Below, piece after piece: positions 1 to 64,000 of a stretch of DNA of 64,000 bases. A model generated the notes under the pieces. It was given only the letters and a program-made list of their open reading frames with translations. It did not search any database and was not told where the DNA came from. The translations under genes were made by a program, and so were the position numbers. Positions within the stretch are counted from its first letter, which is position 1, and each line of letters opens with the position of its first letter. The DNA is taken from the NCBI GenBank assembly GCA_003135415.1, contig PLBP01000013.1, positions 30,601 to 94,600 of the forward strand, read 5' to 3'. The DNA is from Hyphomicrobiales bacterium. Its GTDB lineage: Bacteria > Pseudomonadota > Alphaproteobacteria > Rhizobiales > Xanthobacteraceae.

Positions 1-174
1 GTTCGCGTCGGTGATCTTCCAATGACGCGACTTGAGCTGCACCGTGACCGTGCCGAGGTTCACGATCTCGATGGTGTAGGCCCAGAAAAAGCGCCCATCC
101 TCCGCCGACGAGCGGTCGGCGAGATATTGCGGGGTAGCGGTGACCCGAATGTCACGGGTGACGACGCGGTACAT
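1..174 (-). CDS. apaG: ApaG-like protein, N-terminal 58 codons only (gene runs off the left edge)
   Basis: Reverse-strand ATG at 174-172. Hand translation MYRVVTRDIRVTATPQYLADRSSAEDGRFFWAYTIEIVNLGTVTVQLKSRHWKITDAN fits the conserved ApaG N-terminus (..SRHW.ITDA..). Absent from the ORF track because it is truncated. Confidence 0.7.
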   Translation of the reverse strand, partial: MYRVVTRDIRVTATPQYLADRSSAEDGRFFWAYTIEIVNLGTVTVQLKSRHWKITDAN

Positions 175-222
175 GCTTGCCAGTCAATCCGGTTCACGCC
201 CCGCGCGCAACCACCGGCCCGC

Positions 223-1428
223 TCAAATCGCCTTCAGCCCACGCGCGAGATCCTCGGCGAGATCGTCGGGATGCTCTAAGCCGACCGACAGCCGCAACAA
301 CCCGTCGCCGATGCCCATCCCCGCCCGCGCCTCCGGCGTGAAGCGCTGATGCGTGGTGGTCGCGGGATGCGTGACGAGGCTCTTCGCGTCGCCGAGATTG
401 TTGGAGATACGGATCAAGCGGAGCGCATTGGCAAAGCGGAACGCGGCCGTCTTGCCGCCCGGCACTTCGAACGAGACGAGCGTGCCGCCGCCTTTCATCT
501 GCGCCTTCGCGAGCTTCACTTGCGGGTGATCGTCGCGGAAGGGGTAGAGCACCTTGGCGATCTTTTTCTCGCCAGCGAGGAAGTCGGCGAGCTTCACCGC
601 ACTCGCCTGCATCCGCTCGACGCGGAGCGAAAGCGTCTCGATGCCCTTGAGCAGGACCCAGGCGTTGAACGGCGAAAGCGCGGGCCCGGTCTGACGGAGA
701 AACGTGTGCAAATGCTCGGCGACAAATTTCTCCGACGCCAAGATCACCCCGCCGAGACAGCGGCCGCCGCCGTCGATGTGCTTGGTGGCGGAATAGACCA
801 CGATATCGGCGCCGAGTTCGAACGGGCTCTGCAACAAGGGTGTTGCCAACACGTTGTCGACCACAAGCCGCGCGCCGGCGAGGCGAGCGAGCTTTGCCAC
901 CGCCGCGATGTCGATGATTTCGAGCGTGGGATTGGTCGGGCTTTCGAGAAAGAAGACCTTCGTCTCCGGCCGCACCGCCGCCTTCCATGCGGCGAGGTCA
1001 GTGCCCTCGACGAGGGTCGATTGGATGCCGAAGCGCGGCAACAGCTCCTCGATCACGTAGCGGCAGGAGCCGAACAGCGCCCGCGCCGCCACCACATGAT
1101 CGCCGGCCTTGAGCAGGCACAAAAGCGAAGCGGTGACCGCCGCCATGCCGGTGGCGGTCGCTCGCGCTGCTTCCGCGCCTTCGACCGCGCACATGCGAGC
1201 TTCGAACATCGCGACGGTGGGGTTGGAGAAGCGCGAATAGATGTAGCCGGGCTCCTCGCCCGCGAAACGCGCCTCGCAGCTCTCCGCCGTGTCATAGACG
1301 AAGCTCTGGGTGAGAAAGAGCGCCTCGGCGTTTTCGCCGAACGGCGTGCGGGAAATGCCCGCGTGAACGAGCCGCGTTTCGGGACGCAGCCCCTTGGAAT
1401 CGAGAATCGGACGGGGAGCGGAATTCAT
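223..1428 (-). CDS. metZ: O-succinylhomoserine sulfhydrylase (PLP-dependent Cys/Met metabolism family)
   Basis: 401-aa ORF. N-terminus ..TRLVHAGISRTPFGENAEALFLTQSFVY.. and ..SATKHIDG.. (PLP lysine motif) are typical of MetZ/MetB-family enzymes. GGAGG RBS upstream of the ATG. Confidence 0.85.
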   Translation of the reverse strand: MNSAPRPILDSKGLRPETRLVHAGISRTPFGENAEALFLTQSFVYDTAESCEARFAGEEPGYIYSRFSNPTVAMFEARMCAVEGAEAARATATGMAAVTASLLCLLKAGDHVVAARALFGSCRYVIEELLPRFGIQSTLVEGTDLAAWKAAVRPETKVFFLESPTNPTLEIIDIAAVAKLARLAGARLVVDNVLATPLLQSPFELGADIVVYSATKHIDGGGRCLGGVILASEKFVAEHLHTFLRQTGPALSPFNAWVLLKGIETLSLRVERMQASAVKLADFLAGEKKIAKVLYPFRDDHPQVKLAKAQMKGGGTLVSFEVPGGKTAAFRFANALRLIRISNNLGDAKSLVTHPATTTHQRFTPEARAGMGIGDGLLRLSVGLEHPDDLAEDLARGLKAI

Positions 1429-1441
1429 GGCGTGCCTCCAG

Positions 1442-1475
1442 AAAACAAAAAAACCCGGTACCGGGGGATACCCGG
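1442..1475 (-). terminator. Leader attenuator/terminator hairpin in the metZ 5' UTR
   Basis: Minus strand reads ..CCGGGUAUCCCCCGGUACCGGGUUUUUUUGUUUUC. It has alternative GC hairpins (CCGGG/CCCGG and CCCGG/CCGGG) followed by a U7 run, about 15 nt before the GGAGG RBS and ATG of metZ. Confidence 0.5.
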
Positions 1476-1494
1476 CCGAGTTTCGGCACGTCTC

Positions 1495-1556
1495 CCCGGC
1501 CTTTTAGCGAATTATTTTACGTGGCTGCAAGCCGGCCGGCTCAAATGACCACGAAC
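1495..1556 (-). promoter_or_regulatory. Candidate SAM-II (SAM-alpha, metA-type) riboswitch aptamer upstream of metZ
   Basis: Minus strand 5'-CGUGGUCAUUUGAGCCGGCCGGCUUGCAGCCACGUAAAAUAAUUCGCUAAAAGGCC-3'. A GUGG...CCAC stem encloses ..AUUUG..GCUUGCAGCC.., followed by CGCUAAAAG. This matches my memory of the alphaproteobacterial SAM-II consensus, which typically precedes metA/metX/metZ. Not verified with a covariance model. Confidence 0.5.
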
Positions 1557-1632
1557 GACAAGGGGATTAGCGCGCGAGATAGCTTGGCGTCAAGACGGCG
1601 CGCGGTTAAGCCTTTTCCGGGGGCAGGAGCGA

Positions 1633-2763
1633 ATGATGGCGATGGCGGCACGGAGCGAAATGCCGGCGGCGGAAGGCATTCTGCCGGGCCACGCGATCAC
1701 GGCGCTGCATGAGCGGGGCGTAATCCAGGGCCCTGCCTTCGAGCCGGGCCAGGTACAGCCCGCGAGCCTCGATTTGCGTCTCGGCCGCCACGCCTGGCGC
1801 GTGCGCGCGAGCTTTTTGCCGTCGACGCAGACGAGCATCGAGGAACGGCTCGCGAATTTGTCGCTGCACCGCTTTGAGCTCGACGCCGAAGGCGAGGTAC
1901 TGGAGCAGGGCTGCGTCTATCTCGTCGAGCTTGAAGAGCACTTCAAATTGCCCGGCGATCTCGTGGCCTCGACCAACCCGAAAAGTTCCACCGGACGGCT
2001 CGACGTCTTCACGCGTGTGATCGGCGACCGCGTCGCTGCCTTCGACGCGGTGCCGGCGGGCTATGAAGGCCCGCTTTATCTCGAAGTCAGCCCGCGCACT
2101 TTTCCGATCCTGGTGCGGCGCGGCTCGAAGCTCGCGCAAATTCGTTTCCGCCGCGGCGATGCCAAGCTCGACGGCAAAGCGCTCGCGGATTTGCAGGCGC
2201 GCGAGCGGCTGGTGGACGCGGTCGATGCGAACTTGGCATCCGGCGCGGTCGCGGTGTCGGTCGATCTTTCGGGCAAAGGCTCCGCCGGCTTTGCCGGCTT
2301 TCGCGCCAAGAAACACACGGGGCTGATCGACGTCGACAAGCGCGGAGCTTACGACGTCGCCGATTTTTGGGAACCGCTGCCCGCGCGCGGCGCGCGTGGT
2401 CTCGTGCTCGATCCTGACGCCTTCTACATTCTCGCCTCGAAGGAAGCAGTGCATGTGCCGCCCGATTACGCCGCCGAGATGGTGCCGTTCGATCCCTTGG
2501 TCGGAGAATTCCGCGTGCATTACGCCGGCTTCTTCGATCCCGGCTTTGGCCACGCCGCCGCCGGCGGCAGCGGCGCGCGCGCGGTGTTGGAGGTGCGCTC
2601 GCGCGAAGTGCCGTTCATTCTCGAGCACGGCCAGATCGTCGGCCGGCTCGTCTATGAGCGCATGACCGAGCGGCCGAAGACGCTTTACGGAGATATGCCC
2701 GGTTCGAACTATCAGGCGCAGGGTCTGAAGCTCTCCAAGCACTTCAAGCCGTTTCAACCTTAA
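1633..2763 (+). CDS. dcd: 2'-deoxycytidine 5'-triphosphate deaminase (long alphaproteobacterial form)
   Basis: 376-aa ORF with Dcd/dUTPase-fold-like segments (..GVIQG..ASLDLRLG.., ..YILASKEAVHVPPDYAAEMVPFD..GEFRVHYAGFFDPGFG..). The start could be a downstream Met. Confidence 0.75.
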   Translation: MMAMAARSEMPAAEGILPGHAITALHERGVIQGPAFEPGQVQPASLDLRLGRHAWRVRASFLPSTQTSIEERLANLSLHRFELDAEGEVLEQGCVYLVELEEHFKLPGDLVASTNPKSSTGRLDVFTRVIGDRVAAFDAVPAGYEGPLYLEVSPRTFPILVRRGSKLAQIRFRRGDAKLDGKALADLQARERLVDAVDANLASGAVAVSVDLSGKGSAGFAGFRAKKHTGLIDVDKRGAYDVADFWEPLPARGARGLVLDPDAFYILASKEAVHVPPDYAAEMVPFDPLVGEFRVHYAGFFDPGFGHAAAGGSGARAVLEVRSREVPFILEHGQIVGRLVYERMTERPKTLYGDMPGSNYQAQGLKLSKHFKPFQP

Positions 2764-2765
2764 AC

Positions 2766-4025
2766 TTATTGCGCGGGTTTTGCCTTCGCGACGCAGGCGT
2801 TGAGCCGTTGCGTCAGTTTCTCGCCACCGCCGTTCCAGCCAGCGAGTTCCTCGCGCCCGATCCTCTCGATATTTTCGCGCGAATAGTTGCCGCCCAATCG
2901 CTTCTTGGTGCCGCCGAGCACCAGAATGGCGAGCGTCGCGTTTTCCTTTTTTAGAAAGTCGCCGTCGATGTCGAGCGCGTTGACGTCCAGCACGTTCATC
3001 ACCGGATCGCCGGCCTTGCCGCGGAGCGCCTGGTGGAAGGCGATCGAACCCTCGCCGAACTGCTCGATCGGCCCCGCGTCGCCTGCGATGCCGAAGGCGA
3101 TGTGTTCCTCGCCGGGGGTCTTGAAATGGCCGATCACGATGTCGCCGATTTCGATATGGCCGAAATCCCCGCCCGGAAGCACGAAAAACGGAACCTCCGA
3201 GGCGTCGATAAAGCTTGACGGCTCGCAGCCGTCCGCCCGCACCGCACCCGGCCGCGTCAGCGCGGTGGCGGCGACGAAATAGCCGGGGTGGCGCGACTCG
3301 GCGCCGCGCACGCACGGATAGCCATCGCTTGTGCTCGGAATAATCGCGCGCTTGGTGAGCACAGTGAGTTTGCGCTCTTTCCAATAGAACATGTTGTAGC
3401 CGCCGGGGGCGTTCGCAGCGACCGATTTCAAATCATAGGATTTGAGCTCGTGGTCGCGGATCAGCGGCCAGACGTCTTTCCAGGCATCGGCGAGGTCAGG
3501 GATGCCTTCTTTCGGCGGCTTGTTCGGATCGACAAGCCGCGCGCGCTTGTCTTCGAGAAAAACGCGAATGCCGCTCGGGTTAAAACTGTCGAGCGCGCAC
3601 ACGCCGCGTAACTTGACCTTGCCGCCGGCATCCATGCGACGCTCGCACACACCTTGGCCGTAAGGATCCTCGGGGTGGTAGGCGCGCTCGCTGCCGTCTG
3701 CATCGACCGCGAGCCGTGTGATCACCGCCAGGAGCTGCCTTGGTGCCGCGAGGGCACCGTCCGGCTGGCGGTTGAGCAATACGGAATATTTATTCGGGGA
3801 GCCCGCGTCTTCGCGCTCCAGCACCATTTCGAAATTCTGCATCCGGCAGGTGTCGTCGGTGCTGGCGCCCGGCTGAGGTCGAAACGAAATCTTCGCCGGC
3901 GGGAGCGGCGGCGGGAGCTGGGTGATGATCTTGTCCAGGAGTTCGCGCGGCGGAATATCCTGCGCGCTGGCCTGCGCCGGCAGGAAACAGAGTGCCGTCA
4001 GAAAAAGCGCGTGCTGCATGCGCAT
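2766..4025 (-). CDS. Secreted protein of unknown function (possible GH75-like fold in the C-terminal half)
   Basis: 419-aa ORF with a clear signal peptide MRMQHALFLTALCFLPAQASAQD. The segment ..VPFFVLPGGDFGHIEIGDIVIG..FGIAGDAGPIEQFGEGSIAF.. weakly recalls chitosanase-like GH75 motifs. The family call is uncertain. Confidence 0.65.
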   Translation of the reverse strand: MRMQHALFLTALCFLPAQASAQDIPPRELLDKIITQLPPPLPPAKISFRPQPGASTDDTCRMQNFEMVLEREDAGSPNKYSVLLNRQPDGALAAPRQLLAVITRLAVDADGSERAYHPEDPYGQGVCERRMDAGGKVKLRGVCALDSFNPSGIRVFLEDKRARLVDPNKPPKEGIPDLADAWKDVWPLIRDHELKSYDLKSVAANAPGGYNMFYWKERKLTVLTKRAIIPSTSDGYPCVRGAESRHPGYFVAATALTRPGAVRADGCEPSSFIDASEVPFFVLPGGDFGHIEIGDIVIGHFKTPGEEHIAFGIAGDAGPIEQFGEGSIAFHQALRGKAGDPVMNVLDVNALDIDGDFLKKENATLAILVLGGTKKRLGGNYSRENIERIGREELAGWNGGGEKLTQRLNACVAKAKPAQ

Positions 4026-4110
4026 GCTAATTTTCCTAACCGCGGGCGATCTTAATTTCTATCCATCCATGATATAAAAGCGAAACTAGGCGCCTCTGAG
4101 GAGACGCCTC

Positions 4111-4147
4111 GCGGGCGTAGTTCAATGGTAGAACGGCAGCTTCCCAA
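4111..4147 (+). repeat. attL: displaced 5' half of tRNA-Gly(CCC) (acceptor 5' strand through the anticodon loop)
   Basis: gcgggcgtagttcaatggTagaacggcagcttcccaa is identical, apart from one D-loop base, to nt 1-37 of the intact tRNA at 32317. Similarity stops exactly after the anticodon loop and no 3' half follows. Confidence 0.85.
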
Positions 4148-4261
4148 TCGGAAAATAAAAAATTGCAGCGCGACTCATAGCTGCTCATGCTGACCGCCAA
4201 GCGCCCGTGACTGCATAGCTTTTCTGAATTTTCGGCTCCAAAACATACACACGGCAACCCA

Positions 4262-4281
4262 CCTCTACGCGCCTCTACGCG
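4262..4281 (+). repeat. Tandem 10-bp direct repeat (cctctacgcg x2) in the attL arm
   Basis: acCTCTACGCGCCTCTACGCGcg read directly. It lies between the att core and the integrase start, so it may be a recombination-directionality or integrase arm site. Confidence 0.5.
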
Positions 4282-4290
4282 CGTAGTTTG

Positions 4291-4313
4291 GGAGCCAAAT
4301 CGGAGCCAAAAAT
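4291..4313 (+). repeat. 23-bp direct repeat, copy 1 (ggagccaaatcggagccaaaaat); candidate integrase arm-type sites
   Basis: Exact 23-nt match to 32278-32300. It is internally a doublet of GGAGCCAAA. A third, inverted copy (ggagccgaaaa) lies at 4229-4239. It overlaps the integrase ATG (4312). Confidence 0.6.
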
Positions 4314-5469
4314 GCCAGTCGTGCATCTTACGGACGTTGTCGTGTCGCGACTCAAAGAGCCCGGCACATACTTTGACGAAACGACCCCCGCGTTCGGAAT
4401 TCGCGTGGGAAAAAATCGCAAGACATGGATCGTGATCAGAGGTCGCGAGCGCGTGCGCACGCGCATCGGCCGCTATCCGGCTGTTTCCCTCGCCAAAGCC
4501 CGCAAGCAGGCGCTCGTGCTTCTTGGTTCACCTGTCGAACCAAAGATCGAAGTTCCAAAATTCGACGATGCCGTGCAGCAGTTCTACGCCATCCACGTTT
4601 CAACGATGAAGTCGAAAACGCAGTATCAAATCAAACGTGTGATCAATCGCTACTTTGACAAGCCGCTACAGCACAAGCGCCTGGACGAAATTACCCATCA
4701 CGACATCACGAAGGTTACGGACGAGCTGGCAAAGCGCGTACCGGGCGAGGCCTTTCACGTCTTCAAGTACATTCGGATATTTCTGCGGTGGTGTGTCCCG
4801 CGATACATCAAGCACTCGCCGATGGAGGGTTTGAAGTCGCCTACTAAGTACATTCCCCGCAAGCGTGTCCTGGCGAAGGCCGAGATTGTCGCGGTATGGA
4901 AGGCGGCCGAGGAGGTTGGATACCCATTCGGTACTGCCATTCAACTTTCGCTTCTATGGGGAACGCGGTGGGGTGAAATGATCTCTTGTCGCCGCGCCTT
5001 CATCGATACAGAGGAGCGAACCATAACGCTGCCGGAAACCAAAAACGGCACGCAGCACTGCTTCCCCTATGGAAACCTTACGGCCAATCTTCTTGAAATT
5101 ATTCCGCGCTTCAACAGCACCGACCTGCTGTTTCCCGGCCGGGATATGGCGAGCCCGTGGAACGGCTCTGGGAAGGCAAAATGGGAGTTGAAGGAAATTT
5201 GCCAGGTTGCTCCCTGGCAGCTCTTGGACTTGCGGCGAACCTTCGCCACTAAGCTTGCGGAGCTGAAGGTGCCTCCTCACATTGTCGAGCGGTTGCTAAA
5301 CCACAAGCTCGGGACCTTGCAATCGGCTGGTGTGATTACGGCTGTCGCTGACGTATACAACCGCGCGCTCTACATGGATGAAATGCGCGAAGCCATCGAA
5401 AAATGGGAAAATTATCTCTCGGCGCTACTTAAAATGTCGCAGGGCGACAAGCTTCCTAATGCCGCCTGA
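4312..5469 (+). CDS. int: Tyrosine site-specific integrase
   Basis: The track ORF is 4288-5469; I prefer the ATG at 4312 (MPVVHLTDVV..). The catalytic signature is visible: ..WGTRWGEM.. (Arg), ..LDLRRTFATKL.. (Arg), ..LLNHKLG.. (His), ..VYNRALY.. (Tyr). It lies next to the att repeat. Confidence 0.9.
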   Translation: MPVVHLTDVVVSRLKEPGTYFDETTPAFGIRVGKNRKTWIVIRGRERVRTRIGRYPAVSLAKARKQALVLLGSPVEPKIEVPKFDDAVQQFYAIHVSTMKSKTQYQIKRVINRYFDKPLQHKRLDEITHHDITKVTDELAKRVPGEAFHVFKYIRIFLRWCVPRYIKHSPMEGLKSPTKYIPRKRVLAKAEIVAVWKAAEEVGYPFGTAIQLSLLWGTRWGEMISCRRAFIDTEERTITLPETKNGTQHCFPYGNLTANLLEIIPRFNSTDLLFPGRDMASPWNGSGKAKWELKEICQVAPWQLLDLRRTFATKLAELKVPPHIVERLLNHKLGTLQSAGVITAVADVYNRALYMDEMREAIEKWENYLSALLKMSQGDKLPNAA

Positions 5470-5588
5470 GAGCATCTATGTGCTGCTATGTGTCCGTTGT
5501 TGGGGTCGGTATTTGAGGCTATGCTCATCGGTGCCTGCTAGCTGGTTTTCGGTGGGCATCGCGATGCTCCCTTTTTAGGGAGTGTCCG

Positions 5589-5798
5589 ATGACACAAAGA
5601 CTAGTTACGAAGAAGGAACTGAGATCGTTATTCGGTGTTCCATACAGCTTTGCGCACATCGCGCGTCTTGAAGCCGCCGGCCAATTCCCCAAGCGGGTAC
5701 GGCTCGGAGCCTGCAGGGTGGCGTGGTTAGCGGAAGAGGTGCAGACCTGGATAGACGAACGCGTCGCTACCCGCGACATGGCATCATCTCCTTCTTGA
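5589..5798 (+). CDS. AlpA-family DNA-binding protein / excisionase
   Basis: 69-aa ORF: ..KKELRSLFGVPYSFAHIARLEAAGQFPKRVRLGACRVAWLAEEVQTWI.. is the typical AlpA/Xis winged-helix pattern. Canonical position after int. Confidence 0.8.
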   Translation: MTQRLVTKKELRSLFGVPYSFAHIARLEAAGQFPKRVRLGACRVAWLAEEVQTWIDERVATRDMASSPS

Positions 5799-5804
5799 AG
5801 GGTA

Positions 5805-5840
5805 AGAGCCCCGGTGTCCAAACCGGGGCTCTTTTATTTT
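5805..5840 (+). terminator. Rho-independent terminator after alpA
   Basis: AGAGCCCCGG-tgtccaaa-CCGGGGCUCU is a 10-bp perfect stem, followed by UUUAUUUU. Confidence 0.8.
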
Positions 5841-5968
5841 CGGACAGGATTTCTCTTTTGAAAGGGCGTTTCTGTTCCGATCCTCCGATTAAGTCAGGGT
5901 GGTACAGCATTGACCACACAACTCGCGGCGCTCAAACTGTTGCAGGCAATCTCGGGGGGGACCTACCA

Positions 5969-6430
5969 ATGCAACTGAAACTAAAGCGCTCGCAGCGCAT
6001 GGGCGGAATGATGGGAGGAAAGGTATTATTTGCGCTCGATGCGCGGGCCGACCTTTCTAAAGACGAGCAAACGCTGGTGAGCAAGTACGGCCTCGGAAAA
6101 ATCGTGGTGTACGACAGTGAGGCGCGCAAGAAACACGGCGAGGCCGCGTACGGCAATTTCGGCGATGCTGCAAGCACGCAAGGGCTTGGCATGTCTTCTG
6201 CTGGTAAGAGCTTGTGGAAGAACGCGCGCGGTATTGCGAGCGCCGCATTGATGGCGCTGTCCCTCCGTGTCACGGTCGACAGTCTAATGAGTGGCCAACA
6301 CATTGAGTGCAAAGACCTCGATGAGTTACTCGGTGCCGAGGCCGCGATCCTCGACGCCTGCAAGCACCTCAAAGCATATCTCGAAACATCACTGACCTTC
6401 GACGGCCGGGAGGAGGTCGTTGAGTTCTAA
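5969..6430 (+). CDS. Hypothetical protein (153 aa)
   Basis: Internal ATG of track ORF 5723-6430 (MQLKLKRSQRMGG..), preceded by a G-rich RBS. The upstream extension would run through the alpA terminator. The 3' end overlaps the next gene by 11 nt. Confidence 0.5.
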   Translation: MQLKLKRSQRMGGMMGGKVLFALDARADLSKDEQTLVSKYGLGKIVVYDSEARKKHGEAAYGNFGDAASTQGLGMSSAGKSLWKNARGIASAALMALSLRVTVDSLMSGQHIECKDLDELLGAEAAILDACKHLKAYLETSLTFDGREEVVEF

Positions 6431-8525
6431 GCTTCCGCCTTATCAACCACCGTCTCCGTTCACGCCATTTCTACGGCGATTTACCGACGAGCGGGCGCGC
6501 GATCTCTCAGAGACTAGGGCGCTCTACGAAGACGTGCGCTCCGCACACTTGGCCTCGATCTGGTCGAAGGACGATGCCATAGATCGCGTCAACGGCTTCG
6601 TCGCGGATTGGGTCGGCAAAGTCGTCAGCCTCCCCGAATCGCCAACGATTCTGGAAGCCCTCGATCAATGCCAAAAAGCTGTGCTGGCCCTCGAAACGAC
6701 AATATTCACTTCGCCGAAGATCGATTGGGACATCGCTGTTCTTTCCCTTAAAGAGCAAGTCGATCTTCGCCGATTCTTGCGAGCGCAGGAGCACTTTCTA
6801 GCAAACGATAATCGTGTCAGCGAAATACTCACGACTGCGCTTGGCAACGTCTTCGGGGGGATAGTCACCGAGCTGCCCGACATCCCGGAAAGCGGCGATA
6901 ATCTCACCTTGACCGTTCCATTGGTCACGCTGATGCGCAATCCCGGCAGCACAGTGGACAAGATCATCGGCACGATCTTGACGAACGAATTGGCTGAGGT
7001 CGGCTTGTTCACGGTGCTGCAACAGCGTCTCTATGCGAACACCTGCCTTGCCTCCGGACTATCGCCCGATGATGAAAAACATCGAAAGCCATACATCACT
7101 GCAGACGAGTCAGAATTGGCGCCCATTGAATTAGTGGAGACCTACCTCAGCGGAACACCTTTGGTCGATCTGCTGCTTACGCCGGTCCCATTCCATATCC
7201 CGATGTCGGCCCGATTCCAGCATCATTGGATCGTGGCGCCACCGGGCACCGGCAAATCGACCGCCTTGCAATATCTGCTCGCCTGCGACCTCGATCTTGT
7301 GGCGAACAACGAAGCCTCGGTCGTGGTCATGGAGAGCAACCGCGATCTCATAAAGGCGGTCGAGGGTCTCAAGGTGTTCGCGCCCGGTGAGCCGCTTGAA
7401 GGCAAGCTCTTGAGTATCGACGCCGAGGATGTCGAATGGCCGATCGCGCTCAATCTCTTCGATGTCGGCTTGGAGAACATGGACTCATACGCGCCTGTCG
7501 ACCGCGAAGCCCTGCATAATGCCGTCCTATCACTCTACGACTATATATTCGGCGCCTTGCTCTCGGCCGACTTGACGAGCCGGCAAAACACGCTGTTCAA
7601 TTTCACCATCCAGTTGCTGCTTAACATCAAGTCGGCGACGCTCGATACGTTCATCGACCTCATGCAGCCCGGCGGGCTCAAACAATTTGAGCAATACCTA
7701 CCGAAGCTCGATCAAGACGGACGGCGCTTCTTCGATCTTAAGTTCAATAGCGGTCAGCTCGAACGCACCAAGGAGCAAGTCGTCGACCGGCTGTTCGCCG
7801 TGAAGCGCATTCGCACGCTGTCGCGCATGTTCTCCGCGCCCAAATCCAAGCTAGACTTCTTCAAGGAGATGGGGAGTGCAAAGGTCATTCTTATCAATGT
7901 TCCCCAGAGCCTCTTGCAAGAGGATGGCGTCGAGATTGTCGGTCGGTTCTTTATCTCCATGATCTTGCTTGCCGCGCACAAGCGGCAGCTTCTGCCGAAA
8001 GACCAGCGGCTACCATGTTTCGTTTACATCGACGAGTGCCACGACTTCATCAAACGCGATCCTAAAATCACGGTCATTCTCGATCAAGCACGCAAGTTAA
8101 ATGTCGGGCTAATCCTGGCTCACCAGCGATTGGGACAACTTCAACCTTATGTGCTTGACGCACTATATGGCGCAACCGCGATTAAGTTTGCATCCCAAGT
8201 GAGTGACGCCGCCGCGCATGCGCTCGCCCGCGACATGCGTACGACCCCCGAGTTCATTCTAAATCAGCGGCCGTACCATTTTGCGGCTTACGTGCGCGGA
8301 CTTACCGATACGGCCATATCGGTCGGAATTCCTGCAATTGATATGAATGCTGCCCCTCGCATGACAGAAGAAGAAAGGCGTTTGGTCCGGCAGGGCATCC
8401 GAGACAAATACGCCGTGCCCCTTGGCGCAGTTCAGCCGGTGGCTCCAATACAGACTCAGCATTCAGCAATGCCAATCAACACGGATAGCAATGTCGAGAC
8501 TGACGCCGCTGCGAAGGAATGGTAG
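6420..8525 (+). CDS. TrwB/TraD (type IV coupling protein)-like P-loop ATPase with a ~250-aa unknown N-terminal region
   Basis: TTG start 5 nt after GGAGGAGG. Walker A WIVAPPGTGKST, Walker B CFVYIDECHDF, then ..LILAHQRLGQL... Co-linear with the 389-aa ATPase at 18420-19589. I see no N-terminal TM helices. Confidence 0.7.
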   Translation: MSSKLPPYQPPSPFTPFLRRFTDERARDLSETRALYEDVRSAHLASIWSKDDAIDRVNGFVADWVGKVVSLPESPTILEALDQCQKAVLALETTIFTSPKIDWDIAVLSLKEQVDLRRFLRAQEHFLANDNRVSEILTTALGNVFGGIVTELPDIPESGDNLTLTVPLVTLMRNPGSTVDKIIGTILTNELAEVGLFTVLQQRLYANTCLASGLSPDDEKHRKPYITADESELAPIELVETYLSGTPLVDLLLTPVPFHIPMSARFQHHWIVAPPGTGKSTALQYLLACDLDLVANNEASVVVMESNRDLIKAVEGLKVFAPGEPLEGKLLSIDAEDVEWPIALNLFDVGLENMDSYAPVDREALHNAVLSLYDYIFGALLSADLTSRQNTLFNFTIQLLLNIKSATLDTFIDLMQPGGLKQFEQYLPKLDQDGRRFFDLKFNSGQLERTKEQVVDRLFAVKRIRTLSRMFSAPKSKLDFFKEMGSAKVILINVPQSLLQEDGVEIVGRFFISMILLAAHKRQLLPKDQRLPCFVYIDECHDFIKRDPKITVILDQARKLNVGLILAHQRLGQLQPYVLDALYGATAIKFASQVSDAAAHALARDMRTTPEFILNQRPYHFAAYVRGLTDTAISVGIPAIDMNAAPRMTEEERRLVRQGIRDKYAVPLGAVQPVAPIQTQHSAMPINTDSNVETDAAAKEW

Positions 8526-8554
8526 CGACTTTCAATGGCTGGTTATTGGTTCTG

Positions 8555-8582
8555 TAAAAAAAGAGCCCCTGAACGGGGCTCA
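8555..8582 (-). terminator. Rho-independent terminator of the leftward XRE...DUF3768 operon
   Basis: GAGCCCC-nnnnn-GGGGCUC hairpin (8563-8581) overlaps the DUF3768 stop. On the minus strand it is followed by U7 (aaaaaaa at 8556-8562 on the plus strand). Confidence 0.6.
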
Positions 8583-8903
8583 GTATTCCGCGGCGAGCAT
8601 CAACGTGAGCACGCGCGTGGTTTTTTTCGGATCGGCGGGATCATCCGATCCGTATTCGCAGCGTTCGTCGTAGTAGTCGATCTTCCAAAAGAACTTTCGA
8701 TTACACAGTTCGAAGCTGCCGAAGTCATGCTCACCGTGAGGGTCGTTGTCTTCAGAAAATGACTCAAAGTTCGCGACCTCATTGAGAGCAGCGCACTTAA
8801 CCATATCGGGAAGGGCGTCGACTCCGGCAGTCATCATCAGCTTGCCCCCGGAGAAGCTTTTGCGGAAAGCGTCATTGAGTGTTGCAATCTTGCTCGACTC
8901 CAC
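8580..8903 (-). CDS. DUF3768-family protein
   Basis: 107 aa. ..NDPHGEHDFGSFE..FFWKIDYYD..YGSDDPADPKKTTRVLTLMLAAEY matches the DUF3768 pattern seen on plasmids and ICEs. Confidence 0.75.
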   Translation of the reverse strand: MESSKIATLNDAFRKSFSGGKLMMTAGVDALPDMVKCAALNEVANFESFSEDNDPHGEHDFGSFELCNRKFFWKIDYYDERCEYGSDDPADPKKTTRVLTLMLAAEY

Positions 8904-8912
8904 GGCGGCCTC

Positions 8913-9155
8913 CTAGATCAGGCAGGCGAGAACGAGCGCCGAGGTAACGGTGTTGCCGCCGCACGCTTCGCAGTAGCCGCAGTCTTGGTCGGGCTCCAAA
9001 TCGGTCATGTGATCGCAGCCCTCTGCCATGCAGATGGCCGGGCAAACGCTATCGGTGGCTGCAAGCCGCAACAACTGATCGAGTGTCTTGAAGCTCCGCA
9101 TCTCGCAAAGCTTCATCAGCTTTGCGCCCTTATTGGAAAGAACAATGGTGGACAT
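8913..9155 (-). CDS. Small Cys-rich (putative zinc-binding) protein
   Basis: 80 aa with CPAIC..GCDH..DCGYCEACGG. Tightly packed (9 nt) upstream of the DUF3768 gene on the same strand. Confidence 0.5.
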   Translation of the reverse strand: MSTIVLSNKGAKLMKLCEMRSFKTLDQLLRLAATDSVCPAICMAEGCDHMTDLEPDQDCGYCEACGGNTVTSALVLACLI

Positions 9156-9223
9156 CTTCTCCTCCTCGCTACCGGCATCCGAACCAGTCGGGTGCCGGAT
9201 TGCGAGGCAGAGGGATCGCCCAC

Positions 9224-9748
9224 CTACGCGGCTGCCTGATTGCCGCCCGCCGCGCTGTGAAAGAATGTCAATGCGAGCGCTACCGCGTCGAACAAGCCCA
9301 TTCTGGCGTCCTCACTCATCCACGGCTTGCGGAGTGGCGGCAGGTAGCGATCGAATGCTGGAATGTTTTTGGCGATTGCCTCAGCAATGGAATGTTTATT
9401 GACGAGGCCGAACGGCTCGAAGGCTTTCCGCACTTGCGCCCGCGAGTACGCGAACACTGGGACTCCCCGGTCGTCGGCTAACTCCCCAATTCCCGCATTG
9501 AGGTCCCTCAGCCGATACGCGCGGCGTGTACCAGCGGGAGACATGTCTTGCAGGACCAGCGCGTCGGGTCGGTATCGTTGGAGCTCAGCCGCAATCCCGA
9601 CAAGACAACGCTGATTCTTATGTCGCCCGCGTATCTCTCGGACATTCCAATCAACCGGTGAAAGCGGACCCTCGAAAATGACAAACGCGAAACCGCGCGC
9701 GCTCGGATAGACCGCCATCACCAAGTCGTATCTTTTGCGGGCGTTCAT
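9224..9748 (-). CDS. Hypothetical protein (174 aa), translationally coupled to the XRE regulator
   Basis: ATGA start/stop overlap with the upstream XRE gene (9745-9748). Coding-like composition. No motif I can name with confidence. Confidence 0.55.
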   Translation of the reverse strand: MNARKRYDLVMAVYPSARGFAFVIFEGPLSPVDWNVREIRGRHKNQRCLVGIAAELQRYRPDALVLQDMSPAGTRRAYRLRDLNAGIGELADDRGVPVFAYSRAQVRKAFEPFGLVNKHSIAEAIAKNIPAFDRYLPPLRKPWMSEDARMGLFDAVALALTFFHSAAGGNQAAA

Positions 9749-10116
9749 ACCGTTCTACGGCGCGATTTCGCCCTCGCGAATACCTCTTCGAAGAAATCGA
9801 GCTTGAGACGAGTCGTCTTAGAGGGGTCGCCCTGCAGCTCGTCATACAGATCGCGCATCCGAGCGATCACGTTCTTTCTAACCTTCACATGCAGGCCCGG
9901 GAAAAGTTCTATTGGCGTAGTTCCGAATATGACTTCGAACGCATATGCAACTTTGAGACTTGGGTGCCGGCCGTGTCGCTCAAGACGAGAAATCATCGCG
10001 CCGGTTTTGCAACCCAATAGCGTAGCAAGCTCCTCTTGCGTGAGGCCCCAACGACGGCGATACGAGCGCAGATAGCAGTCGAGTTTCTTTTTCATAGGGC
10101 GTGTCAACGCGCGCAA
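9745..10116 (-). CDS. XRE-family helix-turn-helix transcriptional regulator
   Basis: ..RRRWGLTQEELATLLGCKTGAMISRLERHGRHPSL.. is a classic Cro/CI-type HTH. Confidence 0.8.
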   Translation of the reverse strand: MRALTRPMKKKLDCYLRSYRRRWGLTQEELATLLGCKTGAMISRLERHGRHPSLKVAYAFEVIFGTTPIELFPGLHVKVRKNVIARMRDLYDELQGDPSKTTRLKLDFFEEVFARAKSRRRTV

Positions 10117-10357
10117 TGGCTGGCAGACACGAGCGCCTATGTTCGCCGAAGTCAGCCAAATGCGGCAGGGGTGAAAACTTGCAAAATCGGCAAGTCGCTT
10201 ACCCCGTGCCTGTCTTCGCTCAAGTTGCCGCCTGGGATGGAATTGAGATGCCTGGGTGGATGTGGGGACATGGGGACTTGCCGGGAGGGGCAGGGCATCG
10301 ACCGGTCGCGGAAATCCGACCGCCTGACCTCACTTGAATTATCTCGCGAAAAACCCC

Positions 10358-11716
10358 CTAGGATGTCCCCGAAGTCCCCACATCCCCCGATGGAGCGGGT
10401 GAGGTAATGCCGGTGATGACGTAGACGCCGTAGCGAGCGCAGAGGCCCTCTATTTTGGCGCGTTCACTCACAGGGACAACGTAGATGCCATGACTTTTAT
10501 AGGTCCGCAGATTGAGGCGACGGCGGAGAACGCCCCCGATCCACCGGTTCGTGATAGGGCGCTCGTATTCAGCACCATAGCGCTCGATCAGGCCAACCGT
10601 CACGTCCGCTAACGGTACGAAAGCTCGTTCCGAAGTTAGCATCAGCTCGGCGAGGATTTCGAGAACCTGAGCCTCCACAAGGAGTCCGCGCTCGGCGACA
10701 AGCCCAGCCTGAATCTCGGACGCGATGGATCGCAAATCTCCGCGCAGTTTGGGGTCTCCGACGACGCTCAAGAGCGGCACCAAAATCTGATTGAGGCGCG
10801 GCTCAAGCGTGGGATCGATCAAGCTCTCATCCAGCTTCGTCTTGAACCTTCGGTGGAATCGATAGAGTAAAAGCTTATTACGCAGTTCGCGTGCTTCCTC
10901 TTTCATGGCGTCGGGGAGATTGATCGGGATGTCCGGGCGCAATTCACGTGGCCCCATTTCCTCGGTGATGAAACGACTCTCCAAGCCTTTGTCGTCGTAG
11001 CTGCTGCGAGTCGCTACAATCTTCGGGCCGAAGACCTGGAATGCCTGTGGGTTGAACTCACGTTGTCGGTTCATCATGGTGCGTAGAATTGGCATGCCGC
11101 GCACATTGCCGTTATTGAGAATCTTGACAATTTCCGCCTTCTCGTCGCTGAACCGGAAATCGGCCTCGTCCAATATAAGCGTCCCGCGAAAAGCATTGAG
11201 AGTATGGAAGATCGGCGAAACGGTGGAGGCGCCGCTGGCGAAGAATGCCTTGTAGCAGAGCGAACCGATCGTCAGCAGCGCGCGTGTCTTCCCGCTGCCG
11301 AAATCTCCGCGCAGGCGCAAATATGGAAGCTCATTGAACGCGTCATGGAGCCACGTGAGAAGAACATAGTGAGTCGCGATTTTCTCGAAGGTGGGGCTTA
11401 GATCGACGTAACGATGGATAAAATCCTGTATCTCGGCGACAAGCTTATCCTCGCTGCCGTAGATGTGTGGTTCTGAAGGCAATAGTATAGCTTCGTTGAG
11501 GATGAGGTTGTTGTCCGGTGAAAACGGGACAAGCGTTATTCCGCGACTCGTTGTGACGCGATCTTGAAGCGTCCAGCGCCCGGCGCTGAATACTGCGAAA
11601 AATGTACGCCGCCCGCCGGCATCGTACGCCAATTCGACGATCACACCGTCATCAAGGATCGCCGATGTTGTAGGGATGGCCGACTTTTTTTCAACCTCCT
11701 TCTCGTTTTCATTCAC
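10358..11716 (-). CDS. P-loop NTPase of unknown family (possible replication/helicase-like protein)
   Basis: 452 aa. Walker A RGDFGSGKTRAL, Walker B GTLILDEADF, then ..ILNNGN.. (possible sensor/motif C). The N-terminal ~130 aa are unassigned. Confidence 0.65.
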   Translation of the reverse strand: MNENEKEVEKKSAIPTTSAILDDGVIVELAYDAGGRRTFFAVFSAGRWTLQDRVTTSRGITLVPFSPDNNLILNEAILLPSEPHIYGSEDKLVAEIQDFIHRYVDLSPTFEKIATHYVLLTWLHDAFNELPYLRLRGDFGSGKTRALLTIGSLCYKAFFASGASTVSPIFHTLNAFRGTLILDEADFRFSDEKAEIVKILNNGNVRGMPILRTMMNRQREFNPQAFQVFGPKIVATRSSYDDKGLESRFITEEMGPRELRPDIPINLPDAMKEEARELRNKLLLYRFHRRFKTKLDESLIDPTLEPRLNQILVPLLSVVGDPKLRGDLRSIASEIQAGLVAERGLLVEAQVLEILAELMLTSERAFVPLADVTVGLIERYGAEYERPITNRWIGGVLRRRLNLRTYKSHGIYVVPVSERAKIEGLCARYGVYVITGITSPAPSGDVGTSGTS

Positions 11717-11824
11717 ACTTGGAGCCTATATCGCTGCTGCAAATGGCATCAGGCGTGAATTCTTGACGAAACGGAATATGCACTCGCCTCCAATAAATTC
11801 TGACCGCCAGATAAGCTCCTTGAG

Positions 11825-12040
11825 ATGGCCGATAATATCGAAAGCAATGTTCCAGGATTTATTCGGCGGGTCATGCCTAAAGCCAGCGAGTCGGAGCTGC
11901 GCGAAGCGACTGCGACGTTCGACGAGTACATGGCTGTGGTGTGGGAGATATTTCAGCGGATCAAACGCGAGGAGGAATCCAGCGATTCGCCAAAAACGGG
12001 AGTCCACGATAGAGTCGATGATATTCAACCATCTATATGA
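11825..12040 (+). CDS. Small hypothetical protein translationally coupled to the serine recombinase
   Basis: 71-aa ORF whose stop overlaps the recombinase ATG (ATGA at 12037-12040). No recognisable motif. Confidence 0.4.
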   Translation: MADNIESNVPGFIRRVMPKASESELREATATFDEYMAVVWEIFQRIKREEESSDSPKTGVHDRVDDIQPSI

Positions 12041-13590
12041 AATCGTATTTTGCGTACATTCGAGTATCAACGGTCAAACAGGGTGAACACGGCTCGTCGC
12101 TACAGGAACAGCGTGACGCCATAACTAATTTCGCTACGCGTCACGGATTTAGCATTGTGACTTGGTTTGAAGAGAGAGAGACCGCAGCGAAGATTGGCCG
12201 TCGCGAATTCTCGCGCATGGTTGCGGCGCTCAAGAAAGGAAAGGCGTCGGGCGTCATCTTTCACAAGATCGATCGAAGCGCTCGAAATTTGAAAGACTGG
12301 AGCGCTGTTCAAGACCTCTCCGATTCTGGTATCGATGTCCGATTCACACAAGAGAGCATTAATCTCGGATCAAACGAGGGAAAGCTAACCGGCGATTTTC
12401 TCGCGGTGATAGCTGCGCACTACATCCGAAATCTTCGCGAGGAGGTCCTCAAAGGCATGCGGGGCCGGTTGAAGCAGGGGCTCTTCCCATTCAGGGCTTA
12501 CACCGGCTACCTCGATCAAGGGGGCGGAAAGCCAAAAACCTTGGACCCCGAGCGAGCGCCTTACATCCGTGTGGCATTCGAACTGTACTCGACGGGAAAG
12601 TTCACGCTCAACTCCCTCTCTGATCAACTCTACGAACGAGGCTTCCGAAGCAACACCGGCAAGAAAGTCGGGGTGAACCGGATGGCCGAAATCCTTCGCA
12701 ACTCATTCTATATTGGTATTATTCGCATGAAATGTTCAGCTGAGACTTACATCGGCATTCATGAGTCGATTGTTTCAAAGAGCCTATTTAGCAGGGTCCA
12801 GGACGTGCTCGACGGAAAGCTGAGTGCTCGGCCGCTCATGCATGATTTCTTATTCCGCCGGATGCTCAAATGCACGCATTGCAAGTACAGCCTTATAGGC
12901 GAGGTCCAGAAAGGCCATGTGTATTATCGCTGTCACACGCGCACCTGTCCGACGATCTCGATTCGAGAGGAGGTGGTCGACGCAACAATTAACGGCCATT
13001 TGGTCCCTCTCGGCCTCTCCGAGGTTGAGGTCGTCGAAATGAGGGCGCGTGCCATTTCGATGCAAGCAGATACCGAAAAAAATCGTGAGGATCAGGCTCG
13101 CGCCGTGAACCTCCGCGTGGATATCGTCAGCGGGCGTATTGCGCGGCTCATGGACGTATATCTCGATGGCGCTGTTGACCGGCAGGCGTTTGAGGGGAAA
13201 AAGCTCGAACTCCACATGGAGCGAAAGGGCCTAGAGGAGCAGAGAGACCGAATTGTCCGTGGTGAACAGGTATTGGTTGACCGACTTCTCGAATACCTCG
13301 AACTTCTAGAAACCCTGCCGTTGAGCTACGCAATGGCAAATCAGATAGAAAAGCGGAAATTGATCAAAACTGTCACCTCGAACCTTAGTGGAGACGGAAA
13401 TAATCTAGGCGTTGAGCTGAAATCTCCCTTTCGAGAGCTAGCAGGTCTCACTTCTGTCCGCTTTGGTGAACCACACCGGGACAGACCTCGAACTTTGCGC
13501 GTTAAAAATATATTCGACCTCCTTGTGGAGTATTGTAAGACGCATGCCGAAGAACGCAAACGAGAGGAAGTATCTCTCATCGCGGCGTAG
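12037..13590 (+). CDS. Large serine recombinase (resolvase/invertase N-domain + recombinase domain + zinc ribbon)
   Basis: 517 aa. N-terminal YIRVSTVKQ (catalytic Ser), ..IFHKIDRSARN.., a central recombinase domain, the Cys cluster CTHCKY..YYRCHTRTC, and a coiled-coil C-terminus. Confidence 0.9.
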   Translation: MKSYFAYIRVSTVKQGEHGSSLQEQRDAITNFATRHGFSIVTWFEERETAAKIGRREFSRMVAALKKGKASGVIFHKIDRSARNLKDWSAVQDLSDSGIDVRFTQESINLGSNEGKLTGDFLAVIAAHYIRNLREEVLKGMRGRLKQGLFPFRAYTGYLDQGGGKPKTLDPERAPYIRVAFELYSTGKFTLNSLSDQLYERGFRSNTGKKVGVNRMAEILRNSFYIGIIRMKCSAETYIGIHESIVSKSLFSRVQDVLDGKLSARPLMHDFLFRRMLKCTHCKYSLIGEVQKGHVYYRCHTRTCPTISIREEVVDATINGHLVPLGLSEVEVVEMRARAISMQADTEKNREDQARAVNLRVDIVSGRIARLMDVYLDGAVDRQAFEGKKLELHMERKGLEEQRDRIVRGEQVLVDRLLEYLELLETLPLSYAMANQIEKRKLIKTVTSNLSGDGNNLGVELKSPFRELAGLTSVRFGEPHRDRPRTLRVKNIFDLLVEYCKTHAEERKREEVSLIAA

Positions 13591-13664
13591 GCGTCATAGT
13601 CAACGAGGACTGTAAAAATCGCACGAGGTGAGAACTTGCCAAAATGGCAGCGAATCTCCTGGCA

Positions 13665-14066
13665 TCACCTGAACTTGCCGAGAATCCAGTTTACAAATGC
13701 GCGCCAGCCGGTCGGCTTTTGAGCACTGAAGTATTTTTTCTTTGCAATACGATCTAAAGCTCGTCCGTAATCGATTTCGGCTTGCGACATCCGGGCGGCC
13801 CATACGACTTTGCTGCGCTTTATCCAATAGTGCGACTGACAGGGAAAGCTCCAATTTCCGATTGAAGGATAGAGGGAGACCAATTCCCCATCGAAGCTTG
13901 CCTGCCAGTCGGTAGAACTAAGCGGTGTGACAACCTTACTTCCGCATCCACAGCAGCAATTATGTGCTGCTGTAGAAAACTCCGTCGAAATATAAATCTT
14001 CCCGTTCTCTAAAGTCGAAGGGATATACTGCACACGTTCACATTTGAGTGTTGCGACTCGTGTCAT
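13665..14066 (-). CDS. DUF6527-like Cys/His-rich protein of the Ubl-E1 cassette (role unassigned: E2-like, adaptor or peptidase)
   Basis: 133 aa. ..AAHNCCCGCGSKVVTPL..DW..FDGE.VSLYPSIGNWSFPCQSHYWI.. matches my memory of the DUF6527 signature. ATGA overlap with the E1 gene stop (14063-14066). Confidence 0.7.
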   Translation of the reverse strand: MTRVATLKCERVQYIPSTLENGKIYISTEFSTAAHNCCCGCGSKVVTPLSSTDWQASFDGELVSLYPSIGNWSFPCQSHYWIKRSKVVWAARMSQAEIDYGRALDRIAKKKYFSAQKPTGWRAFVNWILGKFR

Positions 14067-15259
14067 GACTTATCTTCGTTGAGAAGATGGTTTCCGTCGA
14101 TCGTATAGGCGCTAAAATGTTCGTGCTCTAGATCGGAATAGAAGCCGAAGAGTTTCTTCCATTTAACCACGGCGAGAGCGGCATTGAGCGCGTTGAGATC
14201 GGCGATCTGAATGTTCGTTGCGTATTCGTTTTTGGCGGCGGGATCAGAAAAAGGAATTCTATTGCTCAGGTGATCGTGCTTGGCCGGAGTGACGGTAGTA
14301 ACACGCAGTATGCCGCCAAGACTGTTATCCGCCCGTAGTTCCGCGCCCATTCCGACGTCAATGAATGGAATTTTGAGTTCCAGCAGCTTTTCAACGATGT
14401 GTCGTTTGTCCGCGCCCCTGTCGAGACAGAGGAACACGAAATCCATGCCCTTCAAAAGATCGAGATTCGAGGTCTCAAGGTAGCTTTCGACGGGCATAAT
14501 GTTCCGCCGCATTTTGGAGTACAGGTCTGCGAAATAGCGCACCTTGAAAGGAGGGGTGCGAATCTCGTTGCCTGAAGCCGCGCCCGGCGATCTAAACGCA
14601 TTGTGCTGAACAAACTTATCTCCGTCGAAAAGGTGTATCTCCTTTACGAGCGTCTTCGCCACAAGGTCGAGCACGTATGATCCGGTTCCGCCAAGGCCCA
14701 CGATAGCGATTTTGCTCAATGCCAGCTTCTCGCTGGCAGCGCCAATGCCGGCACGACTGGATGCCGTATCGAGATACAAGAAGACAGATTCTTCCTCTGA
14801 AGTTTCAATTAGAGGATGGGTACGCGCCGTTACATTGGGATCAATCACCCGGGCGTGGCCCTCCAATATCTCCACGTAGGCCGTCATCTTCTCGTGATAA
14901 TTTTTATACGCTCTCTGCTGACCATCGGCCGTGAGCTTGCGCGAGAAGGAGAAGTCGATCTTCAGACCTTGGCCTAAATCTTCTACCGCAGTGCTGTTAA
15001 CCAGCTCACCGAGCTTCGATCCATCACTCCGACAGGGGTGCGATCCGATGAATCGCACGGTGTGATCAGTAGGTACGATCGTTACATCATCGGCAAGCTC
15101 AAGCTTGGAGACCAACGTTCCCGTCTGAACAGTCTTAGCTTCGTCGACGTATGGAACGTCCCTAATAAGGAGATGGACGGACGGATGAATTTCTACCTTG
15201 TAACCTTCATCCCTCAGCTGTTTCAGATCGCCGCTACGACTTATCAGTCTGTGTGACAT
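14063..15259 (-). CDS. ThiF/E1-like adenylyltransferase with a ~175-aa N-terminal extension
   Basis: 398 aa. Rossmann motif IAIVGLGGTGSYVLD and the E1/ThiF nucleotide motif LFDGDKFVQHNAFR. The N-terminal domain (..EIHPSVHLLIRDVPYV..) is not a standard MoeB/ThiF feature. I see no CxxC zinc motifs. Confidence 0.85.
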   Translation of the reverse strand: MSHRLISRSGDLKQLRDEGYKVEIHPSVHLLIRDVPYVDEAKTVQTGTLVSKLELADDVTIVPTDHTVRFIGSHPCRSDGSKLGELVNSTAVEDLGQGLKIDFSFSRKLTADGQQRAYKNYHEKMTAYVEILEGHARVIDPNVTARTHPLIETSEEESVFLYLDTASSRAGIGAASEKLALSKIAIVGLGGTGSYVLDLVAKTLVKEIHLFDGDKFVQHNAFRSPGAASGNEIRTPPFKVRYFADLYSKMRRNIMPVESYLETSNLDLLKGMDFVFLCLDRGADKRHIVEKLLELKIPFIDVGMGAELRADNSLGGILRVTTVTPAKHDHLSNRIPFSDPAAKNEYATNIQIADLNALNAALAVVKWKKLFGFYSDLEHEHFSAYTIDGNHLLNEDKS

Positions 15260-15500
15260 TAAAGATGGTGCCGTTCTTGATCTCTACCGATTGCCCCTCA
15301 ACTAGCGTACCCTCTCGCGGCTCCTTCGCGTTTCGGTACGTGACCGTAAACATGATGTTCGGGCCGGTCGGCACCGGGTTGAATGCCAGCGCGACTACCG
15401 CGGCAAATGAAAGCCTCTCTTCAGCTACCTTTTTCTCCTGTCCGTTCACAATGACCTTGAAGGTCTTTTCGTGTTCTTTGTCTTCGTTAGGATTTGCCAT
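15234..15500 (-). CDS. Ubiquitin-like beta-grasp protein (multiubiquitin-family, single domain)
   Basis: Internal ATG of track ORF 15234-15545, preceded by AAGGAG. 88 aa: MANPNEDKEHEKTFKVIVNGQEKKV..LSFAAVVALAF..PTGPN..FTVTY......GTLVEGQSVEIKNGTIFNVTQTDKS, resembling bacterial multiubiquitin-domain proteins. Its last 26 nt overlap the E1 start. Confidence 0.7.
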   Translation of the reverse strand: MANPNEDKEHEKTFKVIVNGQEKKVAEERLSFAAVVALAFNPVPTGPNIMFTVTYRNAKEPREGTLVEGQSVEIKNGTIFNVTQTDKS

Positions 15501-15664
15501 ATGAATCTCCTTAGTGATTATTTTAAAAGGTGGTGCCTGGCGCACGTTGTCTAAATTCTATCACATCCAGCTGAATCAGCATTACATCCAGGAATCACTT
15601 GGCCGAATATACCACAGAGACAGGCGAGAATTCTATCTGTAAGCAAGCTATCAGCCACCGTCAC

Positions 15665-16291
15665 CTATAGACCGAGGGCTTTCATCTTCGCGCGAATATG
15701 CGGAGAGCTTTTTGATTCTCTAGGAAATCCTCCTTTCTCATCGAAGAAGGTGATTTCTTTAGGCGGATGGTTAGCCTTTTTCGGAAACAAGGCTGCAATC
15801 TTTTCGATGTTCGTGTATGGCTCAACTTCCAACTTACTCCCTTCAATCGCTGGATTTTCTTTTATAAGTTCGCCTACTGCTCCGGCCGCTATTTGCCAAT
15901 ATGTGGTAACTGCTATTTCGTGTTCAACAACAGACCCCTCATGAAATTTTTCGAGATGCTCCAGTAATTCTTCCGTTGAGTTCCATAGAGTGTCCCACTT
16001 GAGCGATCCTTCCGAGTAATCAATTTTTGTCGATTCGTGCAGCATCAGGAAAAAAGCTATTTTTAAGAGAGGGAGACCTTTCTCAGCCTGCATAGCGAAT
16101 ACATCAAGCCAGTTTCCCTCAAGTTTCCCGTACAGATGGGGGTAGTCTTTGAATCTTTCTTTCCTTTCTTGTTCCCATTCAGCCTCTGACTTTTCGTTAG
16201 CTACTGCTTCTTTTTCTTCCTCTTTCTGGCGATAAATGCGCCAAAGAATGTAGGCAATTATCGCGAGAAGAATTACTACTATTATGCTCAT
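15665..16291 (-). CDS. Membrane-anchored protein of unknown function (N-terminal TM helix, charged coiled segment)
   Basis: 208 aa. MSIIVVILLAIIAYILWRIY, then QKEEEKEAVANEKSEAEWEQERKER. Low-GC codon usage like the Ubl cassette, 120 bp upstream on the same strand. Confidence 0.6.
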   Translation of the reverse strand: MSIIVVILLAIIAYILWRIYRQKEEEKEAVANEKSEAEWEQERKERFKDYPHLYGKLEGNWLDVFAMQAEKGLPLLKIAFFLMLHESTKIDYSEGSLKWDTLWNSTEELLEHLEKFHEGSVVEHEIAVTTYWQIAAGAVGELIKENPAIEGSKLEVEPYTNIEKIAALFPKKANHPPKEITFFDEKGGFPRESKSSPHIRAKMKALGL

Positions 16292-16416
16292 AGATGGCAG
16301 CGCGGAATATCTCCATTATCCAACAAGATATGATTTTGGCTAGGCGTGTAAATTTGCCCAATGAACCAGCGTGAACATGGTGATACTAACAAGCTGCGAG
16401 CGAGGCGGCAGCGCCA

Positions 16417-18363
16417 CTACTCTACATATCCGTTTTGCGCCCAGTCAGAGCCACGTTTGGAGGCGGGGGCATCGGGACCCAACTCGTCAATAAACTGGCT
16501 GGCTACAGTGGTCGCAATGGCGCCTATCCCGGAAGCTACTCGCGCTCCGATCTTCCATGCAAATTTACGTCGCATGCGAACGGTAGACGAGATCACGAGA
16601 GTTTCTGTGCAGCGCGTAATCGCTACATAAAATAATCGACGTTGCTCTTCCAGCGTCGCCTGTGCTTCTTCGGCCGTTTCATCTGCGTTTACAAACGGTA
16701 TGAGACCTTGCGTGCACCCAGAAATTATCGTGACCTTGCTGGTCAATCCTTTGGATTTATGCAGACTCATCACGCGTACGTAGTCAACCTCTTCAGGCAT
16801 CGACGGCTGTGTCACGCTGGTTCTAAGACAGTCGAGTAGATCATTAACCGATTCCATTTCGGGGAGGTCCAAAAGTGCTGCTTCACGCATGACGCTGCAC
16901 GCATCGCTACCGGCAGGCACCAACGTGTCAACTAGATCAGAAAGATTGCGTGGCCGCAGATCCTCCAAAATCTGGATTAGTTCGCGATACTTTTGGACTA
17001 AATCGTTTGTGTGGGGCAGTGTCAGCGCGCCTGCGACACAAGCATCGAGTGCAGCCTTAGGCGAAACGTTAGATTGTTCGCAGTGCTGCCTTAAACGCTG
17101 ATATGCATTGCGCCGCGCCGATGGACTGCTGTGGCCAAGCCACCAACGGAGAGCGACTCTATCCTCACCGTCGACAAGCAGCGATAGAAGAGCGAACGCG
17201 CGTTGGGCGTCGTCTTCCTCCAGAGCCTCTTCGTGATAAAAACTATGCACGGGAACATCCCGCTCTTGAAGTCGATCTCTGATCGCATATCCGAGTAGCC
17301 GTCTCGGAGTAAGGATCAATATCTCGCCGGGCGAAATACCTCTCGCCACAAGTGTGCGAACATACTCCGCAATGCCATTCGCCTCTTCCTCAACGCTGTC
17401 CCATTGCACTAGGTGAATTTCCCCAGCGGCGTTGCCAGGAAGGGGCTGCAAATGGGGTCCGGCAGCTCCGGGATGATTGTGGCCAATGAGATGGTCGGCA
17501 AACGCGACAACACGGGTGGGACATCGGCGACATTCGCGAAGAACCTCATCGTGTGTACCCGGGTGACGCGTGTCATAGGACTGTATGCCATCGGGATTTG
17601 CGTGCCTGAATCGATAAATCGATTGGTCCACATCACCGACAATTGCGATTGCGCGATTACCTGATAAAAGTTGGAGTAGGTCTTGCTCGGCCCTGTTGAG
17701 GTCCTGATATTCATCGACGATAACGTGGTCAAATGCCGCTCGCGCTTCGCAGCCAGGGTTGTTGCGCAGAAAGCGGAGAGCCTCAGGAACTAGTTCACCA
17801 ATAAGCATGGCTCGGTGGAAACGAAGCCAACTGATCAAGGCTGTTTGGAACGCTCGATCCATCGGGTCTTGCGGCCAACCCGCTGCATCCGATTGGAGTC
17901 GAGCCCACGCCGCCTCAAATGCGCGTATCCGCTTTGTACAATCTCGCTTCGGGCCGAAGGCGCCCATGATGACCAAGTCATCGAGCATCGTGCCGCCTTC
18001 AAACTGAAGGACGCCATATTTTGAAAAGGTAATGACCGGGCGGGCGACTCGTCCGAGGTACTGAAACACTGCCTGCTGGCTCAATAAACCAAAGCAGAAC
18101 GCATGAAGCGTTCCTGCTCGTATGTTCTCAGAGCCAGGCACGCCAAGGTCATGCAGATCATCGACAAGGCTGGCTGCTGCATTGCGTGTGAAGGTAACCG
18201 CCAGAATGCGTCTCGCGTCTTGGCCACCTTCCAGAAGCCGCGCTGCTCGCCGCTTCATTGCGAAAGACTTGCCGGTACCGGGCCCGGCCATCACTCGCAA
18301 AGGCGTTCTATCCGTGGCCGCAATATCTCTTGCGGTCCCAACTAATCCATCATCCCAAGCCAT
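16417..18363 (-). CDS. UvrD/Rep-family SF1 helicase
   Basis: 648 aa. Walker A AGPGTGKS, motif II VIVDEYQDLN, ..VGDVDQSIYRFR.., and C-terminal ..MSLHKSKGL..LFYVAITR... Confidence 0.85.
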   Translation of the reverse strand: MAWDDGLVGTARDIAATDRTPLRVMAGPGTGKSFAMKRRAARLLEGGQDARRILAVTFTRNAAASLVDDLHDLGVPGSENIRAGTLHAFCFGLLSQQAVFQYLGRVARPVITFSKYGVLQFEGGTMLDDLVIMGAFGPKRDCTKRIRAFEAAWARLQSDAAGWPQDPMDRAFQTALISWLRFHRAMLIGELVPEALRFLRNNPGCEARAAFDHVIVDEYQDLNRAEQDLLQLLSGNRAIAIVGDVDQSIYRFRHANPDGIQSYDTRHPGTHDEVLRECRRCPTRVVAFADHLIGHNHPGAAGPHLQPLPGNAAGEIHLVQWDSVEEEANGIAEYVRTLVARGISPGEILILTPRRLLGYAIRDRLQERDVPVHSFYHEEALEEDDAQRAFALLSLLVDGEDRVALRWWLGHSSPSARRNAYQRLRQHCEQSNVSPKAALDACVAGALTLPHTNDLVQKYRELIQILEDLRPRNLSDLVDTLVPAGSDACSVMREAALLDLPEMESVNDLLDCLRTSVTQPSMPEEVDYVRVMSLHKSKGLTSKVTIISGCTQGLIPFVNADETAEEAQATLEEQRRLFYVAITRCTETLVISSTVRMRRKFAWKIGARVASGIGAIATTVASQFIDELGPDAPASKRGSDWAQNGYVE

Positions 18364-18419
18364 ATAGGCATCTTACTCGAAGCGCAGTTCGTTGCCACAC
18401 GAGCGTATAAACGCGTGGT

Positions 18420-19589
18420 CTAGCCAGGCGGCAAAGTCAGCGCACTGAAAGGCTTTGATGGCATGCCGTCGATCATGAGCTTGAGATAAATGCGGTGGTT
18501 CGGAAGCTGCAGTAGGTCTATCTGCTCGAAGCGCTGCACGAATTCACGTTCAAGCAGCGGCGCATCGTCAGAGCCGACGCGAAATGAAATAAGAGTGCCA
18601 GCATTGCCTAGGACCGCGTGCCTGATGTCCGGGTCCAACTGGTGCAAATATTGATTGGCGACAGTAAATCCGACACGGTATTTGCGAAGCTCGGAAAACA
18701 TATTGACGAGTGCGAGCGTCGTGAAGCTCTGGAATTCATCGACATAGACGAAAAAGTCGCGCCGCTTCTCCGCCTGTATGTCCGCACGACTGAAAGCCGC
18801 AAGCCCTATCGTAGTCACCAGCAAGCCCCCGAGCAGCGACGAACTGTCATCGCCCAGCCTACCCTTGGCGAGATTCACTAGAAGCACCCCGCCCTCATCC
18901 ATTACTCTCCGAACGTGCAGGTCTTTCTCTGGCTTTGTTAGAATCCGGTTCAGCAGCGGATCGGCCAAGAACGCACCGATCTTATTTTGTATTGGCGCGA
19001 TACCATCCGCGCGGTAGCCGAACGTGAATCGTTCGAATTCCTTTTCCAAGAAATTCCGAACAGTCTCGTTCTGGAGCGAATGGGCGACTTTTTTGCGATA
19101 TTTCTGATCTGTCATCAGCCGGAGGATGTCGTGCAGCGTAGCGTCCGGCTGCTCCAACAGGGCGAGCAGGACATTGCGCAGGATGTGTTCCATGCGCACG
19201 CCCCACGAGTCCGCCCACATCTTCTTGAGAACCTCCATGAGCCCGGACGCAGCGAGCGAAATGAACTCTCCGCGTACTTGCCGCAGGGGATTGTACCCAT
19301 ATGGCTGTAAAGGATCGGACGCGTTGAGGTAGATGGTATCCATGCGACGAGAGACGGGAATTTGCGAGGCGACTCGCTCGACCAAGTCCCCATGCGGGTC
19401 AACAAGCACGAAGCCATTTCCGCGCTTCAAGTCCTGCAATGCCATGCCTTCAATAAGCGTCGACTTGCCCGTGCCGGTTTTGCCGATGATGTAGATGTGC
19501 GAGAACCGGTCTTCGGTCTTGATGCCAAACGCGCGGTTGTCGTTGCGGAAGTCGACGCGGGCGATATTTATGATTCCTAATGAGGACAT
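18420..19589 (-). CDS. Soluble TrwB/TraD (T4CP)-like P-loop ATPase
   Basis: 389 aa. Walker A IIGKTGTGKST, ..VLVDPHGDL.., Walker B FFVYVDEFQSF, ..VANQYLHQL... No TM segment. 56 bp upstream of the UvrD-like gene on the same strand. Confidence 0.8.
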   Translation of the reverse strand: MSSLGIINIARVDFRNDNRAFGIKTEDRFSHIYIIGKTGTGKSTLIEGMALQDLKRGNGFVLVDPHGDLVERVASQIPVSRRMDTIYLNASDPLQPYGYNPLRQVRGEFISLAASGLMEVLKKMWADSWGVRMEHILRNVLLALLEQPDATLHDILRLMTDQKYRKKVAHSLQNETVRNFLEKEFERFTFGYRADGIAPIQNKIGAFLADPLLNRILTKPEKDLHVRRVMDEGGVLLVNLAKGRLGDDSSSLLGGLLVTTIGLAAFSRADIQAEKRRDFFVYVDEFQSFTTLALVNMFSELRKYRVGFTVANQYLHQLDPDIRHAVLGNAGTLISFRVGSDDAPLLEREFVQRFEQIDLLQLPNHRIYLKLMIDGMPSKPFSALTLPPG

Positions 19590-20087
19590 ACGGTTTGCGC
19601 ATCATCGTGCACTCACGGCATCCCGCTAGGCGGATAAATGTGCCAACGGTGAGCATTCAGCCGTCTTGATATTTCCGACTGATCTTGTTTAATTTTTTCT
19701 TGGAGATTCAGATTCGAAAATTGAGACAGAAAAGTTGTTGTAATTCACTTTTCTTCAAAATCTGACGCTAAGCGAAGTACTATCTCATTCGGAGACTCGT
19801 TCACTAAGGACGTAATATAACTAGCTAGATAATTTAGCTCCTCCTCTATGAAGAGATGGTCCCTACGACAAGGACGAATGTCCTGCGTAGGTGAATCTCG
19901 AACTGAGGTGGAACAATGAACATGGTCTTGTCGTCCGCCCTATAAGGCCGACGAAATTGGAGGAAGTCGGGTTTGGAAACGTCCTCAGTAAGCCCATTGA
20001 AACATATTGAGCGGACGAACGAATTTCATATAGCGGGCCGGATACAGCATGGGGATACAGTATGCTGTCTCGTATCGCCTTGGCACT

Positions 20088-21230
20088 TCAGAAGACCTGA
20101 TTGAGCATCGCAGGAATTAGGCAACCAAGCTCGGTTGCCGCTCCGGCGCTGGAGGCGCGTGCGCGTTTTGCTTTGGCCTGCAATGCATCAAACCATTGTT
20201 GATCTTCAAGCGATGGCAGCGGAACTTCGAGCGCTTCAAGCGCTTGCACGCCGAGCGTCCGGTTGCGACCGGCTCCGCCCGGTGAAGCCTCGCCGAGGCG
20301 CTGTAGCCCCTCATTGGTGAGGAAGAAAAAGCGCAAAAACTCCGACGTGGCCAGCTTGGGCTCGGGCACACAGGTAAGAAATCGATGTGAACCTACGCGG
20401 CCATCATCTTCTTCCTTTGCGATGGCTACCGCACCTTCCCAAGCAAAGACGATATTGAATAAAAGATCGCCTTTCTCAATTCGGAACAGTCGCTTCGTGC
20501 CAACGTCCAACCCAGAAAGTTCTGGCTTATGGAATGTCCCTTTGCCGAATGAGCGTACCCCTAGTTCTGGATATCGGGCCTCAAGATCGATCTCGACTGC
20601 TCGTCTAACGAGCGGAGCCACAACGCTCATGCAGGCGCGGGGTGCTCCGGCGACGATCTTTTGAAATCCCTTTGTGAGTACTGCGACGAGCTCGGCCTCA
20701 ATGGCTATTCCTTTGCGATTCCGGGCTTCGATTCCTGCAGATGCCGCATCAAGGTTCTGTAGGATTCGGCGCTGATCTGGCACCGGAGGCAATGGAATTG
20801 TGTGATTTAAAAAACGATCTTCCCTCAAACGTACTCGGTTGGTCGAGCCTTCGCTTGAGACGCGACAAAGATCAACAAACCAATCTGTTTTGCTCAGCCA
20901 GCCCAGAAATTCCGGGAGTAAACGCTTTTCGTGCGCTTCAAAAACGGGAAAATCCTGAGAAACGACTCCTCCATCTAGGGTATCTGGCACAATGCCAAAT
21001 GCTCCGTGACGCGCATCGATCTTAGAAACGATAAATTGCCTAGCTCGGACTTTGATCTGACTGCTCGCAGCGATACCCGAACCCTTGACTATCCGTCGGA
21101 GTATAACGCCTGCACCCCACATTCTTACGGTGACTTGGCGATAGTCCGTATCGGGATCAAGATTGATCCAATCAGCTTTCTTTGTGAGAACATCGCCCAA
21201 TCGAACCTGCGGCCAACGCGCGGTGTTCAT
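20088..21230 (-). CDS. hsdS: Type I restriction-modification specificity subunit
   Basis: 380 aa with two target-recognition-domain halves (..VRLGDV.., ..SKIDARHGAFGIVP.., ..LFNIVFAWEGAVA..). 4-nt overlap with hsdM. Confidence 0.85.
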   Translation of the reverse strand: MNTARWPQVRLGDVLTKKADWINLDPDTDYRQVTVRMWGAGVILRRIVKGSGIAASSQIKVRARQFIVSKIDARHGAFGIVPDTLDGGVVSQDFPVFEAHEKRLLPEFLGWLSKTDWFVDLCRVSSEGSTNRVRLREDRFLNHTIPLPPVPDQRRILQNLDAASAGIEARNRKGIAIEAELVAVLTKGFQKIVAGAPRACMSVVAPLVRRAVEIDLEARYPELGVRSFGKGTFHKPELSGLDVGTKRLFRIEKGDLLFNIVFAWEGAVAIAKEEDDGRVGSHRFLTCVPEPKLATSEFLRFFFLTNEGLQRLGEASPGGAGRNRTLGVQALEALEVPLPSLEDQQWFDALQAKAKRARASSAGAATELGCLIPAMLNQVF

Positions 21231-22789
21231 ATGCGCCGCTCAATCACTAATTTAATTTCATTGAGGATCGCCAGGACCTCACGTTCCTTGGTGATCGCGC
21301 TCTCAATGATTTCTGTGGGCGGCCGATGATCAAACGCCTCTTTGGCATGAGGATTTTTCAAATCGAGATTTACGGACACACCAAGTCCGGCATCGTCGCG
21401 TTTGATTAGTTCGGAAGCTTTGGCCTTCCAAGCACGAGGCCCTTCTTTCCGGTCATTCCACCAAGCAAGGCACTCAGCAAATTCTTCGTACTGCAAAGCA
21501 TTTGTTTTCGAGTATTTGCGCTTGCCATTCGGTGCCGATTGTTCCCAATACCAAATTTCATCCGTTGGTCCCGACGTGTCGAAAAAGATCAAGTTAGTTG
21601 CAATATCCGTGTACGGAGAAAATACGCCTTCAGGCAGCCGAACCACGGTGTGAAGGTTGAATTGAGTGAGTAGGTCTGCCTTGATGCGCGCCGCAACCCC
21701 GTCACCGAACAAAATGCCGTGCGGCACGATCACACCGGCGCGGCCGTGTCCGGCGCGCTTCAGCCGCCGCATTATCAGTTGCAAAAATAAGAGCGCTGTC
21801 TCCGCAGTGCGTCGATCCTCAGGGAAATTAGTAAGAACACCCGTTTCTTCCTCACCGCCGAAGGGCGGATTGGTCAAGATAACCTCGACGCGGTCACGCT
21901 CACCGATCTCGGCGAGACGAAACCGGAGAGCATTGCCAGGATCGATCTGAGGGGATTCAAGCCCGTGAAAGAGCAGATTCATCTGTGCGAGCATGAACGG
22001 CAATGTCTTTGGCTCGCAGCCGCGCAGCGAGGACTTTTGAAGAACCTTCCGCTTTTGAACCGTGTCGGCTTGGCCGGCGAGATGGTTGTAGGCCTCGGCT
22101 AGAAAACCGCCTGTTCCACATGCTGGATCAAGAACGATTTCACCAAGCTTTGGATTTACTACCTCGACCATGAATCGAATGACCGGGCGCGGCGTGTAGA
22201 ACTCGCCACTATCGCCGGCCGCGTCGCGCATTTCGCGCAGAAGGCCTTCATAGAGACGGCTTAGTGTATGGATTTCTTCGGACGAATCGAAGTGGATAGC
22301 GTCGACGAGATTGATCACGTCGCGCAGAAGATATCCGCTTTCCATACGGTTTGAGAGACCCCGAAAAACGGTCGCGACCACATCGCGCCGATCGCGGCCT
22401 CCGTTCCGACCCCGCAGGCTCCGCAAGTACGCAAAGAGTCCAGGCCCTTTGCTCCCGTCAGGCCGGACCGCCTCATCAGCTATGATGAATTTGATAAGGT
22501 CCGGTCCGGTAATGCCATCATCCTGAGCAGCCCAATCGCGCCAGCGATAAGGTGGATCGATCGCCGATTCGAAATCCTTGTCGGCAAGGGTCGCCTCATC
22601 CTCCTGGAGCCGTTCCATGTCGTCCAAAAACTTTAGAAACATGATCCAGGTGAGCATTGGTAGGCGATCAAGGTCGCCGTTGAGCCCCTTATCTTTGCGC
22701 ATAATCTTTCGCGCCGACTTCACGATGCTGTCGAGGCGCTGAACCGTTGTTTTGGGGTCGTTATTCTTTTTTAGTCGGGCCATAGTCAT
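21227..22789 (-). CDS. hsdM: Type I restriction-modification N6-adenine DNA methyltransferase subunit
   Basis: 520 aa. HsdM N-terminal domain, SAM motif ..VLDPACGTGGFL.., catalytic ..LTNPPFGG... Confidence 0.9.
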   Translation of the reverse strand: MTMARLKKNNDPKTTVQRLDSIVKSARKIMRKDKGLNGDLDRLPMLTWIMFLKFLDDMERLQEDEATLADKDFESAIDPPYRWRDWAAQDDGITGPDLIKFIIADEAVRPDGSKGPGLFAYLRSLRGRNGGRDRRDVVATVFRGLSNRMESGYLLRDVINLVDAIHFDSSEEIHTLSRLYEGLLREMRDAAGDSGEFYTPRPVIRFMVEVVNPKLGEIVLDPACGTGGFLAEAYNHLAGQADTVQKRKVLQKSSLRGCEPKTLPFMLAQMNLLFHGLESPQIDPGNALRFRLAEIGERDRVEVILTNPPFGGEEETGVLTNFPEDRRTAETALLFLQLIMRRLKRAGHGRAGVIVPHGILFGDGVAARIKADLLTQFNLHTVVRLPEGVFSPYTDIATNLIFFDTSGPTDEIWYWEQSAPNGKRKYSKTNALQYEEFAECLAWWNDRKEGPRAWKAKASELIKRDDAGLGVSVNLDLKNPHAKEAFDHRPPTEIIESAITKEREVLAILNEIKLVIERRI

Positions 22790-22807
22790 TTTTCTTTTGG
22801 TTGAGGG

Positions 22808-25183
22808 TTAGGCCGCGTAGATCAATCCGGCCATGGCGTCGACCGCATGCCGCATTTTCTCAGGTCCGCCGAACCGGCGCGCTATCTCGCTTGGATTGCC
22901 AAGATCAGAGAGGGGCGGCACCTTAAGTATATCGGGTAGGACGAATTGCGCTGCGCCATGGGCAGCATATTTTTCGAGCAATGCTCCAAGAACAGCGCGG
23001 GCATCAGGGCCGTAGTGCTCGAAGAAGTCCTGCCGCTCGTGCCGAAGGCGCTGCGCCCGTTCGCGGCGCGTGCGCAGAGGAGCATTCCAAGCAAGGTGGC
23101 ATAGAAGATCGAAAGGATCATCGTCAGGGCGTCCTACGTCGGCGGCTAGGGTTTCAAGATCGATGCCGCGTTCGGCAAGCACCTCGACGACAGCTTTTCG
23201 CTTATCGGCAACGGCCCATTCCGCCAGAAGCTGCGCTGGGGAGGGATAGAGCGCCCTTACCTTTTCGCCAGTCCAATCGGTCAGAGCCTTACAGGTCAGT
23301 CGCTTGCCGTCAGTATCGAGCTCATAGACGAGGTGATGGATAACCTCGACGGTTCCACCGTCGACGTAGAACTTGTGGGATTCCTCTCCTTCTGTCTCGG
23401 GTGGCAGTCCTTCCGAAATATCTCCGGCGGGGCCTTCATCCGGGGATTCGGCCGGCGGCCGATCCTCGGTCTCCGTGGAAATGATTTCGCCGTCAGGCCC
23501 AATTTGCGTGACAGTCTCTGTCGTGGGCTCTCCATCAAATTCCGGATCGGCGAAATTAGCAGTAGCGGTGCCAGTATAGTCGATGATGTTGAAGAAGAGC
23601 TTGCCGTAATCTTCGCGCAATCGCGTACCGCGTCCGATAATCTGCTTAAACTCGCTCATCGATCCGACGACACGAGCAAGAACAATGTTTTGGCATGTCG
23701 GCGCGTCGACACCCGTGGTCAAGAGTTGCGAGGTTGTTAAGACAACCGGAGTTTTGGTTTCGACATCCTGAAATTTCGCCCGATGTGCTGCACCAATGTC
23801 GCCCTCGTCTGCGGTGACGCGGCAAACATAGTCTGGATACTTCACTACGAGGTCTGAATTGAAGTTGCCAAGCGCCAGACGCATTTCGCTCGCATGTTCC
23901 TGATTCACACAAAACACGATGGTTTTCGCAAAGCGATTGCTATTCTTCAAAAACTCAGAAAGGTGTCGGGCAATGGCCTCGGTGCGAGCACGAAGCGCGA
24001 CAACACGCTCAAAATCTTTGGTACCGTATTCTTCGTCAGGAATTTCTCGTCCATATCTATCGACTTCACCTTTACTCGGCCGCCAACCGGCGGCATCGTA
24101 GTCGGTGATCACACGATGGACCCGGTACGGAGCGAGAAAGCCATCCGCGATGCCTTGAGCGAGGCTGTACGTATAAAGCGGCGCGCCAAAGTAGGTATAT
24201 GTATCGCGGCTGTCCTCCCGCAAAGGCGTTGCGGTCATGCCGAGTTGGGAAGCCGAGCCAAAATACTCTAAAATGCGCCGCCAACTGCTTTCATCCCGCG
24301 CGCTACCTCGGTGACACTCGTCAATAATCACAAGGTCAAAAAAATCAGGCGCGAATTCGCGGAATAGTCCTTCCCTGTTGGTGTCTTCCGCGATGGCTTG
24401 ATAGATTGCGAAATAAATATCGCGCGCCTTGCTTACTCGTCCCTCTGTGATTTTAAAACGCGCATCGCCAAACGGCGCAAAATCTTTGGCCATTGGGTCG
24501 TCAACCAGAACGCTGCGATCGGCGAGGTAGAGAATTTTTGGCTTGCGGTGATCGCCACGCCGATTCCAACTGGCACTCCAAAGCTTCCAACAAATCTGGA
24601 ACGCGACCTGAGTCTTGCCCGCGCCAGTGCAGAGCGTGAGAAGTGTGCGCGGCTGCCCCGTGATTATCGCTTGAACGGCTCGGTTTACGGCTAGTTCTTG
24701 ATAGTAGCGTAAAGGCTTCCCGGGATCGGGGCGCCCAGGCGTGAGCATTCTTTCGGCGGCAACATCATCGGAAAGCCCCAGCCCTTCACGCTGGCGACGC
24801 CAAAGCTCGGCGGGTGTGGGGAAATCGGTTCGCTCAGTTTCTCGACCCATAAACAGGTCAATCTCTATAATCTTACGGCCATTGCTCGCGAAGGCGAATT
24901 TAAGTCCTAGGATCAGGGCATAGTCCTTCGCTTGCTGGACCCCATCGCTCGCTAGTTTGTAATAGGACTTGGCCTCCACAACAGCGAGCGGGTAGTCCGC
25001 ACTGTAGCGAAGGATGTAATCAGCGCGCTTCTGCTTGCCGCGCTTCGCACGGCCACCCACAAAGACGACGCGCCCATCGGTGAATGTGCGCTGTTCGTTG
25101 ATCATATGCGGCGAGCTTTCCCAGCCCGCTTTTTGAAGCAGGGGGACCACGAATTTTCGGCAGGTGTCGGCCTCGGTAAGCAT
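22808..25183 (-). CDS. hsdR: Type I restriction endonuclease R subunit
   Basis: 791 aa. N-terminal nuclease domain (MLTEADTCRKFVVPLL..ADYIL..VEAK), helicase motifs ..LCTGAGKT.. and ..IIDECHRGS... Confidence 0.9.
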   Translation of the reverse strand: MLTEADTCRKFVVPLLQKAGWESSPHMINEQRTFTDGRVVFVGGRAKRGKQKRADYILRYSADYPLAVVEAKSYYKLASDGVQQAKDYALILGLKFAFASNGRKIIEIDLFMGRETERTDFPTPAELWRRQREGLGLSDDVAAERMLTPGRPDPGKPLRYYQELAVNRAVQAIITGQPRTLLTLCTGAGKTQVAFQICWKLWSASWNRRGDHRKPKILYLADRSVLVDDPMAKDFAPFGDARFKITEGRVSKARDIYFAIYQAIAEDTNREGLFREFAPDFFDLVIIDECHRGSARDESSWRRILEYFGSASQLGMTATPLREDSRDTYTYFGAPLYTYSLAQGIADGFLAPYRVHRVITDYDAAGWRPSKGEVDRYGREIPDEEYGTKDFERVVALRARTEAIARHLSEFLKNSNRFAKTIVFCVNQEHASEMRLALGNFNSDLVVKYPDYVCRVTADEGDIGAAHRAKFQDVETKTPVVLTTSQLLTTGVDAPTCQNIVLARVVGSMSEFKQIIGRGTRLREDYGKLFFNIIDYTGTATANFADPEFDGEPTTETVTQIGPDGEIISTETEDRPPAESPDEGPAGDISEGLPPETEGEESHKFYVDGGTVEVIHHLVYELDTDGKRLTCKALTDWTGEKVRALYPSPAQLLAEWAVADKRKAVVEVLAERGIDLETLAADVGRPDDDPFDLLCHLAWNAPLRTRRERAQRLRHERQDFFEHYGPDARAVLGALLEKYAAHGAAQFVLPDILKVPPLSDLGNPSEIARRFGGPEKMRHAVDAMAGLIYAA

Positions 25184-25307
25184 GTGTGGTATTCTATAAC
25201 GAATTCAGTCGTTGTCGCTGTTGCATGATGAGCTGATACGCGAATGTGCGCTTACTATACAAACTCGGCTGATGATCGGGCTGATGATGGTATGATAGGA
25301 AACTAAC

Positions 25308-27398
25308 ATGAAGGCCACGGAAGCCAAGCTTTTAGAGTTCCTCAAAAAGTCGCCGCAGTTTGTCATTCCTATTTACCAGCGAACCTATAGCTGGACCGAG
25401 CGCGAATGTCGCCAATTATGGGATGACATTTTGCGCACCGGACGCAACGACAAAATCTCAGCCCACTTTGTGGGTTCAATCGTCTATGTGGAAAAGGGCC
25501 TGTATCAGGTCTCTACGCAATCACCACTGCTGGTCATTGACGGTCAGCAGCGCCTCACCACCGCCACGTTGCTCATCGAGGCATTGGCCCGTGCTTTGGG
25601 TGAAAGCGAGCCGCTGGATGGATTTTCGGCAAAAAAGCTTCGCAACTATTACCTGCTCAACCCGCTGGAAGATGGAGATCGCCGGTACAAGCTGGTGCTC
25701 TCGCAGACCGACAAAGCATCACTTAAGGCCCTGTTGGACGATCAGCCAAAACCCAAAGAGCATTCTCTTCGCGTAGAAGAAAACTTCGCGTTATTTCAGG
25801 ATTGGGTAGGCGAAATCAAGGAGGGGCTAGAAGCGCTGTGCAAGGGACTGTCGAAGCTTGTGATCGTCGACATCTCGCTTAACCGCGAGCAGGATAACCC
25901 GCAGCTCATATTCGAAAGCCTCAATTCTACCGGTCGTGAACTGAGTCAGGCCGACCTGATTCGAAATTTCATTTTGATGGGATTGGAGCCGCAACTTCAA
26001 ACCCGACTTTACGAACAGTATTGGCGGCCGATGGAAGTTGATTTTGGTCAGGAAGCCTACGCCATTCACTTCGATGCGTTCATGCGCCATTACCTCACGG
26101 TGAAGACCGGCGAGATTCCTAACGTGAGGGAAGTGTATGAAGCGTTCAAGCAATATGCCCGCTCACCAAAAGCGGGCGACATGGAAGCGCTGGTCGCGGA
26201 TATCCGAATCTTCGCCGCTTACTTCTGCAAAATGGCACTGGGAGTTGAGCAGGATGCCAATCTCAAAGTGGCATTCCAAGACATCCGTGAGTTAAAAGTA
26301 GACGTTGCCTACCCGTTTCTGCTGGAGCTGTATCACGACTATGCAATAGGTGCGCTAGCCTCAGATGATTTGCTCCAGGCAGCACGGTTCGTGGAGAGTT
26401 ATGTATTCCGCCGAGCAGTATGCGGCATCCCAACAAACTCGATGAACAAGACATTCGCAACTTTTGGCCGGGGATTGAAAAAGAACCACTACCTCGAAAG
26501 TATTCTGGCACACTTCCTATTGTTGCCTTCCTACAGACGCTTTCCAAACGACGAGGAATTCAAGCGCGACCTTCAAACTAAGGACCTCTACAACTTCCGC
26601 AGCCGCAGTTATTGGCTGCGCCGGCTGGAAAACCATGGCCGGAAAGAGCGAGTACCGGTAGATGAATACACAATCGAGCACATCTTGCCGCAGAACGAGA
26701 ACCTTTCAGCTCCATGGCGTACCGAACTCGGCCCCGATTGGAAGCGCATCCAGCAAACGTATCTGCATACACTCGGTAATCTCACGCTGACTGGCTACAA
26801 CTCGGAATACAGCGATCGACCCTTCGCCGAGAAACGCAACATGGAAGGCGGCTTTGCCCAAAGTCCCCTGCGTTTAAACCAGGAATTAGGAGACCTTGAA
26901 CATTGGAACGAAGAGGCAATCATGCAGCGGGCGGTGAAGTTAGCCGGACAAGCAGCAAGCGTGTGGACGGCACCGAAGCTAGAGCCATCGGTGCTCGAAG
27001 CGTACAAGCCCACGGCTGGCACCGCTGGCCACACCATCGACGATCACCCGCATCTCGCACCCGGTCCGATCCGCGAGTTGTTCGAGGCATTCCGTAAACA
27101 GGTGATTTCGCTCGACCCGTGCGTGACCGAAGAGTTTCTTAGGCGTTATGTCGCGTATAAGGCGGAGACAAATTTTGTAGATGTAGTCCCGCAGGCGAAG
27201 CGGTTGCGTTTGTCGCTCAATGTTGCGTTCGGTGAGATCGACGATCCACGCGGGATTTGTAAGGATGTGTCGGGAGTTGGTCGCTGGGGAAACGGCGATG
27301 TAGAAGTCGGTCTTTCCGCCATCGAAGAACTGCCTTACGTCATGGGGTTGGTGCGGCAGTCGTTCGAACGGCAAATGGGTAATGGGAGCGATGTTTAG
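25308..27398 (+). CDS. GmrSD-like DUF262/DUF1524 protein (putative modification-dependent type IV restriction enzyme)
   Basis: 696 aa. DUF262 motifs ..IPIYQRTYSW.. and ..VIDGQQRLTT... His-Me finger-like ..YTIEHILPQN..LHTLGNLTL... An extra ~130-aa C-terminal domain. Confidence 0.85.
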   Translation: MKATEAKLLEFLKKSPQFVIPIYQRTYSWTERECRQLWDDILRTGRNDKISAHFVGSIVYVEKGLYQVSTQSPLLVIDGQQRLTTATLLIEALARALGESEPLDGFSAKKLRNYYLLNPLEDGDRRYKLVLSQTDKASLKALLDDQPKPKEHSLRVEENFALFQDWVGEIKEGLEALCKGLSKLVIVDISLNREQDNPQLIFESLNSTGRELSQADLIRNFILMGLEPQLQTRLYEQYWRPMEVDFGQEAYAIHFDAFMRHYLTVKTGEIPNVREVYEAFKQYARSPKAGDMEALVADIRIFAAYFCKMALGVEQDANLKVAFQDIRELKVDVAYPFLLELYHDYAIGALASDDLLQAARFVESYVFRRAVCGIPTNSMNKTFATFGRGLKKNHYLESILAHFLLLPSYRRFPNDEEFKRDLQTKDLYNFRSRSYWLRRLENHGRKERVPVDEYTIEHILPQNENLSAPWRTELGPDWKRIQQTYLHTLGNLTLTGYNSEYSDRPFAEKRNMEGGFAQSPLRLNQELGDLEHWNEEAIMQRAVKLAGQAASVWTAPKLEPSVLEAYKPTAGTAGHTIDDHPHLAPGPIRELFEAFRKQVISLDPCVTEEFLRRYVAYKAETNFVDVVPQAKRLRLSLNVAFGEIDDPRGICKDVSGVGRWGNGDVEVGLSAIEELPYVMGLVRQSFERQMGNGSDV

Positions 27399-27511
27399 CC
27401 AAGCTTTGTCCGCTGGCTGATAAACATTCGCGGATATTTCCGCCGGAAACTCACCCCGCTCAAAAATGACCGCCTATCTAGATAAACTCGCATTGCGTTA
27501 TACTGACCGTC

Positions 27512-29908
27512 ATGTTCGGCGATATAACAGTCAAGAGCAGGCCATTACGACTGGCGTTCTTTATTCCGCCGAACAAACTGGCGCTGCGCAAGGCCATTCA
27601 GGTCAATTCAACACTTTGGGGCGGCGTCTTTAATCCAATCATCCCGCTATTTAGCCGAGCGCCAAAAGCGTGGAAGGAATATTCTCATCAGAAGATTTCG
27701 ATAAGTGATCGCGTACTAGGTTATGTTCGGGCGTTCGACCCCGATATTTTAGTCAATTGCACAACCGAGCAGCTACCATCCTATCTTCGTGATCTTGGTA
27801 GGCTTACGATTTCAATCGATGACATATGGTCCGACTTTACTAATGAGAACGGAATTCCGAAATACGGTGTCGGCGTCTTTGAGCTCTTGAATGGAATCTA
27901 CAAAGAATTCTTTGAAGTTAAGCGACGCTTTCCCTCCAAAGTCTTGTTGCCGACCTTCCCAGAAGCGCATTCGCTGTTTTGGATGGCGGTTGTCGGCCAA
28001 CTTCCCCAGGCCATGCAGGATATCATCGAAAAAAATTATTCAGAAGCAATCGACATTGAGAAACCAGAAATGGGAGCCGCAAACTACGAGTCCATTATAC
28101 AATCGAGCTCTTTCTTCCCGCGCCGAATTACGCGCTATCGGTTGGAGAGCGAGAATGTCGGCCGCCGGCGTGACGATGCTTACGGCTTTTGTATGGACGC
28201 AAATAAATTTCCAGACATCGTCGATTTTTGGAACCTACGAGCTCTTGGCCGGTCAGTCATTCCCATTCCGAAGCAATTCGTCGATGTACCAGAATATCTG
28301 CTTTTCATTCGAAATTTTGTGAAGTCTCAGTACCGCGTAAGTCGACACAATCCGGCACTCACTTACGGCACGACCATTGTTCGAAGTTTTTCATCGAAAA
28401 TGTCGGAACTGGAAGCTCTCGCGAAGGCTTTGGATCTCGCAACGCTCATGCCTAACGATCCAAAAGCCAGATTGGTAAGCTTACAACATTGGTATCCGAG
28501 AATTTGGGACGAATGGGCGATGGGCAGAGACGGTGCCACGCCCGACAACGTATCTTCCGAGGCCGAAGAATTTTCCTTTCCGGATACCGATGGCTCAGTC
28601 ACGTTTAATCTCGTCAGACCAGACTTCGTTACCAAGACGTTCACTGATACACCGCGATATGCGAATGAGATATATCCAAAATTCTACGGGCAAACAGATA
28701 CAGTTCTCGCTGACGTGTTGCCATATGACCACGGCCAGGAGGTACTTCGAGTCGCCGGCGGCTCCATTGCTCTCCAAGATGAGTTTCGCATAGGCCATAC
28801 AGGTCTTATTCATCTCGTTAAATGGAAGCAGAAAGCCCGATGGAAAATTCCACTCGCTGAAGAAATATTTTTTGCGTGGCTGAGAGATAAGGGATTTGAA
28901 GCTAGTCTGTCGTCGTGTGGGCGCCTGGCTAAGCAGGTTCATTCACAACTGGAAGGCTGGACTATGGCTCTCACCCACGAGCCACTGCTTAAGTTATTTG
29001 AACGAATGAACAAGGGTGGCGAAGATGGAAAGGGAGCTCCGTTAGGTGCCGTTAAGAATTCGCTGAAGGGCGTCGACTCTGCAGGAAACCTCTACCTGTC
29101 CCTCGTAAAGCGAGACGTATTCCAGCTCGGCTACAAAACACAATGTATCCATTGTCAGCGTTCGTCTTGGCATAGCCTGGGCGATATGGCGAAAGAACTC
29201 GTTTGTCCGCTTTGTCACAAGAAATTGGACGCAATCAGTGCGGTAGATAGTGAAAATCAAGGAGCTTGGCACCTGAAAACGGCTGGGCCTTTTAGTGTTG
29301 GTAATTATGCGGAAGGAAGCTACTGCGTTCTCCTAGGCTTGAATTATTTTGAACGAGACCACTCTCTTCAAACCACGCCCGTTATGAGTTTCAAGGCTAA
29401 ACATAAAACCTCCGGGAAAGAGCTAGAGGCCGATTTCGGCCTTATGTGGCAGGAAACGGTCTACGGAGAGACGCAGGATGGTTTGTTGTTTGCAGAATGT
29501 AAGAGCTACAACAAGTTCGAACGGAAAGACTTCGATCGAATGCGGACTTTGGCTAAGCAGTTTCCGGGGGCGATATTAGCATTTTGCACACTTCGAAAGA
29601 CCTTAGAACCCGGAGAAATAAAAGAACTGAAATCAATTACCAAAGCGGGTATGAAGCGGTGGAAAACTGAAAGACCTATCAATCCGGTTCTCATTTTAAC
29701 GGGACAGGAATTATTTAGTCATATCGGTGCACCTTATTGCTGGGATGGAATATCGATTCCTGGATGGGCAAAGAATACACATACACTTCTGAATCTTTGC
29801 AACGCAACCCAGTCTATATATTTGAGCGTGCCACATTGGCAGGAAACCTGGGGAAAGGAATATGAAAAAAAGCAGAAAAAAACTAGAAGCGTCCCCGTCC
29901 TGAAATGA
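27512..29908 (+). CDS. Large orphan protein (798 aa): unknown N-terminal ~540 aa, CxxC-x16-CxxC zinc ribbon, C-terminal PD-(D/E)xK-like motif
   Basis: Long low-GC ORF with consistent coding character. CIHC...CPLC at nt 29144-29215. D641 (nt 29432) ... FAECK (E662-x-K664, nt 29495-29503). I cannot assign a named family. Confidence 0.7.
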   Translation: MFGDITVKSRPLRLAFFIPPNKLALRKAIQVNSTLWGGVFNPIIPLFSRAPKAWKEYSHQKISISDRVLGYVRAFDPDILVNCTTEQLPSYLRDLGRLTISIDDIWSDFTNENGIPKYGVGVFELLNGIYKEFFEVKRRFPSKVLLPTFPEAHSLFWMAVVGQLPQAMQDIIEKNYSEAIDIEKPEMGAANYESIIQSSSFFPRRITRYRLESENVGRRRDDAYGFCMDANKFPDIVDFWNLRALGRSVIPIPKQFVDVPEYLLFIRNFVKSQYRVSRHNPALTYGTTIVRSFSSKMSELEALAKALDLATLMPNDPKARLVSLQHWYPRIWDEWAMGRDGATPDNVSSEAEEFSFPDTDGSVTFNLVRPDFVTKTFTDTPRYANEIYPKFYGQTDTVLADVLPYDHGQEVLRVAGGSIALQDEFRIGHTGLIHLVKWKQKARWKIPLAEEIFFAWLRDKGFEASLSSCGRLAKQVHSQLEGWTMALTHEPLLKLFERMNKGGEDGKGAPLGAVKNSLKGVDSAGNLYLSLVKRDVFQLGYKTQCIHCQRSSWHSLGDMAKELVCPLCHKKLDAISAVDSENQGAWHLKTAGPFSVGNYAEGSYCVLLGLNYFERDHSLQTTPVMSFKAKHKTSGKELEADFGLMWQETVYGETQDGLLFAECKSYNKFERKDFDRMRTLAKQFPGAILAFCTLRKTLEPGEIKELKSITKAGMKRWKTERPINPVLILTGQELFSHIGAPYCWDGISIPGWAKNTHTLLNLCNATQSIYLSVPHWQETWGKEYEKKQKKTRSVPVLK

Positions 29909-29958
29909 CTCCACAGCAGGTTTCTCCAAGGGGATGATGTGTGAGATAATTTGCTTAT

Positions 29959-30477
29959 ATGACCATCCTCATAGGATTGGCAGCGGTCATCGTTCTGGCG
30001 CTTATAATTCTGGGAATCTACGGGGCCGTGACTGCGCTTAATGGCACTCAAGAAGCTGAGAAAAGCAAGACGATCTATCAATACAGCTCCAAGAAATATT
30101 TTCTCACACGCGCCGAGCATGAGTTCTATAACGTGCTAGGACAAGCGGTAGGCAATGATTTCCGTATTTTTGCGCAAGTTCATCTTTCGTCGATTCTCGA
30201 CGAACGGATCAAGGGACAATCATGGACCGCTGCCCGCGCACATATAAACCGCAAGTCTGTTGATTATTTGTTGTGTGATAAGGAAAATATTTCACCGAAG
30301 CTCGCCATAGAACTGGACGATAAGACACACGAACGTCCCGATCGAATCGACCGAGACACAGAGGTAGAAAGAATTCTAAACCAAGCTGGTCTGCCTCTAT
30401 TGCGCATTGAGAACAATGTCGGCTTTGAACCGACGACCATAGCCTCTCAGATTAGGGCGGCACTGGAGAAGAAATAG
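29959..30477 (+). CDS. Membrane-anchored DUF2726-domain protein (nuclease-like fold)
   Basis: 172 aa. TM helix MTILIGLAAVIVLALIILGIYGAV, then ..LTRAEHEFYNVL..RIFAQV..VDYLLCDKENISPKLAIELDDKTH..RDTEVERIL..AGLPLLRI, typical of DUF2726. Confidence 0.75.
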   Translation: MTILIGLAAVIVLALIILGIYGAVTALNGTQEAEKSKTIYQYSSKKYFLTRAEHEFYNVLGQAVGNDFRIFAQVHLSSILDERIKGQSWTAARAHINRKSVDYLLCDKENISPKLAIELDDKTHERPDRIDRDTEVERILNQAGLPLLRIENNVGFEPTTIASQIRAALEKK

Positions 30478-30653
30478 GGTCGGACGCGCCCGTGAGGGGT
30501 GAACTCCAAACTCACTCGTAACGGCCGGCCACTCTGCGGCTTCCCCATGCAACAAAAGTTGATCTGCGCCGCATAGCGGAATATTCGCGCCCGAGCGTGC
30601 ACGCGGTGGAACATACCGCACGGTTACGGCGAACGCTTTTGCTTCTACTTCCC

Positions 30654-30675
30654 GTGTCCTCTTCGATGAGGACAC
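30654..30675 (+). promoter_or_regulatory. Perfect 8-bp hairpin/palindrome covering the Shine-Dalgarno of the MT-A70 gene
   Basis: GTGTCCTC-ttcgat-GAGGACAC. The 3' arm contains GAGGA 9 nt upstream of ATG 30681. Could be a translational hairpin or an operator. Confidence 0.35.
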
Positions 30676-30680
30676 TACGG

Positions 30681-31238
30681 ATGAAATTGCATAAGCGTTC
30701 AAAATATCGAGTTATCTATGCAGACCCGCCCTGGCCCGAGTACGGCGGAGGCAAGATTAAGCGTGGTGCCGACCGGCACTACCCTCTTATGCCAATCGCG
30801 GCGATTCTTCGGCTTGGCGATACCTTGCAGCGGCATATCGACGAAGATGGATGCCACCTCTACCTGTGGGTGACGAACACGCACTTGGCCAACGGACTGC
30901 TCGTCATGGACGGGTGGGGATTTCGGTACAAAACGACGATCACCTGGTTCAAGGATCGCTTCGGCCTAGGGCAGTATTACAGAGGCCAAACCGAACATTG
31001 CCTCTTTGGAGTGCGTGGCCGGCTGCCCTATCGCACCACGGACGACGGTAAGCGCTCTCAGGGCATCACCGCTATTCATGCTCCCCGCACGACCCATTCC
31101 GCGAAGCCCGACGAGATGCGGCGCATGATCGAGCGGGTTAGTTATGCGCCACGGTTGGAGCTATTCGCACGCCGCGAAGCCGAGGGCTGGGATGTTTGGG
31201 GCAATGAGGTCCGAAGCGATGTCCTGATTGCCGCCTAG
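30681..31238 (+). CDS. MT-A70-family (beta-class) DNA N6-adenine methyltransferase
   Basis: Track ORF 30597-31238; I prefer ATG 30681 (MKLHKRSKYRVIYADPPW..). Catalytic DPPW, ..HLYLWVTN.., ..HSAKPDEM.., ..ELFARR...GWDVWGNEV. Confidence 0.85.
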   Translation: MKLHKRSKYRVIYADPPWPEYGGGKIKRGADRHYPLMPIAAILRLGDTLQRHIDEDGCHLYLWVTNTHLANGLLVMDGWGFRYKTTITWFKDRFGLGQYYRGQTEHCLFGVRGRLPYRTTDDGKRSQGITAIHAPRTTHSAKPDEMRRMIERVSYAPRLELFARREAEGWDVWGNEVRSDVLIAA

Positions 31239-31248
31239 CCAATAATCC

Positions 31249-32235
31249 ATGCAAAAAACCAAACGCCGCTCGCGCATGCACCGGATCAGCAGTGGCAAGC
31301 GCATCGAGTTGACCGAGCGCGATATCGAACTGTTCGAGTTGCTCAATCGCTATCACTTCCTCCGGTCAAATTTTATGTACGCCTTTCTCGGGGGCAATTC
31401 AGAAACGCGCTTCAAGGAGCGGCTCGGGCATCTGTACCACGATGGTCGGTATATCAATCGACCCGAGCAACAATGGCAGTTTGCGAACTGCCGCTACATG
31501 CCCGTCGTCCATGAACTGGACGACCGAGGCGAGCAGGTACTCCGTGAGCGCGGCCTAATTCGCAGCGACAGCCCGCTTCTCAAAAAGGGTCGCATGGGCG
31601 CATATCGGCAGTTCGCGCACGAACTCATGATTTGCGATTGCATGGCTTCGATAGAGCTTGGGGTTAGGCAGAACCAAAATCTGCGATTCATTTCGTGGCA
31701 GGAGATTATCACGAAGGCACCGGAAAGTACGCGCAGGCTCGATAATCCGTTCGCGATCCCTGTTTCGATCTCACATACATTTTCGCGCACAGGATCAGCG
31801 CAGCGCGCGGACATCAAGGTCGTGCCGGATGGATTATTCGGCCTGGAGTACGCATGTGACGGGCAGAAGATGTATCGCTTCTTCGCGCTTGAAGCGGATC
31901 GGAACACATTGCCCGTTATCCGCTCGGACCTACACCAGACTAGCTATCTCAGAAAGATTTTAGCTTACCGGCAGATCTCGGTTCAAAACATTTATAAATC
32001 GCACCTCGGTCTTCCCAATCTGCTTGTCCTAACCGTAACGACGAATCAGACCCACATGGCGAATATCATGTCGCTCGTGGGAGAACTGGCGCACGAGGGA
32101 AAGGCCAAGTTGTTTCTGTTTAAGACAATGAGCAGCGTCGGCGACTCTAAGAAAGCGCCCGAGCCCACGGTACACATGCTTACCGATGCGTGGCAGCGTG
32201 TTGGGTACGAGGCATTCCGAATCGATCAGCCATAA
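31249..32235 (+). CDS. Replication-relaxation-family-like protein (putative DNA-processing/mobilisation protein)
   Basis: 328 aa. The N-terminal ..LTERDIELFELLNRYHFLRSNFMYAFL.. winged-helix-like start resembles the replication-relaxation family. The call is from memory only. Confidence 0.5.
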   Translation: MQKTKRRSRMHRISSGKRIELTERDIELFELLNRYHFLRSNFMYAFLGGNSETRFKERLGHLYHDGRYINRPEQQWQFANCRYMPVVHELDDRGEQVLRERGLIRSDSPLLKKGRMGAYRQFAHELMICDCMASIELGVRQNQNLRFISWQEIITKAPESTRRLDNPFAIPVSISHTFSRTGSAQRADIKVVPDGLFGLEYACDGQKMYRFFALEADRNTLPVIRSDLHQTSYLRKILAYRQISVQNIYKSHLGLPNLLVLTVTTNQTHMANIMSLVGELAHEGKAKLFLFKTMSSVGDSKKAPEPTVHMLTDAWQRVGYEAFRIDQP

Positions 32236-32277
32236 GCTGCAAGATTTGCAATCCGCCGAAAGCTGGACGATTATAGC

Positions 32278-32300
32278 GGAGCCAAATCGGAGCCAAAAAT
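32278..32300 (+). repeat. 23-bp direct repeat, copy 2 (ggagccaaatcggagccaaaaat), 16 nt upstream of the intact tRNA-Gly
   Basis: Exact match to 4291-4313. Confidence 0.6.
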
Positions 32301-32316
32301 TAGAAAACGTACGTTT

Positions 32317-32390
32317 GCGGGCGTAGTTCAATGGCAGAACGGCAGCTTCCCAAGCTGCATACGAGGGTTCGATTCCCTTCGCCCGCTCCA
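32317..32390 (+). tRNA. tRNA-Gly (anticodon CCC), intact, CCA encoded; attR overlaps nt 1-37
   Basis: Hand-folded cloverleaf: acceptor GCGGGCG/CGCCCGC, D stem GTTC/GAAC, anticodon stem GCAGC/GCTGC with loop TTCCCAA, T stem GAGGG/CCCTT with TTCGATT loop, then TCCA. Confidence 0.95.
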
Positions 32391-32491
32391 ATTTTCCAAA
32401 AAAACAGCTGCTCGCCCCGCGGCCGCCGATTAGCGCGAAGTGAACGCGGGCTTGATTGACGCGCGCGGGAGCGAGGACTAGCTAAAGCGAG

Positions 32492-32656
32492 ATGACCCAA
32501 CTCGTCGAACGAAAGCTCTTCAGCAAGAACGCGCTTTACATCGCGGCCGCGCTCTTCGGCCTCGCGCTCGCGGCGAGCATCGTGCTGTGGGCGAAGCTCG
32601 GCACTGCCGTCTTCTTCGAGTCGATCCGCACCGGCCTTGCCTATTGTTTCGGATGA
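32492..32656 (+). CDS. Small (54-aa) putative membrane protein, translationally coupled to the SCO gene
   Basis: Below the track's size cutoff. ATG 32492, MTQLVERKLFSKNALYIAAALFGLALAASIVLWAKLGTAVFFESIRTGLAYCFG. Its TGA overlaps the SCO ATG (ATGA at 32653-32656). Confidence 0.4.
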   Translation: MTQLVERKLFSKNALYIAAALFGLALAASIVLWAKLGTAVFFESIRTGLAYCFG

Positions 32657-33252
32657 GGGCCGGATTGCCGAGCGCCCAAACGCGTATTCTCGCCGTGCTC
32701 GCGGCCTTTCTCGCTGGCGCGCTGGCGCTGTTCACGGCCGTGTGGCTCACGCTGCCGAAAGAGGCGACACAGGTCTCGAGCGTCGGCGGCCCGTTCCGGC
32801 TCACCGACCAGAACGGCCGCGCGGTGAGCGAGCAGGACTTCAAGGGCGAGCCATTCGTCGTCTTCTTCGGTTTCACCAATTGCCCGGATATTTGCCCGAC
32901 CACGCTGTTCGAAATGTCCGAAGTCCTGAAGCGGCTTGGGCCCGACGCCAATAAGATGGCGGCGCTCTTCATCAGCGTCGATCCCGAGCGCGATACGCCC
33001 GAGAAGCTCAAGGATTATGTGTCGAGCTTCCACCCGCGCATTTTCGGCCTTACCGGCACGCCGGAAGAGATCGCCACGGTTGAGAGGGAATACCGCGTCT
33101 ACGCGAAGAAAGTCCCGCTCAAGGACGGCGACTACACCATGGACCACACCGCCGTGGTCTATCTGATGGACAAGGACGGCCGCTTCGTCGCGCCCTTTAA
33201 CCTGAAGAAGAGCGCGGACGAGGCCGCGGCCGATCTGCGGCGGCGGCTGTAA
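32653..33252 (+). CDS. SCO1/SenC-family copper chaperone (thioredoxin fold)
   Basis: ..FKGEPFVVFFGFTNCPDICPTTL.. (CxxxC) and ..DHTAVVYLMD... Start taken at the internal ATG 32653 (MRAGLPSAQTRILAVLAAF.. membrane anchor). Confidence 0.85.
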   Translation: MRAGLPSAQTRILAVLAAFLAGALALFTAVWLTLPKEATQVSSVGGPFRLTDQNGRAVSEQDFKGEPFVVFFGFTNCPDICPTTLFEMSEVLKRLGPDANKMAALFISVDPERDTPEKLKDYVSSFHPRIFGLTGTPEEIATVEREYRVYAKKVPLKDGDYTMDHTAVVYLMDKDGRFVAPFNLKKSADEAAADLRRRL

Positions 33253-33383
33253 TCTTCCGGGCGTCAGCGGAAAGCAAGCTTACGGGCGCTTCCTGGCAGG
33301 TCATCGGACGGCCCAAATTCACGCATTACTGGACCCGCCCGCGCTAGAACGTTTGCCCTCACGTATATTAAAGTCGCCCCAGC

Positions 33384-34304
33384 ATGAAGACCTCCAGAAT
33401 GAACCGCAAACCGCGATCGGCGCGGGCGACGAAAAAGGCATCGGCCTTCGCGCTCGCCGGGCTCACCGTGCTCGCCACCGCGGTTTCGTTCGCGGCCTTT
33501 GAGCCGGCGCTGCCGCCCGCGCTCGCGCAGCAGACCGCCGGCGTCTTCGTGCCGGGATTTTGGGATCCCAAGCGCCGGCCGGAACGGCCGGAAAGTGGGC
33601 GCCTCACCACCATCCGCTTCCTCACGGAAGAGGATTATCCGCCCTTCAACTTCAAGGGGCCGGGCGGGCAGCCGGCGGGCTTCAATGTCGATCTCGCCCG
33701 CGCGATCTGCGCCGAGCTCAATCTCGTCTGCACCATCCAGGTGCGCCGCTTCAACACGCTGCTCGATTCGCTGAACGACAATCGCGGTGACGCGGCGATC
33801 GCCTCGCTCGCCATCACGCCGCAAAACCGTGCCCGCGCCGATTTTACCGATCGCTATTACCGCACGCCCGCGCGTTTCATCGCACGCAAGGAAGTACTTC
33901 TCGATCAGATCACGCCGGAGGCGATCGCCGGCCGGCGCGTTGCCGTCGTCGCCGGCACCGCGCATGAAGCTTATCTGCGCGATTTCTTTCCGGAGACGGT
34001 GATCAGGGCCTATCCGAATGTCGAGACCGCGCTTGCCGCCTTGAAGCGGGCCGAGGCCGAACTCATGTTCGGCGACGGCGTCGCGCTCGCTTTTTGGCTG
34101 AACGGCACGGGCTCGGCGAATTGCTGCGTCTTCCGCGGCGGCCCTTTTACCGAGAGCCGGTATTTCGGCGAAGGCGTCGGGATCGCGGTCAGGCGCGGCA
34201 ACGAGAATTTGCGCCGCGCGCTCGATTACGCGCTGTTCCGGGTGTGGGAAAAAGGCACCTACACCGAACTCTACTTGCGCTATTTCCCCATCAGCTTCTA
34301 TTGA
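33384..34304 (+). CDS. Periplasmic solute-binding protein (family 3, amino-acid-ABC-type)
   Basis: 306 aa. Signal/anchor segment, ..[14 protein letters not shown].., ..[14 protein letters not shown].., ..[11 protein letters not shown]... Confidence 0.75.
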
Positions 34305-34321
34305 GCGGCATCTGGAGCGAA

Positions 34322-35995
34322 ATGATGCCGGCCGACGCCGCGCCAGTGACGAATTTGAGGGAGGCGGCGGAGAAATCCGCCGCTTGGCCGTTCGAGGAAG
34401 CGCGCAAGATCGTCGCGCGGCTGAAACGCGCCCCCAAGAATGCGCCTAAGAACGAGGTGATTTTCGAAACCGGCTACGGCCCTTCCGGCCTGCCGCACAT
34501 CGGCACCTTCGGCGAAGTCGCGCGCACGACCATGGTGCGCCATGCCTTCCGCGTGCTCACCGACGATAAGGTGAAGACGCGTCTCATCGCTTTCTCCGAC
34601 GACATGGATGGCCTCCGCAAAGTGCCGGACAACGTGCCGAACAAGGAATTGCTCGAGCAGCATCTCGGCAAGCCCTTGACGGCAGTGCCGGATCCCTTCG
34701 GCACGCATAAAAGCTTCGGCGAGCACAACAATGCGCGGCTCCGCGCCTTTCTCGACCATTTCAACTTCGATTACGAATTTCTCTCTTCGACCGAATGCTA
34801 CAAGTCCGGCCGCTTCGACGAAGCCCTCCTGAAGATGCTCGCGCACTACGAAAAGGTGATGGCGATCATGCTGCCGTCCTTGCGCGAGGAACGCGCGCAG
34901 AGCTATTCACCGTTTTTGCCGGTGAGCCCGCGCACTGGAATCGTCTTGCAGGTGCCGGTGATTGCCCACGACGCCAAGGCCGGAACCATCACCTATGAAG
35001 ACCCCGACACCAAGAAGCCCGAGACGACGCCGGTCACCGGCGGTCATTGCAAGCTGCAATGGAAGCCCGACTGGGCCATGCGCTGGGTCGCGCTCGGCGT
35101 CGATTACGAAATGGCCGGCAAGGATTTGATCGACTCGGTGAAGCTCTCGGGCGAAATCTGCCGCGCGCTCGGCGCGACACCACCGGAAGGGTTCAACTAC
35201 GAGCTCTTCCTCGACGAGAAAGGACAGAAGATTTCGAAGTCGAAGGGCAACGGCCTCACCATCGAGGAATGGTTGCGCTATGCGAGCCCGGAAAGCCTTT
35301 CGCTCTTCATGTATCGCGAGCCGAAGGCGGCGAAGCGGCTTTATTTCGACGTGATCCCGCGCAATGCCGATGAGTATCAGCAATTTCTACAAGGCTACGA
35401 GCGCCAAGACGTGAAGCAACAGCTTGGCAATCCGGTCTGGCATATCCATTCGGGCTCTCCGCCGAAGCCGGAAATGCCTGTACCGTTCTCGATGCTGTTG
35501 AGCTTGGTGATCGCCTCCAACGCGGAAAACGCCGATACGCTCTGGGGCTACATCGGCCGCTACCGGCCGGGTGTCACGCGCGAGACGCATCCGAAGCTGC
35601 ATCAGCTGGTTGAATACGCGATCCATTATTTTCGCGATTTCGTGCTGCCGGCAAAAAAATTCCGCGAGCCGACGGATGCGGAACGCGCGGCTCTCGCGGA
35701 TCTCCGCGACGCGCTGTCGCAATTACCCGCCGACGCACCGGCCGAGAAAATTCAGGATGTGGTCTACGAGGTCGGACGCCGGGAGCCGTTTCTCGACAAG
35801 ACCGGCAAGATCAAAACCAAGGACGGCAAGCCCGGCGTCGCGCTCGACTGGTTCAATATGCTCTATCAGGTGCTGCTCGGCCAGGAGAAGGGACCGCGCT
35901 TCGGCTCCTTCGTCGAGGCCTACGGGATACAGAATACGGTCGACATGATCGACGGCGCGCTCGCGCGCTCGAGGGTTACTGGCTCGACCAGATGA
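34322..35995 (+). CDS. lysK: Lysine--tRNA ligase, class I
   Basis: Internal ATG of track ORF 34094-35995 (MMPADAAPV..). ..[16 protein letters not shown].. (HIGH-like) and ..KISKSKGNG.. (KMSKS). Class-I LysRS is common in alphaproteobacteria. Confidence 0.85.
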
Positions 35996-36617
35996 TGCGC
36001 GCGATCCAGAGAATTTCGGAGGCCGAGAGCGTGCGGTCTCTGTGACCGGGCGTGAGCAAAACGAGCTGCACGCTTTTCGCCGTCTTCCGTTTCATCTCCA
36101 CCGCGAGCACTTCGTCGTCCTTGGTTTTCATCACCACCCGGTCGCCCTTGCGAACGATTGCTGCCGGCGAAACGATGATGATATCGCCCTTGCGATAAAG
36201 CGGCCCCATCGAATGGTCGGAAATTTCGAGCGCGTAAGCGCGCTCGTCATTGACGTCCGGGAACGGAATCTCGTCCCAACCCGCCCCCGCCGGAAAACCG
36301 TGCTCGTCGAAATATCCGCCTGACGCCGCTTGCGATAGACCGATGACCGGCACGGGCTTGGCGGGGCGGCGACCTTTTTTCTGGGTCAATAGCGCGACGA
36401 ATTCGTCGATGCTGGCGCCCGTCGCCTGCAGCACCTTCGCGATCGACTCGGTCGAGGGCCAACGCGGGCGGCCCTCCGGGGTGATGCGCTTCGAGCGGTT
36501 GAAGCTCGTGGGATCGAGCCCCGCCTTTTTCGCGAGCCCCGATGCCGAGAAGTCGTAGCGCGCGGCGAGGCGATCGATCGCGCCCCAAACCTGCGGGTGG
36601 GTGAGCATGGTCGCCAT
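35976..36617 (-). CDS. CI/LexA-like repressor (HTH + S24 peptidase domain)
   Basis: 213 aa. N-terminal HTH (..[22 protein letters not shown]..). The C-terminal S24-like ..[23 protein letters not shown].. carries the Ser nucleophile context. Confidence 0.75.
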
Positions 36618-36788
36618 CGGTTCACCCCGGCTGAACGGATCGCCCTAGGAATAATCACCTGTAGGGCCGCCGTCCAGATAATTCGCTCTCGCAGCGAAAA
36701 ATTAGGTCACACGCACGCTTGCGGGGCCGGATCAAGCTCGATAGCGTTCGCATGAACTCGCAAAACCGCCCTCATTTGGAATCCGACC

Positions 36789-37877
36789 GTGATTCGTTTG
36801 ATCGATTATGCGCGGCCGTTCGCCGCGCTCATCGACCCCGAGGAAGCCCACCGGCTCGCCGTCAACGCCCTCAAGGTCCTTCCCTCGCTCGCGATCGGGC
36901 GCGACGACCCCATTCTCGGCCTTTCCGTGTTTGGGCTCGACTTTCCCAATCCGCTGGGCCTAGCGGCGGGCTTCGACAAGAACGCGGAAGTGACGGACGC
37001 GATCCTTCGTCTCGGCTTCGGTTTCACCGAGGTCGGCACGCTGACGCCGCGGCCGCAGGCGGGCAATCCGCGGCCGCGCCTGTTCCGGTTACCGGCGGCG
37101 GAAGGCGTCATCAACCGGCTTGGCTTCAACAATGAAGGCTTTCAGGCTGCGGGCGGGCGGCTCGCCGACCGCGCGCATCATGACGGCGTTGTCGGCGTCA
37201 ATATCGGCGCTAATCGCGACCAGCGCGACCGCGCCGCCGATTACGTCGCCGGGATCGAAACCTTCGCGCCGTTCGCGAGCTATCTCGTCGTCAACGTGTC
37301 CTCGCCCAATACGCCGGGCCTGCGCGATTTGCAGGCGGCGCCCGCGCTCGATGATTTGCTCGCGCGCGTGATCGAGGCGCGCGATCGCGCCGCCGAGCGG
37401 ACGGGCCGCAAGGCGCTACTGCTGAAAATATCTCCGGATCTGTCGCTCGCCGAGCTCGACGATTTGATCGCGGTTGTGCGCAAGCGGGGCGCCGACGGGC
37501 TCATCGTTTCGAACACGACCGTGGCAAGGCCGGCGACGGTGCGCGATCCCGCCGTGCGCGAGACGGGTGGCCTCTCGGGAAGACCGCTGTTTTCGCTATC
37601 GACCTGGATGCTGGCGGAGACCTTCCGCCGCGTGGGCCATGAAATGCCGCTCATCGGCGTCGGCGGCGTCGATTCGGCGGAGGCCGCCTGGACGAAAATT
37701 CTCGCCGGCGCCTCGCTCGTGCAGCTCTATTCAGGGATGGTGTTCCACGGCTTCGGGCTCGTCGGCAAAATCAAGAGCGGCCTCGAAGACCGTCTGCGGC
37801 GCTCAGGCTACGTCTCGATCGTCGATGCGATCGGCGCCGAGGCGCGCGCGATCGCCGCCGAGCCGTGGCCGACTTGA
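36789..37877 (+). CDS. pyrD: Dihydroorotate dehydrogenase (quinone), class 2
   Basis: 362 aa (GTG start). ..FPNPLGLAAGFDKN..GFGFTEVGT.TP..Q.GNP.PR.FR.., ..NISSPNTPGLR.., ..SNTT... Confidence 0.9.
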   Translation: MIRLIDYARPFAALIDPEEAHRLAVNALKVLPSLAIGRDDPILGLSVFGLDFPNPLGLAAGFDKNAEVTDAILRLGFGFTEVGTLTPRPQAGNPRPRLFRLPAAEGVINRLGFNNEGFQAAGGRLADRAHHDGVVGVNIGANRDQRDRAADYVAGIETFAPFASYLVVNVSSPNTPGLRDLQAAPALDDLLARVIEARDRAAERTGRKALLLKISPDLSLAELDDLIAVVRKRGADGLIVSNTTVARPATVRDPAVRETGGLSGRPLFSLSTWMLAETFRRVGHEMPLIGVGGVDSAEAAWTKILAGASLVQLYSGMVFHGFGLVGKIKSGLEDRLRRSGYVSIVDAIGAEARAIAAEPWPT

Positions 37878-38156
37878 TCAGGAGCGGTTGGATCCCGCGC
37901 GCGCGAGCCGCACGATCAGCCAGATCGGGAAGACGAGCACCGCACCGAGGATGAAATAGCGCCAGACGGAATCGATCGCGTCCCAGCCAAGATTGATAAT
38001 GCGGCGGACGAGGCGCTCCAGGCTCCACCAGATGTTCCAGGGGTCGAAGCCGAGTACCGACAAAAGCACGCCGATCACGACGGATAAAAGAACGAGCCGC
38101 ACGACCACCCAGAAGGGCGAGCCTCCGAAAAACCGCTCCAGTGGATTATCGGCCAT
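37878..38156 (-). CDS. Small integral membrane protein
   Basis: C-terminal 92 codons of track ORF 37878-38456, starting MADNPLERFFGGSPFWVVVRLVLLSVVIGVLL... Two or three hydrophobic helices. The upstream extension looks non-coding. Confidence 0.5.
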   Translation of the reverse strand: MADNPLERFFGGSPFWVVVRLVLLSVVIGVLLSVLGFDPWNIWWSLERLVRRIINLGWDAIDSVWRYFILGAVLVFPIWLIVRLARAGSNRS

Positions 38157-38265
38157 GATCTCCTCCGCTTCGCCGCGCCCGTCTAGCATGGCGGCTGCAG
38201 GTAGGCGAGACGAGGCTTGACCGCAAGAGGCGCAGCAGCGCTTGTTTCCATATTTGAGAACCTTC

Positions 38266-39198
38266 ATGCGCCCGGCTTCGCTCTTTATTTCTTCCGGCAA
38301 TCCGCTGCTCGATAAACGCTTCGAGTGGGCGGATGGCTTGCTCGGGCGCGGGGAGCCACAGGCCGCCGCGGATTTGCTCGAAGAGACACTGGCGCGGACG
38401 CCTGAATTTATCGCCGGATGGTTTTTACTCGGCAGCGCGCGCGAGCAAGCGGACAACCGCCACGGCGCGATCGATGCCTATCGCCGTGCGCTCGCGCTCG
38501 ATCCCGAGGACCGGCTGGGAATTGCCTTGCGGCTCATCCGGCTCGGCGAGCGCGAAACACCCGGCGCGATGCCGCACGCCTATGTCCGTACCTTGTTCGA
38601 TCAATATGCTGCGCGTTTCGATGGCGAACTGCAGAACGCGCTTCACTATCGCGGCCCCGTGCTTTTGCGCCGGGCCATCGACAAGGTCCTCGGCGCGAAT
38701 ACGCGCTTCGTGCGTGCGCTCGATCTCGGCTGCGGCACCGGCCTAATGGGCGCGGCGATCCGGGCAAGGGTGAACGAGCTTGCCGGCGTCGATCTTTCTC
38801 CCGCGATGCTCGCGGTAGCGAAACGAAAGCGCATTTATGACCGGCTGGTCGCCGGCGACCTGATCGCGTTTCTCGAAACGGCGGATCGGCCCTTCGATCT
38901 GATCGTCGCGGCCGATGTGTTCGTTTATCTCGATGACCTCGCGCCAGTCTTGCGTTTAGCGGCGCGGCAGCTCGCCGCTTCGGGCGCGATCGCCTTCACG
39001 GTCGAGACGCATGCGGGCGACGGCGCGATCCTGCGCGACACCTTGCGCTTCGCCCATGGCGAGGCGCATTTACGCCAGGCCGCGGCCGAAGCCTCGCTCG
39101 ATGTCGCCTATCTCGACAAGGCCTCGACCCGGATCGAAAAGAATTGGCCGGTGGAAGGGCTTCTCGCCGTGCTGCGTGCGCCCGCCGCTCAGTCGTAG
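38266..39198 (+). CDS. Class I SAM-dependent methyltransferase with a TPR-like N-terminal region
   Basis: SAM motif ..RALDLGCGTGLMG.. and ..DLIVAADVFVYL... ATG 38266 preferred over TTG 38242. Confidence 0.75.
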   Translation: MRPASLFISSGNPLLDKRFEWADGLLGRGEPQAAADLLEETLARTPEFIAGWFLLGSAREQADNRHGAIDAYRRALALDPEDRLGIALRLIRLGERETPGAMPHAYVRTLFDQYAARFDGELQNALHYRGPVLLRRAIDKVLGANTRFVRALDLGCGTGLMGAAIRARVNELAGVDLSPAMLAVAKRKRIYDRLVAGDLIAFLETADRPFDLIVAADVFVYLDDLAPVLRLAARQLAASGAIAFTVETHAGDGAILRDTLRFAHGEAHLRQAAAEASLDVAYLDKASTRIEKNWPVEGLLAVLRAPAAQS

Positions 39199-39974
39199 CG
39201 GAAGAGCAGCGTCGCGATCAGCCCGGTCATGAGCGCCAAGAGCGCCGTGCCGAGGCCGTAAAAGAAGCGATGATTGCGTGCTTCCTGCGCGACCACCGCC
39301 TCGAAGCCTGTCTTTACCACTTCGATCGCGGTTTGTTGTTGCGCGAGCACGGCGCCCTTCGCGATCAACAAGGTTTCGACTTGATAATCGCCGGTCTGCG
39401 CGGTGCCGGGGATCGGCACGCCGGCGCGAAAAAACCGCGGCGTCAAAAATGTCACCGCCTTGGGATCGGCCGTATAGGCGCCCTCGTTCGTCTTCACGCG
39501 CAGGAACGCCCCGCGAAAGGAATCTTCCGGGGGCACCTCGGGGGCGTCGTTCCCGGCCGGCGGCGGGAGCACGTTATTGACGAGGCCGATGCCATACCGG
39601 CGCAGCATTTCGGGCGGACCGATTTCGGCGACCGGCTTATTACTCATCACCGCGAGGTAGGTAGGCACTTGGGCGAACTCGCGCGAGTCCGTGTTTACCC
39701 AAAGGCCCAATATGCGCTCCTTGCGCCGGGTGACGAAGGATCGCGCGGGCCCCCGCACGCTGACGACGACGTCATAGGCGCCGATCTGCGTATCCGCGGG
39801 CGCGCCATCGATGGAGCCGAACAAGACGAGTTCCGTGCCGGTGAAGTTCGAGGTGATGAGCACGCGGTGGGTGGAAACCGAGGTCACCAGCCGCTCGGCG
39901 TAAGCGGGCGGCGCGAGACATGCGGCGCCGAAGGCGGCGGCCGCCCAAAAGCCGATTTTGCCGCCCCGCCTCAT
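39189..39974 (-). CDS. Conserved alphaproteobacterial membrane-anchored protein (TIGR02186-like)
   Basis: 261 aa. Signal peptide, a C-terminal TM helix, and a 4-nt overlap with the upstream TauE/SafE gene, a pairing I recall as conserved in alphaproteobacteria. Confidence 0.55.
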   Translation of the reverse strand: MRRGGKIGFWAAAAFGAACLAPPAYAERLVTSVSTHRVLITSNFTGTELVLFGSIDGAPADTQIGAYDVVVSVRGPARSFVTRRKERILGLWVNTDSREFAQVPTYLAVMSNKPVAEIGPPEMLRRYGIGLVNNVLPPPAGNDAPEVPPEDSFRGAFLRVKTNEGAYTADPKAVTFLTPRFFRAGVPIPGTAQTGDYQVETLLIAKGAVLAQQQTAIEVVKTGFEAVVAQEARNHRFFYGLGTALLALMTGLIATLLFRYD

Positions 39975-40897
39975 TCCCAGATTTCCTTCGGAACCACCGA
40001 GAAAGGCTCCACCGGCGCGCTGATGAGGTCGGCTGCGACGCGCACGCCGACGGCGATGATGATCAATCCCAGCAAAAGGCGAAGCTGTTCGGCACGGATC
40101 GCCTGGCCCGCGCGCGCGCCGAACTGGGCGCCGAACACGCCGCCCACCATCAGCACGAGCGCGAGTACGGCGTCGACCGTACGATTTTCAACCGCATGAA
40201 GAACCGTTGCCACCAACATCGTCAGCAAAGTGAGAAAGAGCGACGTTGCCACCGAAACGGTCGTCGGCACGCGCATGAGATAGATGAGCGCGGGAACCAG
40301 CAGGAAACCGCCGCCGACGCCCATCACGGCGCCGATGAAGCCCGCGGCGAATCCGATCACCGTGATGGGAATCGCCGAGACATAAATGCGCGATTGGCGA
40401 AAGCGCAGTTTGAACGGAAGGCCGTGGAACCAGGCGTGCGTTCCCGGGCGCCGCAGGATCGGCGGCATGCCGCGCCATGTACGCAGAATCGCCCGCACAC
40501 TTTCCGTCATCATCAGCGCGCCCACGGCGGTGAGGAGCACGATGTAGGCAAGCGCGATGAAAAGATCGAGCTGGCCGGCGCGCCGCAGAAACGCGAAGAA
40601 CCACACGCCCGAAGCCGTCCCCAGGATCGCGCCCGACAGAAGCACGAAGCCGAGTCCGAGATCGACGAGGCGCTTCCGCCAATAGGTGAATGTGCCCGAG
40701 AAAGAGGATGCCGCCATATAACCCGGCACGCTCGCGACGGCGACGGCGGGAGGGATGCCGAGGAGGATCAACAGCGGCGTCATCAGGAAGCCGCCGCCGA
40801 TGCCGAACATGCCGGAGATGAATCCGATCGCGACGCCGAGGCCGAGGATCAGGAAGATATTGACCGGCAGCTCGGCGATCGGAAGATAAATGGGCAC
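39971..40897 (-). CDS. TauE/SafE-family anion exporter
   Basis: 308 aa, polytopic. The repeated ..G..GIGGGFL..P.L.. motifs are typical of TauE/SafE. Confidence 0.85.
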   Translation of the reverse strand: MPIYLPIAELPVNIFLILGLGVAIGFISGMFGIGGGFLMTPLLILLGIPPAVAVASVPGYMAASSFSGTFTYWRKRLVDLGLGFVLLSGAILGTASGVWFFAFLRRAGQLDLFIALAYIVLLTAVGALMMTESVRAILRTWRGMPPILRRPGTHAWFHGLPFKLRFRQSRIYVSAIPITVIGFAAGFIGAVMGVGGGFLLVPALIYLMRVPTTVSVATSLFLTLLTMLVATVLHAVENRTVDAVLALVLMVGGVFGAQFGARAGQAIRAEQLRLLLGLIIIAVGVRVAADLISAPVEPFSVVPKEIWE

Positions 40898-40995
40898 TGG
40901 TGATATCCGCGAAGCTCAAGCGGCCGCCTTTTCGGGCCGCGATCCTGCATCAAAGGCCGCCTGCAGCACTTGTCAATAAAAGTCGCGGGCGAAGG

Positions 40996-43900
40996 TTAGT
41001 TCTTGACCGATCGTTTGCGGGGTGCTGCCGCCTCGGCCTTCTCCCATTCGGGCTTGAGCCGGGGATTGTTAGCGGCTTCATCAAGCGGGGTCGCCGACCA
41101 AGTTTGTACCGCGAGCTTTGCCGCGGTCAAAGTCTGCGCATCCAAGCGGCCCGCCACGTCGTCGCGCTTCTTGGCGGCATCCGCGTCGCCCTGGTTTGCG
41201 GCGAGCTTGAACCAGCGGAACGATTCCGCCATATTTGGGTCCACCCCGAAACCGCGTGCATAGAGCACGCCAAGATTATATTGGCTGTCGCGCACGTTGC
41301 GGTCGGCTGCCATCCGGAACCAGCGGGCGGCTGACTTGTAGTCGGGCTTGCCGTCGATACCCTCGGAATAGAGCACGGCGAGATTATGCATCGCCTTGGC
41401 GTGCCCCGCCTCGGCCGCGATCGTATAGTAGCGGCGCGCCTCGGCACTGTTTTTCGCGGTGCCATAGCCTTTTTCATAGATGCTGCCGAGCCGGTAAGCG
41501 GCCGGCGCAGAGCCGCGCGACTGGGCGATCTCGAACCAGCGCCGGGCCTCGAGCGTATTCGTTTGCACGCCGCGGCCTTCGAACCAGCGCGAGCCGATTT
41601 CGTAGGCGGCGATGGGATCGGCGGCCATCGCCGCCATCCGCAAGGCGGTCGTTCCGATCGAGCCCGGAAGTTCCGCCGGCGCACGCGCGGGCGTGACGGC
41701 GCTTTCCACGAGCGTATTCGCGGGTCTCGCGTTCTTGATCGAGCCGGTCGTCTCGGGATCGCTCTCGGGCTTTGCCAGGAGACTCGACGAAGGCGCTTTG
41801 CCCACGACGCCGGATGGCGGTGCGCTTGCGATCGCGGGATCCGGATCGGAGGAGATCGCCGATTGCTTTTCCACCGGCGTGGACTCCGTCTCGGAAGATC
41901 CGGAGGGCGGCGCCGGCGGCTCGGCGTGAAAGAACAACGGCATCCACACGCCGCTGAAGCGCACGGCGCCGAATATAAGAAGCATGGCCATCAGGCCAAT
42001 GAACAGCGTCCGCACGCGACCGGGCTTGGCCGCGGTCTTTGTATTGGTGTCTCTTCGCGCGGAAGCGGGAACATTCTGCTCGGCCGCGGCGGCTTGCGCG
42101 GCACGCCGGGCGGCGGCGATGAAGTCGGAGGTTCGCGTCGAACTCTCCGGCAGTTTTGACACGATACCGCCGAGGGCTGCTTCCGATTGGGCGATGCGTT
42201 GCGCGGCACTTTGCGGTCCGCGCGGACGCGGGATGCCGGTTCCGGGCTCAAGCGGATAATCGCCACCTTCTTCGCTGGCGCTGGTGACCGATGCGGTTTC
42301 GGGATCGCCCGCGATCGGACGCGGCACGGCGCGGACGGCGGGCACACGCGGCGGGGAGGCCGGCTCTTGCTTTACCTCCGGTGGGCGTGGCGAGACCTCT
42401 GGCAGCTGCGGCGAGATATCGGGCGAGCGCGGGGCGGGTGTTGATTTTGCTTGGGGCTCGGCTTCGGCAAGCCTGCGCTCCTCAATCTCCGCAAATCTTG
42501 TGGCCGCGGGCGACGATGAGCGCATGGCGCGCTCCGCGACATCGATCGCATTCGCGCGCACTTCATGAATTTGGCCGAAAAGATCGTTCAGGCCGCGTTC
42601 CAGATTGCCGAGGCTCCCGAGCCTCATCTCGGCGGACGCGAGCTTGTCGACGAGACTTTTCATCGTGGCTTCTAAGCCGCCGGGCTCGCCCCGGTCACCG
42701 CGTTCAAGCGCGCCCTCGATCTGCTCAAGCCGGTTCCGGATGTCGTCGAGCACAGCCGAACCCGCCGGCTGGCGTGCCGCCGACTCCACGCGTTCGGCGA
42801 AAGTGTCGATGCGCCGCCCCAGCGCACTCACGACGTCGAGCACGGCGCCTTCGCCGGGCGAGGCGGAGTTCTCGAACTTGTGCACGAGCATTTCGATCTG
42901 GCCGACGAGCGTCTTCAGCGCGTCGCTTGGAAGCGCGTTCGCCAACAATTCGCGGATCTCGCCGGTCTGTACCTGCAGACGGTCGACGGTGGCGCCGTCT
43001 ATGCCGCGCGCGTTGAGCTGATCGAGCTTACCCGAGAGCATCTGCAGATCGCGCTCGACGGCGGAAAAATTCTCGGCCGGGCGCACGTCGGCAAGCGCGC
43101 CGCGGATTTCCTTCAGCGCGTCGATAATTTCGCCCGCGCTCTCGTCCGATGCTCCGAGCGAAGTACGGTCGATCCGGCGCGCAAGCGCCTCGATCGTGCG
43201 CTCCAGGGTTTCGATCGAGCGGCGAGGCGCGAGTTCGGAAAGCGTGCGCGCGAGCTCGGCGACCTCGCGCCGCACCGTTTCGATGGATTCGGCCTGCACG
43301 CTTACGCGGCGAAGTGCCTGCATTTCGTCGGCCATGGTCTTCAATTGATGCTCGAGACCGGAGAGATCCGAGCTCGCGCGATGGCCAAGGCCGAAGCGCG
43401 TATCGATCGCGGCCAATCGCCGTTCGAGATCGCCGCCGCGTACGCCCTGATCGAGCGCCATTTGCCGCACGGTGATCTCGGCGATCGCGGCATCGAGCTC
43501 GGCGATCGAGGGCGAAGCCCCAGCCGCAAGCGGAGGCGCGACATAGCGCGTGTTTTCCTGCTCGACCCGGCGGCTCATCGCTTCGATGGCGCCGGCGATG
43601 TCGGAAAGCTTGCGCTCGATTTCGGGCTCGCGCGTGGAAGCGCCCGGACGATGTTGCGAAAATAGCGCCTCTAACCGGTGATCGAGCCGGTCGATTGAGG
43701 TCTTGATATGATGCGGCGTGCCTTGATCGTTGGCGCGAATGTCGCCGATCAGAGTTTCGATCCGCTGGGTGAGGGTGTCGAGCGAGTGGAGAACGCTCTC
43801 TTCCCGCCCGCCGCGTTTGTCGCTTCGCGTGCGCGGCTCGTGCTGCATGAAATGTTCGAGCCGCTCGGAGATATCCTCAAGCCGCTGTTCGAGGCGCTCG

Positions 43901-44076
43901 CTTCCAGGGCGCCGCTGGACAGGGACGCGCGCCGAATTCGGTTCGCTCGCGGTTTCGCGGATCGCTGCTTCCAGCCACTCGCCGACCGAAAGGCCGGAAC
44001 GGCGCGCCGCTTCCCGAGCCGTGGCCCAGGTGTCGGGCTCCACGGCATTGACGCTCCAGGGGACGCTCGCGGTCAT
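40996..44076 (-). CDS. Large PodJ-like polar organising protein: N-terminal coiled coils, TM segment, C-terminal Sel1/TPR repeats
   Basis: Track ORF runs to 44151 (GTG, no RBS). ATG 44076 gives MTASVPWSVNAVEPDTWATAREAARRSGLSVGEWL.., which resembles PodJ N-termini. A TM helix lies at ..TLFIGLMAMLLIFGAV... At least 4 Sel1 repeats (..AAYRLGSIYEKGYG.., ..AMHNLAVLYSEG.., ..QYNLGVLYARGFG..). Confidence 0.65.
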   Translation of the reverse strand: MTASVPWSVNAVEPDTWATAREAARRSGLSVGEWLEAAIRETASEPNSARVPVQRRPGSERLEQRLEDISERLEHFMQHEPRTRSDKRGGREESVLHSLDTLTQRIETLIGDIRANDQGTPHHIKTSIDRLDHRLEALFSQHRPGASTREPEIERKLSDIAGAIEAMSRRVEQENTRYVAPPLAAGASPSIAELDAAIAEITVRQMALDQGVRGGDLERRLAAIDTRFGLGHRASSDLSGLEHQLKTMADEMQALRRVSVQAESIETVRREVAELARTLSELAPRRSIETLERTIEALARRIDRTSLGASDESAGEIIDALKEIRGALADVRPAENFSAVERDLQMLSGKLDQLNARGIDGATVDRLQVQTGEIRELLANALPSDALKTLVGQIEMLVHKFENSASPGEGAVLDVVSALGRRIDTFAERVESAARQPAGSAVLDDIRNRLEQIEGALERGDRGEPGGLEATMKSLVDKLASAEMRLGSLGNLERGLNDLFGQIHEVRANAIDVAERAMRSSSPAATRFAEIEERRLAEAEPQAKSTPAPRSPDISPQLPEVSPRPPEVKQEPASPPRVPAVRAVPRPIAGDPETASVTSASEEGGDYPLEPGTGIPRPRGPQSAAQRIAQSEAALGGIVSKLPESSTRTSDFIAAARRAAQAAAAEQNVPASARRDTNTKTAAKPGRVRTLFIGLMAMLLIFGAVRFSGVWMPLFFHAEPPAPPSGSSETESTPVEKQSAISSDPDPAIASAPPSGVVGKAPSSSLLAKPESDPETTGSIKNARPANTLVESAVTPARAPAELPGSIGTTALRMAAMAADPIAAYEIGSRWFEGRGVQTNTLEARRWFEIAQSRGSAPAAYRLGSIYEKGYGTAKNSAEARRYYTIAAEAGHAKAMHNLAVLYSEGIDGKPDYKSAARWFRMAADRNVRDSQYNLGVLYARGFGVDPNMAESFRWFKLAANQGDADAAKKRDDVAGRLDAQTLTAAKLAVQTWSATPLDEAANNPRLKPEWEKAEAAAPRKRSVKN

Positions 44077-44225
44077 GGCCGATCCGTTCAAGGAACACGG
44101 AGCCCAAGGTCGGGCGAACGATGACGCTCCTTGCGCAACCCTTTCATTCACAGGGTAAATGGGGGGTTAATTCCCGCCTTTGCCGCTAGGAAAAGACGCC
44201 GCAGAGGACATCGGAAACCAACATC

Positions 44226-44241
44226 TTGACGTTGACGTAAA
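44226..44241 (+). promoter_or_regulatory. Candidate MerR/LiuR-type operator (TTGACGT-TG-ACGTAAA)
   Basis: 16-bp inverted repeat with one mismatch, 39 nt upstream of the MerR-family gene heading the acyl-CoA dehydrogenase/thiolase/FadB cluster. Confidence 0.35.
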
Positions 44242-44279
44242 CTGCTATATCACGGCTCCCACGCTTGGGAGAAAAAGCC

Positions 44280-44753
44280 ATGCGCGGTGACATCGATTCC
44301 GCCGGCGAGGGCAAACGCCGCAAGGACACGCCGAATCTAGTGGAAGGGTTCGACCCCGATGTCTGGGGGGCGCGCGCCGACCGCGACACCTTCAGCATTC
44401 GCGACCTGACGCGCGAATTCGACGTCACCGCCCGCACCCTTCGCTTCTACGAGGAGCGGGGGCTGCTTTCGCCCCGCCGCGAGGGCCAGGAGCGGATCTA
44501 CGGCCGGCGCGACCGGGCGCGGCTCAAGCTCGCGCTGATGGGCAAGGTCGTCGGCTTTTCACTCGACGAGATTCGCGCAATGCTCGATCTTTACGACCTC
44601 GGCGACGGCCAGGCCACGCAGCTCAAGGTCGCTCTCGGGCGCTTTCAAGATCAAATCGCGCGCCTGAAATCCCAGCGGCAGCATCTGGACCGGGCAATGG
44701 CCGAGCTGCAACGCGCGAGCGACCACATCGCAAAAAAAATCGCCGGGCGCTAA
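44280..44753 (+). CDS. MerR-family transcriptional regulator (LiuR-like context)
   Basis: ..FSIRDLTREFDVTARTLRFYEERGLLSPRR.. is a MerR HTH. A coiled-coil dimerisation helix follows. ATG 44280 preferred over TTG 44265. Confidence 0.8.
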   Translation: MRGDIDSAGEGKRRKDTPNLVEGFDPDVWGARADRDTFSIRDLTREFDVTARTLRFYEERGLLSPRREGQERIYGRRDRARLKLALMGKVVGFSLDEIRAMLDLYDLGDGQATQLKVALGRFQDQIARLKSQRQHLDRAMAELQRASDHIAKKIAGR

Positions 44754-44795
44754 AGCGCGGGCAACGAAAAGCCGAATGAAAAGCCGGAGGAGAAA

Positions 44796-46586
44796 ATGCC
44801 AAGCTATAAAGCGCCCGTCGACGACGTCCTCTTTCTTTTGAAGGAGGTCTTCCACATCGAGCGCTACGACAACCTGCCGGGCTTCGCCGATGCCAGCATC
44901 GAAACGCTTGCGGCGATCCTCGGCGAGGGCGCGAAGCTTTGCGAGGAAGTGCTGCAGCCGCTCAACCGCGTCGGCGACAAAGAAGGCTGCAAGCGCAACG
45001 CCGACGGCTCGGTGACGACGCCCAAGGGCTTCAAGGAAGCCTACCAGCAAATGTCCGAGGGCGGTTGGATCGGCCTCTCCGCCGATGCGGCCTATGGCGG
45101 CCAGGGCCTGCCGCATACCGTCGATGCCGCCATGAGCGAATTCATTTCCGCCGCTAACATGGCCTTCGGCATGTATCCCGGTCTTTCGAAGGGCGCATAC
45201 CGCGCGCTCGCGATCCACGGCAGCGACGAGCAAAAGAAAAAATATCTCCCCAAGCTCGTCTCCGGCGAATGGTCGGGCACGATGAACCTGACCGAGCCGC
45301 AATGCGGCACCGATCTCGGCCTGATCCGCGCCAAGGCCGTGCCGCAAAAGGACGGCAGCTACAAGATTTCCGGCACCAAGATTTTCATTTCGGCCGGCGA
45401 GCATGATCTTGCGAAGAACATCGTGCATCTCGTGCTCGCGCGCATCGAAGGCGCGCCCGAGGGGGTGAAGGGCATTTCGCTGTTCGTGACGCCGAAGCTG
45501 AAAATTAATGCTGACGGCAGCGTCGGCGGCCCGAACGGGGTCAGCTGCGGCTCGATCGAAGAGAAAATGGGCATTCACGGCAACTCGACCTGCGTCATCA
45601 ATTACGACGAGGCGACGGGCTGGCTCGTGGGCGAAGCAAACCGCGGGCTGAACGCGATGTTCGTGATGATGAACGAGGCTCGCCTCGGCGTCGGTATCCA
45701 GGGCCTCGCACTTTCCGAGGTCGCCTATCAGAACGCCGCGCAATACGCCAAGGACCGCCTGCAGGGCCGCTCGATCTCGGGCGTGAAAGCGCCCGGCAAA
45801 CCCGCCGATCCGATCATCGTGCACCCCGACATCCGGCGCATGCTAATGACGATGCGCGCCTTCAACGAGGCGGCGCGCGCGCTGATGCTATGGACCGCGC
45901 TCAAGGGCGATGTCGCCTTGCAGTCCGACGACGAAAAAACCCGCCAGGCCGCCGACGATCACATGGGCTTGCTCACGCCCGTGATCAAAGGCGTCTTCAC
46001 CGACAAAGGCTTCGAGAACGCCGTATTGGCGCAGCAGGTATTCGGCGGCCACGGCTACATTCAAGAGCACGGCATGGAGCAGTTCGTGCGCGACGCCCGC
46101 ATTTCCATGATCTACGAGGGCGCGAACGGCATTCAGGCGCTCGATCTCGTCGGCCGCAAATTGCCGAAGGACGGCGGCCGCGCGCTGATGACCTTCTTCA
46201 ACGAGGTGACCGCCTTCGCCAAGGAGAATTCGGGCGAGGAGATGAAGACCTATGTCGCGCCGCTCACCAACGCGCTCGGCCACCTGCAACAGGCCTCGAT
46301 GTGGTTCATGCAGAACGCCGTCGGCAAGCCCGACAATGCGGGTGCGGGCTCCTATGACTTCATGCACCTCTTCGGGCTGGTTGCGCTCGGCTATATGTGG
46401 GCCCAAATAGCTAAGGCCGCGCTCGCGCAGAAGAAGAACGGCAATGGCGCGGTCGCGCGCATGGATAGCAAACTCGTCACCGGCAAATTCTTCATGGAAC
46501 GCATGTTGCCCGAAACCGCCGCCCATCTCGCCCGCATCCAGGCGGGCTCGGGCAGCGTCATGGAACTCCCAGCGGAGGCATTCTGA
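44796..46586 (+). CDS. Long-type acyl-CoA dehydrogenase (with C-terminal extension domain)
   Basis: 596 aa. ..LTEPQCGTDLG.., ..GIHGNSTC.., ..QVFGGHGYI.. are ACAD signatures. Confidence 0.9.
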   Translation: MPSYKAPVDDVLFLLKEVFHIERYDNLPGFADASIETLAAILGEGAKLCEEVLQPLNRVGDKEGCKRNADGSVTTPKGFKEAYQQMSEGGWIGLSADAAYGGQGLPHTVDAAMSEFISAANMAFGMYPGLSKGAYRALAIHGSDEQKKKYLPKLVSGEWSGTMNLTEPQCGTDLGLIRAKAVPQKDGSYKISGTKIFISAGEHDLAKNIVHLVLARIEGAPEGVKGISLFVTPKLKINADGSVGGPNGVSCGSIEEKMGIHGNSTCVINYDEATGWLVGEANRGLNAMFVMMNEARLGVGIQGLALSEVAYQNAAQYAKDRLQGRSISGVKAPGKPADPIIVHPDIRRMLMTMRAFNEAARALMLWTALKGDVALQSDDEKTRQAADDHMGLLTPVIKGVFTDKGFENAVLAQQVFGGHGYIQEHGMEQFVRDARISMIYEGANGIQALDLVGRKLPKDGGRALMTFFNEVTAFAKENSGEEMKTYVAPLTNALGHLQQASMWFMQNAVGKPDNAGAGSYDFMHLFGLVALGYMWAQIAKAALAQKKNGNGAVARMDSKLVTGKFFMERMLPETAAHLARIQAGSGSVMELPAEAF

Positions 46587-46587
46587 T

Positions 46588-47901
<1,314 letters not shown>

Positions 47902-47972
47902 CAATCATTTTCCAAAGCCCGCGCGAAAGCGCGGGCTTTCGGTTCACAAAATAGAACAGGCGGGGAAGCGAT

Positions 47973-50189
47973 ATGAGTTACAAGAATTTCAAACTCGACG
48001 TGGACACCGACGGGATTGCGCTCGTCACCTGGGATATGCCCGGCAAGTCGATGAACGTCATCGACCAGAGCGTCACTGAGGAACTGTCGGCGATCGTCGA
48101 CAAGGTCGCTTCCGGCGCCGCCATCAAAGGCGCGGTCGTTACCTCTGGCAAGGATACGTTTTCCGGCGGCGCCGACCTCACCATGTTGCAAGGTCTCGGC
48201 CGCGCCTTCGCTGAAATCTCGAAATCGAAGGGCGAACAGGCCGCGATGCAGCTCTTCTTCGACGAGTCGCGCAAGCTCTCGCTCACCTTCCGCAAGCTTG
48301 AAAAATCAGGCAAGCCATGGGTCGCCGCGATCAACGGCACCTGCATGGGCGGCGCCTTCGAGCTGGCACTCGCCTGTCACCGCCGCTTCGCCGCCGACAA
48401 TCCGAAGTCGCGCCTCGGCCTCCCCGAAGTGAAGGTTGGTCTCTTTCCCGGCGGCGGCGGCACCCAGCGTGTGTCGCGCATGATCCAGACCACCGACGCG
48501 CTCCAGTTTCTATTCCGCGGCGAGCAGCTTCGCGTCTCCAAGGCGAAGGACATGAAACTGATCGACGAGGTCGTTCCCGCCGACAAGCTGATCGAGAGCG
48601 CCAAGGCCTGGATCAAGAATGGCGGCAAGGGCGTGCAGCCCTGGGATGTCGACGGCTTCAAGCTGCCGGGCGGTCCCGTTTTCTCCAAGGGCGGCATGAT
48701 GACCTGGCCGCCGGCGAACGCGATCTACCGCCGCGAGACCTACGACAACTATCCGGCGGTGAAGGCGATCCTGAAATGCGTGTTCGAGGGCCTGCAATTG
48801 CCGATGGACACCGCGCTCAAGGTCGAATCGCGCTATTTCGCCAACATCCTGCGCTCGAAGGAAGCGAAGGCGATGATCCGCACGCTGTTCCTCTCGATGC
48901 AGGAATTGAACAAAGGCGCACGGCGGCCGCCGAACGTGCCCGCGAAGAAGATCAACAAGATCGCGATCCTCGGCGCCGGCTTCATGGGCGCGGGCATTGC
49001 CTATGTCAGCGCGCAGGCGGGCATCGACGTCGTGCTTTTGGATCGTGACATGGAAGCGGCCGAGCGCGGCAAACAGCTCTCGCAAAAGCTGATATCCGAC
49101 CAGATCGCCAAGGGACGCGCCACGGCGGAGGATCGTGATGCGTTGCTCGCGCGCATCCGGACGACCGCGGACTACGCCGACATTGCGGGCGTCGATCTCG
49201 TCGTCGAGGCGGTGTTCGAGGATCGCAAGATCAAGGCCGATGTGATGGCGAAGTCGGAAGCCGTGATCGGACCCGACGTGATCTATGGCTCCAACACCTC
49301 GACGCTGCCGATCACTTCGCTGGCGGAGCTGTCGAAGCGGCCGGACCATTTCGTCGGCATTCATTTCTTCTCGCCGGTCGACAAGATGATGCTGGTCGAG
49401 GTGATTAAGGGCAAGAAAACCGGCGACGAGGCGATCGCGATGGCGCTCGATTTCGTCCGCGCGATCAAGAAGACACCGATCATCGTCAACGACTCGCGCG
49501 GCTTCTATACCTCGCGCGTGGTCGGTACCTATATCCGCGAAGGGCATCTGATGCTGACCGAAGGCGTGCCGGCGGCGATGGTCGAGAATGTCGGCCGCAT
49601 GGCGGGCATGCCCGTCGGCCCGCTCTCGCTCAACGACGAAGTGGCCGTCGATCTCGCCTGGAAAATCCTGCAGGCGACCAAGAACGATTTGGGCGCAGCC
49701 GTCATCGATCCGCGCCAGGAAAAACTCCTGGAGGAAATGGTGGTGAAGCGCGGACGCTATGGCCGCAAGAACGGCAAGGGCTTTTACGATTATCCGGAAA
49801 ACCAGCCGAAGCGCCTGTGGCCCGGCATTCCCGAGATCGTCGGCAAGCCGAAGCCCGGCGAAGCCTTCGATGTGGCGGAGTTGAAAGCACGCTTCCTCGC
49901 GATCCAGGCGCTGGAGACCGCGCGCTGCGTCGAGGAAGGCGTCATCACCGACATGCGTGACGCCGATGTCGGCGGCATTCTCGGCTTCGGCTACGCGCCG
50001 TTCACCGGTGGTCCGCTGTCCTATATCGATTTCATGGGCACCAAGGAGTTCGCAAAACTTTGCGACAAGCTCGCCGGCAAATATGGCGATCGCTTCAAGC
50101 CGAACGCGCTCCTGAAAGAAATGGCGGCGCGGAATGAAACCTTCTACGGCCGCTTCCAAAAGCCGGAGGAGAAGCAGAAGGCGGCGTAA
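47973..50189 (+). CDS. Bifunctional enoyl-CoA hydratase / 3-hydroxyacyl-CoA dehydrogenase (FadB/FadJ-like)
   Basis: 738 aa. N-terminal crotonase fold (..INGTCMGGAFELALAC..) and an NAD Rossmann motif (..IAILGAGFMGAGIA..). Confidence 0.9.
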   Translation: MSYKNFKLDVDTDGIALVTWDMPGKSMNVIDQSVTEELSAIVDKVASGAAIKGAVVTSGKDTFSGGADLTMLQGLGRAFAEISKSKGEQAAMQLFFDESRKLSLTFRKLEKSGKPWVAAINGTCMGGAFELALACHRRFAADNPKSRLGLPEVKVGLFPGGGGTQRVSRMIQTTDALQFLFRGEQLRVSKAKDMKLIDEVVPADKLIESAKAWIKNGGKGVQPWDVDGFKLPGGPVFSKGGMMTWPPANAIYRRETYDNYPAVKAILKCVFEGLQLPMDTALKVESRYFANILRSKEAKAMIRTLFLSMQELNKGARRPPNVPAKKINKIAILGAGFMGAGIAYVSAQAGIDVVLLDRDMEAAERGKQLSQKLISDQIAKGRATAEDRDALLARIRTTADYADIAGVDLVVEAVFEDRKIKADVMAKSEAVIGPDVIYGSNTSTLPITSLAELSKRPDHFVGIHFFSPVDKMMLVEVIKGKKTGDEAIAMALDFVRAIKKTPIIVNDSRGFYTSRVVGTYIREGHLMLTEGVPAAMVENVGRMAGMPVGPLSLNDEVAVDLAWKILQATKNDLGAAVIDPRQEKLLEEMVVKRGRYGRKNGKGFYDYPENQPKRLWPGIPEIVGKPKPGEAFDVAELKARFLAIQALETARCVEEGVITDMRDADVGGILGFGYAPFTGGPLSYIDFMGTKEFAKLCDKLAGKYGDRFKPNALLKEMAARNETFYGRFQKPEEKQKAA

Positions 50190-50258
50190 GCCCGGCTGCT
50201 TCCCGCAACGGCCATCGCGGCGTATAGGATGACGATCCGATACCGCGGAGGACGGATC

Positions 50259-50693
50259 ATGCTCCGATTTCGCTTCTTGCTTTTGATCGCACTCGTTTGT
50301 GCGTGGGCGACCGCTGCGCTCGCAGAGACGCCGGCGCCCAAGGCCGCGCCCGAGAGCGAAAACGGCCGCTATGCCATGAGCCCCGTCGCGGACGGCGTGT
50401 TGCGGCTCGATACCCGCACCGGCCAGGTTTCGCTTTGCCGACAGAAGAGCGATAGCTGGATTTGCGAGGTCACCGCCGACGACCGCGCCGCTTACGAGAA
50501 GGAAATCGCCCGCCTGCAGGCAAAAGTCGCGAGCTTAGAGGCCGAACTCAAGCGGCAGCCGGGAGGCGGCGAACTCAAATTGCCGAGCGATGCCGAGGTC
50601 GACCGCGTGATGAAATTCTTCGAAACCGTATTCCGCCGCTTCATCGGCATGATCGAGGGACTGCAGCGGGAAAACGAGCAGAAACGCAGCTGA
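50259..50693 (+). CDS. Secreted hypothetical protein with a coiled-coil segment
   Basis: Signal peptide MLRFRFLLLIALVCAWATAALA. Paired Cys (..SLCRQKSDSWIC..). Coiled coil ..EKEIARLQAKVASLEAELKR... Confidence 0.5.
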   Translation: MLRFRFLLLIALVCAWATAALAETPAPKAAPESENGRYAMSPVADGVLRLDTRTGQVSLCRQKSDSWICEVTADDRAAYEKEIARLQAKVASLEAELKRQPGGGELKLPSDAEVDRVMKFFETVFRRFIGMIEGLQRENEQKRS

Positions 50694-50761
50694 GTTGACG
50701 TTTTGGGCACGCCCCGGGTTCGACGGCTTGCAATAAGGTTCCGAAGGGCGGAACATTGGCC

Positions 50762-51472
50762 ATGACTTTGCTGCAACCGGGCCACGTTTCCGAGAGAGGT
50801 GCCGTGGAATCATCCGCGTCCTACCGCTTTGTGATCGCCGACGATCATCCGCTTTTTCGCGGCGCGCTGAAGGAAGCCGTGGGCAACCAGTTCAGCGGCG
50901 CGCGGGTATTCGAGGCCGGCGGCTTCGAAGATCTGCAGGCGTTGTTGGAGCGCGAAGGCGACATCGATCTCGTGCTTTTGGATCTCGCCATGCCGGGCGT
51001 GCGCGGCTTCTCCGGGCTGCTTTATCTTCGCGCGCAGTTTCCCGGCGTGCCGGTGGTGGTGGTATCGGCGACCGATGAAGCCGACGTGATCCGGCGCTGC
51101 ATGGAATTCGGCGCCTCCGGCTTCCTGCCGAAGACGCTCGGTATCGATGTGATGCGTACCGCGATTCACCAAGTGCTCGAAGGCGGCGTGTGGACGCCGC
51201 CCGACGTCGATCTTACGGCTGGCCCCGACGACGACACCCGCGACCTCGTGACCAAGCTATCGACGCTCACGCCGCAACAGGTACGCGTGCTGATGATGCT
51301 GTCGGGGGGGCTGCTCAACAAGCAGATCGCCTACGAGCTCGGTGTTTCGGAGGCGACCGTGAAGGCGCACGTCTCGGCGATCCTGCAAAAGCTCGGGGTC
51401 GAAAGCCGCACGCAAGCGGTGATCGCCGCCTCCAAGATCGAGGCCGGTCAATGGTCGCGCCCGGTTAATTAA
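50762..51472 (+). CDS. LuxR/FixJ (NarL)-family response regulator
   Basis: REC domain (..FVIADDHPLF.., ..LVLLDLAMPG..) plus a LuxR HTH (..LTPQQVRVLMMLSGGLLNKQIAYELGVSEATVKAHVSAIL..). Confidence 0.85.
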   Translation: MTLLQPGHVSERGAVESSASYRFVIADDHPLFRGALKEAVGNQFSGARVFEAGGFEDLQALLEREGDIDLVLLDLAMPGVRGFSGLLYLRAQFPGVPVVVVSATDEADVIRRCMEFGASGFLPKTLGIDVMRTAIHQVLEGGVWTPPDVDLTAGPDDDTRDLVTKLSTLTPQQVRVLMMLSGGLLNKQIAYELGVSEATVKAHVSAILQKLGVESRTQAVIAASKIEAGQWSRPVN

Positions 51473-51490
51473 CAAGCATCGATAAATTAT

Positions 51491-54400
51491 TTACTCGGCG
51501 GCGGGGCGCGAGACGCGCCACTGGGCGAGAAATGCGCGCAACGCCGCGGGTTTCAGCGGCTTATGCATCACCTGGATGCCTTTTGAGCGCGCTTGGTCGC
51601 GCACCTGCGGGCTGCGGTCGGCGGTGATCAGCGCCGCCGGCATTTCGTCGCCGAGCGTCGCGCGCAACGCCGCGATCGCATCGATGCCGTTTCCCTCGTC
51701 GAGATGGTAGTCCACGAGCAGCACGTCCGGCCGTTGCCGGCGGTCGTGCATCGTCGCCAGCGCGCTCTTGAGATCGGACGCGGCGAGTACGTGACAGCCC
51801 CATCCGCCGAGCAGCGCCTGCATGCCGTCGAGCACCTGCGGCTCATTCTCGATGCAAAGCACGATCGTGGTGTCGAGGGGTGCCGCGGGCATAGCCGCCG
51901 CCCGTGGCGTCACATTCATTCGCGTGGGGGCGCTCACGGTCGGGATTTCGACCGAGAAAGTCGCCCCTTTTCCGCTGGCCGAGCGCAGCCTGATCTTGTG
52001 TTCGAGCACACGGGCGATGCGCTCGACGATGGAAAGTCCGAGCCCAAGACCGCGCGCGGCGCGCGCGCCCTGATCGAGACGCTGAAATTCCTTGAAGATG
52101 ACTTTCTGCTTTCCGGCGGGGATGCCGAGGCCGGTGTCGACAACGTCGATGCGCAATTTTCCGCGCCGGCGCCGGCAGCCGATCAGCACCCGCCCGCGCG
52201 GCGTATATTTGATAGCGTTCGAAACCAGATTTTGCAGGAGCCGGCGCAACAGCCGGCGGTCGGATCGAACGGCGAGCGAGCAGGGGAGGAAGGAGAGTTT
52301 CAGTCCCTTCTCGGCGGCGAGCGGCGCGAACTCGACCTCGAGCTGGCTTAGAATTTCGTCGATGCGGAAATTGCTGAGATCGGGTTGCAACGCACCGGTA
52401 TCGAGGCGGGAAATATCAAGGAGCGTAATCAAAATCTCCTCGACCGCCTCGAGCGAGGCGTCGACATTGGCAGCGAGCCTTGATTCTTCGCCGCCGCGCT
52501 CCCGCTCGACGAGACTGGTTGCGTAAAGCCGTGCGGCGTTCAGCGGCTGCAGAATGTCGTGGCTCGCGGCGGCGAGGAAGCGCGTTTTTGAGATGTTGGC
52601 TTCGTCGGCCTCGGCCTTCGCGCGCGCGAGTTCCTCCGTTCGCTCGCGCACGCGGCGCTCAAGATTTTCGTTGACGCGCTCGAGCGTTTCAGCAGCCTCG
52701 ACGGCGGGCGTGATGTCCGTGTAGGTGACGACGATGCCGTCGTCCGGCATCCGGTTCGAGCGCACTTCCACGACGGTGCCGCTCGGCAGCCGCTCCTGAA
52801 ATGTTCCAGTGCGGGTGACGTAGCGCTCGAGCCGGTCGCTCACGATCTCGCCCGCAACGCCGCGGCCGAAATCGCCGCGCTCGGCGCTGCGGCGCAGGAT
52901 TTCATCGAGTCCGACGCCGACCCGCACGAGATCGAGCGAAAGATCGAGCATCTCGCCGAAATGGCGGTTCCAGCAAACCAGTTGCAGATCCTTGTCGAAC
53001 ACCGCGATGCCCTGGCGGACGTGGTCGAGCGCGGTCTGCAAAATTTCGCGGTTGTATTGGATCGCGGCCGAAGCCTCGTCGAGGAGCTTCAGCGCCGCCT
53101 TGTTGGAAACGTTTTGTTTGCGCAACAAGAGCGAGAGCACGAGCCGCGACGATGCCGCTCCGATCGCGGAGGCGAGCAAGTGTTCCGCGAAACGCAGCAT
53201 GTGCGCATCGGCCTCGCGCTTTGGATCGAGCGGAACACCGCGCGATTGTGCAAAGTTATCGAACGAGCGCCGCGTCCGTTCCTCGCCGAGATAGCGCGCG
53301 ACCGTCGAGATCATCTCCTCGACCGTGACCGAGGACTGCCAGAGCCGGAAGGCCGGCGCGATGGAAATGGAAGTGCCGTCCGAGCGCACGAAAATGCTCG
53401 CCTGCAGACGCTCGATTGGCGTCGCCGATGTCAGCAGCGAAACGGTGATGAAGGCGAGGATGTTGAGGCCGAGACTCCAGAATACGCCATGGGCGAGGGG
53501 AGCCGCGTCGAATCCGAAGAGCGCCTGCGGCTTCAACGCTTCGATGCCGAACAAGCCGAAATCGAGGATCGTGCGATCCAACAGACCCGACGCGACGAAG
53601 CTCGGGAGAAGCAGCGTATAGGCCCAGACCGCGGCGCCGATGGCCAATCCCGCGATCGCCCCGTGCGCGTTCGCGCGCCGCCAGAACAGCCCCCCGAAGA
53701 AGGCCGGACCGAACTGCGCCACCGCCGCGAAGGAAAGCAGGCCGATCTGGGCGAGCTGTCCCTCGCCCGCGAGGTGAAAATAGAGATAGGCGAGCAACAG
53801 AATTGCGAAGATGCAAAACCGGCGCGCCGTGAGCAGCATCGCGCCCATGTCGGCGCGCGCCCCCGGCCCCGAGCCGCGCAGCCGCAACGCTAGCGGCACG
53901 ATGATGTCGTTCGACACCATGATCGCGACCGCGACGCTCTCGACGATGACCATCGCGGTCGCGGCCGAGAGTCCTCCGATAAAGGCAAGCAGCGCCATCG
54001 TGTCCGCCTTCGCGCTCAAGGGAAGCGCCAGCACGAACATGTCGCTGTCGATCGCGCCCTGCGGAAAGAAATAGAGGCCGGCGATCGCGATCGGCACCAC
54101 AAAAAGATTGATCAGGAGTAGATAGAGCGGGAACATCCAGCTCGCGCGCCTGAGCTCGTCCTCGCCGTTGTTCTCGACGACTGCGACATGGAATTGCCGC
54201 GGCAACAGAAGAAAGCAGAGCGACGACAGCACTGTCATCGTAATCCAGTTCGCGGGATCGAATCCGGTGGTGAAAATCGGAAGCACGCCGCCGAGGCTCG
54301 CGGCCTTGGCCCACAGATCGCTCGGCCCGCCGAACAAAAAGAAGGTGATGTAGATGCCGACGACGAGAAACGCCACGAGCTTGATGACGGACTCGGTCGC

Positions 54401-55000
54401 GATCGCGAGCATCAAGCCTTCCTGATGCTCGGTCGCGTCGATCTGGCGGGTGCCGAACAGGACAGCGAATACCGCCATCGTCACGGCGACGAGGAACGCG
54501 ATGTCGCCGACGACGGGAACTTCGCTCGCGAACTCGGCAAGCGCGATGTGATCGTGGCCAAGGACCGTGATCAACGACGCCGAAACCGCCTTGAGTTGCA
54601 GCGCGATGTAGGGAATCGCGCCGATGACGGCGACGATCGTGACCATCACCGCGACGGCCTGGCTCTTGCCATAGCGCGCGGCGATGAAGTCGGCGATCGA
54701 GGTGATGTTTTGCGCTTTCGCGAGCCGCACGACCTTCAGGATCAGCGGATAGCCGAGACCGATCATCAGGACCGGCCCGATATAGATCGTGAGAAAATCG
54801 AATCCCTGCTTGGAGGCGAGGCCGACCGAGCCGAAGAAGGTCCACGACGTGCAGTAGACGGCGAGCGACAACGGATAGATCAGCGGGCGGCTGCCGCCTT
54901 TGCCGGCTCCGGGACGCGCACGGTTGCCATAGCTCGCAACGGCGAACAGGAAGCCGATATAGGCGAGCGCGATGCCGACGACGGCCCAGCCTTGCAACAT
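51491..55000 (-). CDS. Hybrid sensor histidine kinase with an N-terminal sodium:solute-symporter (SSS) domain, PAS, HisKA/HATPase and receiver (CrbS/CbrA-like architecture)
   Basis: 1169 aa. ~13 TM helices N-terminally, H-box ..FLAAASHDILQPLN.., G-boxes ..DTGLGIP.. and ..GLGLGLSIV.., C-terminal REC ..VLLVDYHLDEG... Confidence 0.85.
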   Translation of the reverse strand: MLQGWAVVGIALAYIGFLFAVASYGNRARPGAGKGGSRPLIYPLSLAVYCTSWTFFGSVGLASKQGFDFLTIYIGPVLMIGLGYPLILKVVRLAKAQNITSIADFIAARYGKSQAVAVMVTIVAVIGAIPYIALQLKAVSASLITVLGHDHIALAEFASEVPVVGDIAFLVAVTMAVFAVLFGTRQIDATEHQEGLMLAIATESVIKLVAFLVVGIYITFFLFGGPSDLWAKAASLGGVLPIFTTGFDPANWITMTVLSSLCFLLLPRQFHVAVVENNGEDELRRASWMFPLYLLLINLFVVPIAIAGLYFFPQGAIDSDMFVLALPLSAKADTMALLAFIGGLSAATAMVIVESVAVAIMVSNDIIVPLALRLRGSGPGARADMGAMLLTARRFCIFAILLLAYLYFHLAGEGQLAQIGLLSFAAVAQFGPAFFGGLFWRRANAHGAIAGLAIGAAVWAYTLLLPSFVASGLLDRTILDFGLFGIEALKPQALFGFDAAPLAHGVFWSLGLNILAFITVSLLTSATPIERLQASIFVRSDGTSISIAPAFRLWQSSVTVEEMISTVARYLGEERTRRSFDNFAQSRGVPLDPKREADAHMLRFAEHLLASAIGAASSRLVLSLLLRKQNVSNKAALKLLDEASAAIQYNREILQTALDHVRQGIAVFDKDLQLVCWNRHFGEMLDLSLDLVRVGVGLDEILRRSAERGDFGRGVAGEIVSDRLERYVTRTGTFQERLPSGTVVEVRSNRMPDDGIVVTYTDITPAVEAAETLERVNENLERRVRERTEELARAKAEADEANISKTRFLAAASHDILQPLNAARLYATSLVERERGGEESRLAANVDASLEAVEEILITLLDISRLDTGALQPDLSNFRIDEILSQLEVEFAPLAAEKGLKLSFLPCSLAVRSDRRLLRRLLQNLVSNAIKYTPRGRVLIGCRRRRGKLRIDVVDTGLGIPAGKQKVIFKEFQRLDQGARAARGLGLGLSIVERIARVLEHKIRLRSASGKGATFSVEIPTVSAPTRMNVTPRAAAMPAAPLDTTIVLCIENEPQVLDGMQALLGGWGCHVLAASDLKSALATMHDRRQRPDVLLVDYHLDEGNGIDAIAALRATLGDEMPAALITADRSPQVRDQARSKGIQVMHKPLKPAALRAFLAQWRVSRPAAE

Positions 55001-55226
55001 CTCTACACCAGAACCATAGCGTTTTCAGGCGGCGGTCGGCGGAAAAGGACCATAGCGGGCCCGCCTTGTCCATGGTGGTACCGGGCCGCTTTCAGCCATG
55101 CTTTTGCCGCCCGGTAAGGGGCCTGTTCACTCCGACCCTTTCGTCCCGGAAAGATTGCCTCGACATTGCATGATCAAGTCCGATCGGTGCCGGTAGCGCG
55201 GATTGAGGACAAGCAGGAGGGGTGAG

Positions 55227-55643
55227 ATGTTGAAGGAATTTCGCGACTTCGCGATGAAAGGAAATGTCGTCGATCTCGCCATTGGCGTGATCATCGGCGC
55301 CGCGTTCGGCAAGATCGTCGAGTCGATCGTAGGCGATATGTTCATGCCGGTGCTGGGCGCGATCACCGGCGGGCTCGATTTCACGAATTATTTCATTCCG
55401 CTTTCGGCGAAAGTTTCGGCGGGCTCGCTCGACGAGGCGAGGAAGCAGGGCGCGGTGCTCGCCTATGGAAGTTTTATGACGATCGCCATCAACTTCACCA
55501 TCATCGCGGCCGCGCTGTTCTTCGTCGTGAAGGGGATCAATTATTTGAAGCGCAAGGACGCGGCGAAGCCTTCGGAGCCCGCGCCGCCCTCAAAGCAGGA
55601 AACGCTGCTCACCGAAATTCGCGACCTGTTGAAACAGCGCTGA
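55227..55643 (+). CDS. mscL: Large-conductance mechanosensitive channel
   Basis: [31 protein letters not shown].. is the canonical MscL N-terminus. AGGAGG RBS precedes ATG 55227. Confidence 0.9.
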
Positions 55644-55720
55644 TCGTCCGCGCGCGCAAAAAGCGGCCGGCGAATAGCCGGCCGCTCATCAAACGGCGCG
55701 ATATCGTTGGCGGGCGAGAT

Positions 55721-55945
55721 TTACTTCTTCTCCATCATCTTGCTTTTGTCATCCGTCTTGCTCTTATCGTCCGTCTTGCTCTTGTCGCCCATTTTCCCTT
55801 TGTCATCTGCCTTGCTCTTGTCGTCCATCTTGCCGGTCTGGGCGAGCTGGAGTTGGCGAACCTCGGATGTGTTCGTGGAGTCGGCGAGTGCGTAGGAAGC
55901 CGAGCCGATGAACGCGGTCGAAACGAGAAGTGCGACGAGTTTCAT
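55721..55945 (-). CDS. Small secreted Lys/Asp-rich repeat protein
   Basis: ATG at 55945 (MKLVALLVSTAFIGSASYALA signal peptide). The mature part ends in DDKSK(T/A) hexapeptide repeats encoded by ~18-nt tandem repeats. Confidence 0.5.
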   Translation of the reverse strand: MKLVALLVSTAFIGSASYALADSTNTSEVRQLQLAQTGKMDDKSKADDKGKMGDKSKTDDKSKTDDKSKMMEKK

Positions 55946-56191
55946 GTTGTGCCCCTGTTGATGAGGGCCGTGCGCCTCGGCGCCGGCCGAACGTCCGCTT
56001 CCGCGCGGACAGCGTGATCCTAGGCGGCTTCCGCGAGCGGATAGCTTCACTTCTCGAACAGAAGCCGTGACGGTTCGGTGATCGTACTTCACGCAAAGAT
56101 CACGGACACGCGAGCTTCGCGGCTTTCGCACTGCAAACAAAAAAGCGGCCGGTAAAAACCGGCCGCTTTGATTGCCCGTCTGCGGCTTTTA

Positions 56192-56692
56192 TTACGTCGC
56201 GCTATCGAGCTTCTCGTAATACTTCTTGATCAGCTCGACATTGCCCGGAAACTTGATCGGCTCCGCTGTCTTCAGCTGCTCGTTCAGGTCCGCCAGCATT
56301 TCCTTTTTCTGCGGCTCAGGGATCGTTTTATCGGCCTTGAGCTCGTCGATCTGCTTTTGCAGGGCGATCTTCGGCTCACTGAAGGCCTTGGTTTTCGGAT
56401 CAAAGCAGGACATCAGCAACGAAATGTTCTCGGATATCGCATCAAATTCGGCAAGATTCGCGAAACCGTATTTCTTGGTGACGGCTTCGAGCTGAGCCTG
56501 AAGCTTCGGATCGGGCTTATCGCCCTGAATGTTTTGCATGATCGCCCCTACTTCCTTCTGCGAGGCGATATAATTTTCGATTTGCTTTTCGCTGAGTTGA
56601 ATTTGCTTGACGGCCTGTGCCATCGCTCCGCCCGAGATGTGGACGAGTGCGATGGCGGCGATGGTCGCAATGATGAATCGGAAGGCGCGCAT
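56192..56692 (-). CDS. Secreted hypothetical protein (166 aa)
   Basis: Internal ATG 56692 gives the signal peptide MRAFRFIIATIAAIALVHISGGAMA. The upstream extension in the track overlaps non-coding DNA. Confidence 0.55.
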   Translation of the reverse strand: MRAFRFIIATIAAIALVHISGGAMAQAVKQIQLSEKQIENYIASQKEVGAIMQNIQGDKPDPKLQAQLEAVTKKYGFANLAEFDAISENISLLMSCFDPKTKAFSEPKIALQKQIDELKADKTIPEPQKKEMLADLNEQLKTAEPIKFPGNVELIKKYYEKLDSAT

Positions 56693-56882
56693 GGACGTAT
56701 CCTCGCTGGCTGGGGGTTTTTGACCGCTCGAAGAACCGGAAGAAACTTGATAACGGCTGCAGAAGACAAAATTTAGATGCTCCCCGCACGTCAATCGGCT
56801 ATCCCGTGACAAATCGTCTCTAATGGCTGCTGTTTAGGGCCGAACGCCGCACAATTCACACAAAACTTTCGTATATTAAAAA

Positions 56883-56957
<75 letters not shown>

Positions 56958-57356
56958 GCGCCGGGAATTGAACGAGCCGCCGCCAACAAAGCGGGGCCTT
57001 TTCGGGCGCTTTAAGTGCCACGAGGACCAAAACCCCGCAAGCCGGAATGCGGCTTGCGGCCATGGGAAAGCGGGGCTACCGCTAGCCGATGGGCGAAGAG
57101 GGTAACGCCAAGACATCGAGTGATAGAGATCGCGCCCGCAACGAGCGGCTCGCGAAGGCGCTCCGCGAAAATCTCAAGCGCCGCAAAACGCAGACCCGCA
57201 ACCGTGACGAAGAAACGTGCCCTGCCATGCCCGGCGCGCGGGTTCCATTAGACGAAGATTCAAAGCAGCCATGAGCTTTTGCGCCTTTATTTCGTCCTGG
57301 CTCGGCGGTTAAACAAAGAGCAGCGTGGGTCGCGCCTTTTCGCGCGAGGGGAATCG

Positions 57357-58646
<1,290 letters not shown>

Positions 58647-58719
58647 GGCGTTTCCAAGAAGCGCTTGCCAAAGGCCGTCCCGCGCCGCTATGCCGCGCGG
58701 GCGAAAAGGTATCTCGCCG

Positions 58720-59163
58720 ATGGTGCCGGACAACCAAACCGCTCTCAAACTCGTCGCGCTCGATCCCGAGGATCTCGCGGTCCTCTCAGCGCACCTGCAG
58801 GACGCAATCGCCAAGGTCGGCGATATTGCGTATCTGCCGAAGGAGAAACGTTTTGCGATGCTCTTGAATCGTTTCGATTGGGCCGGGTCGGAACGCAATC
58901 CTCCGGTGCGCCGCCGCACCGGCATTCATTTCGAGCGCGTGCTCGCCGCGAAGACCCGCGGCATCGATCTCGCCGCCCACGATGCGATCGTTAATCTTCT
59001 CGCCGTCGAATTCGAGGAAAAGGAATCACCTTCGGGAATCATCACGCTCTTCTTCTCGGGAGACACCGCGATCAAGCTTGAAGTCGAGTGCCTGGAGGCG
59101 GCGCTTTCGGATATCGGCCCGCACTGGCCGGCGCAGAAGCGCCCGCGCCACGACCAAGCGTGA
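58720..59163 (+). CDS. DUF2948-family protein
   Basis: ..LKLVALDPEDLAVLSAHLQDAI.. . Conserved murA-DUF2948-hisD synteny in Rhizobiales as I recall it. The start could be 58690. Confidence 0.65.
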   Translation: MVPDNQTALKLVALDPEDLAVLSAHLQDAIAKVGDIAYLPKEKRFAMLLNRFDWAGSERNPPVRRRTGIHFERVLAAKTRGIDLAAHDAIVNLLAVEFEEKESPSGIITLFFSGDTAIKLEVECLEAALSDIGPHWPAQKRPRHDQA

Positions 59164-59172
59164 GGCCTTCGA

Positions 59173-60468
59173 ATGCCAATCCGGCTCGATACAAGAGAAA
59201 AGGACTTTACCGCTCGTTTCGACGCTTTCCTCGCCACCAAGCGCGAGGTGGCCTCCGACGTGGAAGCGGCCGTGCGCGCAATCATCGCCGCCGTGGCGAA
59301 AGACGGCGACCGCGCGCTCGTCGAGCTTTCGAAGAAATTCGACCGCGTCGATCTTCAAAAGGCCGGCATCAAGGTATTGCCGGCCGAAATCGACGCGGCC
59401 TTCGCCTCGATCGACGCAAAAACCCGCTCCGTGCTCGAATTCGCCAAGGAGCGGATCGATGCCCATCACCGCCGCCAGCCGCTGGAAGATTTACATTATA
59501 CCGACGCTCTCGGCGTCGAACTCGGCCACCGTTGGACGCCGATCGAGGCGGTTGGTCTCTACGTTCCGGGCGGCACCGCGGCCTATCCCTCGTCGGTCTT
59601 GATGAACGCGCTGCCGGCGAAAATCGCCGGCGTTGAGCGGCTCGTCATCGCGGTGCCGGCGCCCGACGGCAAGCTTTCGCCGCTGGTGCTCGCCGCAGCC
59701 AGGCTCGCGGGCGTGAGCGAGATTTACCGGGTCGGCGGCGCGCAGGCGATCGCCGCACTCGCTTACGGCACCGAGACGATCGCCCCGGTCGCGAAGATCG
59801 TCGGGCCCGGCAATGCCTATGTGGCGGCGGCGAAGCGGCTCGTCTTCGGCAAGGTCGGAATCGATTCGATCGCCGGCCCCTCCGAAGTGCTGGTGCTCGC
59901 CGATTCGGGCGCCAATCCCGACTGGATTGCTGCCGATCTTCTGGCGCAAGCCGAGCATGACACGGCGGCGCAGTCGATCCTGGTCACGCCGGATTTGAAA
60001 CTCGCGGAGGCCGTCGGGCGCGCGGTCGAGCGTCAATTGCAGTCGCTGCCGCGGGCGAAGATCGCGGGCAAGAGTTGGCGCGATTTCGGCGCCGTTATCC
60101 TCGTGCGCGAGATGAAGGAGGCACTCGTGCTCATCGACCGCCTCGCGCCCGAGCACTGCGAGATCATCGCGGCCGACGCGGACCGCCTCGCGACCCGCAT
60201 TCGCAACGCCGGCGCGATCTTCATCGGCGCGCACACGCCCGAAGCGATCGGCGACTATGTCGGCGGCTCGAACCACGTGCTGCCGACCGCACGCGCCGCG
60301 CGCTACGCCTCGGGTTTGAGCGTCTTGGATTTCATGAAGCGCACGTCGATCCTGAAATGTGGACCGGCACAACTCGAGAAGCTCGCGCCCGCCGCGATCA
60401 CGCTCAGCCGTGCCGAGGGGTTGGAGGCGCACGCCCGTTCGCTCGAAATGCGTCTGAAGCGCGATTGA
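59173..60468 (+). CDS. hisD: Histidinol dehydrogenase
   Basis: 431 aa. ..[12 protein letters not shown].., ..AGPSEVLV.., ..QAEHD.., ..[13 protein letters not shown]... Confidence 0.9.
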
Positions 60469-60470
60469 CG

Positions 60471-60944
60471 ATGAGCGCCGGCAAGCGCCTCGTTTCCGTG
60501 ACCCTTGATGAGGCCTCGATCGGCCGCGCCAATCCCGATGTCGAGCACGAGCGCGCGATCGCGATCTACGATCTGTTGGAAGAGAACAGCTTCGCTCCCG
60601 TCGACGATGACAGCGGGCCCTACGCGCTGAAGATCGCGATCGCCGACCGGCGGCTCGTCTTTGAGGTGACGACAGCGGACGGCAACCCGGTCATCGCCCA
60701 TTTTCTGTCGCTCACGCCCTTCCGGCGCGTGGTGAAAGATTATTTCACCATGTGCGAAAGCTATTATTCGGCAATCCGCACCGAGTCGCCCGTAAAGATC
60801 GAGGCGATCGACATGGGCCGCCGCGGCCTTCACAACGAGGGCTCCGAGCTTCTGATCGAGCGCCTGAAGGACAAGGTCGCCGTCGACTTCGATACCGCGC
60901 GCCGGCTCTTCACGCTGATCTGCGCGCTGCATTGGAAAGGCTGA
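60471..60944 (+). CDS. UPF0262-family protein
   Basis: ATG 60471 ([14 protein letters not shown]..). ..[17 protein letters not shown].. and ..[10 protein letters not shown].. fit UPF0262. The upstream part of the track ORF overlaps hisD out of frame. Confidence 0.7.
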
Positions 60945-60951
60945 GCGCAAG

Positions 60952-61416
60952 ATGGCGGATGCGGCGCGGGAGAGGCCGCAGGCCGTTTTGTTTCTGTGCG
61001 GGCATAATCAAGTGCGCTCGCCGATCGCCGCCGCGCTTGCCAAGCACCTTCTCGGCGGCTCGATTTACGCGGCCTCGGCGGGCGTATTGAAAGGGGAGAC
61101 GGATCCCTTCGTCACCGCGGTGATGGACGAGATCGGCATCGATCTCTCCCGGCACAAATCCGTGACCCTCGACGAAATCGAGGAGTATGAAGGGCTCAAT
61201 TTCGATCTCGTCGTGAGTCTGTCGCCGGAAGCGCATCACAGGGCGCTCGATCTCACCCGCCGGCTGCCCTTCGATGTCGAGTATTGGCCGACCCCCGATC
61301 CTACTGCCGTCGAAGGAAACCGCGAGCAGCGGTTAGAAGCCTATCGCGCCGTCCGCGACGAGCTGTTGAAATGCATCAAGACGCGCTTCACCTGGCGTCC
61401 CGCAGGCTCTGTTTAG
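60952..61416 (+). CDS. Low-molecular-weight phosphotyrosine phosphatase / ArsC-like family protein
   Basis: P-loop ..[13 protein letters not shown].. (CX5R-S). Confidence 0.75.
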
Positions 61417-61552
61417 GGCGCCGGGGCGGGAGTTCCCTTTCGCGCTCGGTTCGGTTAATCGATGCCCTACGATCTCGCCAAGGATCAGCATCGCTGACCT
61501 CTTCCAACGAGGAACGCGGCCGTCTACGCCGCTAGTTCAGGAAAATCCGCCA

Positions 61553-62176
61553 ATGATGGGCCGGCCCAAACTCGTTCTCGCCTCCGGCTCGCCGCGGCGG
61601 CTCTCGCTGATCAACCAAGCGGGGGTGGAGCCCGACTCGTTGGAGCCCGCCGAGATCGATGAGACACCCGAGCGCGGCGAACTGCCGCGCACGCTCTCGG
61701 TCCGTCTCGCGCGCGAGAAGGCGCTGAAGGCGCAAGAACGCATCCGCGCGCGCGAGGATTTGAAGGGCGCCTTTATTCTTGCCGCCGATACGGTGGTGGC
61801 GGTCGGCCGCCGCATCATGCCGAAGCCGGAACTCTTGGAGGAGGCCGCCTCCTGCCTGCGTCTGTTGTCGGGCCGCACCCACCGCGTCTATTCGGGCGTT
61901 TGCCTCGTCACCCCGAACGAATCTGTGAAGACGCGGCTCGTCGAGACGCGCGTCCGCTTCAAGCGGCTCTCGGACCAGGACATCGAAAGCTATCTTGCTT
62001 CGGGCGAGTGGCGGAACAAGGCGGGCGGCTATGCGATCCAGGGCCTCGCCGGCACTTTCGTCGTCAAGCTCGTCGGCTCCTATTCGAACGTGGTGGGGCT
62101 GCCGCTCTACGAGACGACCGCGCTTTTGGCGGGCGAAGGTTATCCGGTACACTTCGGCTGGCTCAATCCGCCCTGA
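61553..62176 (+). CDS. maf: Maf-family nucleoside-triphosphate pyrophosphatase
   Basis: ..[12 protein letters not shown].. and ..GAYAIQG-like [10 protein letters not shown]... Confidence 0.85.
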
Positions 62177-62201
62177 GACGCGGAATGCCGACGGAGGGCG
62201 C

Positions 62202-63719
62202 ATGAATCTCGCGCTGTGGTTGGAGCGTGCGGGCCGGTCGCATCCCGCGGCACCGGCGATCGGTTACGGCAAGCACGCGGTGATGGATTACGGCGCGCTG
62301 GCACTTCGTGCCGCGCGCATTGCGGGCGCCTTGCAGAAGGCAGGGCTCAAGCCGGGCGACCGGGTGGCGATCGCCGCCAAGAACCACCCCGATTATCTTG
62401 CCGTGCTGTTCGGCATCTGGCACGCGGGGTTAGCTGCGGTGCCCGCCAACGCCAAGCTGCATGGCGCCGAACTCGGCTACATTCTCGAACACTCGGGCGC
62501 GCGCATCTGTTTTGCGTCGAAGGATCTGGAAAGCGATGTCGCCGCGCATGCGCCGAAGAGTCTCGAACGCCTCGCCACCATCGGCAGCCGTGAATATGAA
62601 AATCTCTTGTCCGCCGATCCGGCGCCGGTCGAGCCGCGCACGGGCGGCGATCTCGCCTGGCTCTTCTATACCTCCGGCACGACCGGCAAGCCCAAGGGCG
62701 CCATGCTCACGCATCGCAATCTTACCTGGGCGAGCTACGCCTACGCCGCCGAGGTCGACGCGGTGGCACCCGGCGAGGCGATCGTACACGCGGCACCGCT
62801 GAGCCACGGCTCCGGGCTCTACGCCCTTCCGCATGTCGGCCGTCTTGGCGTGAACGTCGTGCCGGAATCGGGCTCGTTCGAGCCCGACGAGATTTTCTCG
62901 CTGTTTTCGCATTGGACGCGGCCCTCGATGTTCGCGGCGCCGACCATGATCAAGCGCCTCGTCGAGAGCGGAGCCGATTGCGATCCGGCCGCGATCCGCA
63001 CGCTGATCTGGGGCGGCGCGCCGATGTATGTCGAGGACGCGCTGAAGGCGATCGAGCGCTTCGGCTATCGTCTCGCGCAAATTTACGGTCAGGGCGAAAG
63101 CCCGATGACGATCACGTTTCTCGGGAAGCAGGAAATCGCCGATCGCGATCATCCGCGTTGGGCGGAAAAGCTCGGCTCTGCCGGCCGGCCCTATGCTTGC
63201 GTCGAGGTCAAAGTCGCCGATCACGAGGATCGCGCTCTGCCCGCGGGTATGCTCGGCGAGATTCTGTGCAAGGGCGATGTGGTGATGGCGGGTTATTGGA
63301 AAAATCCGCAGGCGAGCGAGGCGGCGCTGAAAGACGGCTGGCTGCATACCGGCGATGTCGGCGTCTTCGACACCGACGGCTATCTCACGCTGAAGGACCG
63401 CTCCAAGGACATGATCATTTCCGGCGGCTCCAACATCTATCCGCGCGAGGTCGAGGAAATTTTGCTCGCGCACGAGAAAATCCGCGAAGTGTCGGTGATC
63501 GGACGGCCCGACGCCGAATGGGGCGAAGTCGTCGTCGCCTACGTCGTGGGCGAAGCGAATGCGAAGGAGCTCGATGCGCTTTGTCTCGAGCGCATCGCGC
63601 GCTTCAAGCGGCCGAAGGATTATGTCTTCGTCGATGCGCTGCCGAAGAACAATTACGGTAAGATCCTGAAGACGGAACTGCGCGAACGTGACACGCAGCG
63701 CGAGAAGAAACATGCCTGA
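62202..63719 (+). CDS. AMP-dependent acyl-CoA synthetase/ligase
   Basis: Internal ATG 62202 (MNLALWLERAG..). AMP-binding motif ..LFYTSGTTGKPKGAM.., ..TGDVG..D.DGY..DR.KD..., ..ALPKNNYGKILK... Confidence 0.85.
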   Translation: MNLALWLERAGRSHPAAPAIGYGKHAVMDYGALALRAARIAGALQKAGLKPGDRVAIAAKNHPDYLAVLFGIWHAGLAAVPANAKLHGAELGYILEHSGARICFASKDLESDVAAHAPKSLERLATIGSREYENLLSADPAPVEPRTGGDLAWLFYTSGTTGKPKGAMLTHRNLTWASYAYAAEVDAVAPGEAIVHAAPLSHGSGLYALPHVGRLGVNVVPESGSFEPDEIFSLFSHWTRPSMFAAPTMIKRLVESGADCDPAAIRTLIWGGAPMYVEDALKAIERFGYRLAQIYGQGESPMTITFLGKQEIADRDHPRWAEKLGSAGRPYACVEVKVADHEDRALPAGMLGEILCKGDVVMAGYWKNPQASEAALKDGWLHTGDVGVFDTDGYLTLKDRSKDMIISGGSNIYPREVEEILLAHEKIREVSVIGRPDAEWGEVVVAYVVGEANAKELDALCLERIARFKRPKDYVFVDALPKNNYGKILKTELRERDTQREKKHA

Positions 63720-64000
63720 GCGGCTGAAAGGAAAAATCGCGCTCGTCGTCGGCGCCGGCTCCGTCGGTCCCGGTTGGGGCAACGGCAAGGCGACGGCCGT
63801 GGCATTTGCGCGCGAGGGCGCGAAAGTTTTCTGTGCCGACCTAAACCTCGCCGCGGCGGAGGAAACAGCCGCCCTCATCAAGAAGGAGGGTGGCGAGGCG
63901 CGTGCGCATGCGGCCGACGTGACCAAAGCCGCCGAAGTTGCCGCCATGGTTGCAGCCTGCAGCAAAGCCTATGACCGCATCGACATTCTCGACAATAATG
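63712..64000 (+). CDS. Short-chain dehydrogenase/reductase (SDR), N-terminal part (runs off the right edge)
   Basis: Hand translation MPERLKGKIALVVGAGSVGPGWGNGKATAVAFAREGAKVFCADLN.. shows the Gly-rich NAD(P) motif. The ATG overlaps the upstream stop by 8 nt. Confidence 0.7.
   Translation, partial: MPERLKGKIALVVGAGSVGPGWGNGKATAVAFAREGAKVFCADLNLAAAEETAALIKKEGGEARAHAADVTKAAEVAAMVAACSKAYDRIDILDNN

Follow-up and report, generated by a model that had tools for sequence, protein, structure and literature searches.

The window, by which we mean the whole 64,000-nt stretch of DNA analysed, includes a tRNA-Gly-flanked integrative element on which an ORF encoding a 798-aa protein was located between a GmrSD-type gene and a DUF2726 gene (Table 1). 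The ORF starts 113 bp after the end of the GmrSD-type gene, which displayed Pfam matches to GmrSD_N and GmrSD_C (with DUF5655), and it is followed by DUF2726 and MT-A70 genes likewise assigned by Pfam; type I restriction-modification (RM) genes hsdR, hsdM and hsdS lie upstream on the opposite strand. The initial annotation had placed the ORF at this position and distance among genes with nuclease- or methylase-like functions and had described it as low in GC, all of which was borne out (GC content 0.475, compared with 0.531 for the island and 0.633 for the flanks). A protein identical to the 798-aa product (P0001) is present in public assemblies. The TATACT sequence previously noted as a -10-like element was indeed found at 27499–27504, but we rejected a promoter role because it sits 7 nt before the ATG without a -35 partner, a promoter scan of the region gave no plus-strand site, and the total number of sites in that scan (7) was close to the 6.3 expected from shuffled sequence.

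Table 1. Features of the 798-aa ORF and its neighbouring genes, with positions in the window
Feature	Position (nt)	Strand	Basis
Context: type I RM operon hsdS-hsdM-hsdR (EcoAI type)	20088..25183	-	Pfam, PADLOC, NCBIfam
Context, outside the unit: type IV restriction gene of GmrSD type, C-terminal DUF5655	25308..27398	+	Pfam, PADLOC
798-aa ORF	27512..29908	+	ATG 27512, stop 29908; ORF list and translation
N-terminal module of two Rossmann-like alpha/beta lobes, aa 1-342	27512..28537	+	AF2 secondary structure, pLDDT mostly >85
Beta-rich domain, aa 343-447	28538..28852	+	AF2 strands at 346-445
Helical domain, aa 448-536, HTH-like	28853..29119	+	AF2 helices 449-459, 468-479, 484-501, 511-533
Predicted C4 zinc ribbon, aa 537-591	29120..29284	+	Invariant Cys, beta-hairpins in model, weak Zn_ribbon Pfam matches
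PD-(D/E)xK-like (restriction-endonuclease-fold) core, aa 592-735	29285..29716	+	AF2 topology, Foldseek PDB matches
Putative catalytic residues E639, D641 ... E662-C-K664 (D-X20-E-x-K)	29426..29503	+	Family conservation
C-terminal helical tail, aa 736-798	29717..29905	+	AF2 helices 751-755, 759-771, 776-793
Context: DUF2726 gene	29959-30477	+	Pfam
Context: MT-A70 methyltransferase gene	30597-31238	+	Pfam

Confident AF2 models were obtained for the protein (pLDDT 88.4 and 89.7; pTM 0.85 and 0.88). Its first ~540 residues, originally described as matching nothing recognizable, had no match among PDB sequences or in the Pfam, NCBIfam, PADLOC and PHROGs collections. Conserved residues of the N-terminal module comprised W36-G37-G38, D76-P77-D78, D235, D238, W240-N241-L242-R243, P329 and W332. 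Its fold matches, to transcarbamylases, GT-B enzymes and Cwp6 (Foldseek probability 0.84), were of low probability, for which reason the region was not assigned as Rossmann, GT-B, transcarbamylase, BRCT or CWB2-like. On these low-confidence matches, the bilobed alpha/beta arrangement resembles small-molecule-binding architecture more than a known DNA reader. Neither Pfam nor fold searches of either model detected a modified-base reader (SRA, PUA, EVE, YTH) in the N-region, and scans of the protein and of homologue N-regions were negative for known sensor domains, CARF and SAVED included. The beta-rich domain displayed no fold or profile match and had lower pLDDT (65–86) if modelled without the N-terminal module. 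The helical domain carries an HTH-like signature, LSxxGxLAKQ, around the invariant residues S467 and G470, and may serve in DNA binding; no Pfam HTH family matched it at significance. Comparisons with hhalign gave no indication of internal duplication or inter-domain homology in the protein (probabilities ≤2 %).

The C-terminal part was more informative. The motifs CIHC (29144–29155) and CPLC (29204–29215) form a CxxC-X16-CxxC pattern in which C545, C548, C565 and C568 and the X16 spacing were invariant in all 75 sequences, down to ~27 % identity. The CxxC knuckles sit on beta-hairpins in the AF2 model, and sub-threshold Zn_ribbon Pfam matches recurred in up to 24 of 74 members, the full protein itself displaying a sub-threshold Zn_ribbon_6 match only. 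Together these features support the prediction of a C4 zinc ribbon, as proposed in the initial annotation. Downstream of the ribbon, the model displayed an alpha-beta-beta-beta-alpha-beta core (alpha 600–614; beta 619–631, 637–650 and 653–664; alpha 671–683; beta 688–693), the canonical PD-(D/E)xK topology, with D641 on the second strand and E662-x-K664 at the end of the third. The D641...E662-C-K664 pattern read earlier from the single sequence was present across the family: E639, D641 and E662 were invariant (75/75) and K664 nearly so (74/75), with a D-to-E spacing of X20 in 65/75 and X19–21 in the remainder. The helix-rich tail was likewise recovered in the model, with conserved residues W744 and T766-Q767; one might guess at a role for it in oligomerization.

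Foldseek searches of PDB placed this domain closest to modification-dependent restriction enzymes, with MspJI (probability up to 0.97; 3.2 Å over 100 columns) and AspBHI (0.84) giving the tightest superpositions, alongside matches to BsaWI, Card1, SfsA, BbvCI, PaqCI and HamA. When the model of aa 343–798 was searched, nine of the 11 top PDB fold matches were PD-(D/E)xK nucleases. The E-values of these fold matches were weak throughout (all ≥0.01), and the full model had no match at E≤1e-3 in PDB and BFVD. None of the curated Pfam and NCBIfam nuclease models (e.g. Mrr_cat, PDDEXK_x, RE_*) matched any of 74 C-domain members at E≤1, searches of PDB sequences, whether started from the protein, from a profile of the family or from profiles of three domains, gave noise only (E≥0.26), and profile searches with the full protein yielded no Pfam, NCBIfam, PADLOC or PHROGs match above threshold. 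PADLOC-DB v2.0.0, including its HEC and PDC candidates, contained no family matching the protein at E≤0.1. Pfam scans of three domains in each of 74–75 homologues returned zinc-ribbon families in the C-terminal part and noise in the N-terminal and middle parts. No Walker A or other NTPase motif was present in the 798-aa protein. The nuclease fold was called because topology, motifs and the consistency of the weak matches point the same way; two outcomes named in the initial annotation as refuting, a predicted structure lacking a nuclease fold and non-conservation of the putative catalytic residues, did not arise. These observations support a PD-(D/E)xK-like fold for the C-domain, and, judging from sequence and model, the protein is very probably an active nuclease of this class.

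The protein had been described as an orphan, which is incorrect, because thousands of full-length homologues exist. A profile search retrieved 3,559 cluster representatives (922 with E≤1e-30). Their length is almost always ~800 aa, and every source annotates them as 'hypothetical'. This is a large, uniform and previously unannotated family. Members were present in 153 of ~185,000 species genomes, distributed patchily across many phyla that included Alpha-, Beta- and Gammaproteobacteria, Acidobacteriota, Patescibacteria, Poribacteria and Nitrospirales, among others. Only one of 72,556 plasmids carried a member. No phage or viral relatives were found in IMG/VR or INPHARED, and a viral origin was rejected on that basis.

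We examined the neighbourhoods of homologues for recurrent associations. All-versus-all BLAST of the ±4 neighbours at 78 loci revealed no conserved partner gene, in keeping with the earlier description of a single-gene system, and no small antitoxin-like ORF was conserved within 900 nt of homologues. No methyltransferase family was consistently adjacent across 78–80 loci. A functional link with the local MT-A70 and DUF2726 genes was not supported, as a homologue of either gene lay within 8 kb in 0/80 other loci; nor did a link with the local GmrSD gene recur elsewhere (a GmrSD-like gene at 1/80 loci). Genes at the ±1 positions (n=150) included type I RM, AAA_15/AAA_21, Schlafen-AlbA_2, FRG, Fic, Tsp45I, type ISP and integrase genes, and the commonest clusters within ±4 genes, as raw locus counts, were RM N6-methyltransferases (11), HsdS (6), HsdR (3+3) and serine recombinases (6). 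RM genes and recombinases therefore do recur near homologues, consistent with the defence context originally claimed, and further defence or mobile genetic element (MGE) contexts were also found. Type I RM genes occurred within 8 kb at 9/80 loci. At seven loci (L050, L055, L060, L067, L068, L012 and L083) the gene was inside or appended to a type I RM operon in the same direction, with overlaps of 1–4 nt in three of the seven. At about 80 % of loci the ±4 neighbours included no RM gene, and most loci were without an identified defence neighbour. Some contexts, for example L085, look neutral.

Among known systems, the Mrr-like modification-dependent enzymes MspJI and AspBHI (type IIM/IV) are the closest in design. 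Their catalytic motifs are DX20QAK (PMC3479186) and DX20EAK (PMC3946040), respectively, and as in the present family the D-X20-(E/Q)-x-K motif belongs to a C-terminal PD-(D/E)xK domain preceded by an N-terminal recognition region, with neither an NTPase nor a cognate methyltransferase. They provide the best as well as the tightest PDB fold matches, albeit with fold E-values of just 0.01–0.05, and there is no similarity at the sequence level (no Pfam Mrr_cat match and no PDB sequence match). The family proteins are also about twice as long, and in place of a detectable SRA-like 5mC-flipping domain they carry the ~540-aa module and a C4 zinc ribbon that is absent from MspJI. Type IV systems of the TgvAB, BrxU and GmrSD types that are embedded in other defence operons share with the family their genomic habit and the lack of their own methyltransferase. 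In several genomes the family gene lies within a type I RM operon, flanked by hsd genes, as described for TgvAB in VPI-2 of V. cholerae (PMC11411939). The proteins are nevertheless unrelated; GmrSD combines DUF262 (a ParB-like NTPase) with an HNH-type DUF1524, whereas the family has a PD-(D/E)xK domain and no NTPase. Card1/Can2 and the HamA protein of Hachiman resemble it in placing a sensor region before a PD-(D/E)xK nuclease. Their fold matches to the family are weaker (probability 0.63 for Card1 and 0.18 for HamA, TM-scores 0.2–0.3), and the family is without CARF, a CRISPR or helicase partner, or a conserved neighbour. At some loci the family gene shares with accessory genes of the PrrC/RloC type a place flanked by hsd genes, but PrrC is an ATPase-like anticodon RNase, whereas the family displays a DNA-nuclease-type fold and no NTPase motif.

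From the domain architecture, predicted fold and genomic contexts we infer for the family nuclease activity, a DNA substrate, a defence role and, most tentatively, dependence on DNA modification. On balance, we favour a gene that travels in mobile elements and defence islands and encodes a stand-alone DNA endonuclease requiring no NTP; that the family serves in defence or against MGEs in some form is rather more probable. The C-terminal third would be an Mrr/MspJI-like PD-(D/E)xK domain that cuts DNA, in which D641, E662, K664 and probably E639 may bind Mg2+ and effect cleavage, whilst the zinc ribbon and the preceding HTH-like domain would both probably hold DNA. The first ~450 residues, i.e. 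the two alpha/beta lobes and the beta-rich domain, could then form a recognition or gating module. Since there is no cognate methyltransferase or partner gene, self DNA would be spared through recognition by this module, the likeliest target being something that marks DNA as foreign, for example a modified base, as in type IV-like restriction. That the enzyme is specifically modification-dependent (type IV) is possible but doubtful. Against a type IV reading is the lack of a detectable modified-base reader; against the defence nuclease more generally are the weak fold E-values, the lack of a Pfam nuclease match and the ~80 % of loci without nearby RM genes.

The protein may instead be an abortive-infection or 'guard' effector. 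Its N-terminal module would then sense a small molecule, a protein of the phage, or the inactivation of a neighbouring RM system by an anti-restriction protein, and would unleash a nuclease without sequence specificity, with death or arrest of the cell as the outcome. Such logic would be analogous to that of PrrC, whose gene lies within the type I RM operon EcoprrI, or of ligand-gated nucleases such as Card1. It accords with the seven type I RM operons that contain the gene or have it appended, in some cases with translational coupling, with a highly conserved ~540-aa sensor region devoid of a DNA-reader signature, with the low-confidence likeness of that region to bilobed ligand-binding architectures, and with the presence of Card1 among the fold matches. 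However, type I RM was nearby at only 9/80 loci, no signal-generating partner gene is conserved, and no known sensor domain was detected. As most homologues lie away from type I RM systems, guarding RM cannot be the dedicated task of the family as a whole, and we consider a guard function of any kind unlikely, if still the most credible competitor.

A nuclease with no defence role, acting in maintenance of mobile elements, exclusion of competitors, recombination or repair, would reach islands simply by travelling with MGEs. The recurrence nearby of integrases, serine recombinases and transposases, together with Replic_Relax genes and coupling proteins of TrwB type, fits such an enzyme, as does the patchy distribution suggestive of horizontal transfer; yet the gene is not tied to a single element type or recombinase, it is embedded in RM operons frequently rather than in transfer modules, and it is nearly absent from plasmids and absent from the phage collections searched, all of which makes this improbable. 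A classical type II-like R-M system, with this protein as REase and the MT-A70 product as its methyltransferase, was suggested by the position of the MT-A70 gene, the second one downstream and in the same orientation, and by a fold typical of type II REases. The pairing is largely refuted, because the two do not co-occur elsewhere: no MT-A70 homologue was near the gene in any of the 80 other genomes, no methyltransferase family was consistently adjacent, and in the window itself the DUF2726 gene intervenes. We regard it as very improbable.

A bolder extension of the preferred endonuclease reading is that the ~540-residue N-region is a new sensing module gating an MspJI-like nuclease, and that its recurrent translational coupling within type I RM operons reflects a functional partnership; we consider this speculative and unlikely. 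The protein might then serve as a second line, cutting when phages or DNA escape or inhibit type I restriction, or its N-terminal module might read a class of DNA hypermodification beyond the reach of known type IV readers. If either the back-up or the hypermodification version were true, the family would constitute a new and widespread group of single-gene immunity proteins (>3,500 sequence clusters across many bacterial phyla) with a new recognition principle. Should the enzyme prove to depend on modification through a novel reader, it could become a tool for epigenetic mapping, comparable with the MspJI, AbaSI and PvuRts1I families.

In sum, its location among anti-phage genes makes this gene a good candidate for a new single-gene nuclease of bacterial immunity. 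The family's recurrent insertion into type I RM operons offers a concrete case of layered restriction, in which an RM system hosts an embedded, methyltransferase-less putative nuclease. Confirmation would add a large, phylogenetically broad and hitherto unannotated family to the single-gene anti-phage and anti-plasmid nucleases, and with it a new recognition module of ~540 residues.

The ORF that the initial annotation had described as an orphan, single-gene candidate defence nuclease was recovered in the ORF list and translation with exactly the coordinates, strand, length and 113-bp distance from a GmrSD-like gene first reported. Its low GC content was also borne out (0.475, the lowest among local genes; island, 0.531; flanks, 0.633). 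A TATACT sequence (27499–27504) was present as described, but its reading as a −10 element was rejected, since just 7 nt separate it from the ATG, no −35 element accompanies it, and a promoter scan with a total site count at shuffle expectation placed no forward-strand site. Were it a true −10, the mRNA would be leaderless, a reading without statistical support; no Shine-Dalgarno sequence was evident at 27499–27511.

The designation 'orphan' did not hold. A word-indexed search returned 293 matches, the best 120 of which were almost all ~800 aa with 39–72 % identity and 98–100 % query coverage, whilst a profile search run exhaustively over 1.84 billion representatives recovered 3,559 relatives at E<=1e-3 (2,096 of them at E<=1e-10, 922 at E<=1e-30), of near-uniform length and full-length coverage. 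Wherever a public source named a member, the name was 'hypothetical protein', and the target protein matched no model in Pfam, NCBIfam, PADLOC or PHROGs; this is therefore a genuine and large family that lacks annotation. In GTDB contigs (one genome per species) relatives were encoded in 153 stretches, the closest in Bradyrhizobium (64 % identity), with others in Beta- and Gammaproteobacteria, Acidobacteriota, Patescibacteria/CPR, Poribacteria, Nitrospirales, Verrucomicrobiota, Bacteroidota, Chloroflexota, Planctomycetota and one Methanosarcinales MAG. The last, a full-length homologue with 41 % identity (match 2924–5332 on a 5.8-kb contig), was either transferred between domains or misbinned. 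Neither IMG/VR nor the INPHARED phages yielded a relative, and 72,556 plasmids contained a single one. This homologue (27 % identity; WP_341509620.1, 'hypothetical protein') lies on Photobacterium damselae plasmid pWMD-P3-2 (7389–11397) beside a gene of DUF4238, a reported defence-gene family, with a PAAR protein and H-NS encoded 7–9 kb upstream.

Features of the target protein, its gene and the surrounding element (nt, window positions; aa, target protein residues)
Feature	Position	Strand	Remarks
Partial tRNA-Gly copy	4111–4147 nt		Left end; 5' half of tRNA-Gly(ccc), two exact 18-nt blocks
Tyrosine integrase	4288–5469 nt		Left boundary of element
23-nt direct repeat GGAGCCAAATCGGAGCCAAAAAT	4291–4313 and 32278–32300 nt		Bounds island
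ORF, 235 aa	5723–6430 nt		No Pfam match at E<=1e-3
ORF, 701 aa	6420–8525 nt		No Pfam match at E<=1e-3
ORF, 452 aa	10358–11716 nt		No Pfam match at E<=1e-3
DUF6791 + ThiF (E1-like) protein	14063–15259 nt	−	Inside island
ORF, 208 aa	15665–16291 nt		Adjoins DUF6791-ThiF gene
GmrSD gene	25308–27398 nt	+	Upstream neighbour; DUF5655 at aa 585–687 of its product
Target ORF	27512–29908 nt	+	798 aa; ATG 27512, stop 29906–29908
Zinc-ribbon knuckles	CIHC 29144–29155, CPLC 29204–29215 nt	+	CxxC-X16-CxxC
Intact tRNA-Gly	32317–32390 nt		Right end of element
Second GC dip	55001–57000 nt		0.54–0.59 versus ~0.64
tRNA-Thr	56883–56957 nt	−	Adjoins GC dip
Alpha/beta, two Rossmann-like lobes	1–342 aa		Predicted
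Beta-rich domain	343–447 aa		Predicted
Helical domain	448–536 aa		Predicted; HTH-like LSxxGxLAKQ around invariant S467 and G470
Zinc-ribbon hairpins	537–591 aa		Predicted
Alpha-beta-beta-beta-alpha-beta core	592–735 aa		Predicted; D641 at strand 2 start, E662-x-K664 at strand 3 end
Helical tail	After core, to aa 793		Predicted

The AlphaFold2 model built on the family alignment was confident over its full length (mean pLDDT 88.4, pTM 0.85), as was a separate model of residues 343–798 (89.7, 0.88). Foldseek matched neither model to the PDB at E<=1e-3; among weaker matches, PD-(D/E)xK nucleases made up nine of the 11 top matches for the 343–798 model, including MspJI (probability up to 0.97, 3.2 Å over 100 columns) and AspBHI (0.84, 3.5 Å over 100 columns). 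BsaWI, Card1, SfsA and BbvCI were further such nucleases among the top matches, with PaqCI and HamA lower. The ribbon and the LEAD641F...FAE662CK664 pattern noted initially were both present, and conservation was assessed in 44 diverse homologues and then in 75 sequences reaching down to ~27 % identity. The four ribbon cysteines and their X16 spacing were invariant in both sets, as were E639, D641 and E662, with K664 in 74/75; D-to-E spacing was X20 in 65/75 and X19–21 in the remainder. The resulting motif, D-X20-E-(C/S/A)-K, shares its D-X20 spacing with the catalytic motifs of MspJI (DX20QAK; PMC3479186) and AspBHI (DX20EAK; PMC3946040). Although the family is sequence-divergent, with no Pfam nuclease match, fold and motif lend good support to its assignment to the PD-(D/E)xK nucleases, and by both it resembles nuclease domains of the Mrr/MspJI type. 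Two of the refuting outcomes named in the initial annotation, a structure without a nuclease fold and unconserved catalytic residues, did not materialise. Membership of the MspJI family itself was rejected because there is no SRA domain and no sequence similarity.

The first ~540 residues, previously said to match nothing, indeed yielded only noise in PDB-sequence profile searches and per-member Pfam scans. Fold matches were low-probability and generic alpha/beta (transcarbamylases, GT-B glycosyltransferases, glutamate racemase, BRCT repeats and, at probability 0.84 and TM ~0.2, Cwp6 CWB2 repeats), and no internal duplication was detected in the protein. Invariant or near-invariant positions in this region (W36-G37-G38, P42, D76-P77-D78, D235, D238, W240-N241-L242-R243, P329, W332) speak against a passive scaffold and in favour of a functional site. 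The protein lacks a Walker A motif, so that, as judged from sequence, it is not NTP-driven, unlike GmrSD, McrBC and type I enzymes.

The target gene is carried on a ~28-kb low-GC element that looks like an integrative mobilisable element inserted at tRNA-Gly, with a backbone of serine recombinase, UvrD-like helicase, TrwB-type coupling protein and Replic_Relax protein. Its apparent position, 5' of the intact tRNA gene, is unusual. Its cargo is a defence cluster comprising type I RM (EcoAI type), GmrSD-DUF5655, the target gene, and the DUF2726 and MT-A70 neighbours noted initially. The GmrSD-DUF5655 gene matches PADLOC Orf5, HEC-06 and PDC-S18 and, on these matches and its extra C-terminal domain, joins two candidate defence modules in one gene. 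Elsewhere in the island, the DUF6791-ThiF protein may belong to a module for ubiquitin-like conjugation or for defence, and the 235-, 701- and 452-aa ORFs are further unannotated cargo. The GC dip beside tRNA-Thr may be another small insertion.

Across 78–80 other genomes no neighbour family was conserved (the best cluster occurred in 11 loci) and no small partner ORF was found, in keeping with the single-gene description. Among 80 loci, MT-A70 and DUF2726 never recurred and GmrSD did so once; a type II R-M subunit was rejected on this absence of MT-A70 and of any cognate methylase. Within ±4 genes the recurring neighbours were RM N6-methyltransferases (type I, IIG or ISP; 11 loci), HsdS (six), HsdR (3+3), serine recombinases (six), Fic (three) and rve transposases (three), and the 150 immediate (±1) neighbours also included AAA_15/AAA_21, Schlafen-AlbA_2, FRG, Tsp45I, type ISP and integrases by Pfam. 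A type I RM gene lay within 8 kb in 9/80 loci; for a random gene the chance is, by rough estimate, well under 1 %. At seven independent loci the gene (X) was co-directional with a type I RM operon, lying within it or added on to it: hsdR-hsdS-X (L050, L055), hsdS-X-hsdM (L067), hsdR-...-hsdS-X-hsdM (L068), X after hsdR (L060, L012) and hsdM-rhuM-...-hsdS-...-X-hsdR (L083), with 1–4 nt ORF overlaps in L050, L067 and L068. Locus L088 (1–10349) encodes SNF2-MTase-MTase-DpnI-PDDEXK_1-Trypsin_2-X on one strand, with N6-MTases and a DpnI-like protein, and may be a composite defence operon; its homologue starts 21 nt after the protease gene. In L086 (4224–16890) the homologue sits in an ICE with the window island's backbone (TrwB-type coupling protein, Replic_Relax, integrase) and a Gasdermin_protease gene, which points to shuttling of defence cargo by this MGE family. 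Single homologues adjoined Mrr_cat, lay in an ArdC element, or occupied an apparently neutral chromosomal site.

Fold and motif, zinc ribbon, and RM and MGE neighbourhoods partly support the initial proposal of a novel defence nuclease, from which we infer the activity itself: the protein would be an endonuclease that cuts DNA with Mg2+ and serves in defence, a reading we consider somewhat probable overall. The single-polypeptide architecture was uniform, with no NTPase, partner or cognate methylase. Since no methyltransferase protects self DNA, the enzyme would have to cut only DNA bearing a foreign feature, as type IV systems do, or be held inactive until triggered, as an abortive or guard-type effector. 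We tentatively favour type IV-like cutting, because the closest catalytic domains belong to modification-dependent enzymes, an architecture in which the cleavage domain comes after a recognition region fits that class, and TgvAB, a type IV system embedded in a type I RM operon (PMC11411939), is a precedent for methylase-less genes in such operons. No known modified-base reader was detectable in the protein, and type IV-like cutting is accordingly held at a minority probability; a nuclease gated by a trigger is given a slightly lower probability.

PADLOC v2, with its embedded HEC and PDC candidates included, gave no match to the target protein, which we rate as a putative methylase-less defence-island nuclease whose large recognition module and zinc-ribbon and nuclease arrangement are both new. 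The family is a solid, widespread and experimentally tractable candidate, with no surprise in kind; its upside lies in the N-terminal module and in the relation to type I RM operons.
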